This document shows, in pieces, positions 1 through 64,000 of a stretch of 64,000 nucleotides of DNA. The stretch covers positions 12,244-76,243 of the IMG/VR virus record IMGVR_UViG_3300036770_003728, one strand, 5' to 3'. The notes beneath the pieces are model-generated. The model did not search any database, was not told the DNA's origin, and saw only the letters and a program-made list of their open reading frames with translations. A program made the position numbers and the translations under genes. The stretch comes from a virus. Numbering within the stretch: position 1 is the first letter of the stretch; every line of letters begins with the position of its first letter.

Positions 1-384
1 CATTAAGTCGCCTTTGAATACACCGGCTGTGTCGCCTACTGCGGCTTCTAATCCGGGCCATATCAGATTAATCTTAGCATAAAGGTCGGCTCGATTAGAT
101 CCGCGACTTTGGTCATACTGTATCCATTCGTTTGGACTATGCGGAAATACTCCTTTGGCAGGCATGTACTTGTCTGCAATAAAAAATTGCCCAGTTGCAT
201 CACGTCCAAAATATAAAGCAATCATACCATCCCATTTAATACTGATACTTTGTGGATTAGTTGCTATACTTTGCAAGGCCTGTACTGATTGTGCTGCGGC
301 TGCACTGCCGGCAAATATACTGTCCTCAGGGTGAGGAATGCGAGGACCTTCAGCTTCAATAAGATAATCTGTTAAGGGCTTCAT
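1..384 (-). CDS. Partial (3'-truncated) phage protein with a ligase-like KxDG motif; not in the ORF track
   Basis: ATG at 384 overlaps the upstream TGA (ATGA). Manual translation MKPLTDYLIEAEGPRIPHPED...SIKWDGMIALYFGRD...FFIADKY...FKGDLM is open to the window edge. KWDG resembles nucleotidyl-ligase motif I (from memory, a DUF6267-like family). Confidence 0.7.
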   Translation of the reverse strand, partial: MKPLTDYLIEAEGPRIPHPEDSIFAGSAAAAQSVQALQSIATNPQSISIKWDGMIALYFGRDATGQFFIADKYMPAKGVFPHSPNEWIQYDQSRGSNRADLYAKINLIWPGLEAAVGDTAGVFKGDLM

Positions 385-1175
385 TGTATACGATCCGTTA
401 GATTTCTAAACCAAGCGGCTGTACCAGCTTGAGCAGTTTCCGGCAATCTAAATAATCCACGAGCAGCATCCTGTCTAGCCTGTGCTAGTTTGCCGTCGCG
501 GTCTGGGTCTGTGGCCAATGCTGCCATAATGCTTTTAACACTGTTAAGGTCGCTTTCTTTAGCTTTGGGATTAAGCAAAATCTTCGCTACTTCTTTTCTA
601 GTTCTTCCCACTACCTGATCGGTATCTCTAGTAACCAGTCGTCCTCCAAAAGCATCAAATTTCAAATTCTTAAATTTGGCCAAGCTGCTCATTAGCATAA
701 AAACTTCTCTGCCCTTGAACTCGGGCTCATCATACATACCACGCGGGCCATGCTGATGCCATGGTGCTACTACTGAAGCATCTTGTATGACCATTACATC
801 AACTTGAGCCATGCCACGGCCGCCGGCAGCTGGTTTATAAGGAATTCCGATATGTACATTACGTCCACTGACCACGCTGGTGATACCCTGTTGTTCAAAA
901 TGCTGCTTGAGTAATTGTTTAGCTTCTTTTACAGGATCTTTGCTGTCTTGAGTTTTGAAAAACTCAACACAATCACTGGCTTCTACCATGATATCAATGT
1001 CGCCGCTTTCCACTTTGAACCCAGCACTGCCTATGTCTACCTGTAGTCCACGAGCGATAGGTTTTGGCAACAGACCTTTGGCAACTGCTACTACTCCACG
1101 CACATCATCTCGTGCCACTGGATTAGAGTTGGGTATGGCGTTACCGCCTTCATATATTTTAAGCAAGTTACTCAT
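381..1175 (-). CDS. Pol-beta-superfamily nucleotidyltransferase
   Basis: IGSAGFKVESGDIDIMV is the hG[GS]...DxD signature, with a third acidic residue in AQVDVM. Start refined to ATG 1175 (MSNLLKIYEGGNA). Confidence 0.75.
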   Translation of the reverse strand: MSNLLKIYEGGNAIPNSNPVARDDVRGVVAVAKGLLPKPIARGLQVDIGSAGFKVESGDIDIMVEASDCVEFFKTQDSKDPVKEAKQLLKQHFEQQGITSVVSGRNVHIGIPYKPAAGGRGMAQVDVMVIQDASVVAPWHQHGPRGMYDEPEFKGREVFMLMSSLAKFKNLKFDAFGGRLVTRDTDQVVGRTRKEVAKILLNPKAKESDLNSVKSIMAALATDPDRDGKLAQARQDAARGLFRLPETAQAGTAAWFRNLTDRIQ

Positions 1176-1413
1176 CGCGCAATTTCCTAATGCCACGAGC
1201 AAATTTTGCTGAATCACCACTGCGTATGCTGTTGAGTAATCTACGTTCTAGTTCAGCAGCTACCTCAGGTTGGTAATTTTCTTTAATGAACTGTAGAAGA
1301 TTAATTGCACCTTGTATGACATTAGCGGCTCGAGTTTCCACAAAATTTTCTTTGTCTTTTCTCAGTCGCAAACTATCTAACTCAGCTAATATACTTCTAG
1401 TATGTTTTTGCAA
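1168..1413 (-). CDS. Hypothetical protein (81 aa)
   Basis: TTG start with AGGAG SD and an upstream TAAATA box (1432-1437). Confidence 0.7.
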   Translation of the reverse strand: MQKHTRSILAELDSLRLRKDKENFVETRAANVIQGAINLLQFIKENYQPEVAAELERRLLNSIRSGDSAKFARGIRKLRDE

Positions 1414-1448
1414 AACCTACTCCTAATGCAATATTTAGCCGTGAATTG

Positions 1449-2834
1449 TTAAACTTCTTTACGTTTGAGTCCAGCCAACATTTGCTTGAGATCTCGACTT
1501 TGAGCAGTAACCTGTACAGGAGCACTAGGTTCAGATTCAGAACTCACCGAACTGCGTGTTTTAATTTGATCCATGATACTACTAGTACTGCGTTTAGCAG
1601 TATCATCTGGAATTCCTGGGTCGCTGATACGCATGGTTTCCATGTTATAGTCCAAGTCCACTTTCATACCGACCCCAGTACTGGATCGTGACTTCATACA
1701 CTGTATTTGATACTTGCCACGTTCACGCATGTTGCGACTGGTGAAGATACCAAACACATTATCTGCGGTATTGATCTTACTAATACCACCCGAGATATGA
1801 CTATGGTCGAACTCAACTTCTTCCACTGCTGAACGATTCAGCTGCGACGCTGTGATCATAAGCACTGCTAATTCTTTACTTAAATTACGCAGTTCTTCTG
1901 ATACATACTTGTCTTTAACAAACAAGTCATTGGGACTTACCTTGGCTGACACTGGCATTAATAAATCTAAATAATCAATCATAACAAAATCTACGCGATG
2001 TCCTGTCTGTATCTGATACTCTTTTAAGAAACTGCGTATGTCATTGATAGTACTTTGTGCCGGCAAATACTTGATACGATAACTACCTGCACGTTTACTG
2101 GCTACACGTATTTTTAGTGCAGTATCATCAATACTGCGCCTAATTTCTTTGGTACTAATATCATTCAACATAGCATCAGTTCTTAAACTACAGAGTTCTT
2201 CACTGAGTTCTAGTGTAACATACACACCATGTAAGCCTTGTTGTAGCCAGTTTAAGGCTATGTTCATCATAACCAAGCTCTTACCAGATCCAGATCCACC
2301 TGCAAAGATATTAAGTTCGCCACGACTGAATCCACCGTACATGATCTTATCCATTTGTGGCCAACCTGTGCTGACTTGTCCACCCGAATTAAAATAACGA
2401 TTGATTCGAGCTGCTGGATCGGCCCAGTAATCTGTGCCTAGGTCTTTGGTCAAGCTAATCTGTACAGCATCCTTGATTAGCTTTTCAACAGGATTATAAT
2501 CCCCTTTTTCTAGTAAATCTGCACTTTTAAGAATAGCACGTTCTAGTTCTTGCCTACGAGTAAAACTTTCAAACTCCTCTAAAAACCAAACCTGATGTTC
2601 TGCACTTAGTTCTGTATGACGCAGCTCAATACCAGTTACCGCTGTGATTTGTTCTAGTGTAGGTAACACACTGTATTTGGCAGAATGTTGACTGATAAAC
2701 TTGGCTGCTTCTCTCAGGCTGCGATCAAAGTTTTCGGGGTTGTAGATGTTTTGAACTCGCACAAAACACTGAGCATCACTTAGCATGATCTCCAAAAATA
2801 ATTTCTGGAGTTCCACAGGATAATTTTTTTCCAT
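1449..2834 (-). CDS. DnaB-family replicative helicase (T4 gp41-like)
   Basis: Walker A GGSGSGKS, VTLELSEE, Walker B MIDYLDLL, TASQLNR and QCMKSR motifs; adjacent to primase. Confidence 0.95.
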   Translation of the reverse strand: MEKNYPVELQKLFLEIMLSDAQCFVRVQNIYNPENFDRSLREAAKFISQHSAKYSVLPTLEQITAVTGIELRHTELSAEHQVWFLEEFESFTRRQELERAILKSADLLEKGDYNPVEKLIKDAVQISLTKDLGTDYWADPAARINRYFNSGGQVSTGWPQMDKIMYGGFSRGELNIFAGGSGSGKSLVMMNIALNWLQQGLHGVYVTLELSEELCSLRTDAMLNDISTKEIRRSIDDTALKIRVASKRAGSYRIKYLPAQSTINDIRSFLKEYQIQTGHRVDFVMIDYLDLLMPVSAKVSPNDLFVKDKYVSEELRNLSKELAVLMITASQLNRSAVEEVEFDHSHISGGISKINTADNVFGIFTSRNMRERGKYQIQCMKSRSSTGVGMKVDLDYNMETMRISDPGIPDDTAKRSTSSIMDQIKTRSSVSSESEPSAPVQVTAQSRDLKQMLAGLKRKEV

Positions 2835-2835
2835 A

Positions 2836-3813
2836 TCAGTTATATAGTCGCTTGCGTTTTAGCTCGATTTTAAGACGACCTTTTTCTTTGCCCATTAAAA
2901 TAGTTTTTATTACAAATAATTTACCATAACGTACCACTGCTTCATTGATGTCTTTACAAGTTTCATGCCAAACCGGAAAGCTCACTGACCAACCATATTC
3001 AATGGCATTAGTGATTAATCGATCACCGGCACGATCGCTGTCAGGTACCAAAATTACTTCACGTCCTAAACTGTCAATAAAATCAGCTTGAACTTCATTA
3101 CACTCATTGCTAAGTACTGCTACTCCATCTACACTGATAGCATCAAAAGGTCCTTCACTGACAATAACGAATTGTGCTTGCGGCAGTTGACGATCCAAAT
3201 TAAACACATAGTTGGGTTCATACTGACTGTAGTACTTGGGTTTTACTGTAGGATCCCAAGATCTACTGGTGTACCCAATTAATTTATTTTTCCAAGTAAA
3301 TGGAATAATTACTCGACGATTAAGATTATGATCAGTTTTGGCACTGACTAACAAAGGATAACGATCCAAATCAATAGCTCTTTGTTGACAATATCGTAAT
3401 GCCGTAGCATCTTGGTCCGCTAACTGAACATCATCTGGCAAGGCACGTGGCCGAAATTCATAGGTTTCTGCTTCGGTACGTTCTGCAACATGCCCTACTA
3501 TTTCTCTTACTCGAACTGCTTCAATGACTAATCTATTAATAGTAGACTCGTCGGCTCCTAGCCAAGATAATAATTTTCGAAATCGATACCCAAGATGCCA
3601 TCCGGGACGGTAGCTGATTTTGAATTGGCAATTAAAACAATGATAGCTGATACCACCCTGGGTATCTGTAATTACTCCACCACGGCTACGTGTATCTGCT
3701 CTTTCTCCGCGATGTTGGCAACAAGGAGCGTTAAAACTGATCCAGCCGTTGGCAGCACGACGTCGTCGCGCCGGCAATAGTTGTATAACAGCATCTTGAA
3801 CAGAAGTTTGCAT
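2836..3813 (-). CDS. DNA primase (T4 gp61-like; Zn ribbon plus TOPRIM)
   Basis: Zn ligands PCC...YHCFNC, TOPRIM EGPFDA and PDSDRAG, KDINEA. Confidence 0.92.
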   Translation of the reverse strand: MQTSVQDAVIQLLPARRRRAANGWISFNAPCCQHRGERADTRSRGGVITDTQGGISYHCFNCQFKISYRPGWHLGYRFRKLLSWLGADESTINRLVIEAVRVREIVGHVAERTEAETYEFRPRALPDDVQLADQDATALRYCQQRAIDLDRYPLLVSAKTDHNLNRRVIIPFTWKNKLIGYTSRSWDPTVKPKYYSQYEPNYVFNLDRQLPQAQFVIVSEGPFDAISVDGVAVLSNECNEVQADFIDSLGREVILVPDSDRAGDRLITNAIEYGWSVSFPVWHETCKDINEAVVRYGKLFVIKTILMGKEKGRLKIELKRKRLYN

Positions 3814-3820
3814 TCCTAAC

Positions 3821-3849
3821 AGTATATATTAATACTGTCAAGAATGCAA
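3821..3849 (-). promoter_or_regulatory. sigma70-like promoter of primase/helicase (TTGCAT-17-TATACT)
   Basis: Boxes read directly; the -10 ends 7 nt before ATG 3813. Confidence 0.6.
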
Positions 3850-3917
3850 GAATTTAGATCAACCCGGTGGGCGCATGGCCCCTAGTGCTCTTGGTGGTGC
3901 TGTATTATCGATTACAC

Positions 3918-6900
3918 TCATTCGTACATTCTCCAAGTAGTTCCTGTCCAAAATAATCCAATGCTGTCGCCATTGGTATTAATAACCAATGTACCACTGC
4001 TGGAATTACTGGTATTGGTAATTGTGGTTCCACTACCAGCTAAAATCACAAAACTGTTAGCAGTGTAAGCACCCCCGGCATCGGCAAAAAATACTGCATC
4101 TCCTGGGGCCACTGCTGGTGGGACCGGTAAGGTAGCTGTAATTGATCCGTTGTTGGTGTTAATACCATATCTACGGTTGGGTATCACTGCAAAATTAGCT
4201 GTCCTGATTTCAAATTTTTGTTCTAGGTTATTGGCTGGTGGCTGGACTCGCTCATTACCGTCAACATTGATTGCCCCAGACATCGCTGCATGCACTGTAC
4301 AACGATAACGCAGTCTGGCTGGTGCATTCATTGGCACAGTGAATATGATTTCGCCTGAAGCTGCACCATTATTGGTTACACCAACGGTGTATGCAGTTAG
4401 TGTTGGCCCATCTTCGCTGCCAGTCTCTTCCACAATCTGGAATGGATGTCCTCCGCCACTGTTGTTAATGAATCTATAGGTTTCACCACGACGTAAATTC
4501 AATGTTGGATTGTTAGTGGCTGTGGCAAAGAATCTGCCATCAGCAGCAAAAACATATGCGCTGCTGCCATTGGCCGTGATTGTAAACACTGCCGGACGAT
4601 TAATACCGGGGTTATTTTGTACCTTGACATTGGCTGTAGCAAAGTTTACATTGCCGGCTACAGTGTCGACTGGTACCATCTGTCCTTCAGGAGTAAACAC
4701 AATTGCCTGCGGATTTGGTCTTGATGGTGCTGGCGGTGGAACAAAAGCAATTAACCCAGTGTCAGCATCAGTCTTGATCAAGGCATTGCCAAAATTAATG
4801 GTACTGCCGCTTAAGTACAAGTCTCTCCAACGTCGTGTGTCTGATCCTAAGTCATAGGTTACATTACTGGATGGAATCAAATTGGCTGAAATATTACCAT
4901 CTAGATAATTAGGTACATCAGTATAAGCAGGTATAGTAGGTGTACCAGTTAGATCAGCATAAGCACCAGTTCTTGCCACATCAGCAAATCCAGTTAAACC
5001 TGCACCGCTGCCATTGATATTGCCACTGAAACTGATATTGCCTGCTGCTACGTTTCCTGTATTGGTTAACAAGTAGTCGGCCACATTAGCATTAGCATAT
5101 ACCTGAGACTGTAGTGTAACTATAGCAGATTGCTGTGACGCTGCATTGGCACTTAAACTATCTATAGTGGTCTGCTGGCTTTCACTATTGGCTGTTAATG
5201 TAGCCAATGATGTTGCTTGAGCAGCAGCATTAGCCACCAAATCGGTAATTTCTGTGGCTTGAGCAGCGGCATTAGCACTTAAACTATCTATAGTGGTTTG
5301 CTGGCTTTCACTATTGGCTGTTAATGTAGCCAATGATGTTGTTTGAGCAGAAGCATTAGCCCACAAATTATTAATTTCTGTGGCCTGAGCAGCAGCATTA
5401 GCTGTCAATGTATCTATAGTGGTTTGCTGGCTTTCACTATTGGCTGTTAATGTAGCCAATGATGTTGTTTGAGCAGCAGCATTAGCCCACAAATTAGTAA
5501 TTTCTGTGGCTTGAGCAGCAGCATTAGCTATCCATGCTACATTGGCTGCTATAACATTAGCAGCAATATTACCTTCAGCAGCAGTAGCACGCACTGTTTC
5601 AGTACTAACCGCAGCATTGATAATGGTATCAACGCTTTGATAGTTGGCAATAATTTCTGCCAAACTGTTTAGTGCCGTAGCATCAACATTATTTAGAATA
5701 CTATCAATTTGAGTTTGTAGATTGGCTGTATTGGCTTGCCAGGCTGTGTTGGCTGCGGTAAATGTAGCATTAACTGAAGTTATCACTGCCGATATGTTAC
5801 TGGTGCGTGCCACATTGGCAGCATCAATATTGGCTTGTAACTGAGTAATAAACTCTGGCCAAAACGCAGTGGTTTGAACACGACCATCTAAGAATTTAAC
5901 ATTGCCCACATAAGGCAAATTAGCACCTGCACTAGTGGTAACTTGTAAGCCATTACCAAAATCAGAGCTAACTACAGTGTTACCCATATTAATGGTATTG
6001 CCTACGTATGCAGTACGGAACGCTGCTACACTAGATCCTAAGTCGTGCGCTGCTGTGGTTTTGGGTATAACATTACCAGGTACATTAACATTACCTGTGC
6101 GCTCTAAATCCATACTCAACAGTGTGTTAGTCAACTTACTAACAATGCTTTGAGCCTTGAATCGTAGTTTGTAGGTATACAAGTATTGATAGGTAAACAC
6201 AGTGCCTGGTACATTAACCAATGGGCCCGGCATGGCTTGATCTACAGCAAATGTTATAGGACGATAAAACACTGCTGGGCTGCTGCCTGCTACCTGTGTT
6301 AAGCTACCAATGCTGCCTTGGCTACGAATTACCAGGCTATTAACAAACGGAGTTAATACTTCGATAACTTCACCACCGCTGAATGTAACCAATAAGTTAT
6401 ACAGTTCAGTATTTTCGTAAGCATAGAAAATCACAGTACTACTGGTAGTCCATTCAATGGCTTCTGCACCAATTTGGTCGGCTAGTTCTCTGGTAACTAT
6501 ATCTACATTACCATAATCACCGACTCTAACAGTAGCGTTACCCATGTGCAGACCAGTGTTGGCAATATAAATATTGCTCCAACGCAGACTTTCACTACCC
6601 AAATCAAATTGATCTGTGCTTAGTGGTGTAACATTGCCTGGAAGTGTAAGATTGCCAGTGGCTGTTAGGTTAGCATAGAAACTGCCGTTAACAAGATTGT
6701 TTTCAGTATTGTTGCCCAGCTGGCTTATAACCGAGTTAATGTTACTGCGTAGGTTGCCTTCTTCGGAGATAGCACGAGCTGTTTCTGCTGCTATACTGGT
6801 TGCAAGAGCAGCAGCATTACTAAGTCTAGTGCTTTCATTGGCTAATATACTAGTAACTATAGCACTGGCATTGGCTACACGAGCTGCACTTTCACTATTA

Positions 6901-9812
6901 ATAGCACTTTGTAAACTGCTGGCATTGGCAATACTTGCTACATTAGCAGCATCGATGTTGGCCTGTAGTGCTATGTCTGCTGCTAATCTTGTAGCAGCTT
7001 CAGCATTGATATTAGCAGTGATTGCCGAAGTGGTTCCTGAACCTAAGCTGGTAATTTGAGCTTGGAGTGCAGTTTCAGCAGCAGTGGCTCTTGTAGTTTC
7101 TGTGATTACGCTTTGAGCTAGGGCTGCTGCATTGGCAGTTCTATTAGCGGTCTCGGTAGTAATAAAGCTAGGCAAGAACGCCGTGGTCTGTACAGTACTG
7201 TCCGGGAATGTTACATTACCTTTTACAGCAATTGGTGTACCACCACTGGTCTCAGCACGTAGTCCATTTACTGGATCAACTGTTAAACTGGCTGTGCCAA
7301 AGTATACAGTACTGCTACTAATAAACAAACTACGGAAGGCCTGGCTAGCACTACCTAAATCTTGAGTTAAATGATTTTTTGGTAGTATATGACCTGGTAC
7401 TTCGAATGTACCACCAACTGCATTAAGATTAGCACTGTATCCACCAGCCAGTAACTGATGTTCTGTACCTTGTAGAACAGTAACATTAGCATGTATGGCT
7501 GCTTCAGCAGCAGTAGCTCTAGCTGTTTCAGCTGTGACACTGGCAGCAAGAGCGCTGGCATTGGCGATTCGGTTCGCCGATTCAGTGTTGAGATTATTGG
7601 TTATTGTGGTATCAGCCAGTATACGTGCTGATTCTTCTGTGTTGACATCATTGACACGGTTGGTAATTTCCAAAGCAATGTTGGCAAATATGGCAGCAAC
7701 GTTATTAGTCAATGCTGTGTTGGTATTTGTAACTTGTGTTTGTAAGCTGGTTTCGGTTGTGGTAGCACGAGTTACTTCAGCAGTGATATTACTTTGTAGA
7801 TTAACGTCTGCTGCTGCACGAGTAGCTGCTTCTGCATTAATAGCAGCAGTTAATGCAATATTAGCTGCATTCAAACTACCTGTCAGTACACTGGTATTGC
7901 TGATTCGTGTAGCAGTTTCAGTGTTTAGGTTGGCCTGTACAGCTGATTCAGCAGCTTGAGCACGACTACGCTCTAAATTAATGTCCGTATTGAGCTGTGT
8001 GCTCAGTGCTGTGATAGCACCTTGCAGCGTATTATCCGATGCTTGGAAAGCGGCTACCACTTCAACCAAACTGTTTAGCGCCGTGGCATCTACGTTAACC
8101 AAAACATTGTTGATTTGCGTTTGAAGATTAGTAACATTAGCTACACGTTGTACGATTTCATTGTCTAACGCGGCTGTTAATACACTAACATTTGCAATTC
8201 TAGCAATATTAGCAGCATCTAACGAAGCCTGTAGTGCTGTATCACCAGCTGCTCTAGCAATGTTAGCTGCGGTTAAGGCCTGTAAAGTTGTAGCACTGTT
8301 GGCTTGCCATGCTGTATTAGTTGTATTAATGTTGTTCTGCAACGAAGTAATCACTGCGCTGACATTGCTTTCTCTGGCTGTGTTAGCAGCAGCGAAAGTG
8401 TTATTCATATTAGTGATCACTGCACTGATGTTACTGATTCGATCAATGTTGGCCGCAGTGAACGTATTATTCATACTGGTAATAACTGCGCTGATATTGC
8501 TAACACGATCAATGTTAGCTTGGTTAAATGTGTTATTAACCGAAGTAATCACTGCGCTGATGTTAGTGGTACGATCCAAATTGGCCTGCGTAAAGGTACT
8601 ATTAACCAAAGTGATCACGCTGCTGATGTTGCTGATTCTGGCTACATTAGCACTGTCTAAGTTATTCTGTAATAATGTTTCAGCAGCGACGGCACGAGTT
8701 CGTTCTACAATAACATTGGCTATACGAGCACTGCTTTCAGCTGCCAAGTTAGCAGTATGACTAATATTAGCAGCAATCAGGCTGGCTGCTAATGCACTGG
8801 TATTGGCTACCCTGGCCACGCTCTCAGCAGTGATATTAGCTCTGAGATTACCTTCTTCGCTAATAGCACGACTGGTTTCAATGGTCAAGTTACTCTTGAT
8901 ATTGTTATCTTCAACAATACGTTGAGCACGTTCGGTATTAATGTCTAGTTGTAAGTTACCCTCGGCGCTGATCGCACGATTGGCTTCCACAATCACATTA
9001 GCTATTCTAGCTGCACTTTCTGCTGCCAAGTTGGCAGTCATACTTACATTAGCAGCCTGCAAACTAGCGGCCAATGCACTAGCATTGGCTGTACGAGCAG
9101 CGGTTTCAGCTGCAATATTAGCCTGTAAATTAACATCACCGGTTATTCTAGCACTGATTTCGACGGACAAATTGGCTGCGTTTTGAGCTGCCACTACACG
9201 AATTGCAGTATCTTCTGCCAATCTTATATTAGCTTCAGCTACTACTGCATTAGCAGTAGCACTAATATTGCTGTTGATTAGGTTATCATTGGCTAAACGA
9301 ATATTAGCTTCATTATTAATAGCTGTTTGTAGAGCTGCTTCGGCAGCATAGGCTCTAACTGTTTCTGCACCGATATTACTTTGAAGAGCCGAAACTGAAT
9401 TTGCTACAAATCCGTAAAAGTCAGGATCATTGTTGATACTTGTTGCAATGCCTTCAAGGGTACTAAGCTCAATAGGATAAACAGCACCAATGGTAGCCAC
9501 TAAATTACTATTGACTTCTTCTACTCTGCCTAAGGTATTGGCCAAGTTGGCCAATATAACTACCAGACCTTGTTGCACATACAGGTTACTATAGAACTCG
9601 CTATAGGAATTGGCCTGCATGTCGACCACACCGTCGGTGGGAATTGGGGCACCGCCCGGCGTTACTCCATCATGTATACGCAAGGTTTTAAGCGTGGTAT
9701 CCACTGTGATCTCTCCCAGTGGGCCTACATAGGTGCTGCTTGTAGCTAGATTACCTCTTTTTAATAGAATCTGTCTAGCATCAAGGCTGATAACTTGGTT
9801 GTTAATAGTCAT
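3918..9812 (-). CDS. Long coiled-coil tail fibre/adhesin (1964 aa) with Mtd_N-like N-terminus and cupredoxin-like C-terminal domain
   Basis: N-terminal ILLKRG...GEITVDTTLKTLRIHDGVTPGG (Mtd N-terminal type); Ala/Asn coiled coil; four DLGS-containing beta modules; HPF...CTVHAAM motif; C-terminal module resembling T4 gp34 repeats. Confidence 0.85.
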   Translation of the reverse strand: MTINNQVISLDARQILLKRGNLATSSTYVGPLGEITVDTTLKTLRIHDGVTPGGAPIPTDGVVDMQANSYSEFYSNLYVQQGLVVILANLANTLGRVEEVNSNLVATIGAVYPIELSTLEGIATSINNDPDFYGFVANSVSALQSNIGAETVRAYAAEAALQTAINNEANIRLANDNLINSNISATANAVVAEANIRLAEDTAIRVVAAQNAANLSVEISARITGDVNLQANIAAETAARTANASALAASLQAANVSMTANLAAESAARIANVIVEANRAISAEGNLQLDINTERAQRIVEDNNIKSNLTIETSRAISEEGNLRANITAESVARVANTSALAASLIAANISHTANLAAESSARIANVIVERTRAVAAETLLQNNLDSANVARISNISSVITLVNSTFTQANLDRTTNISAVITSVNNTFNQANIDRVSNISAVITSMNNTFTAANIDRISNISAVITNMNNTFAAANTARESNVSAVITSLQNNINTTNTAWQANSATTLQALTAANIARAAGDTALQASLDAANIARIANVSVLTAALDNEIVQRVANVTNLQTQINNVLVNVDATALNSLVEVVAAFQASDNTLQGAITALSTQLNTDINLERSRAQAAESAVQANLNTETATRISNTSVLTGSLNAANIALTAAINAEAATRAAADVNLQSNITAEVTRATTTETSLQTQVTNTNTALTNNVAAIFANIALEITNRVNDVNTEESARILADTTITNNLNTESANRIANASALAASVTAETARATAAEAAIHANVTVLQGTEHQLLAGGYSANLNAVGGTFEVPGHILPKNHLTQDLGSASQAFRSLFISSSTVYFGTASLTVDPVNGLRAETSGGTPIAVKGNVTFPDSTVQTTAFLPSFITTETANRTANAAALAQSVITETTRATAAETALQAQITSLGSGTTSAITANINAEAATRLAADIALQANIDAANVASIANASSLQSAINSESAARVANASAIVTSILANESTRLSNAAALATSIAAETARAISEEGNLRSNINSVISQLGNNTENNLVNGSFYANLTATGNLTLPGNVTPLSTDQFDLGSESLRWSNIYIANTGLHMGNATVRVGDYGNVDIVTRELADQIGAEAIEWTTSSTVIFYAYENTELYNLLVTFSGGEVIEVLTPFVNSLVIRSQGSIGSLTQVAGSSPAVFYRPITFAVDQAMPGPLVNVPGTVFTYQYLYTYKLRFKAQSIVSKLTNTLLSMDLERTGNVNVPGNVIPKTTAAHDLGSSVAAFRTAYVGNTINMGNTVVSSDFGNGLQVTTSAGANLPYVGNVKFLDGRVQTTAFWPEFITQLQANIDAANVARTSNISAVITSVNATFTAANTAWQANTANLQTQIDSILNNVDATALNSLAEIIANYQSVDTIINAAVSTETVRATAAEGNIAANVIAANVAWIANAAAQATEITNLWANAAAQTTSLATLTANSESQQTTIDTLTANAAAQATEINNLWANASAQTTSLATLTANSESQQTTIDSLSANAAAQATEITDLVANAAAQATSLATLTANSESQQTTIDSLSANAASQQSAIVTLQSQVYANANVADYLLTNTGNVAAGNISFSGNINGSGAGLTGFADVARTGAYADLTGTPTIPAYTDVPNYLDGNISANLIPSSNVTYDLGSDTRRWRDLYLSGSTINFGNALIKTDADTGLIAFVPPPAPSRPNPQAIVFTPEGQMVPVDTVAGNVNFATANVKVQNNPGINRPAVFTITANGSSAYVFAADGRFFATATNNPTLNLRRGETYRFINNSGGGHPFQIVEETGSEDGPTLTAYTVGVTNNGAASGEIIFTVPMNAPARLRYRCTVHAAMSGAINVDGNERVQPPANNLEQKFEIRTANFAVIPNRRYGINTNNGSITATLPVPPAVAPGDAVFFADAGGAYTANSFVILAGSGTTITNTSNSSSGTLVINTNGDSIGLFWTGTTWRMYE
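5109..5528 (-). repeat. Ten 42-bp (14-aa) coding tandem repeats with a 126-bp higher-order period
   Basis: ANAAAQATEITNLW / ANAAAQTTSLATLT / ANSESQQTTIDTLT occurs three times plus one extra unit; near-identical DNA. Confidence 0.9.
8322..8651 (-). repeat. Five 66-bp (22-aa) coding tandem repeats
   Basis: Units of the type ANIDRISNISAVITxMNNTFTA. Confidence 0.85.
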
Positions 9813-10318
9813 TGTATAGTCCCGCCGTCAATTATTGTGAAATCATTACCTTCTGGTTCGCCTTCTTGCGGAGGCATGTCTGCGTAGTACGCAGGAATTA
9901 CGTACAAATCCAATGGTACATTATAGTTATTGTCTGTAAATGCTGGCTGTTCGCGATCATCTTCTCGACGTATAGCACGGAAAGTTAATTTATACTGTCT
10001 TTGTGTCAGCGAATTAACTATATCCTTGGTTATAACAAATGTACCGATCCCATTGTTTTCGTTGATAAAGTTTACACCAAAACTTTGTACAGTTAATTGA
10101 TTCAATGGATCTTGAATGTCTATACGCATGGTATACCCAGCCATATTCACTGGCTTTTGATCTTGATTTCTTACTCGTACTTGTACAGGGTTATCAATTC
10201 CCTGATATACTGTTACCGGCTTAGTGTACACGTCTCGGTTCCTTGTGGCAAAAATCGTAGGATCCCATATTGTTGCTGTCATTTTAATAGGATATAAATA
10301 AGTTTGGATTGTAATCAT
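9809..10318 (-). CDS. Putative virion structural protein (possible fibre/baseplate adaptor)
   Basis: Start refined to ATG 10318, 8 nt below a TAAATA box; beta-rich; ATGA-coupled to the fibre gene. Confidence 0.65.
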   Translation of the reverse strand: MITIQTYLYPIKMTATIWDPTIFATRNRDVYTKPVTVYQGIDNPVQVRVRNQDQKPVNMAGYTMRIDIQDPLNQLTVQSFGVNFINENNGIGTFVITKDIVNSLTQRQYKLTFRAIRREDDREQPAFTDNNYNVPLDLYVIPAYYADMPPQEGEPEGNDFTIIDGGTIQ

Positions 10319-10332
10319 TATTTTACTATTTA
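10293..10332. promoter_or_regulatory. Face-to-face T4-type late promoters
   Basis: TATAAATA on + at 10293-10300 and TAAATA on - at 10327-10332. Confidence 0.6.
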
Positions 10333-10339
10333 TTGCAAA

Positions 10340-10708
10340 GTGGAAGAAATTAAAAAGCTGCTCGAACAGTATCCGTTCATAACTTATCTTATTTACGGCG
10401 GCAACGAATACATCGGAATCATACAAAATTCCGACGAACTTATCACAACGATTTATGATTTTGGCAGCTTGAAAGACCCTGATCAAAAACAAAAGTTCTT
10501 GGACCTAGGTGAACAATGGTGGTGGGAGTCAAATCGCATGATCCCTATCAACGTTTTTCTCAAACGTGATTGGTCAGAATTCAAGGCCTGCGTAAAGACC
10601 ATGAACAGCAAAGACGTAGATATACGCTTTGGTCCTCAGGTTAATCTTAAAGAAATGGCTGCTAAACGCAGCAAACGCAGATCAATTACTTTGGTTCGTA
10701 AGCTCTAA
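10340..10708 (+). CDS. Hypothetical protein
   Basis: GTG start (VEEIKKLL) downstream of TATAAATA; protein-like composition (WWWESNRMIPI). Confidence 0.7.
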   Translation: MEEIKKLLEQYPFITYLIYGGNEYIGIIQNSDELITTIYDFGSLKDPDQKQKFLDLGEQWWWESNRMIPINVFLKRDWSEFKACVKTMNSKDVDIRFGPQVNLKEMAAKRSKRRSITLVRKL

Positions 10709-11257
10709 CAAATTCATGTGCACTGCTACTAGATGAGCATAGCTCACAGCATGCGCTTTTTTGAAATAATACCCAGATTCTGGCTTTTGCCATATGGTCT
10801 CAGCTACTTCACGCCATGGACGACCTATTAGGTGTCTTTTACCCGGCCTTATAATAGCCAAGAACATGGCCAACCTGGCTATAGAATCCACTGGCTCAGG
10901 CATACGACCTAAGGTATCCCAATGATTACCAATATGAATTAACTGTGCACAGAATTCTTGATCCAACAGTTTGTGCCAATTCGGTTTTTGTTGCATCAGT
11001 TCCGTTAACTGTTGTTCACTGTGAATTTGATTATATACTGATACATTCAAAAAATCTAGTTTAATATACCCACGTTGTTCAGCACTGCGAAAGTCAATAG
11101 TAGCAGTGTTGGTTATAGGATCATGTGGAATCTCAGTGACATAAACACCAGTATTATGTGGAACATTGCCATCCAGGCTAGCACGCCTATACTGAATATG
11201 GCGTAAGATACTGGCACGATCACCAAAGTCAATGTCTACATCGCTGGTAAATTTCAT
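10682..11257 (-). CDS. Miniature DNA polymerase III alpha (DnaE/family C)-like catalytic core, 191 aa
   Basis: Collinear DnaE motifs SDVDIDF, HNTGVY, GYIKLDFLN, AIIRPGK and YYFKKAHAVSYA. Confidence 0.85.
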   Translation of the reverse strand: MKFTSDVDIDFGDRASILRHIQYRRASLDGNVPHNTGVYVTEIPHDPITNTATIDFRSAEQRGYIKLDFLNVSVYNQIHSEQQLTELMQQKPNWHKLLDQEFCAQLIHIGNHWDTLGRMPEPVDSIARLAMFLAIIRPGKRHLIGRPWREVAETIWQKPESGYYFKKAHAVSYAHLVAVHMNLLELTNQSN

Positions 11258-11934
11258 AGTCCACCTAATTCTAAAATTTGTCTAGCGAATGCAACATCAT
11301 CACTTAGATCTTTGAACTTGGATTGCCAGTGTGCAGGATCAATGAACTCAATCACAGTGGCTACTTGATCAGTATTTAATCGACTTAAAAAGTCAATCCC
11401 ACTGTCACAGTTGTACACAGCCCAAGCACTAATACGACCAGTGGTGATATGATAGCATATACGATTTTCGTTAACCAGTCTAAAGTAATCCCTATACCCA
11501 TTCTTGTACTCAGGGTGTTGATACATATAGTCTACCATGGTTTCCATACTACGTTCAAGAGCATCTTTAACTGATTCTTTACGTAAGTATTCTACTAACC
11601 AACTAGTGTAAAACGTATCTGAAGTCCAACGATCTAACGGACGATTATTTTTGAGCAGCCAACGAGTGTACGCAGCAAGATTTACACAGTGTACACTATG
11701 ACAGTACCTACCAAACTTTACAAAGGCTGTGTAATAACTACTAGCTACGAAATCTTGGTAATCACGTTTACGTCCACTTTGTGTGGTTTCATAAAAGATC
11801 CTGTAGGCTTGCAGTGCCCATTGTACCCCAATTTCGTTCTGCTGTTGATGTCTGCGCTTGGGTTCACAACTGTGACTGGTCAGCGTGGTTTCTTTAGCAT
11901 AGGTTTTATGACAGTATTGGCATTCAAAAGGCAT
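11254..11934 (-). CDS. Hypothetical protein with N-terminal C2H2/C2HC-type zinc finger
   Basis: F-x-C-x2-C-x3-Y-x5-L-x2-H-x-C; overlaps both neighbours. Confidence 0.75.
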   Translation of the reverse strand: MPFECQYCHKTYAKETTLTSHSCEPKRRHQQQNEIGVQWALQAYRIFYETTQSGRKRDYQDFVASSYYTAFVKFGRYCHSVHCVNLAAYTRWLLKNNRPLDRWTSDTFYTSWLVEYLRKESVKDALERSMETMVDYMYQHPEYKNGYRDYFRLVNENRICYHITTGRISAWAVYNCDSGIDFLSRLNTDQVATVIEFIDPAHWQSKFKDLSDDVAFARQILELGGL

Positions 11935-12379
11935 TTCTTATTTCTTTGTCGTCCCAACCCAATGATTGTAGATAGGCTTCTAGATCTTTACGATTAGTGT
12001 TATTGACCAATATAGCCAATTCTTCTCTATTAAGATCTGGAAACTGTTCGGCTAGAACTTTTTGTATAGGATTAGTCTTGTGCCGACTACCCATCCAATA
12101 GTGCTTTTGACGACCCATGTCTGGGCTCACTGACGTACACAGTAACCACTGCAACTTAGGATGGCGCCCAATGGCAAAAAAGTCTTGATTAACACGATCG
12201 TTTTGAGCTCGCAAATACCATTCTTGTAAATCTCTGTTGCCTTCTACACTGGCAGCATACTTCATCATTAAGTACGTACTAAACTTTTTACGTTCTTCGT
12301 CAGTGAGTTCATCATAGAACCCACGGTCTTTGGTATCCAGTGCTGCCAGCTCTTGTGCTAGTGTTAGCTTGGCGCTCAT
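11924..12379 (-). CDS. Possible clamp-loader small subunit (T4 gp62-like)
   Basis: Size and the KKFSTYLMMKY...N...HPKLQW...W pattern loosely resemble gp62 homologues; replication context. Confidence 0.45.
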   Translation of the reverse strand: MSAKLTLAQELAALDTKDRGFYDELTDEERKKFSTYLMMKYAASVEGNRDLQEWYLRAQNDRVNQDFFAIGRHPKLQWLLCTSVSPDMGRQKHYWMGSRHKTNPIQKVLAEQFPDLNREELAILVNNTNRKDLEAYLQSLGWDDKEIRNAF

Positions 12380-12888
12380 TACCAGGCCCTTCCAAAATCA
12401 ATGACTTCGCTAACTCTACTGATATCTTTAACAAAGTATGCACACAGTGGACTATCGGTATCAGTTTCCAAAGGCACAGCCAATAATTGGCCGGCTTTGA
12501 GTTTAGGAAAATACCACTTGACATCTTGATAAATGTCCACTATTTCAACTTGATGAAACTCGGGCCTGTAACTTTTAATAGGGTTAAAACAAAACGCTGA
12601 AAAGCCACGATCATTAATGGAAGTCAATGGCACCACTTCAAGATCACCGATATCGGTTTCACCAATTAGTAATTGCCAATCCACTGGCATTTTTACTGTG
12701 TGCTCACCTATGCGTAGCACTAGAGCCGGGCTATTAAAACTTTCTAAGAAGATTAAAGGTATAAAGAAATAATCCGGAGTTTTAGGATCTGAATTATCCA
12801 ATATACAAAAACGTAGATCTTCGATTTCATCGGGGATCTCATTAAGGTCGTAACTACGATTGGTATCTAGGTTTAGTATTCTTGACAT
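12379..12888 (-). CDS. Hypothetical beta-rich protein (possible degenerate Hint fold)
   Basis: Tightly packed ORF; strand pattern reminiscent of Hint domains but without catalytic residues. Confidence 0.7.
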   Translation of the reverse strand: MSRILNLDTNRSYDLNEIPDEIEDLRFCILDNSDPKTPDYFFIPLIFLESFNSPALVLRIGEHTVKMPVDWQLLIGETDIGDLEVVPLTSINDRGFSAFCFNPIKSYRPEFHQVEIVDIYQDVKWYFPKLKAGQLLAVPLETDTDSPLCAYFVKDISRVSEVIDFGRAW

Positions 12889-12896
12889 AATTGTTA

Positions 12897-14354
12897 TTAT
12901 AGATAATTTACACGCTCAAGGTCAAATGGATAATTTGCCTCTCGATAAAAATTCTTACGCTGTGTTAGGTGCCGCTTGGCAAATTTGCAACTACTGGTTA
13001 TGTCCCAGATTTGGACGAAGTCTTTGTCTGACGCTCGCCTAATACCACGCCCAATGCTTTGTATAACACGTACAAAACTTTTACCAGGCTCAACAAGCAC
13101 AAGATTAAAAATCCTAGGAATATTGATGCCAACTGCTGCCACACCGTAGGTTGCGACAATAACTTTATCTGCTGACGTTGCCACTTCGTCATATTCTTCC
13201 TGCCTATCAGTGCTTTTGGTAGCACCATTTACAAACACAGCATCACGGATGCCGGCAACTAGTGCCTGCCCGGCGGCCACACGATCAATTAGGATTAATG
13301 TATTGCCAGTACCACGTATACGTTCTACTAAACTACTGATATAGTCTAGTCTATCTGCATTTTCTAACAGATATTTAAGCTCGCTTTGATAATTTGTAAA
13401 CTCTTTGTGATCTTGTAATTGTACAATGTTTACATGACAATTGGCCAGCACACCTTGTTCTTGTAACTCGCTGGCGCTGAGTTGTCCTACCACTGGACCC
13501 AAAGTACAGGTTAAAGCCAGTCGATTATAATCTTCTTTGGGTACTGTACCTGTCAAGCCCCAACGTATAGGCACATGACTCATTACACCTGTTAACAATG
13601 TTTTAAGGGCATCAGCTTTGGCCATATGCACTTCGTCGACAATCACGCATATCACATCTTGTAAAAATTCTTCTATGCTGATTTCAACTTCGTGACTTTT
13701 GGTATTTTTAAGTAGTATATTAAGACTTTGCCATGTGCAGATAGTATGCTGCCGGCCAAATTCTTTACGATCACCAAAGTATACACCAACATCTAATCCC
13801 ATGTTCACGTAGTCACGCTCGGTTTGGGTAACCAAGCTCTTGTTAGGCACTATGACCACGCTGCGTCCATAAGGTTGCACACTTGTGCTAAGAGCAGCGG
13901 TCATGATGGTCTTGCCTGCTCCTGTGGCTACTTCCTGTATACACTGTGGTGTGGATAAGAATCTGTTGACGATCTCAACTTGGTAATCTCTCAGTAAGAT
14001 AGGTTCATGTTGATTAGGATGACCCGTAGGCCAAGCACGACTGGCGAAACTTTGCTCATTGACCTGTGGGAATTCAAAACTGGTACGATACGACCTAAGA
14101 TCTTCTAAATCTATGTCATATCCGTGTGCTTCTATCACAGGAATAATTTCTGGCAACAGATTAATATAAGTAGCACCAGCCAAACTAAAATAGCTGACTT
14201 TACCATCCCATCTCCCAAGTCGCACTGCTGGCAAATATCGAGCACCTGGTATTTCAAATTTGAATTGATTGGTTAATGTACGTCGTAGGTTAACATCCAA
14301 GCCTTCAACTTTAACATTAACTTCGTCACGTATGAATAATTTACATTCCGGCAT
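12897..14354 (-). CDS. uvsW: UvsW-like SF2 helicase
   Basis: LRDYQ, ATGAGKT, DEVH, GLTGT and QSIGRGIR motifs. Confidence 0.9.
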   Translation of the reverse strand: MPECKLFIRDEVNVKVEGLDVNLRRTLTNQFKFEIPGARYLPAVRLGRWDGKVSYFSLAGATYINLLPEIIPVIEAHGYDIDLEDLRSYRTSFEFPQVNEQSFASRAWPTGHPNQHEPILLRDYQVEIVNRFLSTPQCIQEVATGAGKTIMTAALSTSVQPYGRSVVIVPNKSLVTQTERDYVNMGLDVGVYFGDRKEFGRQHTICTWQSLNILLKNTKSHEVEISIEEFLQDVICVIVDEVHMAKADALKTLLTGVMSHVPIRWGLTGTVPKEDYNRLALTCTLGPVVGQLSASELQEQGVLANCHVNIVQLQDHKEFTNYQSELKYLLENADRLDYISSLVERIRGTGNTLILIDRVAAGQALVAGIRDAVFVNGATKSTDRQEEYDEVATSADKVIVATYGVAAVGINIPRIFNLVLVEPGKSFVRVIQSIGRGIRRASDKDFVQIWDITSSCKFAKRHLTQRKNFYREANYPFDLERVNYL

Positions 14355-15441
14355 CTTGTGTCTGCTGTGTGTAATAGATAATTTTATCTGCTGATTGTAA
14401 CATTTGTTGCCTGCGGTTTCCTATCATTAAGGTGTGGGTGGTTACTAATAAGGGCATGTTTTTGTCTGCACTGCGCCAATGGTTAAAATATATCACTGGT
14501 GCAGAATGCCCGCTATTGTCTGTACGCCTGTCTATAATATCTTCTTTTGGTACATGACGTACCATTTCTTTGCGTAATACGCTGGCTCCTGATTCGTAGA
14601 TATAAATGGGATATCGATTAGTAACACGAGCATAATCAAATATTGGTTCGAGATCTATGCTGCCGCTGTATTCTAAGTTTATGCTTTTTGGTCCCAGTAA
14701 ACTGGCTGCTGAATCGTTAATACTGGTGTCTACCAGACCATATACGTCAGGGTGTACTGTATAGTCTAGCTGACCAGATAAATCAATCAAGTTGATTAAA
14801 TTGCCTAAGCTGAATCCACCATGCTCATTGATATAGTCAATGAGACTGTTGGCAGCATTGGTTATGCTTAATTCTTGGTTTTGATAAATTAATTCTATAG
14901 CATGGTTTCGATAAGGTGCCATGTCTTGCTGTAGTTGCAAAAGATCGGCGCTGATAGAAAAATTATGTTTTATACCGAACTCTATGACCCAATCTATCCT
15001 AGGCTCAGTTAATGTACATACCCAAGCTCGCAGATCTCGATCAAATTGTAGCGTTCCAGGATACTCAGAGACAGCAGCACGTATCACACTAATTAAATTT
15101 TGGTCATAAGGAAAGCGTATACATATTTTGTTATCTTGTATACTAATAGAATTAGTACGATCTATGTTACGTATAGGCAACTTAAAAACAGCATTATCAA
15201 TCAGTCCGCTGACATCATATCCATTGGCCGCCCACTGTTTACGATATTTGACTACTATTTTGTGTGCTAACAATGCCTGTCTATCAGTGAACCCTAGTTG
15301 TCTTTGAATTTGTTCTGCCATGCTGTTGACTATGGGCTCATCATACCGTGCCAACTTGATCGGCGGATCCACAGGAGGCCAGCTAAATGTATCGGTAGCC
15401 ATCAGCTCAATGTAATCTTCAATATAGGAAAGAGTTTTCAT
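14341..15441 (-). CDS. Hypothetical protein
   Basis: Long ORF; start refined to ATG 15441, 6 nt below TATAAT. Confidence 0.75.
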   Translation of the reverse strand: MKTLSYIEDYIELMATDTFSWPPVDPPIKLARYDEPIVNSMAEQIQRQLGFTDRQALLAHKIVVKYRKQWAANGYDVSGLIDNAVFKLPIRNIDRTNSISIQDNKICIRFPYDQNLISVIRAAVSEYPGTLQFDRDLRAWVCTLTEPRIDWVIEFGIKHNFSISADLLQLQQDMAPYRNHAIELIYQNQELSITNAANSLIDYINEHGGFSLGNLINLIDLSGQLDYTVHPDVYGLVDTSINDSAASLLGPKSINLEYSGSIDLEPIFDYARVTNRYPIYIYESGASVLRKEMVRHVPKEDIIDRRTDNSGHSAPVIYFNHWRSADKNMPLLVTTHTLMIGNRRQQMLQSADKIIYYTQQTQDAGM

Positions 15442-15447
15442 TGTATT

Positions 15448-15476
15448 ATTATAACTTATATATTTAGATAAGTCAA
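15448..15476 (-). promoter_or_regulatory. sigma70-like promoter TTGACT-17-TATAAT with TAAATA in the spacer
   Basis: Boxes read directly. Confidence 0.8.
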
Positions 15477-15498
15477 AAAAAAGTGCCCCTAAGGGCAC
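15475..15498 (-). terminator. Rho-independent terminator
   Basis: GTGCCC-4 nt-GGGCAC stem followed by T8 on the minus strand. Confidence 0.85.
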
Positions 15499-15527
15499 CA
15501 AAATAGAGAGGCTTATGATAAACTGGT

Positions 15528-16040
15528 TTAGGCGTGGCGTTGAATTTCCTCACGTAGAATATGTTCTACCATTTGATTAAACGTGATATCTCTGTCATGT
15601 GCTAATTTAGCGATCCGAGCAAAGTCCTCATCAGAGATATCAATGGGCATGGTCACACGCTGATCGTAGTCTCTGCCATCCCTAATGGCTTCGGCTTTGG
15701 CAATGAAGTCTTCTAAGACTTCTAAGTCAACGAAGTTGACATCGTCCCAGGCTTGATTCTTTTGGTCGCCACTGTTGGCAACTGCTGACTTCATGTAAGC
15801 ATCACGAGCACCGGTGTCGGGGTTGAACCAACGATACGCACGATTGCCAGCATAGTCGCACACTTCTAATACCTCAACCGTCATGCCGTCTAAGCGTACA
15901 ATGGTATTGATACTGAACCCATCATGATCTTCATTCCAATAACTGAAATGATGTGCGTTCTCACCAAAGCAGGGCCACAGAAAGTGGCTGACTTCGGTAA
16001 GTCTATGTTGGGTCAATTCACAAAATCTAGCAAAGTTCAT
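15528..16040 (-). CDS. Hypothetical protein with C-terminal ribbon-helix-helix-like DNA-binding motif
   Basis: TMPIDISDEDFARIAKLAHDRDITFNQMVEHILRE fits the RHH pattern; start at ATG 16040 with GGAG SD. Confidence 0.65.
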   Translation of the reverse strand: MNFARFCELTQHRLTEVSHFLWPCFGENAHHFSYWNEDHDGFSINTIVRLDGMTVEVLEVCDYAGNRAYRWFNPDTGARDAYMKSAVANSGDQKNQAWDDVNFVDLEVLEDFIAKAEAIRDGRDYDQRVTMPIDISDEDFARIAKLAHDRDITFNQMVEHILREEIQRHA

Positions 16041-16048
16041 GTTAACTC

Positions 16049-16429
16049 CTAAGCAATAATTAAACCAAGTTCGGCCATGGAATATGTACTGATTTCCTGA
16101 CCACGCTGTAATTCTAACACAACCTTCTGCCCTTGGGCAAGTTGTTCGAGTTGGGCCATGGCATCTTTCAAGCCACAACCAGTAAGGCGTCGTATTTCCC
16201 GCACACACCCAACTCGATCATATCCGGCATTGACACCCCGAACTGTAATCCTACCACGAGTCTGCCCTTCCAACATTTTGAAGAATACTCTCTGTCCAAG
16301 GTCCGGACAAACATCCTCACAGAGATGAGTAAACATACGTATACCTGCTTCGGCACCATAAACTTCTGTGATACTAACATAGAAGTTCATGGCGTCACGT
16401 AGTAGAAGTTCTTCAGCTTGACTTGTCAA
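16049..16429 (-). CDS. Protein with ribosomal protein L7/L12 C-terminal-like domain
   Basis: RVGCVREIRRLTGCGLKDAMAQLE versus bL12 consensus KIxVIKxVRxxTGLGLKEAKxLVE; TTG start with GGAGA SD. Confidence 0.7.
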   Translation of the reverse strand: MTSQAEELLLRDAMNFYVSITEVYGAEAGIRMFTHLCEDVCPDLGQRVFFKMLEGQTRGRITVRGVNAGYDRVGCVREIRRLTGCGLKDAMAQLEQLAQGQKVVLELQRGQEISTYSMAELGLIIA

Positions 16430-16772
16430 GTGATTTCTCCAACTTACCAGTTTCGATCCGTTTTAACAATACTTCGTTCCTATAGTCTTGTTCCCTACGA
16501 TCGCGTTTGGCGTCATGCCGAGTGCCCATGATCATGCTCTCGTATTTCCTAGCAAATTGAAAGCCTTGTATCCAACGCTCTAGCTCTTGTATAGTACCGA
16601 TAAACACTTCAGCATCTCTACTATAGATGGGAAGGCAGTCATCTCTTGGCTTGAGTGCTACAACATCACCAAACTCTTGATGGTAATGACTGGCGTGGCA
16701 CATTTGGAAGCCTAGTTTATGGCATTCTTCCTCGAGGTATCGAATCTTGCGTATTAGATTATAGCCGCTCAT
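16413..16772 (-). CDS. Hypothetical protein
   Basis: Overlapping operon packing. Confidence 0.7.
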   Translation of the reverse strand: MSGYNLIRKIRYLEEECHKLGFQMCHASHYHQEFGDVVALKPRDDCLPIYSRDAEVFIGTIQELERWIQGFQFARKYESMIMGTRHDAKRDRREQDYRNEVLLKRIETGKLEKSLDKSS

Positions 16773-17232
16773 TGTAGTCCTTGACTAGTTTTGACACAGT
16801 GATAAAATGCTCATATGCTGAACGCACTGAGGGATGAGTCAATAGTCGTTCCGCTTCTGCTACCATAGCATCAACACCAGCCTGAGTGACTTCCATCACA
16901 CTTGGATGTTCTAGTTGTCTAGCGTCAGGGCCAAATGCCTTGACCAAGTTTTCCCATGCCTGACTTTGTTCTTTGGTCATGGGTAGACGACCTTTACACA
17001 TCCTCACTTCAGCAGCCTTGATCATGACCCGGGCCATGGCTTCACGAGCTACAATACCAGCAGCAATCATAGGAGCATAGGCAGGGTCAACGGTATGCCT
17101 GCTGATACTATGGCCTGGTTTTACCACTGTGACATAGGCACCATGCGGTTCAGCGTTTCGCAGCATGTCATCATACTCGCGCACTGGTATATAACGCCGA
17201 CCACGTCGAACATAAAAGGTTTCAGTTACCAT
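16759..17232 (-). CDS. Hypothetical protein
   Basis: Overlapping operon packing. Confidence 0.7.
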   Translation of the reverse strand: MVTETFYVRRGRRYIPVREYDDMLRNAEPHGAYVTVVKPGHSISRHTVDPAYAPMIAAGIVAREAMARVMIKAAEVRMCKGRLPMTKEQSQAWENLVKAFGPDARQLEHPSVMEVTQAGVDAMVAEAERLLTHPSVRSAYEHFITVSKLVKDYNERL

Positions 17233-17651
17233 GATGAATTATAAAATACTTTAAGGCCCATAAACAATTCTGCTTTGGCACGACGACAAAACTCTAAGTC
17301 TTGTTCACGATAATACTCGTCACTATCGTTACCAAAAAAGAATCCCTGTGTAGGTGGAAGTCGTCCTGCTAGTATATCCTGCTCTAGTCGATCAACATCT
17401 TCCCAGGTAAGTTCAACTTCGACACCATTGAATGAGTCACACTCGCCACCTTTCTCAGCAAACAACTGTTCCATCCACCCCTGCAAATTTGGGTGCTTTC
17501 TCCAGTATGCGATTTCTATAGGTTCCTGCACACTTGGGTTCTCATAGTGAAGTTCGCCCAACTTGGTATCTTTCTTTGGCACAACACCGGCCCAGTAATC
17601 GTGGCGTTGATTTTCACGAGCTGCAATATAAGCGTATTGATCTAATCCCAT
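17226..17651 (-). CDS. Phage protein of the MGLD...YWRKH type
   Basis: MGLDQY start with GAGGA SD; YWRKHPNLQGWM, GFFFG and terminal YNSSW. Confidence 0.75.
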   Translation of the reverse strand: MGLDQYAYIAARENQRHDYWAGVVPKKDTKLGELHYENPSVQEPIEIAYWRKHPNLQGWMEQLFAEKGGECDSFNGVEVELTWEDVDRLEQDILAGRLPPTQGFFFGNDSDEYYREQDLEFCRRAKAELFMGLKVFYNSSW

Positions 17652-17655
17652 GTCC

Positions 17656-17868
17656 TCATCCCAAAAACCGTTTTTGTAAATCTGTCTGAATAGTTTTGAC
17701 TGCTTGATTCCACCCATCGTCGTCGCCAATCCATTTAACCTTGTTTAATTCTAACACATAGTCTTCAACAAGTCTACGGACGATGGCATTTGGGTAAGCA
17801 TCCCCGGGATATGACAAGTCCACATCCCGGGCAGCCTGTTGAGCAATACGTCTAGTTAAGTCGTTCAT
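17656..17868 (-). CDS. Hypothetical protein
   Basis: ATGA-coupled to the ATPase stop codon. Confidence 0.6.
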   Translation of the reverse strand: MNDLTRRIAQQAARDVDLSYPGDAYPNAIVRRLVEDYVLELNKVKWIGDDDGWNQAVKTIQTDLQKRFLG

Positions 17869-18899
17869 GCCATTTTCATGCAAGTCGACTGAGCAAGAGC
17901 TTGCCACTTTGCAGGGAACGTCTTACGCAAGTCAGCAATCTTAGTTGCCATACGCAAGCTCATTTCGCGCAAGCGATTTTGGTGACGCTCCATGAACGCA
18001 ATAACTTCTTGCTCCTCACCGTTCTCAAACTCGTAGTCGCCGAACAAGTCACCAGTGGCAGCAATTTGGCGAATACGTAGCAACTTGTCACGCATGGTGT
18101 CAAGTGTCAAGTCCAGGTAATGGCAGCGACTTTGCAGTGCGTCTAAGTGATCACGCAACTTCTGTGACTTCATTGCGTCAAACTTGAGGTTAGTAATAAA
18201 AATTACTGAACCGCGGAACTCAAAGCTGTCGGGAATGCCTTCACGCTTGAGAGCAGCACTTTCGCTGAGCCAGCTAATCTTACGCTTCTTGCCTGAGTCA
18301 AGAGCACCTTTCAGCAAGTTCAACGAAACGTCGTCAAGCAAAATACTGTCGCAGTCATCAAACACCAGCACACAGTTCTTGTCTGAGTACTTGTACAGAG
18401 TCTGATACAAACCAATTGGAGTGGCGCTGCCTTTAACAACTTCTGCACGAAGTCTGGTACCTGCAATTTGATCCAGCAATTGTGCTTTCTCAACTTCGCG
18501 CTCAACTGTAAAGCTCTTGCCTACTCCTGGAGGACCAGACACAATCATAGCACGAATGTCGCCTGCGATACAGGCTTTAGCCATGTCATTAAGTATGGCA
18601 AAGCGTTCTGCAATCTCTGCAATACGCTCTTCATCAGTTTGAGTAATGGCTTGAGCTTGAGCAACTACTTCGCTTACTGCGGGAGCAGCGTCTTCGCCCA
18701 CAAACTCGTAGTCGGTGAATGCTGCGACTTTGATACGAATGGTCTCAGGCATACCAGCAAAAGTACCACCATTCTTAACAGTGACATAGCCACCAACATT
18801 GGGGTTGCCACTTGGCTGAAACTGCTTGACTAGCTCAAACACCTTACCGTCTGCTACAAAGTTACGATAGCTACCTGACTTAATACGTACTTGAGACAT
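17865..18899 (-). CDS. AAA+ family ATPase
   Basis: Walker A GPPGVGKS, Walker B LVFDDCD, sensor IFITN, arginine finger ALQSR. Confidence 0.9.
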   Translation of the reverse strand: MSQVRIKSGSYRNFVADGKVFELVKQFQPSGNPNVGGYVTVKNGGTFAGMPETIRIKVAAFTDYEFVGEDAAPAVSEVVAQAQAITQTDEERIAEIAERFAILNDMAKACIAGDIRAMIVSGPPGVGKSFTVEREVEKAQLLDQIAGTRLRAEVVKGSATPIGLYQTLYKYSDKNCVLVFDDCDSILLDDVSLNLLKGALDSGKKRKISWLSESAALKREGIPDSFEFRGSVIFITNLKFDAMKSQKLRDHLDALQSRCHYLDLTLDTMRDKLLRIRQIAATGDLFGDYEFENGEEQEVIAFMERHQNRLREMSLRMATKIADLRKTFPAKWQALAQSTCMKMA

Positions 18900-18918
18900 G
18901 TGTGTCGCTCCGTGTTGT

Positions 18919-19164
18919 TTACTGTACCACTATTATAGCTGAAATCAATACCCAAGTCAAATAAAGGGTTATTACTAGCAGCACCAAAAGCTCAATTACA
19001 GTGAATCGAGTACCACTGTAGATGTTGCTAATATGCCGCAGAATGTTGTATTCGTGCCACACTTTTGTGTCAATCAAGGGCGGGTGCCCAGGACATCTCC
19101 CTTGCTGCCAGTCGCAATCTGGGCTATACACCTGCCCACAAACCTTACACTTTGCTGGCAGCAT
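18919..19164 (-). CDS. Possible small Cys-rich membrane protein
   Basis: CKVC...C...C and a hydrophobic C-terminus; overlaps a promoter, so uncertain. Confidence 0.4.
   Translation of the reverse strand: MLPAKCKVCGQVYSPDCDWQQGRCPGHPPLIDTKVWHEYNILRHISNIYSGTRFTVIELLVLLVITLYLTWVLISAIIVVQ
18932..18972 (-). promoter_or_regulatory. sigma70 promoter TTGACT-17-TATAAT with operator-like AATACCC-N12-GGGTTAT
   Basis: Read directly; the motif is shared with two other promoters. Confidence 0.8.
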
Positions 19165-19471
19165 GACGGCAATTACCCCTATAAGTATAGCCCGGGCAAG
19201 TACATGCCCAAGTGCCATTTGCGCGAGTTAGGGTGTACTTTTGCCCTTTTGACCCTTCTACAATCACTGTATTAGGGTCATTTTCTGCTATCTCGCGCAG
19301 GATTTTGAATGTACGCCCACGTGAATCCCAGCGAATCGGCTTACGAAAACGTTGAGCTACGCGAGCACCTTCGGGCACATAAGCAATAATATACTCCATA
19401 TTGTCAGAGACAAGATAGAGATTATTAGCAGTGCTATCTGCCCATTTAGTTGTTTCATGTACAATTTTCAT
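19145..19471 (-). CDS. SWIM zinc-finger protein
   Basis: GSKGQKYTL...WACTCPGYTYRGNCRH. Confidence 0.8.
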   Translation of the reverse strand: MKIVHETTKWADSTANNLYLVSDNMEYIIAYVPEGARVAQRFRKPIRWDSRGRTFKILREIAENDPNTVIVEGSKGQKYTLTRANGTWACTCPGYTYRGNCRHAASKV

Positions 19472-19477
19472 GCTCTA

Positions 19478-19520
19478 AGTATAGCTGAAAACAAATACCC
19501 TGTCAATTCACAGGGTATTT
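19478..19520 (-). promoter_or_regulatory. sigma70 promoter TTGACA-17-TATACT with perfect inverted repeat AAATACCCTG-N8-CAGGGTATTT over the -35
   Basis: Read directly. Confidence 0.85.
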
Positions 19521-19837
19521 GTGGTATTTTCGCCACAGAGCTGAATAGGCAAGTGTCTTACAGCAATGATTTCCTGCACCAAATCCAATAACTGTTGGGA
19601 GTCCCATCCATTATCCAACCATTCGGTTTGCCATTCATCTACACACCACAGCATGTCTCTGTGGTGTGTTTTGATGATATTTTCCAAACGTTTGATATGA
19701 GGAGTAGGACCCGTAAACACATGACTGAATTTGGCCAAACCACCCCAAGCTCCGGTGTAGTCTTTTTGCCTACGCTCCACGTCTGAAGTAATCCCGAACC
19801 CCAATCTGTAGGGTCCGGGTAGTATGTAAAAATACAT
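19508..19837 (-). CDS. Small GIY-YIG/T5orf172-like protein
   Basis: YFYI...GFGIT...RR...LE...TEWL pattern. Confidence 0.6.
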   Translation of the reverse strand: MYFYILPGPYRLGFGITSDVERRQKDYTGAWGGLAKFSHVFTGPTPHIKRLENIIKTHHRDMLWCVDEWQTEWLDNGWDSQQLLDLVQEIIAVRHLPIQLCGENTTNTL

Positions 19838-20988
19838 TAGGCAGCTTTACGTACAGTAAAAAGGTCTTTGATATCCTCGTCAAGGAAATCAATGATACGA
19901 TCACATCTGTCCAACAGCGGTTGGGGGATACGCTGACGTCCACCTAGTCGTTGGTAGAGCTGCATGAGCACACAGGCAATAGCGTCGTCCTGCCAAGGAA
20001 TTTCGTAGCCATAAACATGCTTGCCCCATTTAGTGTGAGCGCGATGTACAGCCTCATGAAACTGCGACAGTCCGGCAAAGAACTGCTGTAGGATACCGGC
20101 TAGCTCCTCTAAGAATTCATCGGTGAGACTGATCTTAGCAGCATTAAACGATTTACAAACATCATTCATAAAAAACCACAAGCTACCGTCGATCTCATCG
20201 TAGTGAAAATATTCATTGTGCCAACGACATGCAGTCTCTAGAGTCTTATTGTCTAGACTTAGAGCTTGCATATGAGTAAACGTACCAGGCAAACCTACAA
20301 AAGAACTTTCCTTGTCTACTGGGTAGCAGTCGTATTTTTCACAAATACTTTGCTTGACTTCTGCTGCAATATCTTCGGGATCCAAGCTACCATCAATACG
20401 CTTGCTCAAGACCTTGGTACGGTGCTCATACCAATTTGAAATCTTTTTCTTGCCCTTGCCATTGATCAAAGCAAATGCCTTACGAGCAAATGCGCGATTG
20501 GCAGTTTCGATATACAGCACTGCTACCTCAACTTCACGCCAATCCGATTCACCGGAAAACAAGCCAGCATTTACCAATGCTGCTAATAACGTTACAGAAT
20601 GTTGACCATCTACTGCATGGTATTCTTCTTTACCAGGAATCTTAATACAGTAAACCACTTGAAGCAATTGTGGCTTAAAATTAGCAATTTCACTGATACG
20701 AGTACAGTGCTTGCTATCAAGAGCTCGCTGAATATCCTCATCAATAAACAGCAGACCCAACTTGACCATTTTAACCAATGGTCGCAGGTTGGGGTTCAAC
20801 ATCACACCTTGAGCACGGTACTCAGCAACTAACTTTTGCCATTGCTTGTAGTTTTCCAACTCATCTAACCTGTTCTGCAGGTTTACAATCTTGCTCTTGC
20901 TTTGCTTGAGCGGATTGCGTGTTTGCATTACATTGGGACGACGCACTACGGGTTGGTATGTCGGGATCATAATTTCCTCAGTTTCCAT
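19837..20988 (-). CDS. ParB/Srx-like (DGQH) domain protein
   Basis: IDEDIQR...YHAVDGQH...AFALIN motifs. Confidence 0.7.
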   Translation of the reverse strand: METEEIMIPTYQPVVRRPNVMQTRNPLKQSKSKIVNLQNRLDELENYKQWQKLVAEYRAQGVMLNPNLRPLVKMVKLGLLFIDEDIQRALDSKHCTRISEIANFKPQLLQVVYCIKIPGKEEYHAVDGQHSVTLLAALVNAGLFSGESDWREVEVAVLYIETANRAFARKAFALINGKGKKKISNWYEHRTKVLSKRIDGSLDPEDIAAEVKQSICEKYDCYPVDKESSFVGLPGTFTHMQALSLDNKTLETACRWHNEYFHYDEIDGSLWFFMNDVCKSFNAAKISLTDEFLEELAGILQQFFAGLSQFHEAVHRAHTKWGKHVYGYEIPWQDDAIACVLMQLYQRLGGRQRIPQPLLDRCDRIIDFLDEDIKDLFTVRKAA

Positions 20989-20993
20989 GGTGG

Positions 20994-21251
20994 TTAAGAA
21001 CAGTTAAGTTTCAAAATATACAGGGTAATTAAAGATTCGTCAAGCCTAATACAATCACTCGGATAACGGGTAGTGGCCTTGGATTCATAGACACTACGAC
21101 GTATCAAGTGCACAACTTTGACCATCTTAGGTGTTAATGCCACTATTTTACCTATTTTAAGCTGGTTACGTCCTAGGCCAGAGCTACTGGGGTAAGCAAC
21201 AAAATTATCAATTTTGAGCTCTTGTCCAAGTATATCCAAGTGGTTTTCCAT
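20994..21251 (-). CDS. Hypothetical protein (small beta-barrel-like)
   Basis: DILGQELKIDNFVAY...GKIVALTPKMVKV; own promoter TTGACA-17-TACTAT at 21261-21289. Confidence 0.65.
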   Translation of the reverse strand: MENHLDILGQELKIDNFVAYPSSSGLGRNQLKIGKIVALTPKMVKVVHLIRRSVYESKATTRYPSDCIRLDESLITLYILKLNCS

Positions 21252-21285
21252 AACAAAGTTATAGTAACAGGAATTCGTCTAGCTG

Positions 21286-21459
21286 TCAAATGTTGTAAAA
21301 CTGCAACAACTCGCTTTGAGCAGCAAGTTCATCTAAGTAGATCTCACGCAGTACGCGATTAATCTCATCAAATTCCATGCTGGAATCAAGATCAAAACGA
21401 GCCATGTCTAACTCAAATTCAGCTATATCTTCTAAGGTCATGTAGTCAGGGTAGATCAC
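21286..21459 (-). CDS. Small highly acidic early protein (57 aa); not in the ORF track
   Basis: GTG start with AAGGAG SD and a consensus promoter; MIYPDYMTLEDIAEFELDMARFDLDSSMEFDEINRVLREIYLDELAAQSELLQFYNI. Confidence 0.7.
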   Translation of the reverse strand: MIYPDYMTLEDIAEFELDMARFDLDSSMEFDEINRVLREIYLDELAAQSELLQFYNI

Positions 21460-21487
21460 AATCAACTCCTTTAGTTACAATAAACCT

Positions 21488-21528
21488 AGTATAGCAGCGA
21501 TCAATACCCTTGTCAAATACTGGGTTTT
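21488..21528 (-). promoter_or_regulatory. sigma70 promoter TTGACA-17-TATACT with AATACCC-N12-GGGTTTT
   Basis: Read directly. Confidence 0.85.
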
Positions 21529-21530
21529 AA

Positions 21531-22679
21531 CTACTTTTTCGGTGCTTGCGGAAGAATTTTTCTCATATAATCCAGGTCTGTGCGTTCTGGATGGGGTTGA
21601 TACCAGCCATTGCCTGTGTAAACATCCAATACCGAAGTAAAGTATTCCTCATACATTTTGGCCACACGATCCAGGCTAAAGTTGTTTACTGCCCACTGTC
21701 TGCAAGCATGCGGATCTATGTTGTTGATATTTTCGGCTGCCCATTTGAATTGTTCAAAAGTTCTGCAACGATAGCCAGTCATACCGTGTATATTGTTTTC
21801 CACAAAACTACCCCAGTCTGTGCTGATAGTAGGTGTGCCAGATAACAGCATTTCAATCTGCACGCCACCAAATGGTTCAATATACATGCTGGGTACAAAA
21901 GCAGCACGAGCGCGACTCATCAGATGTCTGCGTGTTTCAACATCAGCGTAGCCTACGTACTCAACATGGTCGGGCGTGGTTTTATAGCCCATGTCTGCCA
22001 AACTACCTTGACCAGCAATCTTTAATCTTGCACCAATTGCTTCGGTGGCTTGAATAGCCACGTTTACTCCTTTACCATCATAGATTCTGCCCACAAACAA
22101 AAAATAATCTTCTTTGTTGTTGGGATCAAAAGTAAAGTCATCTACATCAAAATAGTTTGGTATAACTACGTCATACCAATCTTGTTTACAAGTACCTACC
22201 GCAGTTAGACCATAGTAAGCATGATAAATGGCATAGCTTTCAAAAATTTTGAATCTAGCAAAATGCCCGCCAGCATAGCCGATGCCTGGCTCAACCACAA
22301 TCATGTCTCCGTGAGCATCACAGATAGGTTTATGACCCCAACCCCAAAATGGCAATAAGAAATCATGCCGCTGTTTACGAGCAGCAATTTCGCGTATGGC
22401 ATTAGCATAAAAGGTTTGATAAGCATGATCATTGACATCAAACTTAAAAAAGTTACGACGCCAGTCATAGTCACCGTAGGCTTTTTCCAAATCACTATTG
22501 GTGATGACATCAACATGTTCATCACAATCCACATCTGAATCCGGGTGCCCGTAGTGTATGATTTCGTGCCCACGAGCTCGCATCATCTTGCCAAACTTCC
22601 AGACCTTTTGTGTATAGGCACAGGCATTGTATTCTTTGTTGGTAACAGTATGTGGTAATCCTAGTATATGAAAACGCAT
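21531..22679 (-). CDS. GT-B glycosyltransferase (GT4-like)
   Basis: LFVGRI...KG and [16 protein letters not shown] (EX7E motif). Confidence 0.88.
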
Positions 22680-22680
22680 G

Positions 22681-23439
22681 TTATTCTCTGGTTAAAACTG
22701 CATAAAATTCATTGCTGCCTCTAGCAGTGGTATAAACTTGATCGCAGCGCCATGGCTGTAGATCTAGCTGATACAGCAGTTCAATGATTAAATCAAAACT
22801 CTCTGGGGTAAATCTCCAAGCATGACTGTCAATATATCTTTGTTGTAATTCACGTGCATTGCTTATACATTCACGTATCCTATCCAGGGTCAAAGTAGTC
22901 AAAGGATGAGGCCCATGATCTTGGTTCCAATGTCTGTACTCATTGTTATGGCAACCAAAAAGTTCATTTTGTAACAATGTACTAGGCAACAACCTACGTC
23001 GCTGTTCTATATGGGCTCCAATAACTTCTGCTATAGTAGACTCTGGTTGAAAATGATCAAAACAGTAACGACGATCCGGAATAGCCACATAGTATTGTTT
23101 AACCGACAAATCGGCTATTTCATGTAAATGCCTGATTAGGTCAGGTTGATGTTCTACTACATGACTGCTGAATACTGTATCAAATTTGAGATCAGTTTGA
23201 ATAGTTGGAGTCTGGTCAAGGTTGATAATAATATCAATATGATCGGGGGTTCCCGACGGGTTGTATCCATGCCGTCCGGCTTGAACACGAATTTCCTCAG
23301 CTGTGCAAATGTCTGCATAGTAGACATCATAGTCTGGACGACGAAATTGTGGTTTGGCATATGGTCCTATTTCTAGTAACCTCAGACCGGGATCGATTTG
23401 AGCACAAAATTGCGCTCTATGAATAGGTGGATTGATCAT
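22681..23439 (-). CDS. SAM-dependent methyltransferase
   Basis: LLEIGP and [12 protein letters not shown]. Confidence 0.75.
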
Positions 23440-24302
23440 GAACAGTGTTGAATGACTGATTCTGCAATAGTGCGTACATCAAATCTATTTACACATTCTA
23501 GGTCGCCACGATGACAAATAAATTGTGTGCAGGGTGCAGGATACTCTGTGTGACATCCATAGCAATCAATATCAGCCGCAATAGGAATATAGGGTTTGTC
23601 ACGCAGGGGTTGTCTATACTCAGATCGTACACTGGTGTACAAAACTACCATGGGTGTGGCAGTGGTGCCAGCTACGTGCGCTGGTGCAGAATCAGTACCT
23701 AAATAGCATTTAGCATTGGCAATAACTTCTCGTAATTCGTGTACAGTGAAATGGCCACGGGTATCTATTAATCTTTTACCAGCAAAAAATGGTTCGTTTT
23801 GACTACCAACCTGTACTATGGTTACATCAGACTTGGCATGTATGTAATCAATTATTTGTCGCCAAAAGTTTTCTGGCAAGTTCCTACTAGGCCATGGCCA
23901 ACGACGCATGTGCAGCACTATGTATTTTGGTCCACTCACAGTGTACTTGAATTGCCTGGCTAGTTCTTGATCTTGGGCAGTAGTGAACAACTCAAGTCCG
24001 AGATCAAAATCTCGGTGTTGAAAAACTGAATCAGCATAGGCATGAACTGCGTGTTTTTTTGGATCACGTTCGTATACCAAGTCTAAATCATAGTACTGAT
24101 CATAATCAGCAATCATAGCCGAATTAGGCAATACACGATGTATAGCGTTGATGTTAGGGTTATTAACCACGTAATCTGCATGCTGCTGATTTACTGCAAA
24201 GTCAATTACCGCATCAGGATTTAGTGCTCGAAGTTGTCTAATAATAGGTGTGGTCATTAGTACGTCACCGCCTGCACCTTGTCTGTTTACTAAAATTTTC
24301 AT
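23436..24302 (-). CDS. GT9 (heptosyltransferase-like) glycosyltransferase
   Basis: GDVLMTTP and GTDSAPAHVA; C-terminal Cys cluster. Confidence 0.85.
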   Translation of the reverse strand: MKILVNRQGAGGDVLMTTPIIRQLRALNPDAVIDFAVNQQHADYVVNNPNINAIHRVLPNSAMIADYDQYYDLDLVYERDPKKHAVHAYADSVFQHRDFDLGLELFTTAQDQELARQFKYTVSGPKYIVLHMRRWPWPSRNLPENFWRQIIDYIHAKSDVTIVQVGSQNEPFFAGKRLIDTRGHFTVHELREVIANAKCYLGTDSAPAHVAGTTATPMVVLYTSVRSEYRQPLRDKPYIPIAADIDCYGCHTEYPAPCTQFICHRGDLECVNRFDVRTIAESVIQHCS

Positions 24303-25069
24303 GTTAATCTGGCTACCTGTTGTAATTTTGTTACGTAGTCTGGATCTTGTGCTGTGCCCAAATCAATGGCACGCTGGGCTAGATCTGTGTGACCCAGTGA
24401 TATTAAATTACAGACCATACGTAATGCTGCTTCGGTGGACCTACTAGGTAATAACTCAACAAAATCAGCCACCGCGTCCTGATCTAAGTAATAGGGCACA
24501 TTAAAACTTCCATGAAACCCAAATGTGTGTTTATGGTCAGCTGGGTGCTCATGACTAAAACGTTGGGCAGTTTGTTGATCTGCATAGCGTATACCACGCT
24601 GTTCTAAATAATCTCTATACACAATACCAATGGTTTGGTCTTCGTTGTGCTGACATTGTACAGCAGGATCACGTAGCAGATCTAGTAATCTTCTACTGCG
24701 TAGACTAAATCCACCATTGCCTACACGATAACCATTGGGATGATGCGCCCATGGCCACCAGGCACCAATGTAATCATAGTTAAGAAAATCATCAGTCCAA
24801 CAATCTGCATTGACTGCCATGCCATCGTATTGCACAACCAATACATGTTCTGTGGTAATCAAAGGCCACAGATTCTTGATCATGATTTGGTTATAATCCT
24901 GTACTGTAACAGGCCTGGTCTGTATCCATTCAGCACCGGGATACACTGGTTCGGCAGTTAACGTAACAATTCGACGACAACTAATACAATCAAGAGTTCT
25001 AGCTATACTGCGCCCAAGTAACTGAGGAGCATGCGTATCAACCGCCAACAAAGTAATATCTAAGGCCAT
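24299..25069 (-). CDS. Glycosyltransferase-like protein (GNGGFSLRS family, recalled as DUF5672)
   Basis: VQYDG, YDYIGA, VGNGGFSLRS, NED and FGFH motifs. Confidence 0.75.
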   Translation of the reverse strand: MALDITLLAVDTHAPQLLGRSIARTLDCISCRRIVTLTAEPVYPGAEWIQTRPVTVQDYNQIMIKNLWPLITTEHVLVVQYDGMAVNADCWTDDFLNYDYIGAWWPWAHHPNGYRVGNGGFSLRSRRLLDLLRDPAVQCQHNEDQTIGIVYRDYLEQRGIRYADQQTAQRFSHEHPADHKHTFGFHGSFNVPYYLDQDAVADFVELLPSRSTEAALRMVCNLISLGHTDLAQRAIDLGTAQDPDYVTKLQQVARLT

Positions 25070-25070
25070 G

Positions 25071-25790
25071 TTAATCCTGTACTGCGACCCCATTGGGGCC
25101 TATGCGACCTTGTATACCCACTGCATCCAATTCAATAATCTTGTCAGGGTCTAAAAAATGAAATAATACATGCTCAATGTCAGCATAGCCTCCTTGAGCA
25201 AGACGTTCAAACATATACTCAAGACCATTTTGATAGGTTAGTATAATTTCAGCGGTTAAAGCCGTGGGCCAAGACCAAAGTCGACTCATATACTGATTAA
25301 CAATGCCCCCAGTGATGGCAGCAGGAAACTGACTGTTTCTGCGTCGAGCTAGTACAATGGCATTCTGCACCAAGTGTTGATCATAGTAAGCAGCACGAAA
25401 TTGATCATTTAATGTATAACGTCCGCTAATCTTAAAGCAGCGTTGGTAAGCATCAAGTTGCTGACTGTTTACTAGGTTAGTTAGTATGCGTTGAAAGCAC
25501 TGTACTTCGTTGACATTTTTTACTATGTCCCAGTTGTCTGAGCTATGATATAATTGTCTAACAGTGGCGTCTTGTGTAAAGTCAATGAGTTTGTCTACTG
25601 AGTTGGTAATTTGGTTGCGCTGCTGATCAGTCAGTGGTTCAGCACTCATTTCTAACCAATAGATATCGGCACTGGCCGCATGGCGACGTATACTGGCCAC
25701 TGTGGCCATGGTTTGGCTGAGTCGTTGTTCGGAATCAAATATTCCAAATTTAGTGTTGATAGCACTGGTTATAAAAAATACTGATTTCAT
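25071..25790 (-). CDS. Hypothetical, possibly glycosyltransferase-related protein
   Basis: FKISGRY motif; lies inside the glycan cluster. Confidence 0.6.
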   Translation of the reverse strand: MKSVFFITSAINTKFGIFDSEQRLSQTMATVASIRRHAASADIYWLEMSAEPLTDQQRNQITNSVDKLIDFTQDATVRQLYHSSDNWDIVKNVNEVQCFQRILTNLVNSQQLDAYQRCFKISGRYTLNDQFRAAYYDQHLVQNAIVLARRRNSQFPAAITGGIVNQYMSRLWSWPTALTAEIILTYQNGLEYMFERLAQGGYADIEHVLFHFLDPDKIIELDAVGIQGRIGPNGVAVQD

Positions 25791-26488
25791 TGTTTGCTTA
25801 CGGCCTCTATGTCATGATAACAGGTAATACGATTAACACAAATACCACGTAGACCATGTTGTCTCATATAGTCATTGGTCCGTTCCCAAAGATTAGCATC
25901 TGAGGGATAAGCACGACCCATCATTTTTACTAGATCCCAATAACGCAATGGTATTCGTGCAAAATTCATACATGTTGTACTATGTATCAATCTACAGGGC
26001 TCAGGTCTATAATTATGATATTGATCATTGTTAGGCAAGGGAGGTAAAATTTCACCTGTTACATGTCGTGCTCTTGTACAGACAAAATCAGCTTGGAATT
26101 GTTCTATAGCCAAGTTAATTTCTGCCAGATGATTGTCTGCCCAATAGTCATCATGATCTAATTTAGCCACATAATCATACCCATGTTGTCGTATAACATC
26201 CAGCCCATGATTGGCTGCTGCTACTCCGCCCGAGCACCATAATGCTTCACCACGATAACCAGCATCACGTTCAGCTGCCACTGGTAAGTTTTCTAAATAG
26301 ATTTTTTCTTTAGGATATTTACCGACTATGTCACGCAGTTCTTGATCTGGATCATACCGATCACCAATGACAAATACATGAAAATCTTGATGAGTTTGAG
26401 CAAATACACTATCCAGGGTGCGCGGCAGTATGGTAGTCATTGCTCCGTCGGGGCGGCGGTATGTGTTGAGAAGAATGGCTATTTTCAT
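25787..26488 (-). CDS. GT-A (GT2-like) glycosyltransferase
   Basis: TLDSVFAQT, ANHGL and LDHDD motifs. Confidence 0.85.
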   Translation of the reverse strand: MKIAILLNTYRRPDGAMTTILPRTLDSVFAQTHQDFHVFVIGDRYDPDQELRDIVGKYPKEKIYLENLPVAAERDAGYRGEALWCSGGVAAANHGLDVIRQHGYDYVAKLDHDDYWADNHLAEINLAIEQFQADFVCTRARHVTGEILPPLPNNDQYHNYRPEPCRLIHSTTCMNFARIPLRYWDLVKMMGRAYPSDANLWERTNDYMRQHGLRGICVNRITCYHDIEAVSKQ

Positions 26489-27105
26489 GCCAGGCGCCGA
26501 ATTACATAACAATTGCCTTCAACATAGTCAGGCAAAAATCCTCGAGCACAATGAGTATTAGGCACAGTACCATAAGCATGATAACGCCGGGGATCTAGGT
26601 TCTTGACTATGGCATCTACCGCAGGTCCTACCTCTGGACTATGCTCTCTGTCGTTATAGTCATCAAATACTATCCAGCCATTGGGTACCACTAATTCACT
26701 ATACCATTTCCAATCTTGCTCAACCCCTGCACCAGTATGGTCTCCATCTATAAACAGTAGGTCTACACTTAGGTCTTTAACACGATCAAAAACAGATTGT
26801 TCGTGACTGCTGCCTAGTACATACCTGAAATTGTTACCCAATGGGTTATTGGCTTCGATGTTAAACTTTACAATACTAGGATGTACCGGACTGCCTAGAT
26901 CAATACTTACCACACTGACATCAGGTCGTTGTAGCATTAGAATAGCACTGGCTCCAGCGTAACAACCGATTTCTAAATAAGTAGGTTTAGCACTTGGTAA
27001 AGGTAAATCATATAATATATGAAAATGATGGTGAAATGTTTGCCCACCGATGCGTTCAGTAATGTCTTCTAGAATTTTAAGAGATTGTGCAGTAGTTGTA
27101 ATCAT
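26485..27105 (-). CDS. Class I SAM methyltransferase (Methyltransf_24-like)
   Basis: YLEIGCYAGAS, DLLFIDGDH and GWIVFDDY. Confidence 0.85.
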   Translation of the reverse strand: MITTTAQSLKILEDITERIGGQTFHHHFHILYDLPLPSAKPTYLEIGCYAGASAILMLQRPDVSVVSIDLGSPVHPSIVKFNIEANNPLGNNFRYVLGSSHEQSVFDRVKDLSVDLLFIDGDHTGAGVEQDWKWYSELVVPNGWIVFDDYNDREHSPEVGPAVDAIVKNLDPRRYHAYGTVPNTHCARGFLPDYVEGNCYVIRRLA

Positions 27106-27722
27106 TGTCTTGGTCTCGCAGGATTACCCTGTAATATAATCCCAGCATGTTCTGAATTTTGATAGCTGTGGCGCACGATAGATCCGGCTGATACTTGTAC
27201 CCCGGCAGCTAGATGTCTGTTAGGCAGTACATAACTACCAATCCCAAAAATACAACCAGGACCAATTTGGCAATCACCGCAGATTTCTGTGTTAGGAAAC
27301 ATAGTGGTCCATTGACCTACGCAGGCATCATGCCCCACAGTGGCGTTGGTATTCATAAAAACAAAATCCTCTACCACTGCATCACCAACTACAATACATT
27401 GAGCAGCTAACACACAACCGCGACCAATTCGAGAAAATGGGCTTACTTCACAACTTGGGTGTATGTATGTTCCCCAGCGGTCCTCGTTCTTACTGACTAT
27501 AGCACGTTTAACATCAGGTTGTGCTACTGCTAGTAAGAATTCACAGTCAGCGAATTCACCTGGTTCTATATTGTCACGCACTGGAAAATGCTTGGTGTAT
27601 TCTGGATTGTTAAAGGGTTCTGTGCTGACTACGGCTGCAATAGCACCTAGTCCTCGGTCGTTGGCGATATAACCAATTAATTCTTTGGCTAATCCCCCAG
27701 ACCCAAATATTACATATTTCAT
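27102..27722 (-). CDS. PglD/NeuD-like sugar acetyltransferase (hexapeptide repeat)
   Basis: IFGSGGLAKE, IHPS, NTNATVGHD and GNPAR. Confidence 0.88.
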   Translation of the reverse strand: MKYVIFGSGGLAKELIGYIANDRGLGAIAAVVSTEPFNNPEYTKHFPVRDNIEPGEFADCEFLLAVAQPDVKRAIVSKNEDRWGTYIHPSCEVSPFSRIGRGCVLAAQCIVVGDAVVEDFVFMNTNATVGHDACVGQWTTMFPNTEICGDCQIGPGCIFGIGSYVLPNRHLAAGVQVSAGSIVRHSYQNSEHAGIILQGNPARPRQ

Positions 27723-28351
27723 TGTTGATAAACCTTGTATTTGCTAAGATCCGGATATGCATGTTCTATGTCCGGTAAGTGTCGTTTGCTACCATCTTCA
27801 GTATTGTAAAACTGATTCATTAATAACAATCCTCGTGCTGCTAGTTCGGGCATCATGTAAAAATTCCAACCCAACATATCAAAATGATCATCGTGATAGC
27901 TACACTCGCGGCGACCACTGAACCTAGCACGTTTGAACCATAGCATAGCTTCGTAGTTGTCAGTGAGTATAGCACCACCTTTGCTGAGTTTGAAATGTTT
28001 GTAAGGACCAGTGAAACTCACACACTGATATTGTCCAGGCACATACATGTCTGCGGTGAATCTCAAAGCACTATCCCAAACCGGTGTAGGATCAAGTTGA
28101 TATGCACCGCGTATGGTACGTCCTTCAACTGGTAGGAATTCTACTCGTGCCCCAGCATGAATTATTTCACAGGGTACACTGGGATAGGTTCTAGCAGGTA
28201 TGCGTATAGTTTGATCTTTTACTCCAAGATACATCAAGCAAAGAAATAGTGCATTGCTTTGATTATCAACAGTAATTGCATATGGTGCTCCGGTATAATC
28301 TGCTAGGGCAGATTCGAAGTCTTCAGTGACTTTGTAGACGCCTTGTGCCAT
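27719..28351 (-). CDS. Short DegT/DnrJ/EryC1/StrS-family PLP aminotransferase (210 aa)
   Basis: FESALADYTGAPYAI, TYPSV, WDSA, SF...K...GGAILTDN and GWNFYM. Confidence 0.85.
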   Translation of the reverse strand: MAQGVYKVTEDFESALADYTGAPYAITVDNQSNALFLCLMYLGVKDQTIRIPARTYPSVPCEIIHAGARVEFLPVEGRTIRGAYQLDPTPVWDSALRFTADMYVPGQYQCVSFTGPYKHFKLSKGGAILTDNYEAMLWFKRARFSGRRECSYHDDHFDMLGWNFYMMPELAARGLLLMNQFYNTEDGSKRHLPDIEHAYPDLSKYKVYQQ

Positions 28352-28354
28352 TGC

Positions 28355-28513
28355 TTACTCTTTGGCTTTAGGACGATCATTTTCCAACAAGTCTTTGATT
28401 ACACGGATTGCTTTACGACTAGTGTCGTACACATACTCTTTGGTTTCTTCTTCGGTTGCGATAACCAAAATGAAACCATTGGCAGCTCGACGGATTTCGA
28501 TTGATTCAAACAT
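28355..28513 (-). CDS. Small hypothetical protein (52 aa); not in the ORF track
   Basis: MFESIEIRRAANGFILVIA...; GAGGA SD; first gene of the glycan cluster. Confidence 0.7.
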   Translation of the reverse strand: MFESIEIRRAANGFILVIATEEETKEYVYDTSRKAIRVIKDLLENDRPKAKE

Positions 28514-28530
28514 AATTGATCCTCAAGTTA

Positions 28531-28570
28531 TAGATAATGCAAGTATAGCATTATCTAGATAGATTGTCTA
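28531..28570 (-). promoter_or_regulatory. Promoter TAGACA-17-TATACT with the -10 enclosed by a 10-bp inverted repeat
   Basis: TAGATAATGC-AAGTATA-GCATTATCTA at 28531-28557. Confidence 0.6.
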
Positions 28571-30136
28571 GCGTTTTTGCCTAACAGCGTTGTCTTTTTT
28601 GGGCCTATTTGTGCCAGAATCGGCGCCAGGAGGTTTAATACTAACACGCCGGCCGGTAACCACATTAGGTGCAGCCACTGGCTGTTTTTTCTTACCAGCG
28701 GTGTGGGCCGGTTGACTATCTTGTTGAGCAGGATCGTCAACGTCATTGGGCTCAGGCAACTGCTCGGGACGAGTTCCTGGAGGACGTAGCTTGAAACTAA
28801 AACCACCTTTGGTGGGATCACTGCCACCGCTTTTGGTTTCAATGGTAACAATGCCGTCTAGTTGAGCAGGCCACTGAGTAACAAACTTCATTATGCCAGT
28901 TTTATTGTCTACTTCGGCATACTGTTGAATAAAATTCATACCCAGTGTTTCTAATATAGCACTTTGAAATTCTGGTACTTCTCCGCTGTTGATAATATTC
29001 ATTACAGCTTTTTTAGTTTCATAAGTTAACTTACCACCATCACTGCCACTGCTACGAAGATTGGCAAATAGTTTACTAAATTTACTTGGCAATGGTGCGC
29101 TGCCTTTTTGTTTGATATTGTCAATGACCATAGCTATAACTTGATCACTCCACGGCAAAAACGGCTTAAACATTCCAGGAATCTTATCGCCATGTGTTTC
29201 TGCTAACACATTCATCACATAAAACACCTGGCTCACGCTGGTTGGTTTCATTAATGACTTGTTTGAACAAATATCTAATATTCTTACCACAGTACTGTAG
29301 TCTGGGTTGTCTCGGACCGAATCTGGTATCTTAAGTCCGCTCATACTGGGTGCTGCACCACCACCTGTGCCTTTGCTACTGATATTAACTGTGTGCCCAG
29401 TGGTACGATTGGTTACTTGAGCAAAACTATCTGCTAAAGGAGTATTGGCTTTGCTAGGAAAATTCAAAGTAAGGCTTTTAACATCTCCACCTAACCATTT
29501 CGTAAATGCGGCCTGTTTTCCTGGCCCACCGGCCCATTCTGATCTGCCAGTTACCATGGCCAGCACACCAAGATATTCACCAGCATAATCAACTATACTA
29601 GTTTTAAGACCTTTGTCCTTGAGTAACTCGGGTGGGATTACAACAGGTTGCCCTGACACAATCTGCTTGGCCATTTGTATAACTGCTTGTCCATACGGAG
29701 TACTATTAAGCACTTCATTACTGGCCAACATCGAACCTAACTGCTTGCCAGCAATAGGTTGGTCTGTGATATTAATCTGACTGGGCTTAAGCAAGGCACT
29801 TTCTTTGCTGACTTCTTGTTCACCGTCTTGTCCGGGCACAGCACTGGCTCCACCAAAATCACTGGTTTTTAAGAAGCTGCTCATGAGCCAAGATTGACCA
29901 TTCACGTCCTGTACTGAATAAGATCCTTTGAAATTGTTTTTTTCGTGATCGGCTACAATACGAGCCGCTTCCCTGGGATCAACTTGAACTTGGTCACCGT
30001 TTTGAGTATAGAAAGGCTGTCCAGCTTGGATACGTTGTATGACTTTTTCAAAGCGGCCAGGACGTTTGAGAATTTCACCAGGAGTAAGGAATTTGCCTTC
30101 TTGTAGTAGGTCAAGTTTGTTAAGTAAATCGCGCAT
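28568..30136 (-). CDS. Late hypothetical protein (522 aa), possible PD-(D/E)xK-like fold
   Basis: TAAATA 4 nt upstream; GEYLG...PLADS...NISSK motif arrangement. Confidence 0.7.
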   Translation of the reverse strand: MRDLLNKLDLLQEGKFLTPGEILKRPGRFEKVIQRIQAGQPFYTQNGDQVQVDPREAARIVADHEKNNFKGSYSVQDVNGQSWLMSSFLKTSDFGGASAVPGQDGEQEVSKESALLKPSQINITDQPIAGKQLGSMLASNEVLNSTPYGQAVIQMAKQIVSGQPVVIPPELLKDKGLKTSIVDYAGEYLGVLAMVTGRSEWAGGPGKQAAFTKWLGGDVKSLTLNFPSKANTPLADSFAQVTNRTTGHTVNISSKGTGGGAAPSMSGLKIPDSVRDNPDYSTVVRILDICSNKSLMKPTSVSQVFYVMNVLAETHGDKIPGMFKPFLPWSDQVIAMVIDNIKQKGSAPLPSKFSKLFANLRSSGSDGGKLTYETKKAVMNIINSGEVPEFQSAILETLGMNFIQQYAEVDNKTGIMKFVTQWPAQLDGIVTIETKSGGSDPTKGGFSFKLRPPGTRPEQLPEPNDVDDPAQQDSQPAHTAGKKKQPVAAPNVVTGRRVSIKPPGADSGTNRPKKDNAVRQKR

Positions 30137-30139
30137 ATT

Positions 30140-30400
30140 CTATTTATTACGTAAGCCATCTATCAAGTCATTGTGTAATTTGTGTTTGACTTTTAAGTAT
30201 TCTAATTCAAACTCGTTACAGGCTGCTTCTAAGGTGTCTAGTCGATACTCGGCATAAAGACCTAGCCTAATTATAGTAGCCAAGCTATTTAGGTTATCTT
30301 TGTGTTCTTGAATATCAACTACATGGCGGCAACTGCGACTAGTTTTTAGTGCGTCCCATTGATCTAGTAGTTCTTGTGCTCGAGTTTCTGTTGTGGCCAT
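30140..30400 (-). CDS. Hypothetical protein
   Basis: 86-aa ORF filling the gap. Confidence 0.6.
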   Translation of the reverse strand: MATTETRAQELLDQWDALKTSRSCRHVVDIQEHKDNLNSLATIIRLGLYAEYRLDTLEAACNEFELEYLKVKHKLHNDLIDGLRNK

Positions 30401-30463
30401 AAATAAATGTAGTTCACGGGACTGCCATCCCCAACTACTCTAACGCCTAAGGGAGCATCAGCA

Positions 30464-31183
30464 ATGTTATTTAGTTCCATCAACATCCCTAGTGGATTTT
30501 ATGTTTATGCATACATCAGAAAATCCGGTACTCCGTATTATATCGGTAAAGGGAAAAATAAAAGAGCATGGACTAAGCATCATATTCAAATTCCAAAAGA
30601 TAAATCGAGAATAATTATTCTCGAATCAAATTTAACAGAAATAGGAGCGTTTGCTCTTGAACGACGGTACATTAAATGGTGGGGTCGTAAAAACAACTCT
30701 ACTGGCATTTTAATTAACGAATCAGAAGGAGGAGAAGGTTCAACTGGTAGATTTAATTGGTATAAAGGTAAGACAGAAATAGAAAGATTTGGCAAAGAAA
30801 GGGCGAAAGAAATTAGCGAAAAAAGGGTCAGATCAAACAAAGGAAAGTTGAGCCGACCTGGTATGAAAAATGGAATGTTTGGTCGGAGTGCTTTGAAAGA
30901 AAAAAATTATAAATTTTATACCAACGGTTTAATAGACATTTGTGTTATAGAAGGAAATCAACCAATTGGTTTTGTAAGAGGTGTAAGTAGAACTAATTCA
31001 AATGCCAAATCTTATACTGTAATAGACCCTGTTGGAGCAAAGTATTGTTTACCCAAAGGAGATCTTGAAATTTTTTGCCTTAATCATAATGTATCTCTCA
31101 GTGGACTTAGACAATTGGCTAGAACAAATAAAATTGGTAAAAGAATGTCTGTTAAAGGATGGCGATGTTTTTACACAGAGTAA
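30464..31183 (+). mobile_element. Free-standing GIY-YIG homing endonuclease gene
   Basis: FYVYAY...PYYIGKG...R...E...N...GGEG; basic NUMOD-like tail (KNGMFG); AT-rich; opposite strand to its neighbours. Confidence 0.85.
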
Positions 31184-31623
31184 TCCTCCATTCCCGCAGT
31201 CTTTAATCTTACTAAATGTCCTTGCATATAATTTTTTGACTCTAATCCCTTCATGATTCCGAGGTACTTATTTCTTAAAAGTGCAACTTCATTTATGATT
31301 GTTTCATAATCAATGACTTCATCAGTACCATCTACATATTTTTCAGCATCTCTGCTACTCAATGCCCTATTATAGTTTTCGAGATATTTCTGAAAATGGA
31401 CTTTTCGTATTTTACGGAGTTGTATATTAAGGAAGTTAAGCACCGCTTCAATCTCTTGTAGTTGATTAAAACGATGCTCGGTAATCCCAGGCAACTGACT
31501 AATGCTCTTTTCTACACTACCGCGTATATGACATTCAGTTCTTGCTGTGTCTAATTCACGTTCGTAATAAGCTATAAAGTCCGGAATATTGGCTATATCC
31601 TGTACTACACGATTGTACCACAT
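31171..31623 (-). CDS. uvsY: UvsY-like recombination mediator
   Basis: Helical 150-aa protein with AEKYVDG and KGLESK; near uvsX. Confidence 0.75.
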
Positions 31624-31850
31624 TATTCGTCATAGTCTTCGTCATAGTCATCTTCGGCTGGGCCGGCGTATTCCTTAAACGCACGACCCAGGGCTGCATC
31701 TGTTCGCCCAAATTCTTTAAGCTCTGCATCGTCAAGATAGTCTACCATGATACTCATAACATTATCGGCTGCTTCTTGGCGATCTTTAACAGGTATGTAC
31801 TGCTTTAGAATTGAATATGCTTCACTGAGCACTTCTACATCAATGGTCAT
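31623..31850 (-). CDS. Hypothetical acidic protein
   Basis: Coupled to neighbours. Confidence 0.7.
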   Translation of the reverse strand: MTIDVEVLSEAYSILKQYIPVKDRQEAADNVMSIMVDYLDDAELKEFGRTDAALGRAFKEYAGPAEDDYDEDYDE

Positions 31851-32029
31851 TTGGTCTTCCTTGATTTCAATGAACGAGCTAAACGTAACACAATATTCTC
31901 TACTTTGTCAAGCTCATGTCTGATTTCAATTTGCTCTTTCAAATCTCGCAAACTGTTGTCAATTAGCTCTATGTATCTTATTAATTTATCTACTCTAGCT
32001 TCAAGCTCATCAAATCTATCTGGCATCAC
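31847..32029 (-). CDS. Small coiled-coil hypothetical protein
   Basis: Overlaps both neighbours by 4 nt. Confidence 0.55.
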   Translation of the reverse strand: MMPDRFDELEARVDKLIRYIELIDNSLRDLKEQIEIRHELDKVENIVLRLARSLKSRKTK

Positions 32030-33099
32030 TCGGCTTCGGCACTATCTCCCGAAGGCTCCTCTTTCGTTACCTGGTGTGGATTAGCCACAAAATCGGCCAT
32101 AACCCTGTCCAGACTCGAATCCTCATTGCGCTCCCAGGCTTTACGAAACTGCTTAATCACAGTGCCGTCTGCCAATGTATATTTAAGACTATTGCCATCT
32201 TTTTGAAGTAAGCCTTTTCCTTCAAACAAGTCTACCAAGCCTGAGTAGGGATTCATCCCAGTCTCATACGGAATTTTGACTTGTACACTTTCAAAAGGTT
32301 TGGCATATCGTGTTTTCATAATCTTACAGGCTGATCGAATGCCTTTGACTTCGGATATCTTATTGCCATCCTCATCCTCTTTGAGCTTGAGTTTACGCAT
32401 GGCTACTACAATCGAACTAGCATAGATAAAGCCTTGCCCACCTGAGATCTTGTCATCCGGATCAAACATGTCTTGGCTGGCATAGGTATGATTAGTTGCT
32501 ACTAGGCCAATGTTAAGACTGCCAAACATATTCACACAGTTTCTAACCAATGCTGTTAGTGCTTTGGGCTTTCGTCCTAGGTCACCTTTAAGGTCGCCTG
32601 CGTCAAACTGATTCACATCAGTGGGAGTCAACAACATGCCCAAGCTATCTAATACAAACAAGACTTTGGGACGTGACTCTTCAGGTAATGTTTTGTACTC
32701 TTTTACGAACTCACTAATCATTTTAGCCACATCATCAATCATGGCCATGTTGAGTTTGAGTAATTTACTTTCATCAGTATCAACGCCTAGTGCTTTAAGC
32801 CAGTCTTCGTCTAGTGCGTTTTCAGTATCAATAAGGATAGGATAGATACCTTGTTGTTGGGCGTGCCTAATCAAATTACCACTACAGATAAAACTCTTAC
32901 CGGCACCAGATTCGCCAGCAAATACCGTTACTTTACCAAGAGGCACTCCCCTGTCAAAAGCACCGGAAATTAGGTAGTTTAAGGCGTAATTTCCGGTGGA
33001 AATCCAGTCTGTAGGGTCGTTAAATCCAATGCTAACGCCTTCAATGCTCTTAGTTATGCTTTTGCGAAATTTCGACAAATCAAAAGGTCTTTGTGCCAT
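32026..33099 (-). CDS. uvsX: UvsX/RecA-like recombinase
   Basis: GESGAGKS, DTENA, VLDSLG, NHTY, SGG and KTRY motifs. Confidence 0.95.
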   Translation of the reverse strand: MAQRPFDLSKFRKSITKSIEGVSIGFNDPTDWISTGNYALNYLISGAFDRGVPLGKVTVFAGESGAGKSFICSGNLIRHAQQQGIYPILIDTENALDEDWLKALGVDTDESKLLKLNMAMIDDVAKMISEFVKEYKTLPEESRPKVLFVLDSLGMLLTPTDVNQFDAGDLKGDLGRKPKALTALVRNCVNMFGSLNIGLVATNHTYASQDMFDPDDKISGGQGFIYASSIVVAMRKLKLKEDEDGNKISEVKGIRSACKIMKTRYAKPFESVQVKIPYETGMNPYSGLVDLFEGKGLLQKDGNSLKYTLADGTVIKQFRKAWERNEDSSLDRVMADFVANPHQVTKEEPSGDSAEAE

Positions 33100-33311
33100 T
33101 ATTTTATTCCCTTTGGATATTCTCGAGGTTGGACTATAATGTCAGTCCTACCAATGGCTTGTAGCCAAGTATTCAGTCTGTGAATGATAGTAGAATCGTC
33201 ACGTGGGTTATCAAAGTTTATATTACAGTCCATAACTGTGTCTCCGGTGCTGTCTTCTCGACTGGAAAAATTGAGAGAATAGCTCTCATTAATCTTTGTA
33301 GATTTTGCCAT
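33099..33311 (-). CDS. Hypothetical protein
   Basis: AGGA SD; coupled to uvsX. Confidence 0.65.
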   Translation of the reverse strand: MAKSTKINESYSLNFSSREDSTGDTVMDCNINFDNPRDDSTIIHRLNTWLQAIGRTDIIVQPREYPKGIK

Positions 33312-33370
33312 ATTTTTGTCCTAGCAGATGGGATGGACAAGGGCCTGGCCCTTGTCCTAGTACTACATTA

Positions 33371-34363
33371 TTACTTTTGACGGTTGCGAATCATCGCAAG
33401 AATATCTTCGGCACGTTGGCTAGAACTCTTGGAGTCTGCTGCTGGTGCCGGAGTTTTCACTGGGGCAGTAGGTGCCACATCATCTTCATCTGCATCCATG
33501 TCCTCTACAGAGGCACGGGCTGGGGCAGCAGGTGCAGGCGAAGCTGCTTCAGTGGGCGCGGTTCCAACATCCAAACCAGGTGGCTTGTAATATTGCCCCC
33601 AACGCTCTGCATCATATTCCTTCCCGTCTACAGAAGCTTCAAACATTTCCTTGATGATCCTAAGTTCAACATCACCAGGTTTCTTGGGTAAGAACTCACT
33701 GAGATTGAACAGTCCATATTTTTCGATTGCCGCTAAATCGTCTGAAGCCAGCGCCGTCTCACGACGTGCCCATTTACTAGTGCTGTAATCAGCATAACCA
33801 CCTTTGCTGGTTTTACTTACAGTAAAATCCAAACCATTCTCATAATCTGTAGGAAGATTCTCAAGCTCAGGATCCATTAATGAACCTTTAATAAGGTTAA
33901 AGATCTGCGGGCTAATAATAAACCTGCGGATGGGATTTTCAGGAACCCTGTCCTCTTTCAGCGGATTATCGCGCACAAACCCTTGAAAAAGATATGACTT
34001 TTTCTTCCAATACTTACGACCCATTTCTTCCATACTTGGATCTTTGAACCAGGTACGAACTTCGGCCAGGATCGGGCAAGGAGTATCCTTACCATACATT
34101 TCCATACAGGGCACTTGAACAATCACTGGACGGCTATCTGCCTGTCCTTTGATGCCAGCAAACGGCAATTTAATCATTGCACGTTCAACCCAAAAGAAAG
34201 TATTTTTGGAGTCGGCGTCTGGGAGGAAACGAATTTTGGCCGAGGAACCTTCTTCGATGTTCCAGTGTGGGTAGATCCCACCGTCGCCATTTGTTGAACC
34301 GGATGAGCCACGGTTCTCGGCTGCTGCTAATTTTGCGCGAATTTCTGCTAGTGTAGTTGCCAT
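33371..34363 (-). CDS. Single-stranded DNA-binding protein (T4 gp32-like)
   Basis: IRFLP, CPI, GLDF...K...GGYADYSTSKW; acidic low-complexity linker; upstream of uvsX. Confidence 0.9.
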   Translation of the reverse strand: MATTLAEIRAKLAAAENRGSSGSTNGDGGIYPHWNIEEGSSAKIRFLPDADSKNTFFWVERAMIKLPFAGIKGQADSRPVIVQVPCMEMYGKDTPCPILAEVRTWFKDPSMEEMGRKYWKKKSYLFQGFVRDNPLKEDRVPENPIRRFIISPQIFNLIKGSLMDPELENLPTDYENGLDFTVSKTSKGGYADYSTSKWARRETALASDDLAAIEKYGLFNLSEFLPKKPGDVELRIIKEMFEASVDGKEYDAERWGQYYKPPGLDVGTAPTEAASPAPAAPARASVEDMDADEDDVAPTAPVKTPAPAADSKSSSQRAEDILAMIRNRQK

Positions 34364-34428
34364 GATGAATGTCCTTTATATTAAGATGGTCTTACAAAAA
34401 GTGCTTAGATATACTCTGCACAATGCAT

Positions 34429-34456
34429 AGTATAACATTTGTATTTAGCTTGTCAA
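34429..34456 (-). promoter_or_regulatory. Dual promoter for SSB: TTGACA-16-(TGn)TATACT plus TAAATA
   Basis: Read directly. Confidence 0.65.
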
Positions 34457-34457
34457 C

Positions 34458-34480
34458 AAAAAAGACAGAATAAATCTGTC
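34458..34480 (-). terminator. Rho-independent terminator
   Basis: GACAGA-5 nt-TCTGTC stem followed by T6. Confidence 0.65.
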
Positions 34481-34498
34481 CGTTATAAACTTAGTAGT

Positions 34499-35872
34499 TT
34501 ATCGTATCCCTGCTAATCGACGTATGTCGCCTACGTCGTCAGTGTTTTGAGCCTGTGTGGCTCTAGGATTGTTTTGATCTTGGTTTGGTACCACGCTGCC
34601 TATTTCTGGCATCATGCTTTGATACTCAGGATAGTTTTCTACAAACCAATCATCAATAATTTTTCTAACATCGGCTTGTTCGCCTTGCGTTTGAGCAGCT
34701 TGGCTGATCAAATCAACCAGTTCTTCATTGTCGGTAACTGAGCTAATTGCTGCAATTGCATCCTGCCCATCACGTCCGGCCTTGATAGGCTCTTTCATAA
34801 TGGTTTGTAACTGTTCTAAATCCGCTTCGCCTAGTTCTTCGTTGACCTGTTCGGCCCAATTACTAAATTGTTCTACGTATTTGGCTTCTCCGACTTGACG
34901 CTGTTGATAGGCCCGATATACATAGGGCAACGCTGTGGTAAGACGATCATCAAACATCTTTTTCACAAAGCGTTCTTTAAGCTCATCAATGTCATAGTCA
35001 TCTTCGATATTGGACTCTGGTATAAATGTTTCTGCAAACTCTTGATAATGACGAGTTTTTCCTAGTTTACCCAAATTGGATTTCAAACCACGATAACGCT
35101 CAATCGCGCTTTCAACCATACCGGTGGTTTCTGTATCTTCAAATTGACGATGGCGAGTGCTGCGTACAAAAAAAGCCAAATTATTCATTTCTTCGGCTAT
35201 GCCTTGAATATGCTGCCCTGCTTCATCATAGATTTTACCGCCATGTGCTAAATGCTGTGCCATAGCACGACCCAGGCTTAGTTTATTGTAAGGCATACGA
35301 AAACGTTCGCCCTCAGCAGTTTCTACAAACATGCTTTCAATTTTTCGACTGCGGGCGCCCGGTTTGCTTTCATCAACTGCTTCACTATGGCGTACTATCA
35401 AACGAGTAGCACCAAACTCTTGTATACTGGTTCTTGTGGTACCATGCCATTGTACGCTTTCTACCACTGGACTATTGGCACTAGAATAGTTACTTTGCTG
35501 GCGTGCAGTGGTTTCCACATCTCTTTTGGTCAAACTGCTGCGATTAATATCGCGTATATCAAAGTTTAACATATTACGTCGAGCAAACTGTCGAAGATTA
35601 CGAAGGAACTGTTGCCATTCTGATTCTTGCTCAGGTGTAAAATCCAGTGCCATACCTTTGCTGAACGTAGCTTTTAGGCTTTTGCCATCCAATATGTTTA
35701 ATGTAATTGTTCCATGTTTTACACCATCACGACTTTTATAATCAAAGTTATAAAACTTTGCCTGCTGCGGGTCGTCAATAGTCTTGCCATTTTCGTCGCC
35801 AATGGTCACATTGTCGAATCTGCTGCGTATTTTATTAAAAAGCTCGTCGGCTATGGATTCAATATTGTTCAT
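34499..35872 (-). CDS. Late hypothetical (probable virion) protein, 457 aa
   Basis: TAAATA upstream; C-terminal IRRLAGIR; next to terminase. Confidence 0.75.
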   Translation of the reverse strand: MNNIESIADELFNKIRSRFDNVTIGDENGKTIDDPQQAKFYNFDYKSRDGVKHGTITLNILDGKSLKATFSKGMALDFTPEQESEWQQFLRNLRQFARRNMLNFDIRDINRSSLTKRDVETTARQQSNYSSANSPVVESVQWHGTTRTSIQEFGATRLIVRHSEAVDESKPGARSRKIESMFVETAEGERFRMPYNKLSLGRAMAQHLAHGGKIYDEAGQHIQGIAEEMNNLAFFVRSTRHRQFEDTETTGMVESAIERYRGLKSNLGKLGKTRHYQEFAETFIPESNIEDDYDIDELKERFVKKMFDDRLTTALPYVYRAYQQRQVGEAKYVEQFSNWAEQVNEELGEADLEQLQTIMKEPIKAGRDGQDAIAAISSVTDNEELVDLISQAAQTQGEQADVRKIIDDWFVENYPEYQSMMPEIGSVVPNQDQNNPRATQAQNTDDVGDIRRLAGIR

Positions 35873-35886
35873 AATACTATATTTAG

Positions 35887-37452
35887 TTATATCATAATGA
35901 ATGGCATGGGTTCGATGATTTCATCAAAACTGTCTTTTAATTTACTGTCGATGTCGGGATCAAAACTCTGCAATACCTGAGTCATCCGCACAGCCAATAA
36001 CATACTCAATACTAGATCATCTGTTTCACCAATCTTAGCAGCAAAACTACCAGCTGATGCTACAAAGTTTTTAAGTTCACTAATCAAGTTTCTGCTGTTT
36101 ACAGTCATTTTTTTAGACTCAATCATGGTCTTAAGTTTGGCGCAAGCAGCTAGTTTACTTTTGTTGGTGGTAGTGAAGCCTTTGCGATATCTACGACTTT
36201 GTCCAATTTTATGCGGTTCGCTCAAAAATAAACCACGAATATTTTCTTCGCCCAACTCACTTATGGTAATAAGTGCTGCTTCACCTAAGGTATTGTTTTC
36301 TACACTATAATAGATATTATTTTCAGATCCAGTGCATTCATTGATATAGTTACAGATTTCTTTTAACACATTGATTTGACCTGGCACTGGTGTACGATTA
36401 TGCTGCCATTCCGCCACTTGCTGACAACTAGGTAACTCTAGAACCTGAATAGCTGCCGGATCGCCGCCGGTGCCCAAGCTAGGATCAAGAGCCACAATAT
36501 AGGTATTTTCCCTTGAAGGCTTTTTGTACCAGCGTATTTGCCCTTGACGTTCGATGGGTTCACGTCCTTCGAGGTCAATCAAGGTAGTTGGAGCAATTAG
36601 TGTTTCATCAAAAATCAAAAATTCACAACCAATCTCACGACGGAAACGATCGTCACCTAACTGTGCTCGCTGCTCTGCTGCCCATGTTTCATCTCTGTCA
36701 GGATGTTCGTTCCAGTGTGCTTGATATGCTTTGAACCCATTTATACCGAGCTCAGTGGGATTACCATAGCTATCTACACACTTATTGGCACCTTTCCATA
36801 GCTCAGCAAACTTGTCCTCATCGCTATTTGGCGTCGATGTGATAATAGCTTTACCACCAGTGCTTAATGTTGGTGAGATGGATGTCCAGAATTCTTTGGC
36901 AATAGTAGGACGCACATAGGCAAACTCATCAGCATATAGTAAGGAGATACTCATACCACGACCAGTTGTTTCTGTAGTTGTTTGTGCTACTATGCGTGAT
37001 CCGTTGTCAAATTCTAAACTGCCTTTATTATAACTAGTAACACCGGCACGTATATGATCTGGCACACTTTCGTAAGCATACCTAACACGCTGCATGATTT
37101 CTTGTGCGCCTGTATATTTGTGTGCGGCCACTAGAACTGTACTGTCTGGTATAAACATAGCGTACCACAGTAGGTAGCCTGCTGCCGATGTAGTTTTACC
37201 AGTCTGGCGCGGCATTAGGCTGATACTAAATCTATAGTTGTGATATGTATTAATTAATCGCGTTTGATATCCATATGGCTGGTATAACATTCTTCCACGC
37301 ACAGGATGCTGTATGTAGAAAAAGTTACTCATAAAATATTCTGGCCCCGAATCGGGATCTGCACAGGCCATAAACTCTCGAATCTGCTGTTCAGTAAATG
37401 ATTCAGCAGTGTGAGGTTTTTTGATTAAGGTATAATCTAAGGGCTTGCTCAT
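35887..37452 (-). CDS. terL: Terminase large subunit (T4 gp17-like)
   Basis: YQ motif, PRQTGKTT, YADEFA, ITSTPN, nuclease ALDPSLG...DDLV. Confidence 0.96.
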   Translation of the reverse strand: MSKPLDYTLIKKPHTAESFTEQQIREFMACADPDSGPEYFMSNFFYIQHPVRGRMLYQPYGYQTRLINTYHNYRFSISLMPRQTGKTTSAAGYLLWYAMFIPDSTVLVAAHKYTGAQEIMQRVRYAYESVPDHIRAGVTSYNKGSLEFDNGSRIVAQTTTETTGRGMSISLLYADEFAYVRPTIAKEFWTSISPTLSTGGKAIITSTPNSDEDKFAELWKGANKCVDSYGNPTELGINGFKAYQAHWNEHPDRDETWAAEQRAQLGDDRFRREIGCEFLIFDETLIAPTTLIDLEGREPIERQGQIRWYKKPSRENTYIVALDPSLGTGGDPAAIQVLELPSCQQVAEWQHNRTPVPGQINVLKEICNYINECTGSENNIYYSVENNTLGEAALITISELGEENIRGLFLSEPHKIGQSRRYRKGFTTTNKSKLAACAKLKTMIESKKMTVNSRNLISELKNFVASAGSFAAKIGETDDLVLSMLLAVRMTQVLQSFDPDIDSKLKDSFDEIIEPMPFIMI

Positions 37453-37470
37453 ACTTTTACTTAGTAGAGC

Positions 37471-37740
37471 TTATTTTTTGTCTACTGGTTTTTCGCCCGT
37501 CAAATATGGTCTCGAGAACCAAAGTTTGAACCATTCAGGTGTACCTGGTTGAATATTATGTTCTCGTTCTAACCGTTGTTTTTCCATACCAGTTTTGCTG
37601 ATGTTTATGCCTGTCATAGATTCAACTCGAGGTTCTACACCGGCAAGACGTTGTAGTTCACGCAAATCTTGTTCGCTTAAGAAAGCATCAGGGACTTGTT
37701 CTTGTGGAACAAAGTCTCCTGATTTAAAGTATTTTTGCAC
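37471..37740 (-). CDS. Hypothetical protein
   Basis: ELQRLAG and IQPGTPEWFKLWF motifs; coupled to the upstream gene. Confidence 0.7.
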   Translation of the reverse strand: MQKYFKSGDFVPQEQVPDAFLSEQDLRELQRLAGVEPRVESMTGINISKTGMEKQRLEREHNIQPGTPEWFKLWFSRPYLTGEKPVDKK

Positions 37741-39608
37741 TATTGTTGATTTAAATTTGGGGAAGAAACAGCTCGCTGGAAACCAAACTTCCTTGCGTCA
37801 TGACTACCAAATGCCATAGATTTATTTTTATTACCACTACTAGGAACATAAGCTACCGCCTTAGTTCCATTAATATCAAGCATTACTTTAGTAAAATTAG
37901 GATCTTTTTCAAATCTCTTATCCAAATCGTACTCTTTAAAATTAACCGCCACCTGCATATTTTCTGCACCCGGAAAACCATCGACATCAACATAAAGATT
38001 CTGACCTCGAACTGTGTGCCCAATAGTCTTAACTTTAACAGCAGGCAACGAGGCATTTGCGGCCATTTTTTGCTGCTGTGCTTGTGCGACAGTCGGAAGC
38101 GGTGTATCTGGCGCAGCTCGTGCATCTCCGCCCATAGCACCTAGAGCTAGTGCTCCACCTAAGGCAGCAGCACCTGCATACTTTTTACCTTTGGCTACCC
38201 AATCACGCCAGCCTGCTTCTAATAACGCTTCAGTGGGCCTAATTCCTTTAGACTCTAGTAAGGCACCAAACTGTCGCTTGAATTCAGCTTCACTTATTTT
38301 TTTTTTAGGTGGAGCTTTTTTATCAGCTACGGCCTTTTTCATTGGCTCTTTACGATCACCATCTTTATCCATGTCTAGAAAATCTGGCTTGCCACCTTTT
38401 TTAGCTTCCGCCACACCTTGCTCTGGCAAATTAGGTTTACGATGTTTTCCATGTGCATTTTTTATACTGCCTTTGAGACTGGTTATTTGATCTCTTGATG
38501 GAAGACCTTTTCTTGGTCCTCTTGATACTGGTTCACCTGTACCTAGGCGGCCAACTCCCTTTTCCAATGGATCTAGGCGATCATATTTGTCACCTACACC
38601 GCCCATTCTACGCTTTTGCCCCGGATCGTTTTCTGGACGCTCAGGAAAATCGTAGCCGTATCCGATGTCGTCATAATCGTCGCTGTCCCCGGGTTCTTGG
38701 GTATACAATTTGTCTTTGTACTTAGGATCACGCCATTTGGCCACTTCCGCTACATCTTTGCTGACTTTAAACTCAGCAAGAGCCTCGGTTAACTGTTTTT
38801 CTAACGCAGCCAACTCTTGGGCTTCACGCATGTTCATGGGATTGTCGCCACCTGAAACCTTAGGGTAACTATTCTTGGGACGATTTAAGTCGTTGCCCTG
38901 TTGCATTTGAACTTCAACACCCTGTACTTCAGGTGCTGGTTCATTAGCATAAGCAGCTTCTTCCATTTCAGCATCATGGCTGGCACTTGCGGGTCCAGCA
39001 ATACCACTGAGCTTGAGTAACTGTGCTAGTTGTTCAGCAGCTTGACCTTGCGCCGTTACGGTTAGACTCTTGCTGCCTGTGCGTGTATCGGTGCTGGCAT
39101 TGATGTTCATGCCCGACTCTTGTTCTTGCTGACCGCCCATCATTGCTTGATCATAGCATTCACCTAGGCGCTCAATGCTTTCATTTTTCTTACTGCGTTT
39201 CCAGCTGGTAGCATAAAGCACTTCCATGCCTTTCTTTTTACCATACTGTTTAATAAACTTGTCTTTGTTGCTCTTAACCCAATCTTCTTGACCAGGTGCA
39301 GCTTTTTCTTTTAATTCGCTTTCTTCGATGGTTTCTTTGTCATCGTCATCTTTTTCTTCGTCCTCAGACTCTTCTAAGTCATCTTCTTTTTCTTCATCTT
39401 TGTCATCGGACTCTTTGACTTGATACTTTTTACCATCGACTTCAAAATCTTTTTTACCGGCGGCTTTGGCTTTGGCTAACTCACCAGAGAACTCATTGCC
39501 TTCTTGAGTATCTTCTTCGTCTACTTTCTTTTCTTTCTTACTACTTTCAGTGAGAGTTTGCTTTTTTTCAAGTTGACTCAACGTGGCTAGTATTTTAGCG
39601 AAATCCAT
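37740..39608 (-). CDS. Charged low-complexity protein, likely internal head/core protein
   Basis: Many [LIV]xE sites, EF-hand-like PDFLDMDKDGD, hydrophobic segment near the C-terminus. Confidence 0.65.
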   Translation of the reverse strand: MDFAKILATLSQLEKKQTLTESSKKEKKVDEEDTQEGNEFSGELAKAKAAGKKDFEVDGKKYQVKESDDKDEEKEDDLEESEDEEKDDDDKETIEESELKEKAAPGQEDWVKSNKDKFIKQYGKKKGMEVLYATSWKRSKKNESIERLGECYDQAMMGGQQEQESGMNINASTDTRTGSKSLTVTAQGQAAEQLAQLLKLSGIAGPASASHDAEMEEAAYANEPAPEVQGVEVQMQQGNDLNRPKNSYPKVSGGDNPMNMREAQELAALEKQLTEALAEFKVSKDVAEVAKWRDPKYKDKLYTQEPGDSDDYDDIGYGYDFPERPENDPGQKRRMGGVGDKYDRLDPLEKGVGRLGTGEPVSRGPRKGLPSRDQITSLKGSIKNAHGKHRKPNLPEQGVAEAKKGGKPDFLDMDKDGDRKEPMKKAVADKKAPPKKKISEAEFKRQFGALLESKGIRPTEALLEAGWRDWVAKGKKYAGAAALGGALALGAMGGDARAAPDTPLPTVAQAQQQKMAANASLPAVKVKTIGHTVRGQNLYVDVDGFPGAENMQVAVNFKEYDLDKRFEKDPNFTKVMLDINGTKAVAYVPSSGNKNKSMAFGSHDARKFGFQRAVSSPNLNQQ

Positions 39609-39609
39609 A

Positions 39610-40191
39610 TTATTTTCCTTTGGGACTTGGTTTAGAAATTTTAGTTGAGCCCACCGGACTCAAACGACCTTGCGGCATGTCAATTGACTTTGAAGTTTCA
39701 CCTTTGGCGGCTATGTCATACTTTCTAGTCAAAGTCTGTAGTTCTTTAAGCATACTGTCAGATCTTTGGTCACCTACTAGGTCTTGTGCGCTTTCTGTTT
39801 CTAGATCAGGATTGGTTAATATGCTGCCATCTTTACCTTTAACTGGTTCAGCTGGACGATATTCATGTAACATTTCTTCGCGGCGAGTACGTACACAAAC
39901 TTGTTTAGCAGCAATGCCTGCATGCTCAGCTACAAGATGTCTAATTTGTTCACCAATGGTAGGATAAGTTAACTGGACTTCGAAGACCTGAACTTCACAT
40001 GGCCCCATTCCTAAGAAATCAGCATGTTCTTGCACAGGTAATCTACGCCCTGCACGTACTTCAACAACTTTGTACATGGCCAGAGCAGACTCAATTTGCT
40101 CACGCAATTTATCAGCTTGACAGTTGGCCACACGAATACTAAATTCGTAGATGGGATTAATGTCAGCAAGATATTCTGTAAATGGCTTCAT
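39610..40191 (-). CDS. Late hypothetical protein
   Basis: MKPFTEYL start; AGGA SD; TAAATA upstream. Confidence 0.75.
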   Translation of the reverse strand: MKPFTEYLADINPIYEFSIRVANCQADKLREQIESALAMYKVVEVRAGRRLPVQEHADFLGMGPCEVQVFEVQLTYPTIGEQIRHLVAEHAGIAAKQVCVRTRREEMLHEYRPAEPVKGKDGSILTNPDLETESAQDLVGDQRSDSMLKELQTLTRKYDIAAKGETSKSIDMPQGRLSPVGSTKISKPSPKGK

Positions 40192-40229
40192 TTATTACAA
40201 TCCTAATATGTTATATTTATATCTTTTGT

Positions 40230-40733
40230 TTACTTTTGTTCTTTGTTAGCTAAGATCTGTTTTAGTAACTCATTGCGATCTACTACAACTGCATGCCCAT
40301 CAATTGCACTAACCGGTGACGACTCAGCTGTTTTAGCTGCTGCCTGATCTAACCGCAGTTTCTTTAATTGTAGGTCAATGGTTTTTAATTTTTTATCTAT
40401 CTTAGCTTGTTTGGCAGTGATAGCATGCCCTAGTAATACTCCAGCAGTCTGTAGTATTTGACCACTGAACCTAGCTTCTACATTCATACCTAAATTCATT
40501 AGTTCTTCAAACTTGTCCCGAGCCATGTCACTTAATTCGTCTAGCTCATCATCGGCGCTGTCTAATTCTCGAACCTGAGGAAGTGCTTGATCTATACGAT
40601 CAACCAATTCTGTAGCACTAGCTAGTTGTTGATTGCGCTCAGCAAATAATTCTTTGGGGTCTATTATCTCAGGTGTGGGTTCGCCCTCTGGCATGTCAGG
40701 CAAATCAAATAGTTCTTCTAGTCGCTTGGTCAT
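40230..40733 (-). CDS. Probable terminase small subunit (T4 gp16-like)
   Basis: 167 aa; helical hairpin plus C-terminal VVVDRNELLK; late promoter; near terL. Confidence 0.5.
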   Translation of the reverse strand: MTKRLEELFDLPDMPEGEPTPEIIDPKELFAERNQQLASATELVDRIDQALPQVRELDSADDELDELSDMARDKFEELMNLGMNVEARFSGQILQTAGVLLGHAITAKQAKIDKKLKTIDLQLKKLRLDQAAAKTAESSPVSAIDGHAVVVDRNELLKQILANKEQK

Positions 40734-40741
40734 ACCACTAT

Positions 40742-41179
40742 TTAGCGACGGCGAGCAGTGTTGGTATAGATTTGGTCTTCTGTTACTACTCTGAAGCGCA
40801 TGCCGTACTGTTTACAAAATTCATTGGCAGCAGCCCATTTAGCTAAATTCAATGCCACCGCAGCACGATCTCTGGTACTACGAGCTTCATCTAAATTTGT
40901 TTCTTTACGTGGCTTAACTTCAATTACTTCTGCATGTTTTTGTTGACTGCGATCTACGTAAACCATCATAAAGTCTGGTACATAGATAGTATTACGTCCT
41001 GTAAATGGATTGCGATAAGGAACCATAAAAGGTTCACTAGCCCATTGTAGCACACTGGGATTATTGTCGCAAAACAACATAAAACTAAATTCCCAACTGC
41101 TACGATAAGTTGGTTCTTTGCGTCCTACATACTTTTCACGATTTTTTACAGTGTACTTGCCTTGGGCATACTTGCTCAT
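40742..41179 (-). CDS. Head-completion nuclease (T4 gp4/TnsA-like)
   Basis: YRSSWE, WASE, YVPDF and IEVKP. Confidence 0.88.
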   Translation of the reverse strand: MSKYAQGKYTVKNREKYVGRKEPTYRSSWEFSFMLFCDNNPSVLQWASEPFMVPYRNPFTGRNTIYVPDFMMVYVDRSQQKHAEVIEVKPRKETNLDEARSTRDRAAVALNLAKWAAANEFCKQYGMRFRVVTEDQIYTNTARRR

Positions 41180-41553
41180 GGCCTAATTAACCTCGACACA
41201 TATTTGCTGGTCCTTGGTTTATTGTGTAAACCAAGAAAGCTACTGCCTACACGATTCAAATTCAAAAACATGGTAATATAAGCCAATGCCTCAGTGTCCT
41301 CTAAATTACGTAGACGTTCTATAATTTGCAAAGGATCCGAATTTTGCACTAAGCTGGTATAGATCACACTACTAGCAAGAAGTTCTGCACTAGCACGATT
41401 ATTAGTGATTTTTTCAAAATAACCAATTACTATTTCGTTATCTGTACCACTAACAACAAATCCAGGTTGATAGTAGTTATTAAAAAATGTCGCTGAACTT
41501 GAGGTAAGATCTGATCTTACACTGGTTTTATTGAGGTTACTGGGTATTGCCAT
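41176..41553 (-). CDS. Hypothetical structural protein
   Basis: Within the tail operon. Confidence 0.7.
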   Translation of the reverse strand: MAIPSNLNKTSVRSDLTSSSATFFNNYYQPGFVVSGTDNEIVIGYFEKITNNRASAELLASSVIYTSLVQNSDPLQIIERLRNLEDTEALAYITMFLNLNRVGSSFLGLHNKPRTSKYVSRLIRP

Positions 41554-41554
41554 A

Positions 41555-43213
41555 TCATCCTACAAAACGTTGGTTACTTACAGCTTGATTAAGTTGCTGT
41601 GTTTGTTCTGCTAATTGCTGACTTTGAGCAGCATATTCTGCTTGATTTTGCGATACAAGAGAGTTAGTCAACGATATTTGTCCTTGTAAATCCTTAATCA
41701 CTGCATTCTTATTGTTTTGCCATTCAGTTAAATTAAAGCCTGGGGGAGGTACCATTGGAGGCGTAGCAGATGCAGCATTAGTTAATCGAGAATTCAAATT
41801 AGACAATTGGTTATTTAGAGCTTGTGTCTGCTGCTGAGTAGTATAAAGTTGTGCACTAGTCTCAGTGACTTGCTGCTGATATATATTAACTAGCTTTTGA
41901 CTTTCTACAGCATTAGTAAAGGTGTTTATAGTTCGATTCTGTACGCCAGTAGGTCTTAATCCAGGTTGATTATTAATTAAATTCAAATCTGCACTGGCCT
42001 GATCAGGAACCACTGCGCCAGGATTAGCAGGTAGTCTAGAATTAACATTAGTCAAAGCTGGTACTGAACGTGCTTGTACATTTTGTGCCGGGCGACGCTG
42101 AGTGCGAGTCCCACCGCTGCCTACATATGGCAAGGATCCTGCGTTACGAATTCCAGTGTACTGACTGCTTACTATGCCATCTACACTAGACAACGTTGGC
42201 ACAGTATATCCTGTACCGTTGTTTTGTTTCATATATTGATTTATGCTGTCAGTAATGACTTCACCTGCGGTTTGTTCAATAAACCCGTTTAATTCACTAA
42301 TAGCAGCACGTTTAACATTCATGTTCCTAGCTGTGTTTGCAGCTCTGGCTGTTTTGAATATGGCACTAAGATAATCTTGCTCATTGATATCTGTTAAAAT
42401 ACTTTGACTCATATCTACTAAACCACCAGGACCAAATACACGATGTGTGCCGCCTGCGGTTACCAATGGGCTAGCTTGTGTATCGTAATGCAGATCAGCG
42501 AAACCCGGAGGGTTTCCAAAAGTCACTGACCCGTCGCTGTATAAAACATTTTCAAATTCTATTACCATATCATGCTGCATGAGATTGGCATCACCACTGG
42601 CTTGATGTTGTCCATGTCTAAACGATTTAATAATAGGATTTAATAAAATGTATTCACTGAATCTTTTTTGATGTAGACTATATAATCTCACACTGCGTAG
42701 ATAAGGTTTATATGTGTCCGAGCGTCTGGTAAAACCAAAATTTCCAGTGGTTTGAGGTCTATACTTGTATTCTTGACTGTAAGTGGCATTACTGTGATCG
42801 CTGTCTCTAAAATAATACCTATAGTAGTCATACCAAAAATTACGAACTACGTTAGCACTGTCATCGTGGAACTGTATGCTAATGCTTTCAAACTTAATTT
42901 TACTTTGAACTAAATTAGGTCTATTGTAACTATTATAAGTTTTAGTTTCAATGTTAAATCTAGGTAAATCTGCTTGCTTGACCATCAAGCCAATTTCGCT
43001 TAGACTATTACGATTAATCATACTGAGATTACCAAGATCAGGATTTATGTCAAAGAAAACATGAAATAGAAATCCTTGCTTGGGTAATAGCCTATAGTTA
43101 CTATCAACAAATAACCTGGTGGCGTGAGCATAATCACGCATGATATCGTCAATGGCTATCTGCTTAAGACTACCAGCAATAGCTTGAATAGCAGGGTCAA
43201 ATATACTAGGCAT
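41555..43213 (-). CDS. Tail-tube-fold baseplate/tube initiator-like protein with C-terminal coiled coil
   Basis: VKQADLP, YNR...I.FHDD and L.NP tube-fold motifs; directly after the tube gene. Confidence 0.65.
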   Translation of the reverse strand: MPSIFDPAIQAIAGSLKQIAIDDIMRDYAHATRLFVDSNYRLLPKQGFLFHVFFDINPDLGNLSMINRNSLSEIGLMVKQADLPRFNIETKTYNSYNRPNLVQSKIKFESISIQFHDDSANVVRNFWYDYYRYYFRDSDHSNATYSQEYKYRPQTTGNFGFTRRSDTYKPYLRSVRLYSLHQKRFSEYILLNPIIKSFRHGQHQASGDANLMQHDMVIEFENVLYSDGSVTFGNPPGFADLHYDTQASPLVTAGGTHRVFGPGGLVDMSQSILTDINEQDYLSAIFKTARAANTARNMNVKRAAISELNGFIEQTAGEVITDSINQYMKQNNGTGYTVPTLSSVDGIVSSQYTGIRNAGSLPYVGSGGTRTQRRPAQNVQARSVPALTNVNSRLPANPGAVVPDQASADLNLINNQPGLRPTGVQNRTINTFTNAVESQKLVNIYQQQVTETSAQLYTTQQQTQALNNQLSNLNSRLTNAASATPPMVPPPGFNLTEWQNNKNAVIKDLQGQISLTNSLVSQNQAEYAAQSQQLAEQTQQLNQAVSNQRFVG

Positions 43214-43241
43214 TAATTGGTCCGTTTATGATATTTATCAT

Positions 43242-43268
43242 AAAAAAAGGGACCCTAAGGTCCCTTTC
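43242..43268 (-). terminator. Rho-independent terminator after the tail tube gene
   Basis: AAAGGGACC-CTAA-GGTCCCTTT with a T tract on the minus strand. Confidence 0.85.
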
Positions 43269-43284
43269 TACTAGGCCAAACTAT

Positions 43285-43911
43285 TTATAGTGTGACGTTA
43301 TCGCCTAGCGTACGACCAACGTCCATACCAACACCAAGTGGTTGGCCTGACTCATTGGTTTGGATAGCATTATCAAAACGCAGTGTAAGCTGAATTGTCA
43401 CTGGGTCATTGTTAGCATAATTTAGTTCCTGATAGTTGGCTTCTTTGATATAGCAACCATACAGCATCCATGTTTCTAATACTGTGGGCTCATACGCACC
43501 GTTACCACCATCTAACATTTCGCAACGTGTAACAAACTTATAATCACTACCAGAACTAGCACTGGCTTGTTCCATAAAGTCAAACTGTTTCTGTAGTTGC
43601 TCACCAACGATACGTGTAACATTGCCACCAGCATCGTCACGTATGGTGCAACTTACATCGCCCCAGGTGTGCTTGCCAGCAATACGAACCACACTGTTAT
43701 AAACATGTAGGTCAGTATCAGCAAAACTCAGTGTTGGACGATTGAAGCTGGCAACTTGTTTAGTTAACTCAACTACGTCTGCACTGACGCCAATGCCTTC
43801 AAAACTCACGCGAAAACGATATTGTAATTTGGGCATTAACAAACCTTGTGTGCTGGCTGTTTGGTTTGTTTTTAGCGGTACTGTAAATCTACTTAGAGAG
43901 GCAAGTGCCAT
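43285..43911 (-). CDS. Tail tube protein (T4 gp19-like)
   Basis: YRFRV, AGKHTW...RDD, W.L.GC and LRFDNA; follows the sheath gene. Confidence 0.85.
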   Translation of the reverse strand: MALASLSRFTVPLKTNQTASTQGLLMPKLQYRFRVSFEGIGVSADVVELTKQVASFNRPTLSFADTDLHVYNSVVRIAGKHTWGDVSCTIRDDAGGNVTRIVGEQLQKQFDFMEQASASSGSDYKFVTRCEMLDGGNGAYEPTVLETWMLYGCYIKEANYQELNYANNDPVTIQLTLRFDNAIQTNESGQPLGVGMDVGRTLGDNVTL

Positions 43912-43987
43912 TTCAATCTCCTAATTCTATAAAGATATTTATCATTTTCGGTCCGAAATTTTCAGGCCATTATATACTAGTTTAATC

Positions 43988-44015
43988 AAAAACAGGCACT
44001 ATAGTGCCTGTTTTT
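43988..44015. terminator. Bidirectional terminator-like hairpin after the sheath gene
   Basis: AAAAACAGGCACTA-TAGTGCCTGTTTTT palindrome. Confidence 0.8.
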
Positions 44016-44033
44016 GTCTACCAGCTAGACCAC

Positions 44034-47000
44034 TTATTGTGTTCCTGCTGTTAATGAACTACCACTGATTGTACCTGGGTTACGTATACGAATCGGTATG
44101 TAAATAAATTCAATTGCACGCATTGGTTCAATTGCTACATCAACATAGAGTTCGTTACGAGCAATACGATCGCTGGTATTGTTGGTTTCGTCGCAAACCA
44201 CAACATAATCATAGATACCACGTTTAGCAATCAAGTCATTGAGTAGACTTTCAACTGCTTGCTTGACTTGGTCTCTGGTGATCTTGTCATTTGGTTCAAA
44301 CAAGAACTGCTGAATCGCACCAGTAAACACACTACGCAAGTAGTTAGTTAATCTAGCTACGTTGATACGATCTAGTGCACTTCCTGATGTATAACGTGTC
44401 TTTTGACCATATGCTACGATACCTGTACCTGGCAGACTAGCGATTGGATTGATGCGGTTTTCATACAGCACATCACGTAGTCCGTTGTTCAGACCAGTTT
44501 TAACAAATACATTGCTAACTGGATCGACATATCCAATGCTGTTGACGTTGTCAATAGCACCACGACGTACACCAGCTGGTGCAAACCATGGATAACTAAC
44601 TTGGTCACTGTACAAGAATGTACGCAACATCATATGGCTAGCAGGAACAGCAATTTCATTACCGTCTAGATCGTTGGTCAATCCTGATGGATAGTAAAGT
44701 CCTAGGTAAGCACTACTGGTCAACGCTTCAGTGTCACTGTGCGTGATAAACTCTGTTGGCTGATTCTTCATTGTCATTGGTGTGTCGCCAATGACAAAAC
44801 CAGTCTGTCCACGATCATTGTTTAGAGCTACTAGATTTTGTGCTAGCTCAGGGTAACCTGGGCAGGTTAGTAGATTAAAGTTATAACCTTCTTCGCGGAT
44901 ATCAGGTACGCTGTCTACTGTGCTCTTAAGTGCTTGTACCACTTCGTTGCGCTGTGCACGACGACCCATGTATGGATGATTGTTTACATCAAACGCCACT
45001 GTACTGATCCATGTACTCTTTTGAGTCATGGTGTTGCCAGGGAAGGCTAGTTCATTAAAGTAATCTTTAACAAATTTCTTCACTGTGTAACCACTGCGAC
45101 GTGTGTTAAACAAAATACTTCCACGTGGATACAGTCTTGCATCTGGACAATCTGGATCAATATGGTTACTGGTTAACATAGCAGCAGTATTAGGCATAGT
45201 CCCAGTGGTTGGGCTTAGTGAACTACCATTGCTCCAACGTGCATCTGCAAACACAATACCGTTTTGTGTAATACGATCTGCATTGTTGATCAATGTCCAG
45301 TCTTGGATTACTTCGTCATAACGCCATAACTTTGGATAGTTTACTAGATCACTACTGTCTAGCCAAATATCTCCGCTGCGTAATGGGTATGAAGGACCAC
45401 CACTTTGGTGTTCTGGTTCTGTTGGACTGATAATTACACCATTGACATCAGTCTTGTCTAGGTCGTAACCGCGAGCATCAGCTGTTAGTGTACGATAACC
45501 TACCCAAGTTGTGCCATTGTTTACCATAATATCCACTGCGGTTGGATCACTGTAGTACCATAGTGTGCCATTTGCAGGATCTTCAGTTGGTGTTACGTCA
45601 CTGTAGGTATAAGGCGCTGCATAAAAGTTACTTAACGTTATACTGTTAGAACTGGCTGGTACTAGTCCAGTGGTTACACCAGGTGTCGCAGTTGAAAATC
45701 CAGCTGTGGTTAATGCACTACCAGTAACATGTGTAAACACTATAATACCACCTAATAGGTGTTTGATAGTGATTGCACCAGTTGATGTTACTTCAGCACT
45801 TAGACCAGGAACATTAGCACCCAACACTGCCTGTACGAAATCAGCAGGAGTAGTTCCACCTAATGCTACCGGACTGCTGGTAGTAAATGGTGTTTGTCCT
45901 GGACGACTTACAGTGATGTTAAAGGTTTCTGTGCCGGCAAATGTAGGGTTGTTTACTGTACCAGTTACACTAGTAATACCTTTAACACGCTGTGTAAAGA
46001 TCTTAAAGCCTACATGGTCTGTGGCTCCGCTTACACCAGTTCTATACACACCTCCACTGGCAAATGGTTGTGTGATATTAGATGGTGCATAGCGTACAAA
46101 TACTGTACCCGAATCGATATTGATACCACCGCTCAGGTCTAGACGATCAAGAGCTTCGTAACCATCCCATAGTGTCGGTGTAGCAAGAGCTCTCCATGAA
46201 TCACTAAAGGCATTGTAACGCTTGTAGTCAATGTTTACACCACTGCCCTCGGCTGTGGTCTTGATCCAAACTGACCCTTTTGGATAACCGTCTGCTGAAC
46301 TAGCAACACGACGGAATGAAGGAATCTGTGTAAACGAACTAAATTGTGCGCTAGCTCTATTATAGGTCTGAGCATTACTGATCCAAACAGCAGGTGTTGT
46401 AGGCGGATTACCGGTCCATGTATAAGTTACACTAGTTCCAGGAATAACCACTTGATCTCCAACATTGGTGCCGGCCACGCCGGGCTCTGGAGGAAGAATG
46501 CCTAGTCTTTGTAAAGGTTTACCAGTGCCATCGTCTAAGATTAATTTGCCATCAGCTGGAGCAAGAGATCCACCACTCTTGGCTGCGGTTGTTACCTTAA
46601 ATTGTAAAAATCCAAATTGGTCTGCACTGACAGCAATACCACTAGCTCCACCAAACCCTGCATCAACAGCAGTTTGAATTGTGCCGGCCAAGCTGGTCAT
46701 ATCTGCTGGGGCAATGGTAATGTTTACTGTAACACCGTTAACAGTAAATGTGCTTGGTACAGTCATACCACTTAGTAGTGTATTACCTGCGCCTGCTGCA
46801 TTTTTACTGCTAACTACTACCGGAATATCATTGGCCCAATCTTCCGAACCTAGACGTACCCATGCATTAGCACTATTCTTAAACCAAACATTAATTATAT
46901 CTGTACCTAAAATAGCAGCATAATCACCTTTTAATCCTACACTTTGTGCAGGCTTAGGATTGTTTGCTACACTAGTATCAATTTGATTAGCCTGCGTTGT

Positions 47001-47510
47001 ATTTTGTAGATCTATTAAAATAACAGACTTGCCCACAAACTGACTGGCAGGTGGACGTATACTAGGATCAAATTCAAATATACCAAAACGGCTAGTACCT
47101 AGGTTGAACCAATTTACACCATTGGCTACTTTACCACGTGGACGAATTACTGTGCCTTCTAGGCTGTCAAGATCAATGTCAGCACGAATAACATAAGCAC
47201 GATTGCCGATTCCCAACGCACTATAAGCGGCCATCAAGCCATATTCGTTCATTTCATCGCCATGCAATGGCGTATCGGCTGCACTGCGACGAAACTTGGG
47301 TAGACCAAATGTAGTCGACAACTCACGCTGACTGGTGATGCCGTAGACTTTGTTGGCATTTACTTTGGTTGTGCCTGAAGCGATTACTCCATTGATTGTT
47401 TTGTTTTGTGCTGTTGCCATTACCACTAATGGTATGGTAGAAACAGCCGATGGTAAGTATTGACTTTCGTCAATTACTGTAAGTTCTACACCTGGTGATA
47501 CTAGTGCCAT
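44034..47510 (-). CDS. Contractile tail sheath protein (T4 gp18-like) with large insertions, 1158 aa
   Basis: MALVSPGVEL N-terminus; PWFAPAG.RRG, RINPI, GQKT, RINVARL, FEPND and EFIYI. Confidence 0.95.
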   Translation of the reverse strand: MALVSPGVELTVIDESQYLPSAVSTIPLVVMATAQNKTINGVIASGTTKVNANKVYGITSQRELSTTFGLPKFRRSAADTPLHGDEMNEYGLMAAYSALGIGNRAYVIRADIDLDSLEGTVIRPRGKVANGVNWFNLGTSRFGIFEFDPSIRPPASQFVGKSVILIDLQNTTQANQIDTSVANNPKPAQSVGLKGDYAAILGTDIINVWFKNSANAWVRLGSEDWANDIPVVVSSKNAAGAGNTLLSGMTVPSTFTVNGVTVNITIAPADMTSLAGTIQTAVDAGFGGASGIAVSADQFGFLQFKVTTAAKSGGSLAPADGKLILDDGTGKPLQRLGILPPEPGVAGTNVGDQVVIPGTSVTYTWTGNPPTTPAVWISNAQTYNRASAQFSSFTQIPSFRRVASSADGYPKGSVWIKTTAEGSGVNIDYKRYNAFSDSWRALATPTLWDGYEALDRLDLSGGINIDSGTVFVRYAPSNITQPFASGGVYRTGVSGATDHVGFKIFTQRVKGITSVTGTVNNPTFAGTETFNITVSRPGQTPFTTSSPVALGGTTPADFVQAVLGANVPGLSAEVTSTGAITIKHLLGGIIVFTHVTGSALTTAGFSTATPGVTTGLVPASSNSITLSNFYAAPYTYSDVTPTEDPANGTLWYYSDPTAVDIMVNNGTTWVGYRTLTADARGYDLDKTDVNGVIISPTEPEHQSGGPSYPLRSGDIWLDSSDLVNYPKLWRYDEVIQDWTLINNADRITQNGIVFADARWSNGSSLSPTTGTMPNTAAMLTSNHIDPDCPDARLYPRGSILFNTRRSGYTVKKFVKDYFNELAFPGNTMTQKSTWISTVAFDVNNHPYMGRRAQRNEVVQALKSTVDSVPDIREEGYNFNLLTCPGYPELAQNLVALNNDRGQTGFVIGDTPMTMKNQPTEFITHSDTEALTSSAYLGLYYPSGLTNDLDGNEIAVPASHMMLRTFLYSDQVSYPWFAPAGVRRGAIDNVNSIGYVDPVSNVFVKTGLNNGLRDVLYENRINPIASLPGTGIVAYGQKTRYTSGSALDRINVARLTNYLRSVFTGAIQQFLFEPNDKITRDQVKQAVESLLNDLIAKRGIYDYVVVCDETNNTSDRIARNELYVDVAIEPMRAIEFIYIPIRIRNPGTISGSSLTAGTQ

Positions 47511-47620
47511 GATTTCTTCCTTATAATAGGTTTCATTACCCTTGCTTGTATTTATTTTATGGGCCCAAATTTACCAGGTTACCAGGTCCTTTCCTAGGTC
47601 CTTTCCAAATAAATATGTTT

Positions 47621-47962
47621 ATGGACAGACCAATGTGCCCAATTTGCCGAAGACATCCTGTTGCGTTGAACTATTACAGGAAAGAACGTGCCTATTATCG
47701 TACGGCCTGCACAGGTTGTATACATCGTAAACGCACTCTTAAGCCCGAACCACCGGCCTGGGTTAAAAGTGGGTATAAGAAAAACGATCGTTGCGACCGC
47801 TGTGGGTATAAGCTACGATATCCTGAACAGAGCAATGTCTATTATGCTGACGGAAATGTTAATAATAACAATTGGCTTAACTTAAAAACTGTTTGTCTTA
47901 ATTGCCAAATCGATGTAGGCAAGACTAGATGGCGTCCTAGCAATTTGACACCAGATTTTTAA
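47621..47962 (+). CDS. Zn-binding degenerate HNH-like protein
   Basis: Four CxxC pairs; VYYADGN...NN..NL..VCLNC; ATG 5 nt after TAAATA. Confidence 0.7.
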   Translation: MDRPMCPICRRHPVALNYYRKERAYYRTACTGCIHRKRTLKPEPPAWVKSGYKKNDRCDRCGYKLRYPEQSNVYYADGNVNNNNWLNLKTVCLNCQIDVGKTRWRPSNLTPDF

Positions 47963-48590
47963 TCTGGTGATATAATTGATCTACCGTACCGTTGTTATCA
48001 ACGACACGATCAAACTTTGTGCCCAACCAAGCCCATTCACTGGGATGAACATCTGGATACTGGGATGCCATATCACGCTGCTGATCTGATATGATCCATT
48101 GATCATCTGCTGATGTATGTATAGTTTGTAGGGCACAAGCCAACCATTCTGGTGGGGCACCACGTTCTACCAGTATCATTATACCCTCAACACCACGTAT
48201 AGCAGCAACTTCATTGGGGAAACGCACATCAGATATAACAATGTTGTCTGTGGTATTACGCAGTTTATTTTCTAAACTAGCTATCCAGATGTCATCGTGG
48301 AATCCATGGCGGCAAACTTCGGTGCCCCAATGCTGTAGAATCCAGCGTGGAGTAAGAAAAGGAATGTTTAGACGTTTGCTCCACCAAGGATCTACTTGCT
48401 CACGCCAGGCACGACTAGCAGCAGTTCGCCCTTCTAACATGATTCTATCCCAACCAAACACACATGCTACAGCATCTTTCAGAGTATTAGCAAAACTTTC
48501 TCTACGAAAGCCGTGATAGTTGACTAAGTAATCGGCCACAGTGTCTTTGCCTGAACCGATAAATCCTGATATACCAATGATTTGTGTCAT
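47937..48590 (-). CDS. Deoxynucleoside monophosphate kinase (T4 gp1-like)
   Basis: GISGFIGSGKDT, SFA..LKD, LQ.WGTE, ISDVRFPNE and HPSE. Confidence 0.92.
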   Translation of the reverse strand: MTQIIGISGFIGSGKDTVADYLVNYHGFRRESFANTLKDAVACVFGWDRIMLEGRTAASRAWREQVDPWWSKRLNIPFLTPRWILQHWGTEVCRHGFHDDIWIASLENKLRNTTDNIVISDVRFPNEVAAIRGVEGIMILVERGAPPEWLACALQTIHTSADDQWIISDQQRDMASQYPDVHPSEWAWLGTKFDRVVDNNGTVDQLYHQIKNLVSNC

Positions 48591-48596
48591 AGCAAC

Positions 48597-48625
48597 ATAT
48601 TATTAGTTTATGATAGCTATGTCAA
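48597..48625 (-). promoter_or_regulatory. sigma70-like promoter TTGACA-17-TAATAT
   Basis: The -10 ends 6 nt before ATG 48590. Confidence 0.65.
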
Positions 48626-48630
48626 CCTCC

Positions 48631-49020
48631 TTAGATACCAAAACGATTAGGACGATATCGAGGAACAATGCTTTGTTTATTGGTTTCTTTGGGTTCTAAG
48701 CTACGCTCGTGCCTATTAGGTTTTAAGGCATCGTCCCAATCTGTTCCGGCTGCTTGATAAGCCTGCTTTAACATATCACTTTCTAACTTAGTATATGGCG
48801 CCGCTACATTATTGCGCCCTGCCCAACTTTGTTTAGGAATAGACACTGGCTTAGAGCCATCAGCAGTAGCAGCAGCCATCATTACTCTATTTAGGTCATA
48901 ATGTCTATCTGCGGTGCCTGCTACTCTATGCAAGCTAGGGATGGCTTGCTCTTGTTCCTTTTCTAAACGAACATTGGTTTTAACATATCTGTCTTCTTGA
49001 ATAATTTCATACGCTCGCAT
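48631..49020 (-). CDS. Late hypothetical protein (paralogue of 49088-49465)
   Basis: Shared RVxMAAAxADGS...W...N...PYTxLExDM. Confidence 0.8.
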   Translation of the reverse strand: MRAYEIIQEDRYVKTNVRLEKEQEQAIPSLHRVAGTADRHYDLNRVMMAAATADGSKPVSIPKQSWAGRNNVAAPYTKLESDMLKQAYQAAGTDWDDALKPNRHERSLEPKETNKQSIVPRYRPNRFGI

Positions 49021-49087
49021 GCAATTATTTAGAACATAAAATGCTCCATTGTTCTGTACACAAGTACAGGTTTAAGGACAAAAAAAA

Positions 49088-49465
49088 TCAAACCCCGTAA
49101 CGGTTTCTTTTCTTACTGGCAGTAGGACTCTTTTTGTTTACCGAATTAGATTCACGGCTTTTTTGATCTTGTACTACATGATCAACATCGCTGTTGATTA
49201 CATTAAATGCTTGATGCATCATGTCATGCTCTAGTTCTGTGTAGGGTACCGCTACATTTTTACTATGAAACCAAGTACGGTCATCTATAGGCAGTTTATC
49301 CTTACTGCCATCGGCCATTGCAGCCGCCATACCTACACGATAAAAGTTATAGGTTCCATTAGTTTTATAGCCATCTCCATAGGCATGAGTACGATGCATA
49401 GCTTTACTATGTGACTTAGGCAATTTACCTTTATGCCCTTCTAATATAATTTCATTGATTTTCAT
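49088..49465 (-). CDS. Late hypothetical protein (paralogue of 48631-49020)
   Basis: Same shared motif; MKINEIILE start. Confidence 0.8.
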   Translation of the reverse strand: MKINEIILEGHKGKLPKSHSKAMHRTHAYGDGYKTNGTYNFYRVGMAAAMADGSKDKLPIDDRTWFHSKNVAVPYTELEHDMMHQAFNVINSDVDHVVQDQKSRESNSVNKKSPTASKKRNRYGV

Positions 49466-49468
49466 TGT

Positions 49469-50602
49469 TTACCCTATTACCCAAGTCAACGGCATGCTAC
49501 CATCTATCATATTTTTAAGATCTTCTTCTAATTTGGTCATTTCTTCACGACTTTCAGTGATCAAAGCTGTACCGTTTAATGTTGTACCACCTTGCGGCCC
49601 AGCCATAGTAGAGAATTTACTACGTGCTTCGCCTAGTATACCCTTGGCAAAACTATAAGCATAGTCTTGAATCCAAGGAAACGTCTGTGGATCATTAAAA
49701 ATCATTATATCAGGCTTGTAATTGTAAGTATGCAATAGCACTACTTCAGCAGGATCGTCGGTGATAGGACTACTAACTTCAGTTTTACGCAGATCAAATC
49801 CAGTAACAGAAGTGGCCTGTAGCACTGAAGTAGCTAGTATGGTAACAGTTTGTGTTCCTGGATTCACTGTGGCTGCTGTATATACTCCATTGTATCCTGC
49901 TATAGGACAGTTTCTAATGTGTATACTGTCTCCTACTTTAATTGACCATACATCATGTGTTACAATACTGATTACGCTACCTGCCGCTGTACCGCTAGCG
50001 GTCATTGACGTCAATCTAACAAACTTTCTTCCAGTTTCTGGTATCTTGCGTACTAATGTTAGTTTACGAGTAGCGGCGTTCCAAGTAAAATTCATGTGGC
50101 CGCCGAACATTTTCATGGCTTGTTCTTGATATTGTGTGAACATTTCATAGTTAGCCAACCCACCTACACGCCCGGCTACCAACATGTAAGTATTCAAATA
50201 GCCACTGGCAAAAGGCTCAAATTGACTAGCTGTAGTTCCTGTCACTGATCCTATGCCCCTGCGATAGATTTGGCGCACTTGAACAACTTCTTGTGGCAGT
50301 ATGTATTCCTGTGTTTCTGGCAACAGCTCAAGAAATGCATAGCTTTCCTCTACACTGTTTTGAGCACGTTGACGATATCGCTGTAAGGCATTTTTAATAG
50401 CTAGATCATAATGAACTTGATCTAGTTCAACATCAACTATACCGTCGGCAAGACGTAATCTTATGTAGTCTTTGATTTCATTGCGTTTATAGTCTAAACT
50501 GAACTCAACTTGGGAATCTTCAAATGCAATCGGCCCTGGGCCGCCCAAACTGTCAGCTTGTAAACTTAGTCTATAATTTAATCCGGTTTTTAATGTGGCC
50601 AT
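49469..50602 (-). CDS. Neck protein (T4 gp13-like)
   Basis: YIRLRL...VEL, WIQDY...KGILGEARSKF...GGTTLNG. Confidence 0.8.
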   Translation of the reverse strand: MATLKTGLNYRLSLQADSLGGPGPIAFEDSQVEFSLDYKRNEIKDYIRLRLADGIVDVELDQVHYDLAIKNALQRYRQRAQNSVEESYAFLELLPETQEYILPQEVVQVRQIYRRGIGSVTGTTASQFEPFASGYLNTYMLVAGRVGGLANYEMFTQYQEQAMKMFGGHMNFTWNAATRKLTLVRKIPETGRKFVRLTSMTASGTAAGSVISIVTHDVWSIKVGDSIHIRNCPIAGYNGVYTAATVNPGTQTVTILATSVLQATSVTGFDLRKTEVSSPITDDPAEVVLLHTYNYKPDIMIFNDPQTFPWIQDYAYSFAKGILGEARSKFSTMAGPQGGTTLNGTALITESREEMTKLEEDLKNMIDGSMPLTWVIG

Positions 50603-50607
50603 AAAGT

Positions 50608-50638
50608 AGTCCTACGATAAGGTATTTATCGTAGGACT
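50608..50638 (-). promoter_or_regulatory. 13-bp hairpin containing late promoter TAAATA and the neck gene SD
   Basis: AGTCCTACGATAA-GGTAT-TTATCGTAGGACT. Confidence 0.8.
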
Positions 50639-50643
50639 CGCAG

Positions 50644-51822
50644 TTAGCTGACCTTGAGCAGCAAGGTCTCCTCGTTAATACGTCCATTCATACGCACTTC
50701 TACAGCCTTAATATCCTTGAGAAAGGTGCGTAGTGCTACCTTACCAGCCTTAGCAAACTCTTTTAGCTGTTCATCTGGTTTACGCAGTGTCTTAGCTAGA
50801 CTTTTAGCTTCATCGTAGCCTGTAATTGACGTACCTTTAACACCAAGTTGGCCCATGGCTTCTGCCACATAGCGTCCCAACTTGCGAGTTTTGGTGTTGA
50901 ATATCCAGAGCTCTTGGGCTCCAATGATATCTGTGGGATTGATACTAACAACTTTGAGGCTACGATCTTCTCTGGCGAACTTGAGCTTGGCCACAACTTT
51001 TTCTTTGGCTGGCGCTTTACGGACTCTGGCTTTCTTAACTGCTTTTTTAACGCCGCGGTACTGCTCGATTCCAGCCAAAAGATCAGCAAGAAAGGCAAAC
51101 AGACGTTTGTAATCACCAGCCCGATAGTGACGATAAGACTCCACCAATTGTGCATCTGATTTGTCCTGAGCAGTCATAAGTTCTTGAACACGTTTTTGGA
51201 ACACTTGTTCATATTTACTTAATTGACTCTGCGGAGCCTTGTGTGCAGTAAGAAAATCATAGATCTTAAAGTCAATCTTGTTACCGCGCAAAACTTCGTC
51301 GTAATGACCTTCGATCTCACCAATTAGTTCCGCAGTACGCTCTTGCAGTCGATCTTGAATAGTAATCTTGCGCTCTACCACTGCGTCAGGTGCAACAGGC
51401 TCATCACCATGATCTCCGCTGCGAGCAGCCAGAGTTAGGCTATAATTAACTTGATCGTGAATATACTTGACATGACGATCTTTTAAGGGCATACCACGAC
51501 GATGTGCCATAACCAAACTACAAGGCGTCATTAGCACATAACGATCACTGATACGCTCAAACTTGTCCATTACCTTCTTGTCAAGTTTACTATTACGGCG
51601 CAGCCAATCATTCAGGTGTTTGCGACACTGCTTGACTGAATAGTGATAGTTGTAGTACTGAAAGCTCTTACGTAGGTGATGATCAAAAGTAGCGTCATCG
51701 AATCCCAGTGCTCGTTCGGTGTCCCACTGCGGTTCCGGGCCAGTGGCCTTTTCGTCGCTGGCTAGTACACGAGCATTGGGTTCTTTTTTCTTGGGTACTT
51801 TAATGCCTTTAATAATAGCCAT
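50644..51822 (-). CDS. Basic hypothetical protein (392 aa)
   Basis: Long ORF with AGGAG SD. Confidence 0.8.
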   Translation of the reverse strand: MAIIKGIKVPKKKEPNARVLASDEKATGPEPQWDTERALGFDDATFDHHLRKSFQYYNYHYSVKQCRKHLNDWLRRNSKLDKKVMDKFERISDRYVLMTPCSLVMAHRRGMPLKDRHVKYIHDQVNYSLTLAARSGDHGDEPVAPDAVVERKITIQDRLQERTAELIGEIEGHYDEVLRGNKIDFKIYDFLTAHKAPQSQLSKYEQVFQKRVQELMTAQDKSDAQLVESYRHYRAGDYKRLFAFLADLLAGIEQYRGVKKAVKKARVRKAPAKEKVVAKLKFAREDRSLKVVSINPTDIIGAQELWIFNTKTRKLGRYVAEAMGQLGVKGTSITGYDEAKSLAKTLRKPDEQLKEFAKAGKVALRTFLKDIKAVEVRMNGRINEETLLLKVS

Positions 51823-51830
51823 ATTCGCTC

Positions 51831-52082
51831 CTACATTGACAATAATGCTAGTGTAACATATTGATCCAGATTTGTCACTGATTCTGAAAACTTGTTGTAT
51901 AAATCCAACACACGGTGATTAGCCCCGGTCCTACTATTTACTAGCTCGCGGGATATGTCGCGTTTAAGGTTTTCGCAGGTGCGATACATGCGTAATAAGT
52001 CCCTACGCAACTTATAATCACCAATATTACGTATACGAGAGGGCAAAATCTCGTAAATTTCCTGGGCTTCTGCGTAGTCCAT
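51831..52082 (-). CDS. Hypothetical protein
   Basis: Start refined to ATG 52082, below TTGACA-18-TAATAT (52088-52117). Confidence 0.6.
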   Translation of the reverse strand: MDYAEAQEIYEILPSRIRNIGDYKLRRDLLRMYRTCENLKRDISRELVNSRTGANHRVLDLYNKFSESVTNLDQYVTLALLSM

Positions 52083-52156
52083 GTGCAATATTACTATAAG
52101 ACCCAGTGGGCTGTCAACCTGCAATCCATAAATACTGCTATATTTGGAGATGTATT

Positions 52157-53239
52157 TTGCCACGCTTATCGCTTTGGAAAGACGGCGCTCACACTAACGA
52201 TTACAATTTTATAGATCGTCGCATATCCGAAATGTTTACTATTTCGGGCACCGGGGTACTGGTTCACAAATACTTAGGACCAGTTGATCAAACTACGGAA
52301 AACGATGCTACACAACCTGTCTACGCCAATCAAAGCGAAATGAATATACAGGATCTGCTGTTTTTAGAAAATCGTGATCGCAAGTACGAATCGGATGTTT
52401 ACCAGCTACGTGGCATTTACCAAGTTTCTGATAATGCTTTTGATCTTACACAGTTTGGGTTATTTTTACAGACTGGTACATTGTTTATGACGTTTCATAT
52501 CAATGACATGACCCAAATTTTGGGTAGAAAAATCATGAACGGTGATGTGCTAGAACTGCAACATCTTGTTGACTATGAAGTTTTAGATGCCAGTATTCCA
52601 GTGGCGCTAAAACGTTACTTTGTGGTAACTGATTGTACTCGTGCTGCCGAAGGCTATAGTCCAACCTGGTGGCCACATCTATGGCGCTGCAAAATCAACC
52701 CACTGGTAGACAGTCAAGAATATCGCGACATTATCGACCGCATTAAAATCAGCGATGAAAGTGAAACTCCATTACGTGAAATTCTCAGTAGCTACGATAC
52801 CTACCTCAACATATCTGACGCTATTGTTGAACAAGCTGAAGTAGATCTACCTCAAAGTGGTTTCGATACATCTGGCATATATCATGTCAGTAAAGATACT
52901 AACACACCCGATTATTCAGTCAAAGGGTATTTGACCGGCAGTGGCTTACCTCCCAATGGAGATTCCAGTACTCAGGGCACAGCGTTTCCTGCCAATCCTA
53001 CAGTAGGTGACTATTGTCTACGTACAGATTACTTGCCTAATAGATTATTTAGATATGATGGAGCACGTTGGCGTATGATTGAGAATGTGGTTAGAACCAA
53101 CACCACATCAGGTGCCGAAGACAATCTTACTCAACGTAATAGGTTCGTTACTAACGATCGTACTTTCAGAGATGTCAACGGACGCACTCAATCAGAAAAA
53201 CAAAACCTTAATGATATTCTCAAACCCAAGGCAGATTAA
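52157..53239 (+). CDS. Neck/head-closure protein (T4 gp14-like)
   Basis: TTG start with GGAG SD and TAAATA (52129-52134); DLLFLENRDRKY, QFGL and GDVL; precedes the gp15-like gene. Confidence 0.65.
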   Translation: MPRLSLWKDGAHTNDYNFIDRRISEMFTISGTGVLVHKYLGPVDQTTENDATQPVYANQSEMNIQDLLFLENRDRKYESDVYQLRGIYQVSDNAFDLTQFGLFLQTGTLFMTFHINDMTQILGRKIMNGDVLELQHLVDYEVLDASIPVALKRYFVVTDCTRAAEGYSPTWWPHLWRCKINPLVDSQEYRDIIDRIKISDESETPLREILSSYDTYLNISDAIVEQAEVDLPQSGFDTSGIYHVSKDTNTPDYSVKGYLTGSGLPPNGDSSTQGTAFPANPTVGDYCLRTDYLPNRLFRYDGARWRMIENVVRTNTTSGAEDNLTQRNRFVTNDRTFRDVNGRTQSEKQNLNDILKPKAD

Positions 53240-54666
53240 TGAGCAGCTATTTTTATTCCGGTCAGATACGCAGATTCCTCAGTCAATTCATTCGTGTATT
53301 AAGTAACTTTGAAATTGCACTGGGTAATCGCACAGGCACCAAAACATTACTGCGAGTTCCTATCTATTACGGAGACAGCAGCAGACAGGTATCTAGTATA
53401 ATTGCTAAAAATTCAGAAAACAATTTAGCCAGTGTACCTGCTATGGCAGTGTATATCAGTGCACTAAAATATGATCGCAGTAGGGTACAAGAACCACAGC
53501 ATATCAGCAAAATGCAGATACGTCAACGTGCATACGATCCAGTCACTGGTGAGTTTACAGAACAGCAAGGTGATGCGCTAACTGTAGAAAGACTGATGCC
53601 AGTTCCTTACTTATTGAGTCTACGTGTGGACATTTGGTGCAGCAACACAGATCAAAAACTACAATTAATTGAACAAATTGGCGTGATATTCAATCCCAGT
53701 ATTGAGTTACAAAATTCCGACAGTTACGTGGATTGGACCAGTCTTAGTTATATTACCTTAACTGATCTTAATTACAGTAGCCGCAGCGTGCCAGTGGGCA
53801 CAGAAGATCCCATTGATGTAGCGACCTTGAGCTTTGATTTGCCAATTTGGCTCAGTGCACCTGCCAAAGTCAAACGACAAGGTGTTATCCAGAAAATATT
53901 TGCCAGTATTTACAATGACAATGATATTGATTATGATAACAATATCTTTGATATAGAATCCAGTGTGCGTATCAGTCAGCAAATATTCACACCAATTGAT
54001 CTCAATGTATTATATCTTGGCAATACATTAAAATTGTATGCCAGCAAAAATGCTGTACAATTTAACGATGGCACAGTGCCTGGCTTGGTTGAAGCAGATT
54101 GGCGTCTAGCCATACAAAACTTTGGCGAACTGGCTAATCTCAGTGGTGAGATTCTCAGCAACGGTATCAGTCAAGTTAGATTAGACAACAACGGTGTACT
54201 AATTGTAGGCACAGTGGCATATCATCCTACCGACAATAGCCTTCTAATCTTCAACGTTGACATCGATACTTTGCCTGTTAATACTATAACCCCGGTAAAT
54301 GCTATCATTGATCCTTATAACTTAAAAGTTACTCCGGCATTAATTAATCCTGCTATAGGTGATAGGTATCTCATCCTGAATCCAATTGGTAGTTATTTTA
54401 ATGACGACGGCGACCCATTGACCATTGACGGCCCCATATTATGGAACCGAGCCAATCAACCAGAACTTATAGCCAATACCAACGACATTATTGAATGGGA
54501 CGGAAATCGTTGGGCAGTGGTCTTTGACAGCATAAATGTTAATAGTATACAGTATGTAACTAACCTAACCACAGGTACTCAATATAAATGGATCAACCAA
54601 GAATGGACTCGAAGCGTAGAGGGCCTGTACGGCGTGGGAGCCTGGAGTTTCGTTCCAAACACCTGA
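53239..54666 (+). CDS. Tail terminator/sheath stabiliser (T4 gp15-like) with C-terminal extension
   Basis: YFY..QIRR, VPIYYG, PVPY.L and QLIEQI...FNP. Confidence 0.8.
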   Translation: MSSYFYSGQIRRFLSQFIRVLSNFEIALGNRTGTKTLLRVPIYYGDSSRQVSSIIAKNSENNLASVPAMAVYISALKYDRSRVQEPQHISKMQIRQRAYDPVTGEFTEQQGDALTVERLMPVPYLLSLRVDIWCSNTDQKLQLIEQIGVIFNPSIELQNSDSYVDWTSLSYITLTDLNYSSRSVPVGTEDPIDVATLSFDLPIWLSAPAKVKRQGVIQKIFASIYNDNDIDYDNNIFDIESSVRISQQIFTPIDLNVLYLGNTLKLYASKNAVQFNDGTVPGLVEADWRLAIQNFGELANLSGEILSNGISQVRLDNNGVLIVGTVAYHPTDNSLLIFNVDIDTLPVNTITPVNAIIDPYNLKVTPALINPAIGDRYLILNPIGSYFNDDGDPLTIDGPILWNRANQPELIANTNDIIEWDGNRWAVVFDSINVNSIQYVTNLTTGTQYKWINQEWTRSVEGLYGVGAWSFVPNT

Positions 54667-55079
54667 CACAAGGTGTTGGTGCTTTTATCTATAGTAAAAA
54701 TACACAGCGTTATCTATTTTTATTACGCAATGGAGCCAGCTGGCACATGACCTGGGCCTTACCTGGAGGCAAAATGGATGCCGGAGAAACTGTGATTGTT
54801 GGTCTTGCTAGGGAAATACAAGAAGAGCTAGGCGGTCGTATCATGGACCCTAAGCTAGTGCCCATTGAAAAATTTACCAGCGAGGATCGTGGCTTTATAT
54901 ATCACACATTCTTTGTTAGTGTAGATAACGAATTTGTTCCTGTGCTCAACAATGAACACATAGGATATGCTTGGTTGCCTTTGTCGGCCATACCCAAGCC
55001 ACTGCACCCAGGCATAACTAGGACATTGGCTTGCGATGAAGTAGTTGAAAAACTACGTTATGCTGAAACTAACTGCTAG
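54588..55079 (+). CDS. NUDIX hydrolase (start uncertain)
   Basis: Nudix box GGKMDAGETVIVGLAREIQEELG; NEH..YAW. Confidence 0.9.
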   Translation: MDQPRMDSKRRGPVRRGSLEFRSKHLTQGVGAFIYSKNTQRYLFLLRNGASWHMTWALPGGKMDAGETVIVGLAREIQEELGGRIMDPKLVPIEKFTSEDRGFIYHTFFVSVDNEFVPVLNNEHIGYAWLPLSAIPKPLHPGITRTLACDEVVEKLRYAETNC

Positions 55080-58000
55080 GTAGCCAGGGTATAGGTAAAA
55101 ATTTTACCTGAATTTGAAGTGCCAGGTTTGGCTATGAATAATTTTTTACCATCACTACTGACATCTATGCCACCCATGGTTTTAGTTAAATGACTGATAT
55201 TATAATGATTGAAGCTACGTACCCATGCAGCAGTGGTTATATCGAACGCCCTGGTTAAATTTAATTCATGTACACTGCCGCCAGTTCCAGTGGTGGTTAC
55301 TGCTATTAAAATTTTCTTCCCACCTTGACTCACTACCATATCTACAAGACTATCACTGATTTGTCCTGGCAAGAAATATTCTGCCGAGAATATCGCGGTT
55401 CCTATGTTATAAGGTTGACTGGTTTGATAGGCACGTATACTACGTCTTGATCCGCACAATACCCATAGCATACCCCCATCGTTGCGTACACTAACCGCTC
55501 TAGGTTGTGTTTCGGGCGCAACCAACAGTGAACGTATAAAATTATTACTGGTGCTGGTTATACCACCATTGCTATTGAACAACCATTGTTCGATTCTCGC
55601 TCCGCCTAAGTAGTTGCTGTAACTAGGTACAAACATGAAAGTGTTATCTACACTGATAGCAAATCCGCCAGGCGTTGATGCACGAGCCACTGTGAATTGT
55701 CTTTGGGAGGCAGCATTTAATGCATTAAATGGTTCCCGAGGAAAATACAATTGATAATTATTAGTACCAGTATTGATATACAGCCGTAGTCCATCCTGCG
55801 TAAACCTAAACTTACCATTGGTTAAGTAACTGTCATATCCAGGGCCTTCTCTAGGACTATCATAAAACAGCGTAGGTGGTTGTGCTGTGCCAATGGTAAA
55901 TGGTGTTGTTAGATCAACTTTGGTAACAAAATTATTTCGACTTGCTACTATGGCTGCTTCGCCGCCGGCCGTAAACTTGCAGGTTAACAAACTGCTAAAA
56001 CTTTTTACTGTGGTACCAGTTGACGTGGCACTAGATATTAACCATGGAGTGTTTAAGTTATACTCTTTTACCAAATTGGATTCGGCGTTGCAAATAAACA
56101 TTTTACGACCGTCGGGCTGCATGGTAAGATCACTAGGGTTAGAACTATTAACATAAACTTGATAAAAACTATCCACAGTATTGTTGGTAGGAATTGTTTG
56201 AGCAGTAGTAATTTGAAATGGTGTATTTAATTTTAATCGTATGATATATGTGCCTGTACCAATGTAAACGTACCTACCGTCATTAGTAATATCCATGCTA
56301 TAGGTTGCTTCATATCCAACATAATTAGAATTAAGGTTTATACTAGCTACATAACTAGCTGAATTAATTTCCCATGGCGTAGCTAAATTATATTGACAAA
56401 TTTTCTTATATCCGCCGGAAACCACACTGCTATAACTATCGTAAGCAGTATTTTGTATGCCATACATAATTCGGCCATCAGGACTAAATGCTAACCCAGT
56501 GATATTATATAAACTAGCGGTACTACTGCTTCCAGTTAAAGCAAAACTGTCAGTGGCACCAGTTTCGTACACTGCACTGGGTAAAAACCAAGGCGTAGTT
56601 AGGCGATATCTAAACATTGTGTCAGGTGTTCCAGCTATTACTGTAAGCACTGTGCCACTGTTGTTAATGTCGGCGCTGTAAGCATACCCGGATGTCCACA
56701 GTGGTAGAGTAATATTTCGTAAGTAAACTTCGTCTACTCTGTAGCTGGTACTAGGATCAAATGCTGTGCCTAAATGATGTAACCTAATTCTACCATTACT
56801 CCAATTGGCCGAATAATACATCTTAGTCCCATCGGGGCTGAACCTAAAATCATTTGGTCCTATTCCTAACTTACTGGTTTTCTTTTCGTACACTGCGGTG
56901 GTAATGTCCCAAGGATTAGGCAAGGTGTAAAAAAATACACTACCGTTACTGGATACCATAAACATACGTCTACCGTCTGGTCGAAACCCTACACCCTGAA
57001 CTGAATAATAACTAGGAAATCTAGATCCTACACTTAAAAATCCCGCAAAACTCATTGCAGTTGGCTGCCACGCTGGCCCAGTATATCTGTAAATACGCTG
57101 CCGATAAGTACCACAAAGATACATATTAGTTCCATCAGGACTAAATGTTATACTGACCATGTTGGTTTCTTGATTTTTTACACCAAGTCGCCCTTGTTCT
57201 GCAAATCCAGCAAACTTAAATGCTTCAGTCACCGAGAAATCATAAACATTAGCTCTACTGCCATTGGGTATAGACCCTGAATATTTTCCTAATAGAAAAA
57301 ATCTGCTGCCATCAGGATGCCAATATATACCGTGAGCGTCCCGCTCGAAAGAACTATAATTTAAGAATGGACGAGCATTAGCACCTTGCCATACTGCGGT
57401 GTTAACTTCCCATGGTGAACTCAATCGTAACTGCACTACTAGATCTTTGGTATTGCCAGCTATATACATTCTGCTTCCGTCAGAACTAAAATACAATGAC
57501 GTTGGATATCTTTCATCTATTAGAGAACTTGTTCCTACATACGATGTCTGCCCTGTATAAGTAGCCGAATTTATATCAAATGGCGTAGACATGTTATACT
57601 GATAAACAGTGCCTGACAGACCCATCAAGTATAACCTGTGCCCGGCGGGACTTACATAGATATTTCTAGGACTGGTAGTAAGACTTTGTGTACTTAAGTA
57701 ACCCTGCAGACTGATTCCACCAAGGTTGAAAGGATCAGTTAAATTAATTTGTACAATTCTATTACTGTCATCACTGATAAAAAACATGGTATTACCAGTT
57801 GCACTAATTCTAAGTCCAGTTACTATATTCAAATTAAGCCCACTGGAAACATTATTAACTGCTAACTTAGGATAATTTGCAGCACCTTCCCAACGAGCTG
57901 AATCAATTTCCCAAGCAGTGTCTAAGGAAAATTGCAATACAGCACGCACATTGGTACTGGATAACCCATATGCCCTAAGCAACAAATACATTCGTCGCCC

Positions 58001-58510
58001 AGTGTGATTAAAAGCAATGCCTTTTATATCAGTGCTAGATTTCCATACCACTGCTACAGTTTTAGGATCATAGGTTTTAGCATAACTGGCTGTTGCTATG
58101 TCATAGGCAGTAGCAAGATTAAACTGATAAACGCGATTGTTTTGTGAGCCGGTTAGATATAATCTTGTACCATTGGACCCAAAACAGAAATTCAGTGGAG
58201 CGTTATCTACGCTGCTGACATTTAAGGTACTACCCGCGGTGACATTACTGAACAACGATTCACTAACAAGATTATATTCAGTGATAACGTCTGTGCTGTC
58301 CAATGCCCAAGCACGATTGTTATTAACAGAATCATATACTGCGGCAATTAATGTATTACTGGTATTATCAGTAGTATGAAATCTAGGCCAATTTTGTTCA
58401 CTGTCCCAAGATAATGCACCTAATCCAAAATTATTTCCACTGTCAGGTGTAGGTGCTGGCTTAGGTGTTACTACACCGGCTGCTGCTACCAAGGCCCAGG
58501 TTAAGTGCAT
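55076..58510 (-). CDS. Multi-beta-propeller repeat protein (1144 aa), probable virion adhesin
   Basis: Roughly 20 repeats of F.PDG.RMY...Y.L.TP[WF].I..A. Confidence 0.8.
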   Translation of the reverse strand: MHLTWALVAAAGVVTPKPAPTPDSGNNFGLGALSWDSEQNWPRFHTTDNTSNTLIAAVYDSVNNNRAWALDSTDVITEYNLVSESLFSNVTAGSTLNVSSVDNAPLNFCFGSNGTRLYLTGSQNNRVYQFNLATAYDIATASYAKTYDPKTVAVVWKSSTDIKGIAFNHTGRRMYLLLRAYGLSSTNVRAVLQFSLDTAWEIDSARWEGAANYPKLAVNNVSSGLNLNIVTGLRISATGNTMFFISDDSNRIVQINLTDPFNLGGISLQGYLSTQSLTTSPRNIYVSPAGHRLYLMGLSGTVYQYNMSTPFDINSATYTGQTSYVGTSSLIDERYPTSLYFSSDGSRMYIAGNTKDLVVQLRLSSPWEVNTAVWQGANARPFLNYSSFERDAHGIYWHPDGSRFFLLGKYSGSIPNGSRANVYDFSVTEAFKFAGFAEQGRLGVKNQETNMVSITFSPDGTNMYLCGTYRQRIYRYTGPAWQPTAMSFAGFLSVGSRFPSYYSVQGVGFRPDGRRMFMVSSNGSVFFYTLPNPWDITTAVYEKKTSKLGIGPNDFRFSPDGTKMYYSANWSNGRIRLHHLGTAFDPSTSYRVDEVYLRNITLPLWTSGYAYSADINNSGTVLTVIAGTPDTMFRYRLTTPWFLPSAVYETGATDSFALTGSSSTASLYNITGLAFSPDGRIMYGIQNTAYDSYSSVVSGGYKKICQYNLATPWEINSASYVASINLNSNYVGYEATYSMDITNDGRYVYIGTGTYIIRLKLNTPFQITTAQTIPTNNTVDSFYQVYVNSSNPSDLTMQPDGRKMFICNAESNLVKEYNLNTPWLISSATSTGTTVKSFSSLLTCKFTAGGEAAIVASRNNFVTKVDLTTPFTIGTAQPPTLFYDSPREGPGYDSYLTNGKFRFTQDGLRLYINTGTNNYQLYFPREPFNALNAASQRQFTVARASTPGGFAISVDNTFMFVPSYSNYLGGARIEQWLFNSNGGITSTSNNFIRSLLVAPETQPRAVSVRNDGGMLWVLCGSRRSIRAYQTSQPYNIGTAIFSAEYFLPGQISDSLVDMVVSQGGKKILIAVTTTGTGGSVHELNLTRAFDITTAAWVRSFNHYNISHLTKTMGGIDVSSDGKKLFIAKPGTSNSGKIFTYTLAT

Positions 58511-59148
58511 TAAACACTACTCCCGACCCAGGCTCCGTATAAAGTAGTATTGATCTTCCAAACTACCACAGTGTCACTGCCAGTTAATAGCGGAGTGACA
58601 TTGCCTAGTTGACCTACCCAAATTATGTTAGGCCAATATAGTTGATGTGTGTTGGCACCGGTGATCATTAATATTATACTAGTGCCACTTTGTAGATTAT
58701 CAGTCAGGAATGTGGCCGCAGTCAAGGTTAATATCTGTATGGTGCCATTGAATGGATCAAGCACACCGTCAGTTAATGTGTGTACTTGATATTTCACAGT
58801 GCGATTCAGTGTGGTTTCTTCTAGGATTTTGGCACTAACAGTTTGTGTACCACTGGTTCTTACCACAGTACTGTCAACTGCAACAGCACCATTAACAATA
58901 CCAATTCCTGATCCTGCTGTAAATGCACTGCGTATTTCTGCGGTACTGGCACCTGCAAATGTAAAAATTCCTGTACTAGGGTCGTAGGCCAAACTACCTG
59001 CCCCTCCAGTGTCATTCACGCTGATACTGTTTAGCGCGGTCAGTGGGGCTAAGGCTAGGTTCCAAGCGTTGCCGTCCCAAACATAGGTACGTGTACCAAC
59101 TTGGTAAACTTCATTTATACTAGGTGAATTGGGAAAGTCTAAGGCCAT
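58510..59148 (-). CDS. Tail-fibre-associated protein
   Basis: MALDFPNSP...YVWDGNAW N-terminal module. Confidence 0.7.
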   Translation of the reverse strand: MALDFPNSPSINEVYQVGTRTYVWDGNAWNLALAPLTALNSISVNDTGGAGSLAYDPSTGIFTFAGASTAEIRSAFTAGSGIGIVNGAVAVDSTVVRTSGTQTVSAKILEETTLNRTVKYQVHTLTDGVLDPFNGTIQILTLTAATFLTDNLQSGTSIILMITGANTHQLYWPNIIWVGQLGNVTPLLTGSDTVVVWKINTTLYGAWVGSSV

Positions 59149-59150
59149 GA

Positions 59151-59846
59151 TTATGAGAATGTGTATACAGTTTGCCAACTACCATTATAGTATATCTCAA
59201 AGGTATTGGTTGTGGTATTTACACGCATACTACCGTTAACTGCTTGTGGTATGCGCTGTGAAGTAGTTCCTGAGGGCACGGTTAGGTGTCCTGTGCTTTG
59301 ATTGCTTTGATTACTGATTGCAGTGACCGAACTTGGCCCAGTTGCTCCCGGTGGGCCTGTCAAACCAGGTGTACCAGTGGCTCCTGGCACTCCGGTGGCT
59401 CCAGTAGCACCTGTAGCACCAGCGCCGGTGGCACCTTGCGGACCAGTGGCCCCTGTAGCGCCACCTGAATCTCCACGTGGACCAGTGGCTCCTTGCGGAC
59501 CAGTGCTTCCAGTGGCACCCCCAGGATCTCCTGCAGGTCCAGCTAGACCCGTAGGTCCAGTGGCACCAGTGCTGCCAATCTGTCCAGTACCAATTTCGAC
59601 CCATTGGCGGCTGTTGCCATCGTCTAAATAAAAATATTGTTTACCAGTATCAGTATCAATCCAAACATTAACACGCTCAGGACTTAGTACCACATTAGGT
59701 GGTATGGCACTGAGGTAGATCATACCACCAATGCCTACTGCGGTGCTGCCTATCTTGGTCCAAGAATCGTCTGTGCTGTCATATTGGTAAACAGTATCGT
59801 TGACGATCACTGTTTGATTGTTAACTGGATTTGAGGGGAATGTCAT
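59151..59846 (-). CDS. Collagen-like fibre protein
   Basis: Interrupted G-X-Y repeats (GAT/GPT/GPQ) at about 59335-59585. Confidence 0.85.
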
Positions 59847-59847
59847 A

Positions 59848-61338
59848 TTATCTCACCATTATCCACCAAAGACCCATAATGCCAACCTCAACTGCTTGAA
59901 AGTATGGAGTCGCTCCAGCAGTGTTAAAATTACCAAAAGCAATTGCTCCTGACAGGCTATCATTTTGAGCCAAGGTAACTGCTCCGTTATTAATATTTAT
60001 TAAGCCACCTGGCCCTCCAGGATTGTAATTTGATGCTCCGCCCCCATATCGCACACGCATCTGAGTTATGCCCGAACTAGGACCATTCCAGGAATTCATC
60101 GAAATAGTTCCGTTAGTGCTAGCACTGTAAAAAAATGAATAGGGGCCTTGATAAGTAGAGCCACTGTAAGTATATCCTAAATTATCAGTAGTTCCATCGT
60201 GATAGCTGGTATAATTTGTTGAATATCCAAAATTCGTTATGTTAGTATTTGTTAATCCATTTCCGTAAATAGCAGGAAAATTAGTAGAGTTAGCAAATTC
60301 GTTAATTGATGAGAATGATGTATACAACATCCAGCCACCACCATCATCTGCCATATTACAATATATTTCTCTGGCTACTCCATTGATTCTTACCCAATAC
60401 TTACCATTTGTAGTAGTACTAGTCAATAACTTAATTGCCGAGGCCGAACTTCCTGCTCTTGCAGAAGTTGAACCGTCGGCCCATTGTCTTATAATATTAA
60501 AAGATCTTGTTGATTGATTTCCGGCATTATCAGTGGCAGTGATGTCAAAATTTGAAGTCACACTGGATGCACCTGGATTTGGTATGTTTCCAGTTATATT
60601 GCCAAATAACAAACTTAAATTTGCACCAGTAGGTAAGCTACCGCTAGTTAAACTGTAAGAAATCGTTGCATTTGCGTCTGGGTCTATCGCTAATACTGAC
60701 ACATTATAATTTGCATCAGTCGGAAACACATAGGTAGCAATGGTTCCACTAGTAGTTGACCAAGTTGGAGTGCCTCCACAATCAATGCAGTCTATTCTAG
60801 TTACTTGTCCACTTGCTTGAACTACTTTTACATCCAGTGGTTCCTGCGCTACCGTAAAATCTTGCGGAGTTCTTGCCCTCAGAGTGGCACTATCAACAAA
60901 TATTACTGTGGAAGCAATATACTCTGTACCTGCATTATCAACAAATTTAACTGTGGCATCTGATGTAAAATTAGCACCAATTATAGTAAATTCTGTGTTT
61001 GCTTCGCCATTGTAGGTAGCAGGCGTCACAGAACCTATACTCGGCGGTTGTTCTCCAAAACTACCCCAACCTACGCTAGTGTATACCTCGGCGAATCCTG
61101 TAGTACTGTTGTATCTTATCATACCGGTGTCAGGAGTTTCAGGACGCTGCTGAGTATTGCCACTGGGTAAATCAAAGTAACCTGTGCTAGTGCTGGCTAC
61201 ATCATAGACTGCACCAGAGCCACCTCCAATTGCACTAGGTGATTGAACTTGCCAACGATTGCCAGTCCACGACCAAGTAACACCTGCATAAGTGTAAGTT
61301 TCGTTTATTGTGGGCGTAGTGGGAAAGTTTGCTGGCAT
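59848..61338 (-). CDS. Fibre/adhesin with IPT/Ig-like and fibrinogen-like domains
   Basis: SIGSVTP...TIIGANF (IPT); [11 protein letters not shown] (Ig-like); GKYW...YCNM..DGGGWML (fibrinogen-like). Confidence 0.75.
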
Positions 61339-61344
61339 TTTTAT

Positions 61345-62781
61345 TTACGCTATCAAGTATCTAATAATAACAATACCAGAGCCGCCGGATCCACCTGAAA
61401 TACCGCCTCCACCTCCACCACCAGTATTGGTAGTACCAGATAATCCTGCAGTACCATTGTTACCACCGCGGCCACCTCCACCGTTTCCGCCCGATGCAAA
61501 TGCACCGCTGTAACTGCTTCCGCCACCACCACCGGCATAAAACACACTGCCACTAGATATATTAGAACTGGAGCCTACGCCGCCGATACCACCCCCATTG
61601 GATACTCCATTACCACCTACACCGCCAGCACCACCACCTCCACCTCCACCGTCGGCGGTATTTTGAAAGTATCCCGAACCGCCGTTATTGCCCTGACTTG
61701 GTGTCACAGACGGCGTATTACCAAGTCCAACACTCGAGCTTCCACCTGAACCACCGCCGGCAGCTCCACCACCTGAACCACCATCGAGACCTTTTGACCC
61801 AACTCCTTGACTTTGGCCGCCACCGCCACCTGCCGAACTAATATTTGCAAAGGTAGAAGCACTGCCTGATGAAGCTGCTGCTCCTCCGGCGCCAATTGTA
61901 ACTAAATAACTGGTTGAAGTAGTTAAAGTAGTTGATGTGCCTGTTCTAAGGCCACCAGCACCTCCACCAGCTCCACCATTACCATTTCCACCGCCACCAC
62001 CGCCACCAACAATTAAATATTCATAGTTGCCAGTAGGAACGAAAGTACTGGTAACGAAATTTTCAGTGCCAGTAAATGTGTGTATTCTATAAGTACCTGA
62101 TATTAAGATATTTCCACCTGTAGGCATACCCACCACCGACAAAGCGTATGAATTTGTTACTCTACCATCTGAGGTAATTACAAAAAAGTATCCAGAAGTA
62201 CCAGTGCTTAAATTATAAATATTAGCAGGTACAGCAACCGACACTGATGAACCATTCCCGGTTGGTGTGGCCGAAACATCTGCTGTAGTAGTACCGAACA
62301 CAAATCTTACTATTACAGCCCCAGATCCAAAACTTGTCCCTAATATCGTTAAAGTTGTTGGTGTACTTGTGTATATTCCACCTGAAATACTAATGATGGT
62401 TGGAGTCGACCCAGTAGACGATTGTTTAATACCTCCGTTAACATCAAAAGTACCGTCCGGAGTCCAAGTTTCTCCTGAACCTAATGTTACCCTTTGAACT
62501 ATTCTTTGTGTACCATTATTATCAATTTTAATGTTAATAGTAACTGGTGCTGTATCTTTATTATAAATTCTAGTAAATTTAATGTAACGTTGTGTTCCTG
62601 AACCAGGCGCTGATGTTAATATTACATCAGTATTTCCATTAAATGACCCGTCGTTGCTGCCACCTACAAATGTTGTTCCATTACTATCAGCCCAGGCCGT
62701 GGTAAAATCTGGATTTACTGTAGTCACTGCTGCCGATAAATTAGCCTTCAATGATTTCGTTGTTGTATCTAATATAAACAT
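61345..62781 (-). CDS. Glycine-rich virion protein
   Basis: YRIHTFT, EYLIVGGGGGGG and GGSGIVIIRY. Confidence 0.8.
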   Translation of the reverse strand: MFILDTTTKSLKANLSAAVTTVNPDFTTAWADSNGTTFVGGSNDGSFNGNTDVILTSAPGSGTQRYIKFTRIYNKDTAPVTINIKIDNNGTQRIVQRVTLGSGETWTPDGTFDVNGGIKQSSTGSTPTIISISGGIYTSTPTTLTILGTSFGSGAVIVRFVFGTTTADVSATPTGNGSSVSVAVPANIYNLSTGTSGYFFVITSDGRVTNSYALSVVGMPTGGNILISGTYRIHTFTGTENFVTSTFVPTGNYEYLIVGGGGGGGNGNGGAGGGAGGLRTGTSTTLTTSTSYLVTIGAGGAAASSGSASTFANISSAGGGGGQSQGVGSKGLDGGSGGGAAGGGSGGSSSVGLGNTPSVTPSQGNNGGSGYFQNTADGGGGGGGAGGVGGNGVSNGGGIGGVGSSSNISSGSVFYAGGGGGSSYSGAFASGGNGGGGRGGNNGTAGLSGTTNTGGGGGGGISGGSGGSGIVIIRYLIA

Positions 62782-62791
62782 TTAATTGTCC

Positions 62792-63250
62792 TTAGCTCAT
62801 ATACCAAGAAAATATACTACTTCCACCACTAGCAGCATTTCCAGAAGGACCCGGAATTCCAGCCGGACCAGTGGCTCCCACGATGCCACCATCTCCGGCA
62901 GGCTCGATCCAAATTCCTGTGCTGCCTAAATCAGCGAATACGAATTCTTTAAGGCTTTCTGATTCTAACCAACGATCCCCGGGCGCAGGTGCCACAGGAG
63001 CTGTATTACCGTAGGTAAAATTATACGAACTGACTGTACCGCCACTGGCAGCAGTGATATTCACCGTGACATTGCCACCTACAGCACTGGCAGCAACTGT
63101 ATTGCCTACAAAGTTAACACTAGTAGCACTTTGTGCAATTAAATTACCTTCATCGTAGACAGCAATATTAGCCGCGACAGCACCAGCAGCGATCTGCTCA
63201 ACAGTAATAGTGCCTGCTTGTATAGCTGTGCCGCGGAGTTTTCTAACCAT
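62792..63250 (-). CDS. Fibre-associated protein with short collagen segment
   Basis: Start at ATG 63250 below TAAATA; PGDRW and GATGPAGIPGPSG. Confidence 0.7.
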   Translation of the reverse strand: MVRKLRGTAIQAGTITVEQIAAGAVAANIAVYDEGNLIAQSATSVNFVGNTVAASAVGGNVTVNITAASGGTVSSYNFTYGNTAPVAPAPGDRWLESESLKEFVFADLGSTGIWIEPAGDGGIVGATGPAGIPGPSGNAASGGSSIFSWYMS

Positions 63251-63261
63251 TTTATATTTAT

Positions 63262-63837
63262 TTAATAAACCCAACTAACAAAACTGAACCTAGTCCCTTC
63301 TGTGATTGTTGTTACTTCATGTGGGTACATAAAATTGCTAGGAAACACAATTACGTCGCCTACGCTAAGATTAACAGTTTCTCCGCATAACTTAAACTCC
63401 CCACCCTGAAAATCATCGTTTAATAAACCTAGTACAGTGAGAGTGGGAATTCCTCGTCGTTTGCCATCAAACAGTGTTTGAATATGGTCGCAGTGTAATT
63501 TCATATTAGTTCCTGCTTCATATTTGTTGAATCTGATTTCACTGGCTTCATTCCATGCCGTAAACCATGACATACCCAATTCGCTTATGTACTGGTTAAT
63601 GGGTTCTACTAGCCGTTTTTGCATTAGAGTTTTGTACGGATTAGGTGTGTACGTAATACTAAGATCGTCGTCGTAGCTGTTGTGCTGGTTCGTTATATAA
63701 TCATAGTACGTATGTTTAGACCAACTGCTATTAGTAATAGAATTTACTGTATTCTGACAGAATTCCCTATCTAGGAATTTATAAAATTTCACATAGTCGG
63801 AAATATTTTTTAACCTATTAGGAAAGTGAGTTGTCAT
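63262..63837 (-). CDS. 2OG-Fe(II) oxygenase (prolyl-4-hydroxylase-like)
   Basis: HCD...LNDDFQGGE...FPSNFMYPHEV...GTRFS; start at ATG 63837 with AGGA SD. Confidence 0.88.
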   Translation of the reverse strand: MTTHFPNRLKNISDYVKFYKFLDREFCQNTVNSITNSSWSKHTYYDYITNQHNSYDDDLSITYTPNPYKTLMQKRLVEPINQYISELGMSWFTAWNEASEIRFNKYEAGTNMKLHCDHIQTLFDGKRRGIPTLTVLGLLNDDFQGGEFKLCGETVNLSVGDVIVFPSNFMYPHEVTTITEGTRFSFVSWVY

Positions 63838-63868
63838 CGATATCCTATCGTAAAGGGCGCTATACTGA

Positions 63869-64000
63869 CTAGGCAGGTGGCACAGGCCACGAATGAGTAT
63901 AAGGAAAACCATCTGCCAGTGGCAGGTCACGTAGTTGTTGTCTATACTGTGCCCAAGGCAGACTAATCGAGTCTGGAATATCTTTGCCTTGTGTCCAGTC
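63869..64000 (-). CDS. Partial tail fibre assembly chaperone; not in the ORF track
   Basis: Manual translation DWTQGKD...WAQYRQQLRDLP...WP.PP then stop. Confidence 0.8.
   Translation of the reverse strand, partial: DWTQGKDIPDSISLPWAQYRQQLRDLPLADGFPYTHSWPVPPA

Follow-up and report, generated by a model that had tools for sequence, protein, structure and literature searches.

We analysed a window of 64,000 nucleotides from an uncultured virus, corresponding to positions 12,244 to 76,243 of IMG/VR record IMGVR_UViG_3300036770_003728, a contig of 76,243 bases. On the minus strand of the window lies an intact open reading frame of 191 codons with its own ATG and its own stop codon (Table 1). A first-pass annotation, made from the letters alone, had singled it out as a stand-alone mini-DnaE, and the motifs it pointed to are indeed present in DnaE order: S5-D6-V-D8-I-D10-F, H34-N-T-G37-V-Y, K66-L-D68-F-L, R137-P-G and Y163-Y-F-K-K-A-H169-A. 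The gene also overlaps both of its neighbours, as had been noted. Its start codon shares an ATGA with the stop codon of the upstream C2H2 gene (11254-11257), and its 3' end runs into that of a convergent gene. Below, the 191-residue protein is called the C-unit and its candidate partner the N-unit.

Table 1. Features of the C-unit locus, in window coordinates.
Feature	Position	Strand	Basis
Probable C-unit of a split minimal Pol III alpha, 191 aa (predicted metal-binding palm strands and reduced fingers)	10682..11257	-	Open reading frame, profile and fold
Codons 6-10, D-V-D-I-D motif; D6/D8/D10 equivalent to E. coli D401/D403/D405	11228..11242	-	Invariance in 73 representatives; PDB profile alignment
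Codons 66-68, K-L-D; K66/D68 equivalent to E. coli K553/D555 (D555 is the third catalytic carboxylate)	11054..11062	-	K66 and D68 invariant; PDB profile alignment
Codons 137-138, R-P of the RPG finger motif (E. coli 639-641)	10844..10849	-	Invariant and aligned
Codons 166-169, K-K-A-H of the FKKAHA finger motif (E. coli N757-K758-S759-H760)	10751..10762	-	K166 and H169 at least 90% conserved
C2H2-type protein, 226 aa, ATGA-coupled to the C-unit	11254..11934	-	phrog_11058, E = 1e-50; weak zf-C2H2 Pfam matches
Two conserved small genes (151 aa, 169 aa) between UvsW and C2H2	11924..12888	-	phrog_11758, phrog_11279
UvsW-type SF2 DNA helicase, 485 aa, near the head of the run	12897..14354	-	phrog_16, E = 1.6e-75; Pfam ResIII, DEAD, Helicase_C
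Convergent gene, 134 aa, overlapping the C-unit by 27 nt at the 3' ends	10304..10708	+	phrog_11637, E = 1.4e-32

The C-unit closes a tightly packed run in which neighbouring genes overlap or abut. For the helicase of this run, the UvsW_N Pfam score was just below the cut-off. Two promoter-like sites were found, one at 15476-15448 (11 of 12 matches), a short way ahead of the probable ATG of a 386-aa gene, and the other before the 169-aa gene; co-transcription of the run is plausible. Across 80 IMG/VR loci the order was kept as 386-aa protein, UvsW, 169-aa protein, 151-aa protein, C2H2 protein, C-unit and convergent 134-aa gene. The C2H2 gene was present upstream of the C-unit in 79 of these loci, the 151-aa gene and the convergent gene in 77 each, the 169-aa gene in 69 and UvsW in 62, many contigs ending early. 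Jumbo phage PAC2 shows the same gene order and the same convergent overlap.

The C2H2 protein was found in 93 phage records, with a host tally nearly equal to that of the C-unit. Searches of Pfam, PHROGs, PDB sequences and the protein atlas revealed no similarity of this protein to polymerase parts, and the last two yielded nothing beyond generic zinc-finger matches and the viral clusters of the protein itself.

Homology, predicted fold and conservation of the C-unit

The C-unit matched phrog_11778 ('DNA polymerase', 197 positions) with E = 5.7e-55, residues 4-185 aligning to profile positions 6-192, and its weak secondary PHROG matches were to full-length Pol III alpha PHROGs. Pfam gave no match of the 191-aa protein to PF07733 at E values up to 1, and nothing else relevant. 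An alignment of 73 representatives with 30-66% identity (A1) served as the source of the conservation counts, of the profile used against the PDB and of the AlphaFold2 model. At E values up to 1, the profile retrieved Pol III alpha chains only, from E. coli, M. tuberculosis and T. aquaticus, with a best E of 4e-5. The matches fell into collinear blocks, in which profile positions 4-20 correspond to about 399-417 of the E. coli enzyme, 56-140 to about 540-641, and 151-178 to about 739-767.

The structural model, with pLDDT 96.4 and pTM 0.89, pointed in the same direction. Family C polymerases filled the top 12 places in Foldseek (probability up to 0.99), and the top 14 entries of VIA-align were PolC or DnaE only, with 182-188 of the 191 residues aligned and Z scores of 8.5-9.6. 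These included PolC 3f2b (Z 9.6, rmsd 3.4, 184 aligned), T. aquaticus 3e0d (Z 9.5), M. tuberculosis DnaE1 5lew (Z 9.4) and E. coli 2hnh (Z 8.5, 182 aligned, chain 397-781), and the first fold outside family C followed at Z 3.7. Since the alignments span E. coli 397-781, the whole C-unit would be equivalent to that segment of DnaE minus about 200 residues of thumb and fingers.

The predicted C-unit shares with the bacterial DnaE structures (2hnh, 2hpi/3e0d, 5lew) and PolC (3f2b) the palm strands with the acidic triad, the K553 equivalent and, in collinear order, the finger motifs RPG and FNKSHS. In contrast, it has about one-sixth of their length. All of its 191 residues were assigned to palm strands and reduced fingers. 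In agreement with the earlier view that most DnaE domains are absent here, it has no PHP domain, thumb, clamp-binding region or OB domain and only a small part of the fingers; the beta-clamp motif, HhH and tau-binding domain are missing as well. Compared with E. coli DnaE, about 36 residues stand in place of about 120 (418-539), and about 10 in place of about 97 (642-738). The description as stand-alone did not hold. The C-unit starts at E. coli position ~397 and lacks the N-terminal half of the palm with its GRGS triphosphate-binding loop (E. coli ~272-393), so that a complete Pol-beta-like palm, with GS loop, DxD and third Asp, is not present in this single chain. As judged from profile and model, the C-unit is thus outside the range of a bona fide single-chain DnaE, with no PF07733 match, an incomplete palm and no accessory domains.

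Conservation of the C-unit was examined at several depths. D6, D8, D10, K66, D68, R137 and P138 are invariant in all 73 representatives, and H34, G37, K140, K166 and H169 are conserved in at least 90% of them. The catalytic aspartates D6, D8 and D68, which the first reading had considered intact, are therefore kept throughout, and loss of Asp residues, named there as a refuting observation, was not seen in the 73 homologues. The median pairwise dN/dS was 0.087 (NG86; 90 gene pairs from IMG/VR loci with 0.05 < dS < 1.5), which answers the call for such a measurement with purifying selection. Aquatic metagenomes of several independent studies contain nearly identical DNA, with no RNA dataset among the matches listed. 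In metagenome contigs from three runs, the C-unit gene carried 12 substitutions, of which 10 were synonymous and the other two were I144V and Q89K, and no indels.

A tblastn search with the C-unit retrieved 96 phage records, each with at least 80% query coverage and, among the matches listed, 40-47% identity, whereas a megablast search of the locus against the phage collection gave no match. Every phage genome listed as a carrier is that of a jumbo phage, of 284-490 kb; they comprise PA5oct-like phages, Atu_ph07, Phosso, PBECO4/121Q-like phages, RaK2-like Klebsiella phages, and Erwinia, Xanthomonas and Yersinia phages. In a collection of 5.8 billion proteins, the family forms 6441 clusters at 90% identity within the size range of 105-335 aa, and an all-length search of the 50% representatives gave 358 C-unit matches, almost all of 185-215 aa. 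On profile and model evidence, the 191-aa gene is a real, strongly conserved and drastically reduced module of the family C (DnaE-type) polymerases.

The N-unit, the split point and natural fusions

The N-unit was sought with PF07733 in genomes of relatives, at the curated cut-off of 23.9 bits. One small open reading frame was found in each of Phosso, PAC2 and two further relatives, G001 and G002, with scores of 37-46.5 bits, far from the C-unit (43-224 kb). N-unit and C-unit lie at 97.5 and 321 kb in Phosso, at 173 and 129 kb in PAC2, at 44 and ~160 kb in G001 (356,865 bases, 100% complete, with a C-unit 62% identical to that of the window), and at 25.5 and ~243 kb in G002. The check by the DNA_pol3_alpha HMM that had been proposed earlier was therefore negative for the C-unit itself and positive for the N-units of its relatives.

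The N-units are 169-177 aa long and end in ...VWGxGRGSS...EEFLK or ...DEFLN, followed directly by the stop codon. They align to E. coli 330-392 and end there, and the C-unit opens with MKFTSDVD, which makes the two units contiguous on E. coli 392/397. With the N-unit ending at ~393 and the C-unit starting at ~397, the cut falls in the loop that immediately precedes the D401/D403 strand. Whereas DnaE and PolC have their palm in one chain, the phage palm is divided between two polypeptides. The suggestion that the gene encodes one subunit of a split polymerase is thus supported, with the missing palm half being a separate gene of ~174 aa in relatives and joined to the C-half in natural fusions. 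The part of that suggestion by which the Zn-finger and other proteins of the UvsW operon would complete the enzyme was not supported; the missing half is a dedicated distant gene that scores above the PF07733 cut-off and, in rare 375-aa proteins, is fused to the C-half. The N-unit family comprises at least 7987 clusters at 90% identity, of the same order as the number for the C-unit, and the phage-host tallies of the two follow each other closely.

In line with the earlier statement that no other DnaE fragment is visible in the window, searches with PF07733 and for the N-unit were empty across the whole 76,243-base record, which is estimated to hold 22% of the genome. The N-unit lies downstream of the C-unit by 43.5 kb in PAC2 and by ~31 kb in PBECO4, whereas this contig extends for 22.9 kb downstream. 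The absence of the N-unit from such a fragment is therefore uninformative, and that this phage has one is an extrapolation from the relatives.

Trans-splicing by a split intein was considered as a way to join the two chains and rejected: there is no spare sequence at the junction, and no intein Pfam families were matched.

Naturally fused forms were found among the homologues. One of the 150 best representatives, P0150 (375 aa), matches the C-unit over residues 190-372. Its N-terminal part is 44% identical to the N-unit of PAC2 up to ...KEFIK and is followed by a 10-residue linker and then by DFDID. Two further clusters, P0390 and P0391 (81% and 78% identical; from ENA and Logan sources), likewise consist of N-unit, 10-aa linker and C-unit, which brings the fused clusters to three, of 375-376 aa. 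In a maximum-likelihood tree from a quick search only, with a midpoint root used for drawing only, the three fused C-halves formed one clade (SH-aLRT 100) nested in a supported clade (95) of C-units of split size. This nesting suggests that the fusion arose once and secondarily. With the fused form as the query, no loci were retrieved from the viral collection; those from the metagenome collection were a split C-unit and two full-length dnaE genes of the ordinary bacterial kind.

The fused protein was modelled from a shallow alignment (A5), the mixed alignments of N-units, C-units and fusions with many C-units (A2 and A4) being misaligned. The model was of moderate confidence, with pLDDT 66 and part of the palm below 50. 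Its residues 78-375 aligned to DnaE in VIA-align with 5lew at Z 18.5 (285 aligned), 3e0d at Z 18.0 and 2hnh at Z 15.1 (chain 272-773), roughly double the Z scores of the C-half alone. The next structural neighbours were terminal nucleotidyltransferases of the Pol-beta type (Cid1, CutA and GLD-2), at Z 2.3-3.6. From the match over residues 78-375, N-unit and C-unit together are predicted to reproduce the palm-plus-fingers core of DnaE.

Interpretation of the locus and its alternatives

We propose that the gene encodes the C-terminal unit of a two-polypeptide minimal Pol III alpha of the group 2.2 (RaK2/PBECO4/PA5oct/Atu_ph07-type) jumbo phages, which would assemble non-covalently with a distantly encoded N-unit and act as an auxiliary polymerase; we give this reading a probability of about 0.8. 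In this scheme, the C-unit would contribute K66, the palm strands that bear the metal-binding D6, D8 and D68, and the shortened fingers with RPG and FKKAHA. The rest of the Pol-beta-like palm, with the GRGS loop for holding the triphosphate, would come from the N-unit of ~174 aa. The two chains, unspliced, would most likely associate non-covalently into one active site and work as a template-directed DNA polymerase of low processivity, for repair or recombination-dependent synthesis.

An auxiliary role of low processivity is suggested by the lack of a thumb, clamp-binding motif, OB domain and PHP proofreader, together with the PolB replicase found in relatives, namely Phosso, PAC2, G001 and G002. 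In line with the recommended search of the rest of the genome for other DnaE parts and PolB, PF07733, the N-unit and PF00136 (PolB) were sought in the 22% fragment that forms the window's record, with no match, whereas N-unit and PolB are both present in these four relatives. The assignment to a T4-like, PolB-using lineage made at first sight accords with the UvsW gene in the window, the jumbo-phage relatives and the PolB genes of these four. A role in repair or recombination also fits the linkage of the C-unit to UvsW. We infer heterodimer assembly, polymerase activity and biological role, and with the thumb and most of the fingers lost, it is uncertain whether the enzyme carries out ordinary templated synthesis.

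This loss is also an argument for regarding the pair as an active nucleotidyltransferase that is not a templated polymerase, such as a tailing enzyme, a primer-synthesizing enzyme or a synthase of nucleotide signals. The pair lacks the clamp and OB modules as well as the thumb and the greater part of the fingers, the four relatives already possess a PolB replicase, and the neighbours that follow DnaE in the comparison of the fused model are terminal nucleotidyltransferases, if only at the low Z scores given above. However, the RPG and FxKSHA finger motifs are near-invariant and would be needless for template-independent chemistry, and the similarity to family C (Z 15-18) is far above that to any terminal transferase. 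We consider this alternative unlikely.

Nucleotide addition by the 191-aa protein alone, whether in priming, repair or terminal transfer, is very unlikely. Its own start and stop codons, its invariant acidic triad and the confident folding of the single-chain model would all suit an independent enzyme, but everything equivalent to E. coli 272-393 is missing from it, including the GRGS loop by which Pol-beta-fold transferases bind the triphosphate. Moreover, the missing piece has a dedicated gene in all four large relatives examined and also occurs naturally fused to the C-half.

The operon neighbours, namely the C2H2, 151-aa and 169-aa proteins, might instead complete the polymerase in place of a DnaE-derived partner. 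The ATGA coupling to the C2H2 gene, the order of UvsW, 169-aa, 151-aa, C2H2 and C-unit genes kept in PAC2 and in the loci described above (69-79 of the 80 for the three proteins), and the nearly equal phyletic tallies of C2H2 protein and C-unit speak for such a complex. These genes are, however, all core to the phage clade, which makes their co-occurrence unspecific, and they show no similarity to DnaE or to nucleotidyltransferases. The palm half that is really missing has a gene of its own, and Phosso keeps both halves, with no UvsW annotated within 6 kb upstream of its C-unit. This makes completion by the neighbours highly improbable.

The idea that a recent deletion turned a full-length dnaE into a decayed, dead remnant, for which only the shortness of the protein relative to the 1160-aa E. 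coli enzyme would speak, is effectively refuted by the family size and narrow length range, the invariant catalytic residues, a dN/dS of ~0.09 and the finding that none of the 80 syntenic loci has a full-length dnaE at this position, where the first-pass annotation had suggested looking for one.

Within the reading as a two-polypeptide polymerase, a place for the C2H2 gene can be proposed only tentatively. Its product, possibly with the two small proteins, might be a third, DNA-binding subunit that replaces the thumb and clamp contacts and tethers the paired N-unit and C-unit to UvsW-driven recombination intermediates, an idea that we regard as doubtful. If it were true, the phages would have a dedicated repair or recombination polymerase of three or more chains, unlike any characterised family C holoenzyme.

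Relation to known polymerases

A split minimal Pol III alpha of group 2.2 jumbo phages has been described from sequence by Iyer, Anantharaman, Krishnan, Burroughs and Aravind (2021, Viruses 13:63; PMC7824862). In that paper, the C-terminal piece is termed a 'Mg2+- and DNA-template-binding' unit, the split enzyme accompanies a family B replicase, and a role in repair or recombination-dependent synthesis is also suggested. Compared with that account, the C-unit of the window has the same size and motifs and the same loss of all accessory DnaE domains; it is 40-47% identical to the orthologues of PA5oct, Atu_ph07, Phosso and PBECO4, stands in the same synteny after UvsW, and has relatives with a separate N-unit and PolB. 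Nothing essential differs; the present case is an orthologue from an uncultured aquatic metagenome whose N-unit lies outside the available contig.

The family is therefore already known, having been published in 2021, having a PHROG and being annotated in GenBank (in Phosso as 'DnaE-like DNA polymerase III alpha'). The window contributes one more uncultured example. With respect to the available part of the 2021 account, its analysis adds the rare fusions of N-unit and C-unit, the exact split point (E. coli ~393 | ~397) and the conserved translational coupling to the C2H2 gene. The PaBG paper discusses other Pol III subunits but not the split mini-DnaE, and no published assay or experiment on any family member was found in the literature.

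If the two units form an active polymerase together, they would represent the bacterial replicase family reduced to its smallest functional core, and an active site of the Pol-beta fold could be built across two chains. This bears on the evolution of family C polymerases, on the role of a second polymerase in T4-like giant phages and on enzyme minimisation, an idea already put forward in 2021.

Two other forms of family C polymerase can be set beside the phage pair. The dnaE gene of cyanobacteria such as Synechocystis and Nostoc is split into DnaE-N and DnaE-C, and the two halves are joined by a naturally split intein. As in cyanobacteria, the phage polymerase would derive from two distant genes. 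Unlike the cyanobacterial gene, it is split without an intein and inside the palm active site, and its product would be a non-covalent heterodimer.

The other form is a compact DnaE of 565 aa (L091:1438-3135, in G003). Two relatives, G003 and G005, have a C-unit-like gene together with such a complete, PHP-less DnaE, and no classical N-unit was seen in the part of them that is available; this pairing counts against the two-polypeptide reading proposed above. The 565-aa protein resembles the C-unit in being a PHP-less family C polymerase of phages with the same motifs. In contrast to the C-unit, that of G003 has the complete palm in one chain, with a GS loop and DxD of its own, an insert of thumb length and longer fingers, and it matched PF07733 with E = 3.7e-43 over positions 17-260.

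Fused and compact relatives of the split polymerase

The N-unit, the GRGS-loop palm half of the split minimal Pol III alpha, and the C-unit, which carries its metal-binding palm strands and reduced fingers, also occur as natural single-chain fusions. Three such proteins of 375-376 aa with a linker of 10 residues (cluster representatives P0150, P0390 and P0391) were recovered from ENA and Logan metagenomes. They form one clade that is nested among C-units of split size, a placement suggesting that the fusion arose secondarily.

Two related phage contigs, G003 (IMG/VR, 131,614 b) and G005, contain a C-unit-like gene that shares 55-56% identity with the C-unit of the window. G003 also encodes a complete PHP-less DnaE (PF07733, E = 3.7e-43), with a GS loop and DxD of its own as well as fingers and a thumb-length insert. 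The pairing of a C-unit-like gene with such a DnaE recurs in G005, at the cut end of the contig (L092). A classical N-unit was not found in the available 38% and 22% of the G003 and G005 genomes, respectively.

Gene surroundings of the two units

Comparison of the N-unit loci of the jumbo phages Phosso and PAC2 and the related phages G002 and G001 (L003, L004, L093 and L094, respectively) revealed that the gene surroundings of the N-unit are conserved as well. In all four loci the N-unit gene is followed by one for a 105-153-aa protein with a common "...N-A-R-G-D...G-G" motif, and then by one for a small conserved protein of 108-124 aa.

At its 3' end, the C-unit gene overlaps a convergent gene tail to tail. 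PAC2 and 77 of 80 related loci share this arrangement, in which no space is left between the genes to accommodate a terminator. At the start of the UvsW helicase gene run, a terminator-like hairpin and a promoter-like site immediately precede the probable ATG of a 386-aa gene, which is itself located before uvsW. The TTG at 15501, listed as the start of this 386-aa gene, probably lies too far 5' to be the true start.

Coordinates of the features (window positions unless a locus is named)
Feature	Position	Strand	Remark
1964-aa ORF	3918-9812	-	abundant degenerate Ala/Asn/Ile coiled-coil-like repeats
Convergent 134-aa gene, phrog_11637	10304-10708	+	27-nt overlap with 3' end of C-unit (10682-11257, -)
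Terminator-like hairpin + T-run	15499-15482	-	
Sigma-70-like promoter	15476-15448	-	11/12 match; directly after hairpin
PHP-less DnaE, 565 aa	L091:1438-3135 (G003)		~8 kb from C-unit-like gene

Giant ORF and environmental occurrence

The 1964-aa ORF probably encodes a giant tail fibre. The 227-aa gene ahead of it shows a weak BppU_N-like match.

Outside the likely subsurface source, DNA near-identical to positions 9800-15500 of the window (0.36-0.72 of sampled words) was detected in metagenome runs of five studies, which cover marine, lake, freshwater and lagoon samples. This suggests that the phage is widespread across aquatic habitats.
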